From a virus (Duplodnaviria > Heunggongvirae > Uroviricota > Caudoviricetes), in the IMG/VR virus record IMGVR_UViG_2617270980_000004, positions 1-27,269 of that record: a DNA stretch of 27,269 nucleotides, one strand, 5' to 3'. Positions 1-27,269 of this stretch are shown piece after piece (within the stretch, counting starts at the first letter, position 1; each line of letters begins with the position of its first letter). A program made the position numbers and the translations under genes. The notes beneath the pieces are model-generated. The model searched no databases. It saw nothing but the letters and a program-made list of their open reading frames with translations, and was not told the DNA's origin.

Positions 1-792
1 CAGCGACATCATCCGGATAAACGCAGTGCCCGTGCGCAGCACGACGACTGGCTGAAGAGAGAGATACAGCGCGTATACGATGAAAATCATCAGGTGTACG
101 GTGTGCGTAAAGTCTGGCGTCAGTTGTTACGGGAAGGAATCAGGGTGGCCAGATGTACAGTGGCACGTCTCATGGCGGTTATGGGACTTGCCGGTGTTCT
201 CCGGGGTAAAAAGGTCCGTACGACCATCAGCCGGAAAGCCGTTGCCGCAGGCGACCGCGTAAACCGTCAGTTCGTGGCAGAACGACCTGACCAGCTGTGG
301 GTGGCTGATTTTACTTACGTCAGCACATGGCAGGGCTTCGTCTATGTGGCGTTTATCATTGATGTGTTTGCCGGATACATCGTGGGGTGGCGGGTCTCAT
401 CGTCTATGGAAACGACATTCGTGCTGGATGCGCTGGAGCAGGCGTTGTGGGCCCGTCGTCCGTCTGGCACCATCCATCACAGCGATAAAGGCTCTCAGTA
501 TGTGTCACTGGCCTATACGGAGCGACTAAAAGAAGCCGGATTACTGGCATCAACAGGGAGTACAGGCGACTCGTATGACAACGCGATGGCTGAGAGCATC
601 AATGGTCTTTACAAAGCGGAGGTAATACACCGTAAGAGCTGGAAAAACCGTGCAGAAGTGGAACTGGCCACACTAACGTGGGTGGACTGGTATAACAATC
701 GACGATTGCTGGGAAGGCTGGGCCATACTCCTCCGGCAGAAGCAGAAAAAGCTTATTATGCTTCCATCGGAAACGATGATCTGGCAGCCTGA
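1..792 (+). CDS. IS3-family transposase OrfB (DDE integrase core), 5' partial
   Basis: Frame 1 is uninterrupted from the window start. Translation contains rve-type integrase core features (VADFTYV..., HSDKGSQY..., DNAMAESINGLYK) typical of IS3-family OrfB. Confidence 0.85.
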   Translation, partial: QRHHPDKRSARAQHDDWLKREIQRVYDENHQVYGVRKVWRQLLREGIRVARCTVARLMAVMGLAGVLRGKKVRTTISRKAVAAGDRVNRQFVAERPDQLWVADFTYVSTWQGFVYVAFIIDVFAGYIVGWRVSSSMETTFVLDALEQALWARRPSGTIHHSDKGSQYVSLAYTERLKEAGLLASTGSTGDSYDNAMAESINGLYKAEVIHRKSWKNRAEVELATLTWVDWYNNRRLLGRLGHTPPAEAEKAYYASIGNDDLAA

Positions 793-834
793 GTTCACAG
801 ATAAAACACTCTCCAGGAAACCCGGGGCGGTTCA
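1..834 (+). mobile_element. IS3-family insertion sequence, right-hand portion (IS629/IS1203-like by recall); left part lies outside the window
   Basis: Transposase OrfB frame is open from base 1 to a TGA at 790-792. Sequence CTCCAGGAAACCCGGGGCGGTTCA ending at 834 matches my recollection of an IS629-type terminal inverted repeat. Exact IS identity not verified. Confidence 0.75.
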
Positions 835-847
835 CGTTGGTTAGCTA

Positions 848-1066
848 TTAACGCGGGTATGTAATCATTCTGGCAATGCTTAATGCCGCTGCTTTTTCCA
901 GATTAGTGATATCCTGCTCCAGAGCGGACAGATTTTCAGCCTGCTTAGCCCTGGCTTCATTGGCCCATTTCAGATCCTGCGCTGCATTAATTTTCTGGTG
1001 CATCCACTCATAAAGTTCATCATCGGTATAGTCTGGCGCGATGATGACGGGTTCTCGTTTCTGCAT
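848..1066 (-). CDS. hypothetical small phage protein (early-left region), 72 aa
   Basis: ORF with GAGGAA Shine-Dalgarno upstream of ATG at 1066; same strand and tight spacing with the two upstream small genes. Stop lies 13 bp from the IS end. Confidence 0.55.
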   Translation of the reverse strand: MQKREPVIIAPDYTDDELYEWMHQKINAAQDLKWANEARAKQAENLSALEQDITNLEKAAALSIARMITYPR

Positions 1067-1095
1067 ACTGATTCCTCGCGGTGCTGTTTCGCTTA

Positions 1096-1224
1096 TCAGC
1101 CGTTAGATTTTGCCGAGCTGGAAAGCGCCTGTTTAAACTCACTGAAGCTGAGAGCTTCTTCGCCTTCGGCAAGGCCTTCGAAGTATTCTTCGTAAGCCTT
1201 TTCCATGATTGTGTCGAAATCCAT
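1096..1224 (-). CDS. hypothetical 42-aa acidic protein (below the 60-aa ORF-track cutoff)
   Basis: Hand translation of the reverse strand gives MDFDTIMEKAYEEYFEGLAEGEEALSFSEFKQALSSSAKSNG. GGTGAG Shine-Dalgarno 4-5 nt upstream; its ATG lies 1 nt after the stop of the upstream gene (TGATATG). Confidence 0.35.
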   Translation of the reverse strand: MDFDTIMEKAYEEYFEGLAEGEEALSFSEFKQALSSSAKSNG

Positions 1225-1225
1225 A

Positions 1226-1468
1226 TCACTCACCTGAGTTTCTTTCCAGCCAGCGACGGGCACCATTTTCGGTTTTAAACGTTTTGCTTTTGGTATACGT
1301 CATCGCGGTGAATGTGCCGTCCTGGTTGGGAAACACGCCGTACACCAGAGATTCATTGTTGCCAAGATCGATAGTATCCATGCTGACCTCATTTCCCCTT
1401 AACGCCGGGGTAGCGGAACTAAAAAACTGCTGCGCTGTTATATAAAGTGTTCCCGCCGTCATGTTCAT
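1226..1468 (-). CDS. hypothetical phage protein, 80 aa, first gene of the leftward early operon
   Basis: ORF on the minus strand immediately downstream of the OL-like operator; GAGG upstream of the ATG. No recognisable motif. Confidence 0.55.
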   Translation of the reverse strand: MNMTAGTLYITAQQFFSSATPALRGNEVSMDTIDLGNNESLVYGVFPNQDGTFTAMTYTKSKTFKTENGARRWLERNSGE

Positions 1469-1587
1469 ACGCCTCGGGCTGGCTACTTAACCCCTGACCA
1501 CTGCCGGGTAACTCGAAGTATTGCCTGGCGTTCTGTGGGGCGGGGTGGGTTGATGAATGAACAATACCACTACTATTTAATTATGTA

Positions 1588-1602
1588 AATAGCAGTGCTA
1601 TT
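1588..1602. promoter_or_regulatory. OL-like operator: perfect palindrome AATAGCA-G-TGCTATT
   Basis: 15-bp perfect inverted repeat seen directly; the same motif family recurs twice between the repressor and cro genes. Confidence 0.5.
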
Positions 1603-1611
1603 ATCGTGGCA

Positions 1612-1636
1612 AGAAAAAAACCACCCGAAGGTGGTT
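1612..1636 (-). terminator. rho-independent terminator for leftward transcription, downstream of the toxin gene
   Basis: On the minus strand: stem ACCACC/GGTGGT with CGAA-type loop followed by a run of 7+ T. Confidence 0.55.
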
Positions 1637-1650
1637 GTTGACAGGAAGGA

Positions 1651-1941
1651 TTAACAGGTTTTGTTTGGATACTGTCTTCGTGAGTGAACTACATTTACGA
1701 TCTCGATGTTAGATGCTGTTACTCGGTAAAGTATTATGTAGTTAGGATGAGTCACTATCTCACGAAGACTTGGAACTCTTTCGCTCGGTGGGTACAGATA
1801 AGGGTGTTCAGTAAGTGACAAAACTGATGTTTCAATGCGTATTTTTAGTCTACGTGCAGCGGGAGGGTTTTCCTTAGCAATATAGGCTACGATCTGACGT
1901 AAATCATCACGTGCAGAAGGTAGCCATAAAATGGGCAGCAT
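1651..1941 (-). CDS. parE: ParE/RelE-superfamily type II toxin, 96 aa
   Basis: Size and sequence pattern of ParE/RelE toxins (N-terminal helical hairpin, C-terminal YRV...IVNVVHSRR). Start codon overlaps the stop of the upstream antitoxin (TAATG). Confidence 0.8.
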   Translation of the reverse strand: MLPILWLPSARDDLRQIVAYIAKENPPAARRLKIRIETSVLSLTEHPYLYPPSERVPSLREIVTHPNYIILYRVTASNIEIVNVVHSRRQYPNKTC

Positions 1942-2132
1942 TACTCACTCCTGTTCGTTGCAGCTAATTGAGCAATAAGGTTTTCCATTTCAGCCATTAC
2001 TTCGTCATGTGGAATTGCAGGACGGGGATCTGAGAGGCTTGCTGCCACTTTGGTTCGCAACCATTCGTTATAGCTGTTTTCTTGTTCGACTGTTTCAAAT
2101 TCAGAAATTATCGGGGAAAGGGCTGTACTCAT
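1941..2132 (-). CDS. cognate antitoxin, 63 aa (PaaA-like by recall)
   Basis: Small acidic protein translationally coupled to the toxin; GGAGG Shine-Dalgarno; starts 18 bp after the repressor stop with no intervening terminator. Confidence 0.75.
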   Translation of the reverse strand: MSTALSPIISEFETVEQENSYNEWLRTKVAASLSDPRPAIPHDEVMAEMENLIAQLAATNRSE

Positions 2133-2149
2133 GTTTTTACCTCCTCAGA

Positions 2150-2650
2150 TTAGGCGCGACGACCCTTTTGCGCAGCTAGCCATCGCGCAACGATTTCTTC
2201 AATTGATTCTTTTTTCTCCTTCATTTCCTTAAGCATTTTCTCTTTATCTTCTTTGGGGAAAGCCCTGAACGTCTGGAGCAAATCCCGCTCCATGGGGTCT
2301 ATATTAAACGGAAGTTCGTTTTCCGATTGTTCCATATCTGCAGATATAGTGACAACATTGTCCTCCCCAGATTCTTGGGGATACATCCTTACAATTTGTA
2401 ACAACTCGGCCATATCTGGTCTGATTGACTCGGGAGGAACTTGCAGCAACCCTGCGAACTTGATAACAGCCTCAAGATTTAAAGGTGTCTGACCATTTAG
2501 ATAATGGCTTACAGCTCCCTGTGTCGAAAATCCCAGAATTTCTGCCGCACGCTCTTGGGTTAACCCTAGTTGATTTTTTTTCGCCGTCCAGATTTCTTTC
2601 AGTCTCTGGGCGGCTTGCAGGTCGATCTCTGACAGGGATTTTCTTTTCAT
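2150..2650 (-). CDS. prophage repressor, XRE-family helix-turn-helix, without a LexA/S24-type autocleavage domain (CI/RacR/PaaR-like)
   Basis: HTH segment LGLTQERAAEILGFSTQGAVSHYLNG; C-terminal 90 aa are acidic/lysine-rich with no Ser-Lys peptidase dyad. Divergent from the Cro-like gene across an operator-bearing intergenic region. Confidence 0.85.
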   Translation of the reverse strand: MKRKSLSEIDLQAAQRLKEIWTAKKNQLGLTQERAAEILGFSTQGAVSHYLNGQTPLNLEAVIKFAGLLQVPPESIRPDMAELLQIVRMYPQESGEDNVVTISADMEQSENELPFNIDPMERDLLQTFRAFPKEDKEKMLKEMKEKKESIEEIVARWLAAQKGRRA

Positions 2651-2685
2651 ACCTTCAATTCTAATAAGATTATTAATCTCTTTGA

Positions 2686-2700
2686 AATAGTGATGCTATT
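2686..2700. promoter_or_regulatory. OR-like operator site AATAGTG-A-TGCTATT
   Basis: Near-palindrome matching the OL site at 13 of 15 positions; lies in the repressor/cro intergenic region next to a TTGAAA -35-like hexamer. Confidence 0.5.
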
Positions 2701-2710
2701 TACTTTTAAA

Positions 2711-2725
2711 AATAACAATGCTATT
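2711..2725. promoter_or_regulatory. OR-like operator site AATAACA-A-TGCTATT
   Basis: Second copy of the operator motif, 25 bp from the first. Confidence 0.45.
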
Positions 2726-2732
2726 AATGATC

Positions 2733-2745
2733 GTGATGACATCAC
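2733..2745. promoter_or_regulatory. perfect 13-bp palindrome GTGATGACATCAC just upstream of the cro ribosome binding site
   Basis: Seen directly; sequence is distinct from the AATAGCA/TGCTATT operator family. Confidence 0.35.
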
Positions 2746-2757
2746 ATGAGGTGAACA

Positions 2758-3033
2758 ATGAATCTTGGAGAATATTTGCATCATTCCGGTATAACTCAGA
2801 AGCATTTTGCTGAAATTGTTGGGGTAACCCAAGGGATGGTAAGCCATGTCATTACCGGACGGGCGAAACTTACGGGGAAAAAAATTTTACGCTGGTGCGA
2901 AGCAACAGGCTGGATAGTAACTCCGCACGAGATTGATGGCAGTACTTATCCCAACCCAACCGACGGCTTACCTGTCGAGTATCAGGCTAACACACAACCA
3001 GAGGCGGGGGGGATTCATGAAAATCAAGCATGA
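2758..3033 (+). CDS. Cro-like HTH regulator (YdaS family by recall)
   Basis: HTH ITQKHFAEIVGVTQGMVSHVITG; GAGGTG Shine-Dalgarno; divergent from the repressor. Confidence 0.8.
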   Translation: MNLGEYLHHSGITQKHFAEIVGVTQGMVSHVITGRAKLTGKKILRWCEATGWIVTPHEIDGSTYPNPTDGLPVEYQANTQPEAGGIHENQA

Positions 3034-3442
3034 ACACATCCGCATGGCAATGAATGCCTGGGCGTATCCAGACGGTGAGAAAGTTCCAGCAGCTGAAATA
3101 GCCCGGACTTATTTCGAACTGGGGATGACGTTCCCGGAACTGTACGACGACAGCCATCCGGAAGCCCTGGCCCGTAATACCCAGAAAATTTTCCGCTGGG
3201 TAGAGAAAGACACCCCTGATGCAGTTGAAAAAATTCAGGCGTTGTTACCAGCGATCGAAAAGGCAATGCCACCTTTGCTGGTGGCCAGAATGCGCAGCCA
3301 CAGTTCAGCTTATTTTCGGGAGCTGGTGGAGACGCGGGAGCGACTGGTGAGAGACGCTGATGATTTTGTCGCAGTGGCAATCGCCGGTTTCAATCAGATG
3401 AACCGTGGTGGCCCGGCAGGAAATGCTGTGGCAGTACATTGA
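3017..3442 (+). CDS. YdaT-like protein (CII-position gene of Rac-type immunity regions)
   Basis: Internal ATG at 3017 preceded by a G-rich Shine-Dalgarno. N-terminus MKIKHEHIR matches my recollection of Rac-prophage YdaT. The ORF-track start at 2933 is rejected because it lies inside cro. Confidence 0.7.
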   Translation: MKIKHEHIRMAMNAWAYPDGEKVPAAEIARTYFELGMTFPELYDDSHPEALARNTQKIFRWVEKDTPDAVEKIQALLPAIEKAMPPLLVARMRSHSSAYFRELVETRERLVRDADDFVAVAIAGFNQMNRGGPAGNAVAVH

Positions 3443-3513
3443 CTGACAATAGCCATATCGAATCGCTTCCGGCAACTCGTGAGTAAAAAGATTCGGTATC
3501 AGAAGAGGTGAGT

Positions 3514-4530
3514 ATGGCTAACGCCTGGCTCAGATTATGGCATGACATGCCAAATGACCCTAAGTGGCGAACAATTGCCAGGGTGTCAGGGCAGCCAATT
3601 GCAACAGTGATGGCAGTGTATATCCACCTCCTGGTGAGCGCGTCACGAAATGTCACGCGAGGTCACATTGATGTCACGACAGAAGATTTGGCAAGTGCGC
3701 TCGACGTGACAGAAGAGGTAATTGATTCAATTTTGCAGACGATGCAGGGGCGGGTACTTGATGGTGATTTAATCACTGGATGGGAAAAACGCCAGGTGCT
3801 TAAAGAGGACAACGGCAATATTTCGCAAACCGCAAAATCTCCGGCAGAGCGCAAGAGGGCGCAGCGTGAGAGGGAAAGAAAGCGGGAACAAAATGGCGAT
3901 TGTCACGGCGCGTCACGAAATGTCACGCACATGTCACGACAAGTCACGACAGATAAAGATACAGATACAGAATTAAACCCCACACATAACGCGCGCATGC
4001 GCGAGAGTGCTCCAACCGGTGAGTCGCATGGTGCGCCGTTGCAGACAGCCGAACCTGAATACCTGGACGGCCTGAGCGAACCGATCGGGAAATTTTCGAT
4101 GACTACTGTCTGGCAGCTGTCGTCGGATTTTCGACAACGGGCAGCAGTGTGGGGTATGGCTCTGCCTGAGCCGGAATTTACACCTGCAGAGCTTGCCGCA
4201 TTCCGGGATTACTGGATGGCGGAGGGGAAGGTTTTCACGCAGGTTCAGTGGGAGCAGAAATTTGCCCGCCACGTGCAGCACGTCAGGGCACAGGTAAAAC
4301 CAGTCAGCAAGGGGGTAAGCCATGCAGCATCAGGTGGCACGGCATCACGGGCAGTTCAGGAAATCCGGGCAGCACGCGAACAGTGGGAACGTGACAACGG
4401 ATTTATCAGCAACGGAAACGGCCTGGAAGCTGTGGGAGCTTATGGGGGAGGTGTATTCGAACCGCTGGACACAGAAGAACGGGGCCGCACCTTCGAAGCT
4501 CTGGATTGCCCAGATTGGCGCGATGACTGA
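3514..4530 (+). CDS. replication initiator, O-like/YdaU-like, with internal origin iterons
   Basis: ATG at 3514 with AGAGGTG Shine-Dalgarno; N-terminal winged-helix-like region; two iteron clusters plus an AT-rich tract embedded in the coding sequence, as in lambda O. Confidence 0.7.
   Translation: MANAWLRLWHDMPNDPKWRTIARVSGQPIATVMAVYIHLLVSASRNVTRGHIDVTTEDLASALDVTEEVIDSILQTMQGRVLDGDLITGWEKRQVLKEDNGNISQTAKSPAERKRAQRERERKREQNGDCHGASRNVTHMSRQVTTDKDTDTELNPTHNARMRESAPTGESHGAPLQTAEPEYLDGLSEPIGKFSMTTVWQLSSDFRQRAAVWGMALPEPEFTPAELAAFRDYWMAEGKVFTQVQWEQKFARHVQHVRAQVKPVSKGVSHAASGGTASRAVQEIRAAREQWERDNGFISNGNGLEAVGAYGGGVFEPLDTEERGRTFEALDCPDWRDD
3638..3980. repeat. putative replication origin: two iteron clusters of GTCACG at roughly 10-bp spacing, followed by an AT-rich segment
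   Basis: GTCACG/GTCACA at 3642, 3652, 3662, 3673 and at 3902, 3912, 3922, 3932, 3942; a 19-bp direct repeat GCGTCACGAAATGTCACGC at 3640 and 3910; AT-rich GATAAAGATACAGATACAGAATTAAA from 3952. Confidence 0.5.
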
Positions 4531-4984
4531 ACAGCAAATCCGGCTGGTCTGCCGTCAGTGCATGGACCGCTGCCGGGCGGGTGAAACGTGGCCCCCGGAC
4601 CTGGCTGAGTTTGTTGCACTGATTTCGGAGAGTGGGGCAAATCCATTTGGTCTTACGGTGGATGCAGTGATGGAAGAGTACCGGCGCTGGCGCAATGAAT
4701 CCTGGCGATACGACGGGAGTGATAAATACCCGTGGCCACAGCCTGTGCTGTACCACATCTGCCTCGAAATGCGTACCAGAGGGATTGAGCGCCAGATGAC
4801 GCAGGGTGAGTTAAAACGACTTGCGGAACGGCAACTGACGAAATGGGCAAAGCATGTTGGTAACGGGATGAGTGTTCCGCCAGTGCGACGACAACTGGAA
4901 GGGGCGAAACACCCGCAAGGGCCAACGCCAATTGAACGGCTGAAACAGGAATACGAACGCCGGAAGGCAGCTGGTTTTATTTGA
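4322..4984 (+). CDS. lambda P-like replication protein (helicase loader)
   Basis: C-terminal half aligns by eye with lambda P as I recall it (WPPDLAEFVAL against PSPGQFVAWCRE; YDGSDKYPWPQ against YPDAESYPWKS). AAGGGGG Shine-Dalgarno before ATG 4322. Start uncertain (4322, 4334 or 4443) and overlaps the O-like gene. Confidence 0.65.
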   Translation: MQHQVARHHGQFRKSGQHANSGNVTTDLSATETAWKLWELMGEVYSNRWTQKNGAAPSKLWIAQIGAMTEQQIRLVCRQCMDRCRAGETWPPDLAEFVALISESGANPFGLTVDAVMEEYRRWRNESWRYDGSDKYPWPQPVLYHICLEMRTRGIERQMTQGELKRLAERQLTKWAKHVGNGMSVPPVRRQLEGAKHPQGPTPIERLKQEYERRKAAGFI

Positions 4985-5017
4985 ATCTGAGAAACGATTT
5001 TGTCGGAGGAAATATTA

Positions 5018-5788
5018 ATGGAAACCGTATTTGACGCACTGAAAGCACTGAAAAAAGCCTCTTCACATGTGGTGGCAGCTCGCCTTGGAATCAGTCGTGA
5101 AGAGGCTGTCAACGAGCTGTGGGAACTCAAAAGAAATGGCGTCGTTGATAAAACTGGTCACACCTGGTTTCTGGCTGGCGAAGGTGAATCCCGGGTAACC
5201 GAAGAGCGGCCAGTAAAATCTGAAGCACAGGATATGCTGACCGGGGAGGTCGAACAAAAAGTTACCGCGGACATGATGATTGAGTTTATCTGTCAGGATG
5301 GGGCTAAAACGTGTGAGGAACTGGCGGATAAGTTCGGTGTTAGCATTCGCAAGGTTGCTTCCACGTTGGCGGTCGTAACAGCAACGGGGCGCCTGGCACG
5401 CGTAAATCAGAACGGTAAATTTCGTTACTGCATACCGGGCGCTGATTTACCGGCAGAGCCGGAAGCTGCATCCGTAGCGGAAACGGATGGTAAAGCCATT
5501 CCTCAGCCAGCAGGTATTGCGTTACCTGTCCGGGAAGCGGAAACACAGGAAGAAATAAAAACTGAAAGTGTGGCGGTCACAGTGCAGTCACAGCCGTCGT
5601 TCACCAGAAAACATCCGGATGGTCTGATTTTACCATCGCTGCATGTGGCTAACCGCGAGCTGCGCCGGGCAAAAGGTCAGGTTCAGAAGTGGGAGCGAGT
5701 CTGCGCCGCGCTGCGGGAGCTGTACAAGCACCGGGATATTGTTCGACAGATTGTCGATTCATCCGGTCGTATTGTGTCGGAAAAGTGA
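5018..5788 (+). CDS. hypothetical protein with two winged-helix-like repeats
   Basis: ATG at 5018 preceded by GGAGGA; two internal segments resemble each other and the N-terminus of the next gene. Confidence 0.65.
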   Translation: METVFDALKALKKASSHVVAARLGISREEAVNELWELKRNGVVDKTGHTWFLAGEGESRVTEERPVKSEAQDMLTGEVEQKVTADMMIEFICQDGAKTCEELADKFGVSIRKVASTLAVVTATGRLARVNQNGKFRYCIPGADLPAEPEAASVAETDGKAIPQPAGIALPVREAETQEEIKTESVAVTVQSQPSFTRKHPDGLILPSLHVANRELRRAKGQVQKWERVCAALRELYKHRDIVRQIVDSSGRIVSEK

Positions 5789-5803
5789 TTGCCGGAGGCG
5801 CTT

Positions 5804-6199
5804 ATGGCAAAAGTATTTACACCAGAAGAGCGGGAAGAAGTGAAGGCGCGCATTGTGGAATTCGTGCGCCTGAGCGGACGAGAAACTTTTCGACAACTGG
5901 CAGATAAAACGGGTGTCAGTAAGACCGCTATTCGTCGTTTATCTGGTGCGCTTGCGGCCAGTGGTGATGTCTGGCTCTGTGATTGCGGGGTATTTCCATC
6001 AGAGCAGGCGTATCGCGTATGGCGTAAGACACCGGAGAAGGCTGCTGACCCGACACTGATTCGAAAGTTACCAGACGGAGAAATACGCCGCTACGACAGG
6101 CGCCTGAATATAATCTGTCGCGAGTGCCGGAAGAGCGAAGCTATGCAGCGTGTACTGACATTTTATCAAGGAAATGTTAGGTATTTTAGACGTTACTAG
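5804..6199 (+). CDS. hypothetical winged-helix protein, paralogous to the N-terminus of the upstream gene
   Basis: ATG at 5804 with GGAGG Shine-Dalgarno; N-terminal segment similar to the repeats in 5018-5788. Confidence 0.65.
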   Translation: MAKVFTPEEREEVKARIVEFVRLSGRETFRQLADKTGVSKTAIRRLSGALAASGDVWLCDCGVFPSEQAYRVWRKTPEKAADPTLIRKLPDGEIRRYDRRLNIICRECRKSEAMQRVLTFYQGNVRYFRRY

Positions 6200-6352
6200 A
6201 TTAAAGAGCATTAGTTCAGATGTGAATTGACATTTTCATGGCGCAGGGTAGAGCCAGCGTGGTTGTCCGCTTTGCGTCAAAACCAGATATTACCAGATTT
6301 AGACATATATTCCCGATAGCCCTGCTCTGATGCTACACTCTGTGCTATTTTC

Positions 6353-7039
6353 ATGACCCCAATAAAAATATTTATGACTATTGCTGATTTCAAACGGCCT
6401 AAATTGGAACTCCCAAACGGGGCAAACAAACTACTACTGCACTCTTGCTGTGCTCCATGTTCCGGTGAAGTGATGGAGGCGCTTCAGGCCTCGGGAATCG
6501 ACTACACCATCTTTTTCTACAACCCGAACATTCATCCTCAGAAAGAGTATTTAATTCGTAAGGATGAAAATATTCGCTTTGCTGAACAACACGGCGTGCC
6601 GTTTATCGATGCTGATTACGACACCGACAACTGGTTTGAACGTGCCAAAGGAATGGAATGGGAGCCTGAGAGGGGGATCCGTTGTACCATGTGTTTTGAC
6701 ATGCGTTTTGAGCGGACAGCGTTGTACGCTGCTGAAAATGGTTTCAGTGTGATCAGCAGTTCACTGGGCATTTCACGCTGGAAAAATATGCAGCAGGTTA
6801 ACGAGTGTGGGCGGCGAGCTGTTGCGCATTATCCGGGTATGGTGTACTGGGATTATAACTGGCGCAAGCAGGGCGGCTCGTCCCGTATGATTGAAATCAG
6901 CAAGCGCGAAAAATTCTATCAGCAGGAATATTGTGGCTGTGTGTATTCTCTGCGCGATACCAATCTACACCGCAAATCTCAGGGACGCCCTCTTATCAAA
7001 ATTGGCCAACTCCACTACGGAAAAGAAGAGAAGGAGTGA
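6353..7039 (+). CDS. QueH-like (DUF208) Fe-S protein, epoxyqueuosine reductase family (assignment from recalled motifs)
   Basis: Conserved cysteine clusters [20 protein letters not shown] and QEYCGCVYS. No clear Shine-Dalgarno; alternative start at 6374. Extended -10-like TGcTACACT upstream. Confidence 0.55.
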
Positions 7040-7217
7040 TTTTATGGATCACCTTTCTGATTGATTTCATATTGGCGAGGTGACGTGAGTTAAGTAGAAT
7101 TGCTGCGGGTGCCTGAGGCTGTCTGCCTCAGGCATGAACACCAAAAGGCAGATAGAGAAAGCCCCAGTTAACATTACGCGTCCTGTAAGACGCTCAACAT
7201 TAATCTGAGGCATATGG

Positions 7218-8342
7218 ATGCGGATGAAAGAATTAAATAAATTCAGAGTGATAGACCTCTTTTGTGGGGCAGGTGGATTATCTTATGGTTTTCTTCATGG
7301 AGAGATGTCTGACTACTTTGAAAGTATCCTTGCTATTGATAATAATGCTGCAGCTATAAATACCTACAATGCCAATTTTGGTTTGCATGGAGTTCAGGCA
7401 AATATTGAGGAGTGGGCATCCAGCAATACTGTTCCTGAGGCTGATGTGGTCATAGGTGGCCCCCCGTGTCAGGGATTCAGTTTATTAAATAAGAATCGTT
7501 ATGGTGATCACCGAAGAGCATTGTGGGAGCCTTATATGGATGTCATTGAGCGTTCAAGGGCTTGTATGTTCGTCATGGAAAATGTCCCCGGATTGCTGAT
7601 AAGCGATGAGTTTGCGGACATTACGTTTAGAGCGAAATCCATGGGCTTTATTCTGCTTAATCCAATGGTGTTGAATACTGCTGACTATGGAGTACCTCAG
7701 ACAAGAAAACGAACGATAGCAATCGGTATCAAACGAGAACTCTTCGATGTGCATAGTATTCCGGCGTTCCCGCCAGCACCAACGCATCGTTCCCCTGATA
7801 AGGATGTCGCTTTGCCTGAATGGGTCTGTACGCGTGATGCAATTGGTGACTTACCTGCTCCTGTTGGAACTGATATTCGTAATGAACTTCCTCCGCTGAA
7901 CTTACATTTTGGGCGTAATCCCACACCTGTTTCTTTGGAGCGATATAAAGCGGTTCCACCAGGAGGTAACCGTTTCGATTTACAGAAAAAAAGACCTGAT
8001 ATAACCCCGGCGTGCTGGCTAAAAAAGAAATCTGGAGGGACCGATTTGTTTGGACGTCTGTGGTGGGACAGACCTTCAGTAACGATTCGTACTGAGTTTT
8101 TCAAACCGGAGAAAGGGCGATATTTACATCCGGAAGAGGATCGGCCAATAACTCATCGTGAGGCAGCGAGATTAATGTCTTTTCCTGATAATTTCATTTT
8201 TACCGGTTCAAAAACTGAGATTGCAAAGCAGATCGGGAATGCTGTTCCACCGCTATTTGCGGCAAAAATCGCACAATATGTGTATGGAGTTTTGCAGGGA
8301 CGGTATAAGAATAACATCAGTAAGAATAGTCAAGCAGCCTGA
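7218..8342 (+). CDS. DNA (cytosine-5)-methyltransferase
   Basis: Canonical m5C motifs: I FCGAGGLSYGF, IV GGPPCQGFS, VI ENV, VIII QTRKR, X GNAVPP. Confidence 0.9.
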   Translation: MRMKELNKFRVIDLFCGAGGLSYGFLHGEMSDYFESILAIDNNAAAINTYNANFGLHGVQANIEEWASSNTVPEADVVIGGPPCQGFSLLNKNRYGDHRRALWEPYMDVIERSRACMFVMENVPGLLISDEFADITFRAKSMGFILLNPMVLNTADYGVPQTRKRTIAIGIKRELFDVHSIPAFPPAPTHRSPDKDVALPEWVCTRDAIGDLPAPVGTDIRNELPPLNLHFGRNPTPVSLERYKAVPPGGNRFDLQKKRPDITPACWLKKKSGGTDLFGRLWWDRPSVTIRTEFFKPEKGRYLHPEEDRPITHREAARLMSFPDNFIFTGSKTEIAKQIGNAVPPLFAAKIAQYVYGVLQGRYKNNISKNSQAA

Positions 8343-8355
8343 AGGAAATCCAGAA

Positions 8356-9234
8356 ATGAATGGAGATTTGGTTGACAGCATAGTTGGTTTTGCTGAAGCC
8401 AGAAAGGAGTTTCATGCCCAATTGTTACTGAATACGCTCACAATTAATACTGCCGGAGTTGTTAGTAACGCAGATAGCAGTAACAAAAACAGTAAAGCTA
8501 TAGCAAGAGAAATTGCTCGCTTCTTGCAGGCTGAAACGATTGGTGAACGTGTTGCAGGGCAAACATCTGGTAATCAGTTTGAGAGTATCTGCGCAGAGTT
8601 TATAGAAAAAACCTTTTTTAAACTCAGCCACTTACGCCCTGGAAAATGGAATGTACATCAGGTTTCTGGTAGAAACAGATTAGAGATAGCTAAATATGAA
8701 CAATATGCCCATCTTATAGCATTGGATAGTGCTGCAAAAAGTAATCCTCAGCTAGCTGCTGCACTGGGGAGTGATTATACGATTTCACCAGATATTATTG
8801 TTGAAAGAGAACCTGAATGTGATCAAGTTATCAACAGTCCTGAATTACTGGTGGATGATTCTGTTACCCGCATGTCAGCTCTCAGGAGTTCGAATGGTGG
8901 GAAACCAATATTACACGCAAGTATTTCCTGCAAATGGACAATAAGAAGCGACCGGGCCCAGAATGCTCGTTCTGAGGCATTAAATCTTATTCGCAACCGT
9001 AAGGGAAATCTCCCTCATGTAATGGTTGTTACTGCTGAGCCTACTCCAAGTCGTCTGGCGTCTATTGCTCTTGGTACTGGTGATATAGATTGCGTGTATC
9101 ATTTTGCGCTTTATGAACTTATATCAGCAGTTGAAATACTGGGGCTCAGCGATGCAGCTGACATGCTTTCCGTGATGGTTAATGGTAAAAGATTAAAGGA
9201 TATTTCTGATCTTCCCTTGGATCTTGCAGTCTGA
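8356..9234 (+). CDS. type II restriction endonuclease, NgoMIV/Cfr10I-like (inferred from catalytic-motif spacing)
   Basis: Immediately downstream of the m5C methyltransferase; AAGGAAA Shine-Dalgarno. PD at residues 145-146, S-C-K at 191-193, E at 207; the D-to-K (47) and K-to-E (14) spacings match what I recall for NgoMIV (D140, K187, E201). Family assignment unverified. Confidence 0.55.
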   Translation: MNGDLVDSIVGFAEARKEFHAQLLLNTLTINTAGVVSNADSSNKNSKAIAREIARFLQAETIGERVAGQTSGNQFESICAEFIEKTFFKLSHLRPGKWNVHQVSGRNRLEIAKYEQYAHLIALDSAAKSNPQLAAALGSDYTISPDIIVEREPECDQVINSPELLVDDSVTRMSALRSSNGGKPILHASISCKWTIRSDRAQNARSEALNLIRNRKGNLPHVMVVTAEPTPSRLASIALGTGDIDCVYHFALYELISAVEILGLSDAADMLSVMVNGKRLKDISDLPLDLAV

Positions 9235-9306
9235 CATCTCTACGTAAATAGAGTCTGTCATATTTTAACTGTGATGGCACGTCATTGACTTCAGTACATT
9301 TTTACT

Positions 9307-9333
9307 AACCCGCTTCGCGGGTTTTGTTTTTTC
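9307..9333 (+). terminator. rho-independent terminator after the restriction-modification genes
   Basis: Stem AACCCGC/GCGGGTT with TTC loop, followed by TTTTGTTTTTT. Confidence 0.6.
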
Positions 9334-9404
9334 CTGGCATTCTGGTTTACAATCCACACGCCAGCCTGAACAACTGGCACCTGCTGCGCCAGCAGAGACA
9401 ACCG

Positions 9405-9683
9405 ATGGCGCACGATACCAAATTACACAATTCTGATGATTCTGCCGTCTTTGCCAGCAGGCACGGGCGGCGTTCCCGCACTTTCAAATCTGACTGGTTC
9501 CAGCATCCCCCATGCACTGAAGAACAGGCCGAATGGCTGATTCATAACTACCGCAGACGTGGATATGAGTTTAGGAAAGCCCTCACCCTCGATTATCGTC
9601 ACTGGATAATCTACGTCAGACTCCCTTATTCCGAACGCCCACCGCGTCCGTCCCGCACATTCCAGCAACGCATCTGGAGGTAA
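9405..9683 (+). CDS. hypothetical nin-region protein, 93 aa
   Basis: First ATG downstream of the terminator; stop overlaps the Shine-Dalgarno of the next gene. The ORF-track start at 9324 is rejected because it lies inside the terminator hairpin. Confidence 0.45.
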   Translation: MAHDTKLHNSDDSAVFASRHGRRSRTFKSDWFQHPPCTEEQAEWLIHNYRRRGYEFRKALTLDYRHWIIYVRLPYSERPPRPSRTFQQRIWR

Positions 9684-9684
9684 C

Positions 9685-10731
9685 GTGCGGGTATTACTTC
9701 GACCTGTTCTGGTACCGGAACTCGGGCTGGTGATCGTTAAGCCGGGCCGTGAATCCATGCCGGTATTCCACAATACCCGGGTACTGGTGGAGCCGGAACC
9801 GAAAAGCATGCGTAATCTGCCGTCCGGGGTCGTTCCTGTCGTTCGCCAGCCGCTGGCGGAGGATAAATCATTACTGCCATTTTTCAGCGACGAACGAGTG
9901 ATTCGTGCTGCTGGTGGCGCTGGCGCATTGTCTGACTGGTTACTGCGCCATGTTAAATCCTGCCAGTGGCCACACGGCGATTATCACCACAGTGAAACCG
10001 TCATTCACCGTTATGGTACCGGCGCAATGGTGTTGTGCTGGCACTGCGACAACCAGCTGCGCGACCAGACCTCCGAATCACTCGGGCAACTTGCTCACCA
10101 AAACCTGTCTGCATGGATGATTGACGTCATACGCCATGCAATGAATGGCTCGCAGGAACGGGAATTATCGCTGGCTGAATTATCCTGGTGGGCGGTCCGC
10201 AATCAGGTGGCGGACGCGCTACCGGAAGCGGTATTACGTCGTTCGCTGGGGTTGCGTGCGGAAAAAATCCGCTCAATGTACCGTGAAAGCGACATCGTAC
10301 CGGGAGAGCAGACCGCCACCAGCATACTGAAGCAGCGCACAAAAAATCTTGCGCCGCTGCCTCCCGCCCACCAGCAAACCCCGCCACAGGAAGAGACGGT
10401 GGTCAGCATTGCCGTTGATCCTGAGTCTCCGGAATCTTTCATGAAACGACCTAAACGTCGCCGCTGGGTTAACGAGAAATACACACGCTGGGTGAAGACA
10501 CAGCCGTGTGCGTGTTGTGGTAAGCCAGCCGACGATCCCCATCACCTGATTGGTCATGGTCAGGGCGGAATGGGGACAAAATCTCACGATATTTTCACGC
10601 TACCGCTGTGTCGGGAGCATCACAACGAGCTTCATGCGGATCCTCTGGCGTTCGAAGAAAAGCATGGTTCTCAGGTTGATTTAATTTTTCGTTTTCTTGA
10701 TCACGCCTTTGCAACTGGCGTGCTTGGGTAA
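9685..10731 (+). CDS. DUF968/YdfU-like phage protein with a C-terminal Cys/His-rich HNH-like zinc-binding module
   Basis: GTG start 5 nt after GGAGG; C-terminus CACCGKPADDPHHL...HDIFTLPLCREHHNELH. Confidence 0.7.
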   Translation: MRVLLRPVLVPELGLVIVKPGRESMPVFHNTRVLVEPEPKSMRNLPSGVVPVVRQPLAEDKSLLPFFSDERVIRAAGGAGALSDWLLRHVKSCQWPHGDYHHSETVIHRYGTGAMVLCWHCDNQLRDQTSESLGQLAHQNLSAWMIDVIRHAMNGSQERELSLAELSWWAVRNQVADALPEAVLRRSLGLRAEKIRSMYRESDIVPGEQTATSILKQRTKNLAPLPPAHQQTPPQEETVVSIAVDPESPESFMKRPKRRRWVNEKYTRWVKTQPCACCGKPADDPHHLIGHGQGGMGTKSHDIFTLPLCREHHNELHADPLAFEEKHGSQVDLIFRFLDHAFATGVLG

Positions 10732-10743
10732 AAGAGGTGACTG

Positions 10744-11118
10744 ATGCTCATAGATTTGGTTTTACCTTACCCGCCGACGGTGAACACTTACTGGCGACGC
10801 CGTGGCAGCACATATTTTATCTCGGAGGAGGGAAAGCGTTATCGCCGGGCTGTGGCGCTTATTGTTCGCCAGCAGCGGCTGAAATTAAGCCTGTCCGGAA
10901 GGCTGGCGATAAAGGTGATTGCAGAGCCACCGGATAAGCGTCGTCGCGACCTGGACAATATCCTGAAAGCACCGCTGGATGCGCTGACGCATGCGGGAGT
11001 GTTAATGGACGATGAGCAGTTTGATGAAATCAATATCGTTCGTGGTCAGCCAGTATCTGGTGGACGTATGGGGGTGAAGATTTACCCCATAATGCATGAA
11101 GAGCAGGTCAAAAAATGA
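10744..11118 (+). CDS. rusA: RusA-family Holliday junction resolvase
   Basis: RusA signature: N-terminal YPPTVNTYWRRRG and PDKRRRDLDNILKAPLDALTHAGV; AAGAGGTG Shine-Dalgarno. Confidence 0.85.
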   Translation: MLIDLVLPYPPTVNTYWRRRGSTYFISEEGKRYRRAVALIVRQQRLKLSLSGRLAIKVIAEPPDKRRRDLDNILKAPLDALTHAGVLMDDEQFDEINIVRGQPVSGGRMGVKIYPIMHEEQVKK

Positions 11119-11936
11119 AACTGGAAGATTTACCGAAATACTACTCCCCAAAATCCCCTGGCCTGACCGATGCATCGGCCTCAACGTCAAAAGATGCGCT
11201 GAGTATCACTGATGTGATGGCCGCGCAGGGCATGACACAGAATCGGGCTGAGATGGGGTTTTCTGCGTTCCTGGGGAAAATGGGCATCAGTATGAATGAC
11301 AGGGCGCGGGCAACAGAATTACTGGCAGATTATGCACTCAGTCGGTGCGATCGTGTGGCGGCGTTGAGAAAACTTCCGGCAGAAATAAAACCGGTAGTGA
11401 TGCGCATTATGGCTTCGTATGCGTTTGAAGATTATGCCCGTAGCGCGGCGAGCAAAAAACAGTGCCCCTGCTGTCACGGAAAAAAATTTATTGAAAGCGA
11501 GGTTTTTACAAACAAGATCCAGTATCCGGATGGTAAGCCACCAGTGTGGGCAAAGTGCACAAAAGGCGTGTATCCGTCTTACTGGGAAGAATGGAAAAAA
11601 GTCAGGGAGGTGGTAAAAGTTGCCTGTCCGGAGTGTGGCGGAAAGGGTGAGGTTTCCACCGCCTGTAAGGATTGCCGTGGGCGTGGTGTCGCCATTCATC
11701 GTGAAGAGTCGGTAAAACGTGGTATGCCTGTTATCAGAGATTGCCAGCGTTGTGGTGGTCGTGGCTGTGAAAGGCTGCCATCAACGGAGGCATTTAATGC
11801 CATATGCAAAGTGACGAGTGCTATCACGCTTGATACGTGGAAAAAATCAGTGAAACGCTTTTACGATACGTTGGTGGTTCGGTTTGACATTGAAGAGGCA
11901 TGGGCGGAGCGGCAGTTAAAGAGGGTAACGCGATAG
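11115..11936 (+). CDS. late-gene antiterminator Q (Cys-rich zinc-finger type)
   Basis: Start overlaps the rusA stop (ATGA); multiple CxxC pairs (CPCCHGKK, CPECGGKG, CKDCRGRG, CQRCGGRG); immediately upstream of a promoter plus terminator pair. Confidence 0.8.
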   Translation: MKLEDLPKYYSPKSPGLTDASASTSKDALSITDVMAAQGMTQNRAEMGFSAFLGKMGISMNDRARATELLADYALSRCDRVAALRKLPAEIKPVVMRIMASYAFEDYARSAASKKQCPCCHGKKFIESEVFTNKIQYPDGKPPVWAKCTKGVYPSYWEEWKKVREVVKVACPECGGKGEVSTACKDCRGRGVAIHREESVKRGMPVIRDCQRCGGRGCERLPSTEAFNAICKVTSAITLDTWKKSVKRFYDTLVVRFDIEEAWAERQLKRVTR

Positions 11937-11941
11937 TGTTG

Positions 11942-11970
11942 TTGATTTTTCCCGAATCTGTGGTAAATTT
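11942..11970 (+). promoter_or_regulatory. candidate late promoter PR' (-35 TTGATT, -10 TAAATT)
   Basis: Hexamers seen with about 16-17 bp spacing directly downstream of Q; not verified. Confidence 0.35.
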
Positions 11971-12018
11971 GCCCTAACGATGGGCGTTTTATGCCTGACG
12001 TTAGAAGATTTTTTACAC

Positions 12019-12040
12019 CCCGCCGCCTGGCGGGTTTTTT
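12019..12040 (+). terminator. tR'-like rho-independent terminator downstream of Q
   Basis: Stem CCCGCC/GGCGGG with GCCT loop, followed by TTTTTT. Confidence 0.65.
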
Positions 12041-12162
12041 ATGACTGAAATCGCGTCAGTACAGTAAACGCGCTGGTGGCGGTGAATACCTGTCTTTCAG
12101 CTTGCTGGCTTTTTCGACAAGAGTTATTGGTGTGTCACGTTAACCGGAAAAGGGAAAAAGAC

Positions 12163-12360
12163 ATGCTAAAACAGCAGGATATGACAGAAACCGCCAGAGT
12201 GGTGTTTAATGAATTAAGCGTTACCGAACCGGCGACAGTCGGGGAGATAGCGCAGAATACTTACCTTTCACGCGAACGCTGCCAGTTAATACTGACCCAG
12301 CTGGTTATGGCGGGTCTGGCAGACTATCAGTTCGGTTGTTACAGACGCCTTCCGCAGTGA
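12163..12360 (+). CDS. hypothetical small winged-helix-like protein, 65 aa
   Basis: Internal ATG with AGGGA Shine-Dalgarno; followed by hairpin GCCTTC...GAAGGC and a T-run at about 12338-12372. Confidence 0.5.
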   Translation: MLKQQDMTETARVVFNELSVTEPATVGEIAQNTYLSRERCQLILTQLVMAGLADYQFGCYRRLPQ

Positions 12361-12510
12361 AGGCTTTTTTATTTGTGGTAAATGGGCGGCTGGTGGGTGT
12401 TAGGGGCACCCACCAGCCATCTGCTCATGCGTTGGGTTCACAAGCAAACCTCAGGCCCACTGCTTTGCGCAAAAGCAGAATGAGCCTATCAGAGACAGGC
12501 TTAATGATCC

Positions 12511-13560
12511 ATGCTTAATACTGTAAAAATATCCAGTTGTGAGTTAATCAACGCCGACTGCCTGGAATTTATCCGGTCGTTACCCGAAAATTCTGTTGAC
12601 CTGATAGTCACGGACCCGCCGTACTTTAAAGTGAAGCCTGAAGGCTGGGATAACCAGTGGAAGGGCGACGATGATTACCTGAAGTGGCTGGACCAGTGTC
12701 TGGCGCAGTTCTGGCGGGTGCTGAAACCTGCCGGAAGTCTTTACCTGTTCTGTGGTCATCGCCTGGCATCTGATATCGAAATCATGATGCGTGAACGCTT
12801 CAGTGTGCTGAACCATATTATCTGGGCGAAGCCGTCCGGACGCTGGAACGGATGCAACAAGGAAAGCCTGCGGGCGTATTTCCCCGCCACAGAGCGCATT
12901 CTGTTCGCGGAACATTATCAGGGGCCGTATCGTCCGAAAGATGCCGGGTATGCGGCGAAGGGCAGTGCACTGAAACAGCATGTGATGGCCCCGCTGATTT
13001 CTTACTTTCGTGATGCGCGCGCGGCCCTGGGGATAACGGCAAAACAGATTGCAGATGTCACAGGAAAGAAAAACATGGTGTCGCACTGGTTCAGTGCCAG
13101 TCAGTGGCAGCTACCGAACGAAAGCGATTATCTGAAATTACAGTCGCTGTTTGCCCGGGTGGCAGAAGAGAAACATCAGCGCGGTGAACTGGAAAAGCCC
13201 CACCACCAGCTGGTGGATACGTATACGTCACTGAACCGGCAGTATGTGGAGCTGCAGAGTGAATATAAGCATCTGCGGCGGTATTTTGGTGTGACGGCGC
13301 AGGTGCCGTACACGGATGTGTGGACACATAAACCGGTGCAGTTCTATCCCGGGAAACATCCGTGCGAAAAACCGGCAGAAATGCTGCAGCAGATAATCAG
13401 CGCAAGCAGTCGTCCGGGTGACCTGGTTGCAGATTTTTTCATGGGGTCGGGTTCAACGGTAAAAGCGGCGATGGCACTGGGGCGTCGTGCGATTGGCGTT
13501 GAACTGGAGACCGGACGTTTTGAGCAGACAGTCAGGGAAGTTCAGGATTTAATCGTTTGA
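12511..13560 (+). CDS. DNA amino-methyltransferase (N6-adenine or N4-cytosine), DPPY family
   Basis: Motif IV DPPY near the N-terminus (LIVTDPPYF) and AdoMet-binding FMGSGST near the C-terminus, the beta-class order. Confidence 0.85.
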   Translation: MLNTVKISSCELINADCLEFIRSLPENSVDLIVTDPPYFKVKPEGWDNQWKGDDDYLKWLDQCLAQFWRVLKPAGSLYLFCGHRLASDIEIMMRERFSVLNHIIWAKPSGRWNGCNKESLRAYFPATERILFAEHYQGPYRPKDAGYAAKGSALKQHVMAPLISYFRDARAALGITAKQIADVTGKKNMVSHWFSASQWQLPNESDYLKLQSLFARVAEEKHQRGELEKPHHQLVDTYTSLNRQYVELQSEYKHLRRYFGVTAQVPYTDVWTHKPVQFYPGKHPCEKPAEMLQQIISASSRPGDLVADFFMGSGSTVKAAMALGRRAIGVELETGRFEQTVREVQDLIV

Positions 13561-13609
13561 AACGGATGAGATTGCAGAATTAATTACGCACCATTATTAT
13601 TCTGCTTCC

Positions 13610-13685
13610 GGCCCTTTAGCTCAGTGGTGAGAGCGAGCGACTCATAATCGCCAGGTCGCTGGTTCAAATCCAGCAAGGGCCACCA
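13610..13685 (+). tRNA. tRNA with CAU anticodon (resembles E. coli minor Ile tRNA ileX/ileZ by recall; Met not excluded)
   Basis: Cloverleaf folds by hand: acceptor GGCCCTT/AAGGGCC, D arm GCTC...GAGC, anticodon loop CTCATAA, T arm GCTGG TTCAAAT CCAGC, 3' CCA encoded. Confidence 0.85.
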
Positions 13686-13785
13686 TCACAAACCGCCATT
13701 AGCTTATCAGGAAGAGCAGACGACACGATAACAGGGTTGTTGGTGCGGGGGCGGGTCCCCGATGGCGGTCCATTATCGGTATTCA

Positions 13786-13862
13786 GCGTTGTTAGCTCAG
13801 CCGGACAGAGCAATTGCCTTCTAAGCAATCGGTCACTGGTTCGAATCCAGTACAGCGCGCCA
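13786..13862 (+). tRNA. tRNA-Arg (anticodon UCU)
   Basis: Cloverleaf folds by hand: acceptor GCGTTGT/ACAGCGC, anticodon stem ATTGC/GCAAT with loop CTTCTAA, T arm ACTGG TTCGAAT CCAGT, 3' CCA encoded. Confidence 0.85.
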
Positions 13863-13996
13863 TATTCATTCTTCCAGATTCCTTTCGGCAGAGCCTTATA
13901 CTGAAATATACCTGGCTCAGGATATTGTTGAAAATATTATATGTTTGTCAAAAATAAAAGTTCTGTTAAGTGTTGATTGAGTGTTTGTTATACGGT

Positions 13997-14326
13997 CTAA
14001 TGGTTTTTTCAGCATTAAATATTTATCATTCATATGGTGTGGGTAGAGTGAATATTGATGAGGCGTCGGGGTGTTTCATCCTTAGGCAGCGTATTGATAT
14101 AGTCAATGCAGAACGAGCAAAGGCCTTCAGCCGTTTGACAGTTTTGTTCTGTACTCCTGATCGTCTTTCGGGAAGAGACGTTATTATTCTGAATAGTGAT
14201 GCTATACAGAGGGTTTGCGATGAGTTCATGGTGGCTAATTCAGAATTATTTGCTCTTGTTCAGGAGTACAACAGAATAGCCAGGACCTGTGGTATGGATG
14301 AACTTCGGATTACTCATCTGGGGTAG
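13997..14326 (+). CDS. hypothetical orphan protein in the AT-rich cargo island (start uncertain: 13970 TTG, 13997 ATG or 14048 GTG)
   Basis: Open frame without a convincing Shine-Dalgarno; contains a near-exact copy of the OR-type operator. Confidence 0.35.
   Translation, partial: LMVFSALNIYHSYGVGRVNIDEASGCFILRQRIDIVNAERAKAFSRLTVLFCTPDRLSGRDVIILNSDAIQRVCDEFMVANSELFALVQEYNRIARTCGMDELRITHLG
14192..14206. promoter_or_regulatory. distal copy of the immunity operator motif, AATAGTGATGCTATA
   Basis: Matches the OR site at 2686-2700 at 14 of 15 positions. Confidence 0.35.
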
Positions 14327-14717
14327 ATACATATCTGGATTATCACCGGTTACGGTAAAAAGTGATTGCTTACTGTTTTTGTGAATGGCATTGCAGCAGC
14401 CGGATAATGTCAGTGCTGGCTGACGGTGTGCTGGTGGCGGGGGTGGTGGTTGCTGCTTTCCCGTTGCTGAAAAAGAAAACGCCAGACTGTTAGCCGGGTA
14501 TCAGTTAGCGGGAGAAATTTTTAAATACTTCACAATTCAGGCGGTTGACTGTTGTCTGGTTTGCGGGGAGTTTGTTAAAAGAAACTGGCATGGTGAATCC
14601 CCCTGTGCGGAGGGGCAATCAGCGAGTAGGTATATGGGATAATCGCGGATTCAGGTGCTGGTACTGAATTCACCGGGAGGCACCCGGCACCATGCAATGG
14701 CACATAGCGCCACTCTC

Positions 14718-14754
14718 CAGCCCCTCTCCGGAGGGGCTGTTTATATTGATTTTG
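14718..14754 (+). terminator. strong rho-independent terminator in the cargo island
   Basis: Perfect 9-bp stem CAGCCCCTC/GAGGGGCTG with TCCG loop, followed by TTTATATTGATTTT. Confidence 0.6.
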
Positions 14755-14773
14755 TCAGATGTGAGTAAACTCC

Positions 14774-15109
14774 TTATGGACTTTGTTGTTTTAGCCCATA
14801 AGGACATATTTGCAGAGTGCAACGGTTATTAAAGCATTCATTCAATACGTTATCTGTATTTGTAGGGCATTCCTGGCTGTTTTTGATTAAATTCCAGAAT
14901 GTTTTATTGAATGGTACTACGTTGTAAATGGTTACAGGCAGCACTTTGTTATTGAGCATGATGCCTGTGTGAGTCAGTGTAAATATACTTTCAGGAGGTA
15001 AGAAAGCATCCGATTGATACCAGATTATTAATTTTATTTTACTCCATATGACTGAAAAAGATATTCCGCATGATGGCTGGATAACTGTATCAATCACAAT
15101 CCACTTCAT
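14774..15109 (-). CDS. hypothetical orphan protein, 111 aa, Trp/Cys-rich, AT-rich codon usage
   Basis: AAGGAAA Shine-Dalgarno 5-6 nt upstream of ATG at 15109; AT-rich promoter-like region upstream; opposite in orientation to late transcription. Confidence 0.55.
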
Positions 15110-15369
15110 TTAGTTTCCTTGTTTATGCCTTGCTGGTGATGTTCTGAAAAGTATAAATGATATTTTTGATTGTAAACCATAGAGCAGAATTATTTTTCTG
15201 ATGTTGTTTATTGTTTATTTAAATGCAGGGTGGTTTATATCTCGTCTTGTAGTTTATCCATGCATATCTGCTTGATGATGAGGTTTTTAATTAAGGTATG
15301 GTTTTGTGTTTTTTCTGTATTACATGTCAGGTATTTTAAAGAATCATTTTTCAGATGGTGGAAAGAACC

Positions 15370-17226
15370 ATGGCATTTAAACACTATGATGTTGTCAGGG
15401 CGGCGTCGCCGTCAGATCTTGCGGAAAAGCTGACACATAAACTGAAAGAGGGCTGGCAGCCGTTTGGTAGTCCGGTGGCCATAACCCCTTATACCCTGAT
15501 GCAGGCGATTGCAGCAGAAGGTGATGTGGTCGTCAGTGGTGCAACTGAGCCGGAGTGGTACTACGTCATCGTACTGGCCGGGCAATCCAATGCCATGGCT
15601 TACGGTGAAGGGCTTCCGCTTCCGGATTCTTACGATGCGCCCCACCCACGCATTAAGCAACTGGCCCGTCGCAACACAGTGACTCCCGGTGGTAAAGCAT
15701 GCGCATTTAACGACATCATTCCGGCAGACCACTGCCTGCATGATGTTCAGGATATGAGCGCACTGAATCATCCGAAGGCAGACCTGAGCAAAGGGCAGTA
15801 CGGCTGTGTCGGCCAGGGCTTACATATTGCCAAAAAACTGCTTCCGTATATCCCGAATAACGCGGGGATCCTGCTGGTACCATGCTGTCGTGGTGGTTCG
15901 GCATTCACCCAGGGCGCGGAGGGGACATTCAGTGCGGACACGGGGGCCAGCCAGGATTCGGCACGCTGGGGTGTGGGTAAACCGTTATATCAGGACCTGA
16001 TCGCACGCACCAAAGCGGCATTACAGAAGAACCCGAAAAATGTGTTGCTGGCGGTGTGCTGGATGCAGGGCGAATTTGACATGAGCGCTGCCACCTACGC
16101 ACAGCAACCGGACCTGTTCACGGCCATGCTGAAGCAGTTCCGTACTGACCTTTCCGGATTTAACGCGCAGTGCCATGGCGGCAGTGCTGCAGTTGTACCG
16201 TGGATTTGTGGCGACACGACGTATTACTGGAAAAACACATACGGCACACAGTATGACTCCGTCTACGGCGCGTACAAAAACAGGGAGAGCGACAACGTTT
16301 TCTTTGTGCCGTTCATGACCGACGGTAACGGCAACAACACGCCCACCAACTTACCGGCAGAAGACCCGGATATTGCTGATGCAGGTTATTACGGCGCGCA
16401 ATCCCGTAGTAATGGTAATTGGGTATCGTCAAATCGTCCGACACATTTCAGTTCATGGGCGCGCAGGGGCATTATTTCGGATCGCCTGGCAACCGCTATT
16501 CTGAACGCAGTTGGTCGAACCAGCGCCTTCATCAGCGGTACCGCACCGGAGATTAAACCCTCGCCCGGCGGCGACACGCCATCGGGGCCGTCTGATGGTG
16601 ACACATCCGTTCGTACAGTCTCCCTGCTGCCGACAGCCGGAGAGGCTGCTGCGCAGGGCTGGACCATCACCGGCGGCAGTGTTGCGCTGGAAGATGGTGT
16701 GTTTAAGGTTACCAAGCAGAGCAATAAAACCTGGTCCCTGATGCATCCGGTGGATGACGCGGTCTCCCTGCTGACACGGGGTGGCAGACTGAGCTGTAAG
16801 TTTCGACTGTCAGGCGCACTGACCAACAACCAGTTCGGTCTGGGAATTTATCTGTATACCGATGTAGCGTTACCTGACGTCGTGGCGATGACCGGGACTG
16901 GTAACCCGTTCCTGATGTCGTTCTTCACCCAGACCACAGACGGCAAACTGAATCTGATGCATCACAAGAAAGCCGGAAACACAAAGTTGGGCGAGTTCGG
17001 GAATTACAGTAACGACTGGCAGACGCTGGAGCTGGTGTTCACCGCCGGCAGTGCCACGGTTACTCCGAAACTGAATGGAGTGGCTGGCCCGGCATTCCAG
17101 GTCATAAAAGACAGTCTGACACTGGGGCTGAATGCGCTGACGCTGACGGATATTACCAAAAATGCAGCGTATGGCGTTGAGATAGAAAGTCTGGTGCTGG
17201 AGATAAATGCACCGGCATCATCATAA
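15370..17226 (+). CDS. NanS-p-like sialate O-acetylesterase (N-terminal DUF1737-like segment, SASA/SGNH esterase domain, C-terminal extension)
   Basis: GQSN esterase motif in VLAGQSNAMAYGEG; size and position (between the tRNA/cargo locus and the holin) match the nanS-p gene of Stx phages as I recall it. Confidence 0.8.
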   Translation: MAFKHYDVVRAASPSDLAEKLTHKLKEGWQPFGSPVAITPYTLMQAIAAEGDVVVSGATEPEWYYVIVLAGQSNAMAYGEGLPLPDSYDAPHPRIKQLARRNTVTPGGKACAFNDIIPADHCLHDVQDMSALNHPKADLSKGQYGCVGQGLHIAKKLLPYIPNNAGILLVPCCRGGSAFTQGAEGTFSADTGASQDSARWGVGKPLYQDLIARTKAALQKNPKNVLLAVCWMQGEFDMSAATYAQQPDLFTAMLKQFRTDLSGFNAQCHGGSAAVVPWICGDTTYYWKNTYGTQYDSVYGAYKNRESDNVFFVPFMTDGNGNNTPTNLPAEDPDIADAGYYGAQSRSNGNWVSSNRPTHFSSWARRGIISDRLATAILNAVGRTSAFISGTAPEIKPSPGGDTPSGPSDGDTSVRTVSLLPTAGEAAAQGWTITGGSVALEDGVFKVTKQSNKTWSLMHPVDDAVSLLTRGGRLSCKFRLSGALTNNQFGLGIYLYTDVALPDVVAMTGTGNPFLMSFFTQTTDGKLNLMHHKKAGNTKLGEFGNYSNDWQTLELVFTAGSATVTPKLNGVAGPAFQVIKDSLTLGLNALTLTDITKNAAYGVEIESLVLEINAPASS

Positions 17227-17311
17227 AAAGTGAGCCAGTCAAATGGAAGGTATCGTTAAACTCACCGGTAGTGTCAGTGGGTCGTCTGAGATGCCTGCAT
17301 GAGTTATCAGA

Positions 17312-17341
17312 GCCATCAGTACTTAACTGGTGGCTTTTTTT
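17312..17341 (+). terminator. terminator-like hairpin between the esterase gene and the holin
   Basis: Stem GCCATCAG/CTGGTGGC (one G-U pair) followed by TTTTTTT. Confidence 0.5.
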
Positions 17342-17376
17342 ATTGTTGTCAGCTTCCGGATAACGGGAGACGGGGT

Positions 17377-17592
17377 ATGTACCAGATGGAAAAAATCACA
17401 ACAGGTGTGTCATACACCACGTCAGCGGTGGGAACGGGCTACTGGTTCCTGCAGTTGCTGGACAGGGTTTCCCCGTCTCAGTGGGCGGCAATAGGCGTGC
17501 TGGGGAGTCTGCTGTTTGGGCTGCTGACATATCTGACTAACCTGTATTTCAAAATCAGAGAGGACCGTCGTAAGGCTGCACGGGGAGAGTAA
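17377..17592 (+). CDS. S: pinholin, phage 21 S-type, 71 aa, with dual-start motif MYQM
   Basis: C-terminal [40 protein letters not shown] matches S21-type pinholins by recall; GGGAGACGGGG Shine-Dalgarno; paired with a SAR endolysin downstream. Confidence 0.85.
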
Positions 17593-17596
17593 TTCA

Positions 17597-17941
17597 ATGA
17601 CTCAAAACTATGAACTGATTGTGAAAGGGATCCGCAATTTTGAGAATAAAGTTACGATAACTTTAGCGTTACGGGACAAAAAACGCTTTGACGGTGAAAT
17701 TTTTGACCTGGACATCTCGCTGGACCGTGTTGAAGGTGCCGCGCTGGAGTTTTATGAGGCAGCAGCCAGAAGGAGCATCAGACAGGTCTTCCTGGATGTT
17801 GCTGCCGGGTTATGTGAAGGGGATGAGCAGTCGCCGGAAAAGCGCCCCGTAATTTTAGAGGCGCAGGATGTGTTGATAACCTACAGAGGAAAACTACCGG
17901 GAATAATTACGGGTTCTCTGAAGAGTCCGCCGAAATGGTAA
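17597..17941 (+). CDS. YdfR-like (DUF826) protein located between holin and endolysin
   Basis: N-terminus MTQNYELIVKGIRNFENKVTITLAL resembles Qin-prophage YdfR as I recall it; starts 4 nt after the holin stop. Confidence 0.7.
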   Translation: MTQNYELIVKGIRNFENKVTITLALRDKKRFDGEIFDLDISLDRVEGAALEFYEAAARRSIRQVFLDVAAGLCEGDEQSPEKRPVILEAQDVLITYRGKLPGIITGSLKSPPKW

Positions 17942-18179
17942 TTTTACCAGCATATTTTTCATCCAGTAATACAGCAAGCCGCCTGAAAGAGTCTTGTTGT
18001 TCCTGAGACCATTTGGGATTGCATGATTCAAACTGGATTGATGCCAGCGTTGATTGCATCTGTTCCCTTGGAATTGAGAATGCCAGATATGAGAAGGCGA
18101 CGGTAAGGGTATTCACGTCTTCCCGAAGCCTGGAAATGCTGTCGAGCAACTCCTGTAGAGAAATGGTGTTATTGTCCAT
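17907..18179 (-). CDS. hypothetical 90-aa protein encoded antisense to the lysis operon
   Basis: GAGGA Shine-Dalgarno 6 nt upstream of ATG at 18179; its 3' end overlaps the 3' end of the YdfR-like gene by 35 nt. Confidence 0.45.
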   Translation of the reverse strand: MDNNTISLQELLDSISRLREDVNTLTVAFSYLAFSIPREQMQSTLASIQFESCNPKWSQEQQDSFRRLAVLLDEKYAGKITISADSSENP

Positions 18180-18284
18180 AAATAATCCTCATGATTGTAT
18201 TGACCTGTTAGCAGCCTGAGGCAACAGGCTGGAACTGATAAACATATCCAGGGCTCAGAAACCGATAAATCCTGATAAATATCC

Positions 18285-18818
18285 ATGAACGCAAAAATCA
18301 GATACGGCCTGTCGGCTGCCGTTCTGGCGCTGATTGCCGCTGGTGCGCCTGCGCCTGACATTCTCGACCAGTTTCTGGATGAAAAGGAAGGTAACCACAC
18401 CACGGCATACCGTGATGGCGCGGGTATCTGGACCATCTGCCGCGGTGCCATCCTGGTGGATGGCAAACCTGTCGTTCCGGGCATGAAGTTGTCGAAGGAA
18501 AAATGCGACCGGGTTAACGCCATTGAGCGTGATAAGGCGCTGGCATGGGTGGAGAAAAACATCAAAGTGCCATTGAGCGAACCCCAGAAAGCGGGGATCG
18601 CGTCATTCTGTCCGTACAACATTGGTCCCGGTAAGTGTTTCCCGTCGACGTTTTATAAACGAATTAATGCAGGTGATCGCAGGGGAGCGTGTGAGGCGAT
18701 TCGCTGGTGGATTAAGGACGGTGGCAGAGACTGCCGTATTCGTTCAAACAACTGCTACGGTCAGGTATCCCGTCGTGACCAGGAGAGCGCGCTGGCGTGC
18801 TGGGGTATCGACAGATAA
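18285..18818 (+). CDS. R: SAR endolysin (lysozyme R with N-terminal signal-anchor-release domain)
   Basis: N-terminal SAR-like hydrophobic segment YGLSAAVLALIAAGAPAP followed by a lysozyme core (EGNHTTAYRDGAGIWTICRG); close to phage 21/Stx-phage R by recall. Confidence 0.9.
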   Translation: MNAKIRYGLSAAVLALIAAGAPAPDILDQFLDEKEGNHTTAYRDGAGIWTICRGAILVDGKPVVPGMKLSKEKCDRVNAIERDKALAWVEKNIKVPLSEPQKAGIASFCPYNIGPGKCFPSTFYKRINAGDRRGACEAIRWWIKDGGRDCRIRSNNCYGQVSRRDQESALACWGIDR

Positions 18819-18911
18819 GCAGAATATTTTGCTGAAAAATGCGGTTTGCTTACACGGACGGATAACACGAAATCCTGCGAACTGACAAAAACTAAGTGAA
18901 TAAAAGTAAAA

Positions 18912-18947
18912 ACCCCGTTTGTTGGCAGCAAGCGGGGTTTTGTTTTT
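18912..18947 (+). terminator. rho-independent terminator immediately after the endolysin
   Basis: 10-bp stem ACCCCGTTTG/CAAGCGGGGT (one G-U pair), loop TTGGCAG, then TTTGTTTTT. Confidence 0.6.
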
Positions 18948-19012
18948 ATGGCAGTAAGCTATGGGAGGCTGCCTTGATTGATTTTAGCAAACTGATTAGG
19001 GAGTTGCGACTC

Positions 19013-19108
19013 ATGATTAGTCAATTACCAAACTGGAAATTTTTGCTGGTCTGGAGCATCCCTTTTTTATGGGTAGTATCCCAGTTAATTGTGGCAATTA
19101 AGGGGTAG
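19013..19108 (+). CDS. candidate small hydrophobic peptide A, 31 aa
   Basis: MISQLPNWKFLLVWSIPFLWVVSQLIVAIKG; GGGAG about 9 nt upstream; found by hand translation. Confidence 0.3.
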   Translation: MISQLPNWKFLLVWSIPFLWVVSQLIVAIKG

Positions 19109-19110
19109 CT

Positions 19111-19242
19111 ATGTCAGACAAACTCATAACGCCGGCAAAGGTCCTGTGTGTGATTGTCGGTATTTCATTTTCACTAATGCTGGTTGCTCTTTTTCTGTCC
19201 CTCGCCTGGGTGATGTTGTCTTCGTCGGGGCTGCTGGGGTGA
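19111..19242 (+). CDS. candidate small membrane peptide B, 43 aa
   Basis: AAGGGG Shine-Dalgarno 5 nt upstream; single predicted transmembrane helix (VLCVIVGISFSLMLVALFLSLAWVML). Confidence 0.35.
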   Translation: MSDKLITPAKVLCVIVGISFSLMLVALFLSLAWVMLSSSGLLG

Positions 19243-19361
19243 CAGTGACTGATGACATCAGCAGAGCGCTGGCTTTTGCTATTAAGTGGGTGGCTGTTGG
19301 TATTGCTGTGTCTCCGATGCTGTATGGGCTGGCAAAACTGGTCATTGCGCTGAAATCGTGA
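19239..19361 (+). CDS. candidate small membrane peptide C, 41 aa, GTG start overlapping the stop of B (GTGA)
   Basis: Hydrophobic RALAFAIKWVAVGIAV... resembles peptide D; start and stop are coupled with B. Confidence 0.3.
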   Translation: MTVTDDISRALAFAIKWVAVGIAVSPMLYGLAKLVIALKS

Positions 19362-19372
19362 ACTTTAAAAAG

Positions 19373-19459
19373 ATGAGTGCTGAACTTATTCGGGCAATGG
19401 CATTTGCCATTCGTATTGTGGCCATTGCTGTTCTGGTCTGGGCAATCCGTTGGTGGTGA
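19373..19459 (+). CDS. candidate small membrane peptide D, 28 aa, paralogous to C
   Basis: [28 protein letters not shown]; ends 1 nt before the Rz start codon. Confidence 0.3.
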
Positions 19460-19460
19460 T

Positions 19461-19955
19461 ATGAACCGTGTTCTGTGTGTGGTGATTATTGTCATGCTGG
19501 TAGCCTGTGGTGTGCTTAGTCTGGGGCTGAATCATTACCGCGATAACGCCATCACCTACAAAGCGCAGCGCGATAAAAAAGTCAGTGAGCTGAAACTGGC
19601 GAATGCCACTATTACTGACATGCAGCAGCGCCAGCGAGATGTCGCTGCGCTTGATGCCAGATACACGAAGGAATTAGCCGATGCGAGAGCTGAAAATGAA
19701 ACTCTGCGCGCTGATGTTGCCGCTGGTCGTAAGCGCCTGCGGGTCAACGCCACCTGCCCCGGTACCGTGCGTGAAGCCACCGGCACCTCCAGCGTGGATA
19801 ATGCAACCGGCCCCCGACTGGCAGACACCGCTGAACGGGATTATTTCATCCTCAGAGAACGGTTGATGACAATGCAGAAGCAGCTGGAAGGGGCGCAGGA
19901 ATATATCCGCACTCAGTGCACTAAGCTGGCTTTTTATTATCCGGAGGATACATGA
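19461..19955 (+). CDS. Rz: Rz i-spanin
   Basis: N-terminal transmembrane helix followed by coiled coil; [16 protein letters not shown]... and [23 protein letters not shown] resemble Stx-phage/lambda Rz by recall; embedded Rz1 in the +1 frame. Confidence 0.85.
19681..19866 (+). CDS. Rz1: Rz1 o-spanin lipoprotein, embedded within Rz
   Basis: Lipobox LVVSAC and proline-rich [27 protein letters not shown], very close to lambda Rz1 as recalled. Confidence 0.8.
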
Positions 19956-20176
19956 AGAAATTACGGGTAACCGTAGAACCTTTTCAGGGAACAATTCCGT
20001 TCCGTATTTTGCAGCGTGGTCGTGTTCTTGTTGAAGGTTCGTTCAGTGGTAAATGTACGCAATTACACTCCCGGACCTTTCAGGTGAATGCCACGAATGA
20101 AGAGCTAACCGTGGAGTGTACGATGAATGCCGCTAAATGCCGCATGGTATCCGCTGCATTACAACCAGTGTGTTGA
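19952..20176 (+). CDS. hypothetical 74-aa protein translationally coupled to Rz (ATGA overlap)
   Basis: Start overlaps the Rz stop; no recognisable motif; occupies the position where bor-type morons sit in other lambdoids. Confidence 0.4.
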
Positions 20177-20374
20177 GCGACCTTATTATCCATGCGCGGT
20201 ATTGTCGCCGTATTCCTGCATTAACAGAGACCGCAGCCCGACAGGGAGACTCCTCTGCGCGAGTGTGCGGGGATAATCAAAAACGATACACACCGGGGTT
20301 TACCGCGTTAACGGAGCGCGGCGTTGTCCCCTCATAGTCGCCTGTCCGGTGCGATGGTGGAAGAAACCGAACGT

Positions 20375-20575
20375 TCATTTCTCGTTATTTGTCATGCTGG
20401 CCGGGCGCAGATGCGTTGCATCTGTTGCCAGCCTTCTCCTGCAGGCTTCAATAACCCACGCTGAAAAGTTACCGGACCCTTTATGCTCAAGGGCGATGTT
20501 GATCTGTTCAATTATGTGATTGGGGAAACGGATATTGCGGGTTGTGGTTCTGCGGGTCCGGTTTTTCGATGACAT
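20375..20575 (-). CDS. ribbon-helix-helix-like small DNA-binding protein, 66 aa
   Basis: AAAGGAA Shine-Dalgarno upstream of internal ATG at 20575; basic N-terminus then a predicted strand-helix-helix (RNIRFPNHIIEQINIALEHKGSGNFSAWVIEACRRRL). Confidence 0.5.
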   Translation of the reverse strand: MSSKNRTRRTTTRNIRFPNHIIEQINIALEHKGSGNFSAWVIEACRRRLATDATHLRPASMTNNEK

Positions 20576-20616
20576 ATTTATTTCCTTTACTGATTGCCAT
20601 ATGACGGGGATTTTAC

Positions 20617-20982
20617 ATGGCTGAGCTTCGTACACTCCAGAGCAGAATCAAAACACTGAATACCCGACGGGTGAATATTCTGAAGGGGGAGCAGCGTCGT
20701 GTCAGTGGCAGTGCACGTGTTTCCCTCAAGCGTCATATCTGGCTGAGGGACGCCGGGCAGTGCTGTATCTGTGGTCGTGTGGTTGACCTCTGTGACAGTG
20801 AACTCGATCACCGAATTGCACTTCAGTTCGGTGGTGGTAATGAGGAGACGAATCTTTGGACGCTCTGTGCCGAATGCCATCGACAAAAGTCTGCTCGTGA
20901 AGCGGCGAGTGGTATGCCGGACCCGACGCTGCCGGAGGTGTCCGGAGGTAGTGGCAGAGAGGACGACATCATCGGACTGTAA
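20617..20982 (+). CDS. HNH endonuclease (packaging-associated, upstream of the small terminase)
   Basis: HNH motif CCICGRVVDLCDSELDHRIALQFGG...NLWTLCAECHRQK; the HNH-TerS-TerL arrangement is typical of HK97-like cos phages. Confidence 0.8.
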   Translation: MAELRTLQSRIKTLNTRRVNILKGEQRRVSGSARVSLKRHIWLRDAGQCCICGRVVDLCDSELDHRIALQFGGGNEETNLWTLCAECHRQKSAREAASGMPDPTLPEVSGGSGREDDIIGL

Positions 20983-21071
20983 CCCAACCCGGGGGGGTAT
21001 CATCCGGCGTAAAAAACGATCGCTTTGGACACCGCGCCCCCTCTCACGCAGAGAAAAAATTCCCGTTTCAG

Positions 21072-21201
21072 GCCAGTTAACATGTTAACTGGCTGCCCAG
21101 GCATTTTTGCGGTTTTTATCTTTATTATTCAGTTTGTTGTGCGAAAAAAATGTTAACTGGCTTTTTCAGAAAATGTTAACCAGGCAGCAGTTAACATTTG
21201 C
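21072..21201. repeat. cos/packaging-recognition region: 22-bp perfect palindrome GCCAGTTAACATGTTAACTGGC plus three more ATGTTAAC copies in both orientations
   Basis: Palindrome at 21072-21093; further copies at about 21150, 21173 and 21189 (inverted); AT-rich tract between; lies between the HNH and TerS genes. Confidence 0.5.
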
Positions 21202-21271
21202 GGCATGAGACGCCGGGAAAAATGGGCTGAACCATACCCGGCTGAGTGCGTTCTGGACCCGGGAGGAGGCT

Positions 21272-21835
21272 GTGCTGACAACGCAAAAACGAAAATTTGC
21301 GCTGGCGCTCATGTCCGGGAAAAACAAAACAGCGTCAGCCATTGCCGCCGGTTATTCGGCGAAGACCGCCAGGGTTAAAGGCTCGCAGCTGGCAAAAGAT
21401 CCGGAGGTGCTCGCGTTTATAGCCCGTAAACAGTGCGAAACGGTGGAGGTGGATGAGGTTCCTGTTTACCGGCAGAAAAAATCAGAGCAGGAGGATAAAC
21501 CCCGTCGCCGTGAGGCGGCTGCAATACCACAGCCGGACGAAAACAATCCGGAGATGCCACCGCCTGCGGTGATGTCTCATGGTATTGAATATATGGAGGA
21601 TGGTCTTCCCGATCCGGTGAAAGCTATGGGGCAGATCCTGGTGGAAAACCTCAGCATTGATCCGAAACTGGCACTGGATGCGGCCTGGCGACTGGCGCAG
21701 TTCACACACCATAAAAAAGGCGATGCCGGTAAAAAATCGGCAAAAGGTGATGCCGCGAAAAAAGCGGCTAACCGTTTTGCGGTACCACCACCACCACGAC
21801 TGGTGGTGAATAACGATAATGAGGGCAACGGATGA
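21272..21835 (+). CDS. terminase small subunit
   Basis: GTG start after GGAGG; N-terminal HTH-like region; lysine-rich C-terminus; stop overlaps the TerL start (ATGA). Confidence 0.75.
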   Translation: MLTTQKRKFALALMSGKNKTASAIAAGYSAKTARVKGSQLAKDPEVLAFIARKQCETVEVDEVPVYRQKKSEQEDKPRRREAAAIPQPDENNPEMPPPAVMSHGIEYMEDGLPDPVKAMGQILVENLSIDPKLALDAAWRLAQFTHHKKGDAGKKSAKGDAAKKAANRFAVPPPPRLVVNNDNEGNG

Positions 21836-23493
21836 TACCTGTATGGAGCACGGCCTGCCCGGACTGGGCAGAGCGCCTGAAAAAGGGGCTGTCGATTATT
21901 CCGGCTCCGATTTATCCGGACCAGGCCGCACATGCCCTGGCGATTTTTAAACAACTGCGGATTGTGGATGCACCGGGTAGCCCGACGTTCGGGGAGTCCT
22001 GTGCACAGTGGGTGTTTGACCTGGTGGCGGCTCTGTTTGGCTCCTACGATGCGCAGACCGGTGTCCGCCATATCAAGGAAGTGTTCATTCTGATACCCAA
22101 AAAAAACAGCAAGTCCACACTGGCCGCCGGGATCATGATGACGGCGCTGTTACTGAACTGGCGGCAGGCGGCGGGTTACACGATTCTGGCCCCGACTGTG
22201 GAGGTGGCAGCCAACGCCTTCAATCCTGCCAGGGATATGGTACGACGGGACGATGATCTGGATGACCTCTGTCAGGTGCAGACACATATCCGGACCATCA
22301 CCCACCGGGTGACGGACACCACCCTGAAGGTGGTGGCAGCCGATCCGAATACGGTGTCCGGTATCAAGTCCGTGGGGACGCTGATTGATGAGTTGTGGCT
22401 GTTTGGCAAGCAGTACAAGGCGGAGGACATGTTACGTGAAGCCATCGGCGGGCTTGCCTCCCGCCCGGAAGGGTTTGTGGTGTATACGACCACCCAGTCG
22501 AATGAACCGCCAGCCGGGGTGTTCAGACAGAAACTGCAGTATGCCCGGGATGTGCGCGACGGCAAAATTCATGATCCGCACTTTCTGCCGGTGATATTTG
22601 AACACCCTCCTGAAATGGTGGAAAGCGGGGCTCACCTGCTGATGGAAAACCTCGCCATGGTCAATCCGAATCTCGGCTATTCAGTGGATGAGGCCTTTCT
22701 GTACCGGGAGTACCGTAAAGCCCGGGAGGCTGGTGAGGAAGCATTTCGTGGCTTCATGTCAAAACATGCCAATGTGGAAATTGGTCTTGCCCTGCGTTCT
22801 GACCGCTGGGCGGGTGCGGATTTCTGGGAGCAGCAGGGCAGGCGCGTCAGCCTGGACGATATCCTGCAGCGCGCTGATGTGGTGACGGTGGGGATTGACG
22901 GCGGGGGCCTGGATGATCTGCTGGGAATGTACGTGATTGGCCGTGACAGGGAAACCCGCGAATGGCTGGGCTGGGGCCATGCCTGGGCGCATGAAACCGC
23001 GGTGGTCAGACGGAAGAGTGAGGCATCCCGTTTTCAGGATTTTGTGGCCTGTGGAGACATGACGATTGTCCGTCGGGTCGGGGATGACACGGCGGAAGTG
23101 GCGGAGTATGTGCGTCGTATTCATGAGGCTGAGTTACTGGAGCATATCGGTATTGACCCGTCAGGTGTGGGGCAGATTCTGGATTCACTGGCGGAAGCCG
23201 GGATCCCCGACGGAATTGTGGTGGGGATAAGCCAGGGCTGGAAACTGGGCGGGGCCATTAAAACCACCGAGCGCAAACTGGCTGAAGGGGTGCTGGTGCA
23301 TGGTGACCAGCCCCTGATGGCCTGGTGTGTCGGCAATGCCCGGGTGGAGCCTAAAGGTAACGCCATTCTTATCACCAAACAGGCCAGTGGACGGGGAAAA
23401 ATTGACCCGCTGATGGCGCTGTTCAATGCGGTCTCCCTGATGTCCCTTAACCCGGAACCGAAAAAGAAAGAATATGCGGTTTTTTTCATATAA
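21832..23493 (+). CDS. terminase large subunit (HK97-like Terminase_1 type)
   Basis: Size 553 aa; Walker-A-like LIPKKNSKST; nuclease-domain acidic residues; coupled to TerS. Confidence 0.85.
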   Translation: MIPVWSTACPDWAERLKKGLSIIPAPIYPDQAAHALAIFKQLRIVDAPGSPTFGESCAQWVFDLVAALFGSYDAQTGVRHIKEVFILIPKKNSKSTLAAGIMMTALLLNWRQAAGYTILAPTVEVAANAFNPARDMVRRDDDLDDLCQVQTHIRTITHRVTDTTLKVVAADPNTVSGIKSVGTLIDELWLFGKQYKAEDMLREAIGGLASRPEGFVVYTTTQSNEPPAGVFRQKLQYARDVRDGKIHDPHFLPVIFEHPPEMVESGAHLLMENLAMVNPNLGYSVDEAFLYREYRKAREAGEEAFRGFMSKHANVEIGLALRSDRWAGADFWEQQGRRVSLDDILQRADVVTVGIDGGGLDDLLGMYVIGRDRETREWLGWGHAWAHETAVVRRKSEASRFQDFVACGDMTIVRRVGDDTAEVAEYVRRIHEAELLEHIGIDPSGVGQILDSLAEAGIPDGIVVGISQGWKLGGAIKTTERKLAEGVLVHGDQPLMAWCVGNARVEPKGNAILITKQASGRGKIDPLMALFNAVSLMSLNPEPKKKEYAVFFI

Positions 23494-23518
23494 CCCTGTT
23501 CACACTGTAACCATCACG

Positions 23519-23539
23519 AACCGCTCCGGCGGTTTTTTT
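23519..23539 (+). terminator. terminator-like hairpin between TerL and the head gene (possible attenuator)
   Basis: Stem AACCGC/GCGGTT with TCCG loop followed by TTTTTTT, directly upstream of an AGGAGG Shine-Dalgarno. Confidence 0.4.
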
Positions 23540-23556
23540 ATTTTCAGGAGGCTGAT

Positions 23557-25494
23557 GTGACTCTTAAACGGGCCTGTTCCCTGCTGACGGTGAAATCCTT
23601 CAGTGAGGATGAACGGGTGATCACCGGGATTGCGTCAACGCCTTCTCCGGATCGGGATGGTGACATCCTGGAGCCGGAGGGCGCGGAGTTTGGCAGTGCG
23701 ATCCCGTTTCTCTGGCAGCATGACCATTCCCGCCCGGTGGGGCAGTGTACGGTGCGTCGGGTCAGCGAAGGGCTGGAAATCACGGCAACACTGGTGAAGC
23801 CCGTACCGGATATGCCGTCGCAACTGGCTGCCCGGCTGGATGAGGTCTGGGCGGCCATTAAGACCGGGCTGGTCAGGGGGCTGTCCGTGGGCTTCCGTCC
23901 CCATGAATACACCTTTCTGGACGGAGGCGGACTGCATTTTCTGCGCTGGGAACTGATGGAGGTGTCTGCCGTCACCGTGCCCGCGAATGCGGAATGCACC
24001 ATCCGGACCATTAAATCTTACGACCGCCCGTTTTCTGCCGCGTCCGGCAACCGGAAACCGGTGGTGAAAATCGCATCTTCTGCCGGCGCTGCGGCACAGT
24101 CAACAACCGTTTTTCATAAGGAAAAGACCATAATGAATATTGGCGAACAGATTAAAAGTTTTGAAAACAAGCGTGCAGCGCTGGCAGCCTCCCTTGAGGA
24201 GGTCATGACCAAAGCCGCAGAGGAAGGGCGCACGCTGGATGTGGAGGAGGAAGAGCATTACGACAACACCGCAGCGGAAATCCGTCAGGTGGATGCGCAC
24301 CTGAAGCGCCTGCGTGAACTGGAAGCCGGTAAGGCCGCCACGGCGCAGCCGGTGAAACAGGCCGGTAACGGGAATGTGGCCGCGGTGGCTTCTGCGCCGG
24401 TGATCCGTGTGGAGCAGAAACTGGATAAGGGGATTGGCTTCGCCCGCTTTGCCAAATCGCTGGCTGCGGCTAAAGGCGTCCGATCTGAAGCCCTGGAAGT
24501 GGCCCGTCGTCAGTATCCGGATGACAGTCGTCTGCATCATGTCCTGAAATCGGCAGTGGGCGCGGGGACCACCACGGATCCGCAGTGGGCAGGCAGCCTG
24601 TCTGAATATCAGGAATACGCACAGGACTTTATTGATTACCTGCGTCCGCAGACCATTATCGGGCGATTTGGTCAGGGCGGGATCCCTGCACTTCGTCAGG
24701 TGCCATTCAATATCCGTGTGCACGCCCAGGTGTCCGGCGGTGCTGCCGGCTGGGTGGGTGAGGGTAAGGCAAAACCCCTGACGAAGTTTGATTTTGAATC
24801 CATCACCTTCAGTCATGCGAAGGTGTCGGCCATTGCGGTACTGACGGAAGAATTGATCCGTTTTTCCAGTCCGGCTGCTGATGCACTGGTCCGTAATGCG
24901 CTGGCGGAAGCGGTGGTGGCGCGTCTGGATACAGACTTTGTGGACCCGAAAAAAGCCGCAGTGGCAGATGTCTCCCCGGCGTCCATCACCCATGATGTGA
25001 AGGGCACGGCATCAACCGGTAACCCGGATGCGGATGCAGAGGCTGCGTTTGGACAGTTTGTGGCAGCAAACCTGCAGCCCACCGGTGCGGTCTGGCTGAT
25101 GTCCAGCACCAATGCCCTGGCACTGTCCATGCGTAAAAATGCGCTGGGTCAGAAGGAATACCCGGACATGACCCTGCTGGGTGGCTCCTTCCAGGGGCTG
25201 CCGGTGATTGTCTCCCAGTACGTGGGTGACCAGCTGGTGCTGGTGAATGCCCCGGATATTTATCTGGCGGATGACGGCGGCGTGGCAGTGGATATGTCCC
25301 GCGAGGCATCACTGGAAATGCAGTCTGAGCCGGGCGGCGACAGTACCACGCCGTCCCCGGTGGAGCTGGTTTCCATGTTCCAGACAGGCAGCGTGGCCAT
25401 CCGTGCGGAGCGCTGGATCAACTGGCGTCGTCGCCGTACCGCGGCGGTGGCGGTGATCACCGGAGTGAACTACGGCAGTGCGTCCGGCGGCTGA
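23557..25494 (+). CDS. fused prohead protease (S78/U35-like) and major capsid protein (HK97 fold), with a central coiled-coil scaffold-like linker
   Basis: GTG start 5 nt after AGGAGG; N-terminal protease-like segment (ERVITGIASTPSPDRDGDILEPEGAEF...WQHDHSRPVG), coiled-coil middle, C-terminal capsid-like 300 aa. Confidence 0.75.
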   Translation: MTLKRACSLLTVKSFSEDERVITGIASTPSPDRDGDILEPEGAEFGSAIPFLWQHDHSRPVGQCTVRRVSEGLEITATLVKPVPDMPSQLAARLDEVWAAIKTGLVRGLSVGFRPHEYTFLDGGGLHFLRWELMEVSAVTVPANAECTIRTIKSYDRPFSAASGNRKPVVKIASSAGAAAQSTTVFHKEKTIMNIGEQIKSFENKRAALAASLEEVMTKAAEEGRTLDVEEEEHYDNTAAEIRQVDAHLKRLRELEAGKAATAQPVKQAGNGNVAAVASAPVIRVEQKLDKGIGFARFAKSLAAAKGVRSEALEVARRQYPDDSRLHHVLKSAVGAGTTTDPQWAGSLSEYQEYAQDFIDYLRPQTIIGRFGQGGIPALRQVPFNIRVHAQVSGGAAGWVGEGKAKPLTKFDFESITFSHAKVSAIAVLTEELIRFSSPAADALVRNALAEAVVARLDTDFVDPKKAAVADVSPASITHDVKGTASTGNPDADAEAAFGQFVAANLQPTGAVWLMSSTNALALSMRKNALGQKEYPDMTLLGGSFQGLPVIVSQYVGDQLVLVNAPDIYLADDGGVAVDMSREASLEMQSEPGGDSTTPSPVELVSMFQTGSVAIRAERWINWRRRRTAAVAVITGVNYGSASGG

Positions 25495-25538
25495 GTCTGA
25501 TAAGGAGGACGGGAGGCGTGCGCCTCCCGTAACAGGTT

Positions 25539-25760
25539 ATGGCAAAGATCCGATATCTGCAGGGCACGCATGATGCCCGGGCCGGGGATATCCGTGATGT
25601 GGCACAGCCGTGTGCGGAGGTGCTGGTTCGCCTGGGAAAGGCGGAGTACATCACGGTGCGACGTCCGGCAGGTCAGAAAAAGAAACGTGATGCGGAGCAT
25701 GGCGAATGTGGAACCTTTTACGGCGAACCCGAAAAAACCAGAAATCAGGACGTGACGTAA
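25539..25760 (+). CDS. hypothetical small head-module protein, 73 aa
   Basis: ORF between the capsid and portal genes; its 3' end overlaps the portal start by 55 nt. Confidence 0.4.
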   Translation: MAKIRYLQGTHDARAGDIRDVAQPCAEVLVRLGKAEYITVRRPAGQKKKRDAEHGECGTFYGEPEKTRNQDVT

Positions 25761-27269
25761 GAGAGGCGGGCTGGACCAGCCTGTTTCAGGCGGTGGCTGA
25801 GCCCTTTTCCGGCGCCTGGCAGCAGGGCGTGAAAGCCGATCCTGAAGCCGTCCTCTCCTTTCATGCGGTGTTTGCATGTATTTCGCTGATATCCCAGGAT
25901 ATCGCCAAAATGCGGCTGCGTCTTATGCAGACGGATGCGCATGGGATACGCAGGGAAACGCGCCGGGGGGATATTGCCCGCCTCTGTCGTCGTCCCAACG
26001 CCCAGCAGAACCGCATCCAGTTTTTTGAACTGTGGCTGAACGCCAAACTGCGTCACGGCAATACGGTGGTGCTGAAAATCCGTAATGCCCGGGGGCAGAT
26101 CAAAGAACTGCGTATTCTGGACTGGAGCCGGGTTGAACCTCTGGTGGCGGATGACGGCGAGGTGTTCTACCGCATCACGCCGGACCGGAACTGCGGGATC
26201 ACGGAGGCGGTGACGGTGCCTGCCCGGGAAGTGATCCACGACCGGTTTAACTGTTTTTTTCATCCGCTTATAGGATTGCCGCCGGTGTATGCCGCCGGGC
26301 TGGCGGCCACGCAGGGGCATCATATTCAGGAAAATTCGACGTCTTTTTTCAGAAATGGTGGCAGGCCGTCCGGGGTGATTGAGATCCCCGGCAGTATTAC
26401 GGAAGAAAATGCGAAAAAACTGAAGAGCAACTGGGACAGCGGGTATACAGGCGAAAATGCGGGGAAAACGGCCATTCTGAGCAACGGGGCAAAATACAAC
26501 CCCACGACGTTTTCACCTGTGGATGCGCAGACGGTGGAACAACTGAAGATGACCGCTGAAATTGTCTGTTCGGTGTTCCGTGTCCCGGCCTACAAGATTG
26601 GCGTGGGACAACCGCCTTCCAGTGACAACGTGGAGGCGCTGGAGCAGCAGTATTATTCCCAGTGCCTGCAGACGCTGATTGAGTCCATTGAACTGTTACT
26701 GGATGAGGCGCTGGAAACGGGGGAAAACGAGAGTACAGAATTTGATGTCACCACGCTGCTGAGAATGGACAGTGAGCGGCGCATGAAAACGCTGGGGGAT
26801 GCGGTGAAAAATACGCTTCTCACGCCCAATGAGGCCCGTAAACGGGAGAACCTGCCGCCCCTGGCCGGCGGTGATGCACTGTATCTTCAGCAGCAGAACT
26901 ACAGTCTGGAGGCGCTGTCCCGTCGTGATGCCCGTGAGGATCCGTTCTCGTCTGCCGGGAAAACAGTTTCATCACAGCTGCCTGACGGCGCATCTGACGG
27001 TAATAAGGCAATCAGTGAAACAGAGCATGATGCGGTGAAAGCGATGTTCAGGGGGGATACTGAGAAAATGACGGAACGGGAACTGTCCATTATTCGTGCA
27101 CTGGGAGAAGAATTCTCCACAGTGCTGGCGGATTTACAGCGCACATTTGAGGGGAAGATGGCCTCGCAGGCACAAGCGTTTGAAGAGAAACTGACTTCCC
27201 TGTCGGCGGTATTACAGAAGCATGTGACGGTGGATGAGGTGCGTCCGGTTCTGCAGGCGATGGTGGATG
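25706..27269 (+). CDS. portal protein (HK97-family), 3' partial: runs off the window end
   Basis: Hand translation of the frame opening at ATG 25706 shows portal hallmarks (SFHAVFACISLISQDIAKMRL; FFRNGGRPSGVIEIPGSITEENAKKLKSNWDSGYTGENAGKTAILSNGAKYNP...PVDAQ); no stop before 27269. Absent from the ORF track because it is incomplete. Confidence 0.8.
   Translation, partial: MWNLLRRTRKNQKSGRDVREAGWTSLFQAVAEPFSGAWQQGVKADPEAVLSFHAVFACISLISQDIAKMRLRLMQTDAHGIRRETRRGDIARLCRRPNAQQNRIQFFELWLNAKLRHGNTVVLKIRNARGQIKELRILDWSRVEPLVADDGEVFYRITPDRNCGITEAVTVPAREVIHDRFNCFFHPLIGLPPVYAAGLAATQGHHIQENSTSFFRNGGRPSGVIEIPGSITEENAKKLKSNWDSGYTGENAGKTAILSNGAKYNPTTFSPVDAQTVEQLKMTAEIVCSVFRVPAYKIGVGQPPSSDNVEALEQQYYSQCLQTLIESIELLLDEALETGENESTEFDVTTLLRMDSERRMKTLGDAVKNTLLTPNEARKRENLPPLAGGDALYLQQQNYSLEALSRRDAREDPFSSAGKTVSSQLPDGASDGNKAISETEHDAVKAMFRGDTEKMTERELSIIRALGEEFSTVLADLQRTFEGKMASQAQAFEEKLTSLSAVLQKHVTVDEVRPVLQAMVD

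Follow-up and report, generated by a model that had tools for sequence, protein, structure and literature searches.

Three families of small putative membrane proteins share a variable slot between the SAR endolysin and Rz genes of lambdoid Escherichia coli prophages

Background

Lambdoid lysis is among the best-understood biological timing devices and is usually taught as the joint work of holin, endolysin and spanin. The cassette described here raises the question of what four small hydrophobic reading frames are doing between its SAR endolysin gene, R, and its spanin gene, Rz, and whether their products have any part in that timing. The cassette lies in the window, by which we mean the whole stretch of DNA that was analysed (27,269 nucleotides, IMG/VR record IMGVR_UViG_2617270980_000004). 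A lambdoid, Stx-phage-like prophage in E. coli NCTC86 has a sequence identical to that of the window.

The original prediction held that R and Rz are normally adjacent and are interrupted here by a strong terminator behind R and by a tandem array of four consecutive small genes. Every one of these elements was found in its place, and when set against cassettes whose R and Rz share a GTGA overlap, the interruption is an insertion. The four consecutive genes are real, but the term tandem array has to be given up, for they are a composite of three unrelated families (A, B and C/D). Taken as a whole, the feature is real and conserved and has scarcely been studied; no paper on the A-D genes came up in literature searches made by topic and with peptide strings.

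Anatomy of the lysis cassette

The features on which the analysis rests are as follows.

17377..17592, + strand: pinholin S, class II (phage 21-type); Pfam PF04971, E = 9e-33, and RefSeq annotation
18285..18818, + strand: SAR endolysin R, RrrQ type, 177 aa; Pfam PF00959, E = 5.5e-24, annotated as rrrQ lysozyme
18819..18908, + strand: conserved spacer of about 85 nt after R, common to all insert-bearing architectures
18909..18947, + strand: intrinsic terminator from the terminator scan; hairpin 18909-18941 with a 15-bp stem, T-run to 18947
18974..19108, + strand: gene A, 44 aa, one TM helix; start TTG 18974; PHROG 6632, E = 1.4e-13
19111..19242, + strand: gene B, 43 aa; ATG start; RefSeq WP_001280935.1; PHROG 4906, E = 4.5e-21
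19239..19361, + strand: gene C, 40 aa; GTG start on GTGA with the B stop; PHROGs 1115, 3246 and 4493
19358 or 19373..19459, + strand: gene D, 28-33 aa; RefSeq WP_032140280.1; PHROG 4493, E = 4.4e-7
19461..19955, + strand: i-spanin Rz; Pfam PF03245, E = 4.4e-51; start ATG 19461
19681..19866, + strand: o-spanin Rz1, embedded in Rz, from the ORF list; lipobox, proline-rich

The pinholin of the window begins MYQM and is without the Lys2 of the canonical dual-start MKSM antiholin. It is followed by a DUF1327/YdfR gene, by a 90-aa gene on the other strand and then by R, whose N-terminus reads as a Gly/Ala-rich hydrophobic segment. The interval from R to Rz measures 642 nt and is made up of the spacer, the terminator hairpin and the ORFs A-B-C-D, which stand back to back on the + strand. 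The Rz1 gene of the window is missing from the RefSeq annotation, and the analogous Rz1 is annotated in 933W.

Several details of the original prediction were borne out at the nucleotide level. The ribosome binding site AAGGGG of B lies 6 nt upstream of its ATG, the GTG start of C at 19239 sits on a GTGA overlap with the stop of B, and the stop of D falls 1 nt ahead of the Rz ATG. One hydrophobic helix had been predicted for each ORF, and 19-residue windows with mean Kyte-Doolittle values of 1.9-2.9 were indeed found in A-D (2.19 in A). The predicted sizes of 31, 43, 41 and 28 aa require more revision: 43 aa is right for B, C has 40 residues and not 41, A more likely has 44, and D has 28-33 depending on its start. 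A run of this kind is not expected by chance. The region of 516 nt holds five hydrophobic + strand ORFs that are 28 codons or longer, the four genes and alternative-frame ORFs together, and they take up 486 nt, whereas 2000 mononucleotide shuffles of the region gave a mean of 0.27 such ORFs and a maximum of 3, and never four (p < 0.0005).

Gene starts and coding status

The ATG at 19013 would give A a length of 31 aa (19013-19108), whereas the TTG at 18974 is preceded by GGGAGG 5 nt upstream and gives 44 aa. PHROG 6632, with 45 positions, matches residues 1-43 of A, and A*, a divergent A homologue (MFDFSKLIREIRVM...), starts at the same codon with GTG and with an SD of its own drawn from unrelated upstream sequence. 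On these two grounds the TTG is probably the better start. Gene C begins in RefSeq at CTG 19206, where it would overlap B by 37 nt, and this start looks wrong. If gene D starts at ATG 19373 it measures 28 aa, and if it starts at GTG 19358, which forms a second GTGA overlap with the stop of C, it measures 33 aa. No SD precedes it, so its translation would rely on coupling.

Conservation of the frames in homologous inserts had been set beforehand as a test that could refute the original prediction, and the frames proved to be conserved. The two types of A keep their stops and differ by an N-terminal indel that preserves the frame; pN/pS between them was 0.29 in frame, with 0.83 and 1.18 for the other frames. 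For B the values were 0.46 against 0.89 and 1.14, with no internal stop among 35 unique DNAs, and for C they were 0.21 against 1.24 and 2.72. The two types of D gave 0.38 and likewise kept their stops; for A-D overall the off-frame values ranged from 0.6 to 2.7. A caveat is that the wobble-aligned antisense frame had the same pN/pS as the sense frame. The antisense ORFs vary in extent or vanish in other architectures, whereas the sense ORFs keep their starts, SDs and stops, with SD and start codons kept at the same codon despite different upstream contexts. A 123-aa antisense ORF at 19124-19495 was considered as a gene and rejected; it shares the wobble alignment only with C, and its extent is not conserved elsewhere. 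The TM motifs of the small proteins are residue-specific, beyond mere hydrophobicity. On this evidence B and C are certain to be coding genes, and the same is very probable for A and D.

Protein families of A, B, C and D

RefSeq lists B, C and D as hypothetical proteins and leaves A without annotation. The four fall into three families (A; B; C/D), all of them PHROG entries of unknown function. Searches of Pfam, NCBIfam, PADLOC and PDB sequences with A-D and with the family profiles returned no match.

The B family has the conserved motif MSDKLI...CVIVGISFSLMLV. Among the homologues K4, G17 and F20 are invariant and the CVIVGISFSLMLV core is nearly so. In a large protein collection 103 clusters of B proteins keep a length of 43-44 aa down to 62% identity, and the cluster matches with a named source are E. 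coli in all cases. The positive-inside rule predicts a single-pass, N-in topology for B. A scan of one genome per species found B together with Rz only on a 328-bp contig labelled Xanthomonas pisi, which is probably E. coli contamination. By tblastn, full-length B (43-44 aa) occurs in 276 phage records, mostly of Stx phages, and in most of the Stx phage records it is unannotated. The 153-nt gap between ant and Rz of 933W, blank in the reference annotation, encodes a B homologue of 44 aa.

The paralogy of C and D, part of the original prediction, was upheld for the proteins, with a Smith-Waterman score of 47 against 22.6 +/- 4.5 in shuffles (p <= 0.0005); a C/D repeat at the DNA level was not significant. 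In its canonical form the family reads MKNGLE..AP and then ..RAxAFAI[KR].., and C of the window falls in the MKNGLE...AFAIKWVAVGIAVSPMLYGLAKL family. Members end either in ...VSPMLYGLAKLIIALKS (C type, 48 or 60 aa) or in ...WAIRWW (D type, 38-50 aa), and intermediates are known. Both C and D of the window are shortened members without the MKNGLE N-terminus. Divergent D-type proteins keep AFAIR...WAIRWW, and D of the window ends in IRWW. The match of C to PHROG reached E = 6.4e-25, and an AF2 model of C is one continuous helix over residues 2-39 (pLDDT 94). Homologues of C are found in Escherichia and Salmonella. A profile of C/D run against 1.84 billion representative proteins found only 19 clusters, all small relatives, with no holins among them. 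Word-indexed searches gave named members from Escherichia or Salmonella plus one entry labelled Pseudomonas aeruginosa, probably a contamination.

An origin of B or C from the Rz TMD, from pinholin TMD2 or from the SAR domain of R was considered and found unconvincing among 28 comparisons. The best helix similarities were those of B to the Rz TMD (p ~0.01), of C to pinholin TMD2 (p ~0.0035) and, for the R SAR domain, one with p 0.0045, and the first two were lost after correction for the 28 comparisons.

Comparison with known lysis regulators and accessory genes

Membership in PHROG 6632 (A), 4906 (B) and 1115/3246/4493 (C, D) is direct, but these entries carry no functional annotation and therefore name the proteins without explaining them. 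No holin profile of Pfam or PHROG matched A-D at E <= 1; each protein has a TM helix, but in place of a highly charged hydrophilic C-tail it ends in 2-14 residues with at most one charge. The extramembrane segments of A-D, of at most 17 residues and without a lipobox, are not those of spanins, and Rz and Rz1 are present as separate genes.

Among antiholins, S107 of lambda and S21-71 of phage 21 are, like the predicted A-D proteins, small inner-membrane products of a lysis cassette. They are made alongside the holin and delay its triggering through TM helix interactions, and the window also has a phage 21-type pinholin. S107 and S21-71 are N-terminally extended forms of the holin that need an additional positive charge (PMC9636201), whereas A-D are separate genes 3' of the endolysin that are unrelated in sequence to the holin, and the MYQM holin of the window lacks the charged Lys. 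The Mu releasin gp25 (DUF2730), an accessory lysis protein tethered to the membrane, has one N-terminal TM helix and a SAR endolysin as its target, and its gene lies close to those for the endolysin and the spanins (PMC9239132). It has a sizeable cytoplasmic domain, for which A-D, at 28-44 aa with almost no extramembrane domain, are too short; they gave no Pfam match, and the window already has a pinholin. Among separately encoded antiholins and additional holin-like proteins, T4 RI, P1 LydB/LydC/LydD and P2 LysA are further small membrane proteins that modulate timing and are encoded within lysis operons or close by; P1 is a case in which several of them can work together with a SAR endolysin (PMC9025707). 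They have no homology to A-D, are larger, with periplasmic or cytoplasmic domains or several TMs, and have experimentally shown roles. A-D lie outside every characterised lysis-regulator family.

Lambdoid morons such as HK97 gp15 and lambda bor are small accessory genes between late genes, often encode membrane proteins and are horizontally exchanged as cassettes. A classical moron brings a promoter of its own, has its terminator downstream and is active in the lysogen. Unlike morons, A-D have their terminator upstream, show no + strand promoter-like site in 17200-20700 and are translationally chained into the late operon.

The R-Rz interval as a variable slot

The comparison drew on about 490 related IMG/VR loci, for which B, R and two types of holin served one after another as the anchor. 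The insertion was defined against direct R-Rz cassettes of the same families, in which R and Rz overlap on GTGA (CAGTGAGC). The cassettes of K-12 Qin and DLP12 are direct as well, but Qin was not taken as the reference as its RzpQ belongs to a different spanin family. Insert-bearing loci share one layout: R, the ~85-nt spacer, the hairpin, variable cargo, and at least one small TM gene adjoining Rz. Nearly all cassettes with this R type hold at least one small TM gene coupled onto Rz; direct exceptions exist.

The cargo varies widely. The smallest inserts consist of the spacer, the terminator and one small TM gene, which always stands beside Rz, and include A* alone (301 nt) and D' alone (338 nt). 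Larger ones hold C'-B (490 nt, with the first gene starting ~25 nt after the hairpin), A-B, C'-D, or the A-B-C-D found in the window (645 nt for this type). In Stx phages there is a type with an Ant antirepressor followed by B (about 1 kb). In another type A-B comes after a 231-aa protein and may or may not be joined by C-D, and there are versions with a DNA methyltransferase, of two kinds, after B or D. The same spacer follows R in the ABCD, C'-B, ant-B and 231aa-A-B types, with a diversity among haplotypes like that of R (pi 0.06), and the terminator position is taken by the same hairpin or an alternative one. The modules meet at short recurring junctions. B ends in GGGGTGA, which provides SD, start and stop for the next gene, be it Rz, C or D, while TGGTGGTGA(T/A)ATG precedes Rz or the methyltransferase and dictates the RWW C-terminus of D and A*. 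Junction comparison showed the Rz leader TGGTGGTGAT supplying the last codons of D. In every architecture the stop of the last ORF overlaps or abuts the Rz start. The slot is best explained as a hypervariable accessory site created at the old R/Rz GTGA overlap.

Members of the families also occur outside this setting. A Salmonella prophage carries holin_2_3, a 161-aa lysozyme, a C' of 60 aa and then Rz. In one type of E. coli prophage, holin_8, holin_3_7 and a soluble GH108 endolysin precede a 65-aa TM protein, a 38-aa C-like protein, a 44-aa B-like protein and a 60-aa lipoprotein; no PF03245 Rz was found in this type. In a decayed Salmonella prophage two tandem C paralogs lie beside a DUF1353 gene, away from lysis genes. 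Since relatives of B and C sit in cassettes of such unrelated composition, the families are not tied to SAR endolysins. The placement after a SAR endolysin noted in the original prediction is correct for the window and is not exclusive, as the GH108 cassette demonstrates.

Distribution and spread

The 513-bp ABCD block is present at 99% identity or above in 580 of 5426 complete E. coli genomes (~11%), ST131 strains included, and some part of it matches in 1862 to 2068 of the 5426, about a third. Across 36 distinct R-ABCD-Rz haplotypes, R, the spacer and Rz show a nucleotide diversity of 0.05-0.11, but the stretch between the terminator and the Rz start one of only 0.0004-0.003. A near-clonal block amid diverse flanks speaks for recent spread and not for long maintenance of the four-gene arrangement. 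Judged by these diversities, the ABCD arrangement is a young composite that was spread by recombination into diverse cassettes, the single families being older.

Holin start type and the presence of small genes

The phage 21 holin gene begins MKSM, and the extra Lys, a positive charge, makes the longer product, S21-71, an antiholin (PMC9636201). Two symmetric holin-anchored samples, restricted to loci with RrrQ-type R, were compared. Where the pinholin lacked Lys2, 61 of 70 loci contained small TM genes and 9 were direct. For the MKSM pinholins the proportion was reversed, with small TM genes in 7 of 35 loci and a direct R-Rz junction in 28. The association of a Lys2-less start with small-gene presence is strong (OR 27, p = 1.4e-11), the loci being non-independent and the test uncorrected for phylogeny. 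Unique holin-plus-R haplotypes gave ratios of 49:6 without Lys2 and 6:21 with MKSM (p = 2.6e-9). All of the 22 additional MKSM cassettes that have another lysozyme were direct, and all four combinations of holin start type and insert presence exist.

This association fits small proteins that control timing in trans in cassettes without the built-in antiholin. It favours lysis modulation without proving it. The holin and the insert are only ~1.3 kb apart, a distance at which shared ancestry could produce such an association; it may thus reflect linkage or common descent and is best taken as a lead only.

Expression and possible function

The terminator hairpin folds at -23.8 kcal/mol (z = -4.9 against shuffles). 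Its reverse strand also has a T-rich tail, and the terminator may work in both directions. A consensus scan, which is not proof of absence, found no promoter-like site on the + strand of 17200-20700, the terminator-to-Rz stretch included; over this whole 3.5 kb it gave two promoter-like sites, with 4.0 expected from the shuffle mean, and there is one weak minus-strand site at 19117-19088. No Rfam family or sRNA was detected at E <= 1 in 16500-21000. As no promoter is seen after the terminator, we infer that A-D are probably expressed late only, through Q-antiterminated transcription. If only terminator-resistant, Q-modified late transcription reaches A-D, it becomes less likely that they act in the lysogen, for instance by classical exclusion or by conversion, and the peptides would be placed in the membrane together with the lysis proteins. 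The original prediction had named holin or spanin modulation, superinfection exclusion and membrane-targeted toxicity as possible roles; of these, late-only expression speaks against exclusion of the classical kind that a lysogen expresses.

Building on the anatomy, coding conservation, distribution, modular exchange and holin-start association observed here, we tentatively propose, as the best explanation and a real possibility, that A-D are single-pass proteins of the inner membrane, made late from a translationally chained set of genes, and that they modulate the timing of lysis. In this scheme A-D would be transcribed only by Q-antiterminated late RNA polymerase, and translation would start once, at the strong SD of A, and pass down the chain by stop/start coupling (a 2-nt gap at A-B, GTGA at B-C, GTGA or an 11-nt gap at C-D and a 1-nt gap at D-Rz). 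The peptides would reach the membrane along with the pinholin, the SAR endolysin and the spanins, and might there tune the lysis clock as helix-helix partners of the pinholin or of the SAR domain, or by way of membrane energisation. The net effect would be an antiholin-like regulator in trans where the pinholin has lost its Lys2 dual-start antiholin. A link to lysis is also supported by relatives of B and C that follow the endolysin in three unrelated cassettes (pinholin + R; holin_2_3 + 161-aa lysozyme; holin_8 + holin_3_7 + GH108). The same breadth makes it unlikely that a specific pinholin partner is the whole story, for the B and C families also accompany unrelated holins and a soluble endolysin. 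Position in the slot alone implies no lysis role, as Ant antirepressors and DNA methyltransferases are found there too.

The most serious competitor to lysis timing, which we regard as somewhat unlikely, is that A-D, though genuine small membrane proteins, are ordinary accessory cargo with no bearing on lysis, lodged at a permissive R/Rz recombination hot spot and acting, for instance, in late-phase superinfection exclusion, in anti-defence or as a membrane-acting factor. Such cargo would explain why the slot also hosts Ant antirepressors, the 231-aa protein and two kinds of DNA methyltransferase, why modules are exchanged at short shared junction sequences, and why the ABCD block is near-clonal within diverse flanks, as a recently spreading cassette would be. 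The company of the families with several unrelated holins and endolysins, and the C paralogs of the decayed Salmonella prophage that lie away from any lysis gene, point the same way. Classical exclusion and conversion morons need expression in the lysogen, however, which the upstream terminator and the lack of a detected promoter make unlikely, and the PADLOC defence and exclusion models gave no match for A-D at E <= 1. Cargo also accounts poorly for a minimal insert that is a single small TM gene always beside Rz and for the strong association with holin start type.

The remaining readings are less likely than either lysis timing or cargo. That the ORFs serve mainly as translational relays onto Rz, after the spacer and terminator broke its coupling to R, with the peptides mattering little, is improbable. 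Each architecture does end in an ORF whose stop overlaps or abuts the Rz start (GTGA or TGGTGGTGA(T/A)ATG), D has no SD of its own, and the RWW C-terminus of D and A* is set by the Rz leader; but a relay needs no set sequence, and here there are three unrelated single-pass families with residue-specific motifs and pN/pS < 0.5, relatives of B and C exist where no Rz follows, and four relays in series would be superfluous. In size and hydrophobicity the peptides resemble type I toxins, and the minus-strand site at 19117-19088 could give rise to a transcript that is antisense to A and stops at the two-way hairpin. That A-D are Hok/TisB-like toxins or membrane-damaging peptides under antisense RNA control is nevertheless very improbable: no Pfam or NCBIfam toxin matched, nor any Rfam antisense RNA at E <= 1, the site may well be chance given two found and 4.0 expected, the promoter/terminator arrangement is absent where A overlaps the 231-aa gene, and the genes form part of a coupled operon and not a stand-alone locus. 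Scarcely credible is the view that the ORFs are spurious or decaying remnants without function. It could appeal to the missing annotation of A, and of B in most Stx phage records, to one frameshifted copy of A and a premature stop in A at two R-A-B-Rz loci (represented by L316), and to the loss of the normal family N-terminus from C and D of the window; it is opposed by the conservation of frames, lengths, starts and stops over divergent copies and contexts, by purifying selection confined to the proposed frame or to the wobble-aligned antisense, whose ORF extents are not conserved, and by the chance test (p < 0.0005).

Significance

The release of Stx requires phage lysis, and a protein that regulates when lysis occurs would therefore matter for toxin release. 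In its widest form the lysis-timing proposal would make families A, B and C/D new trans-acting regulators of the lysis clock that replace the dual-start antiholin in most E. coli pinholin/SAR-endolysin cassettes, B of 933W and other Stx phages included, and that co-determine the release of Shiga toxin and phage; this wider claim we hold to be rather doubtful. If the peptides do act on the lysis clock, the standard model of the phage 21/Stx-type cassette misses a component, one whose relatives occur in roughly one complete E. coli genome in three and, at the least, in 276 sequenced phages, most of which are Stx-converting. Even if they are unrelated to lysis, three families of sub-50-aa membrane proteins under selection, many copies of them unannotated, compete for one slot, and the ABCD block is spreading almost clonally through divergent prophages, which makes the locus useful for small-protein annotation and for the study of phage mosaicism.

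Sequence diversity of the A-D block and the pinholin start

Comparison of 36 haplotypes from related loci (L006-L085) demonstrated that the block of four small genes (A-D) between the endolysin gene R and Rz is almost invariant, with 10 segregating sites in approximately 515 nt, and that its flanking regions (R, spacer and Rz) show 5-11% differences. The low-diversity stretch extends from about the terminator to around the Rz start (window ~18935-19470). Upstream, the pinholin begins with MYQM (17377-17388) rather than the canonical MKSM, so that Lys2, the residue characteristic of the S21-71 antiholin, is absent. Analysis of loci L258-L495 identified other non-MKSM starts (MNQM, MDQM and IHQM) and demonstrated a strong association (OR 27) between a non-MKSM start and the presence of small transmembrane genes in the R-Rz interval.

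A pinholin fused to a C-family helix

In L256, an ENA metagenome scaffold of 554 bp, pinholin residues 1-36 are fused in frame to a helix of the family formed by the paralogs C and D (43-222, protein P0165). The joint falls exactly at a Trp (SPSQW/VAVGVAVSPMLYGLAKLVIALKS), and B, C and D lie downstream of the fusion gene. This arrangement looks like the outcome of a microhomology-mediated deletion of approximately 1.8 kb, although it is possibly an assembly chimera.

Relatives of B and C in other prophages

Five small genes, including a C-like gene, a B-like gene and a 60-aa lipoprotein gene (PHROG 7528), lie 3' of another E. coli lysis cassette composed of holin_8, holin_3_7 and a GH108 endolysin (L253 3807-4461, also L254 and L255); no recognisable Rz was called within the 8-kb L253 locus. 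A decayed Salmonella prophage carries two C-family paralogs of 64 and 55 aa in tandem (L251 3805-4168), flanked by a SASA esterase gene and a DUF1353 gene and distant from any endolysin. A B gene together with an Rz start was also found on a 328-bp contig labelled Xanthomonas pisi (L086, NZ_JPLE01000251.1), and a C protein under a Pseudomonas aeruginosa label (P0109); both probably represent E. coli contamination of those assemblies.

Annotation of the small genes and neighboring reading frames

A 44-aa B homologue is encoded between ant and Rz of the Stx phage 933W (L257 5421-5570, record 27420-27569), in a gap left blank in the reference genome annotation, and most Stx phage records have no feature at this position. 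In the window, RefSeq annotates neither A (18974-19108) nor Rz1 (19681-19866) and begins C (19206-19361) at a CTG, producing a 37-nt overlap with B; this start is probably wrong. Two further reading frames were considered:

19124-19495, minus strand, 123-aa antisense ORF spanning genes B to D and the beginning of Rz
19952-20176, 74-aa ORF overlapping the Rz stop (ATGA), matching PHROG 2571 (function not annotated)

The antisense ORF is of the kind that the complement of hydrophobic coding sequence typically contains; other architectures do not conserve it, and it was rejected as a gene. The window Rz is 164 aa versus 153-155 aa in many relatives, and its greater length accounts for the ATGA overlap with the 74-aa ORF.

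The remainder of the prophage

Additional genes of the window prophage include the type I toxin gene hokD, iraM, a nanS-p-like SASA esterase gene, and genes for tRNA-Ile and tRNA-Arg (jointly 7026-7181, 13671-13830 and 14777-15112); the tRNA genes have the genes encoding the Q antiterminator and a DNA methyltransferase upstream of them. The prophage is a Stx-phage-like backbone without stx.
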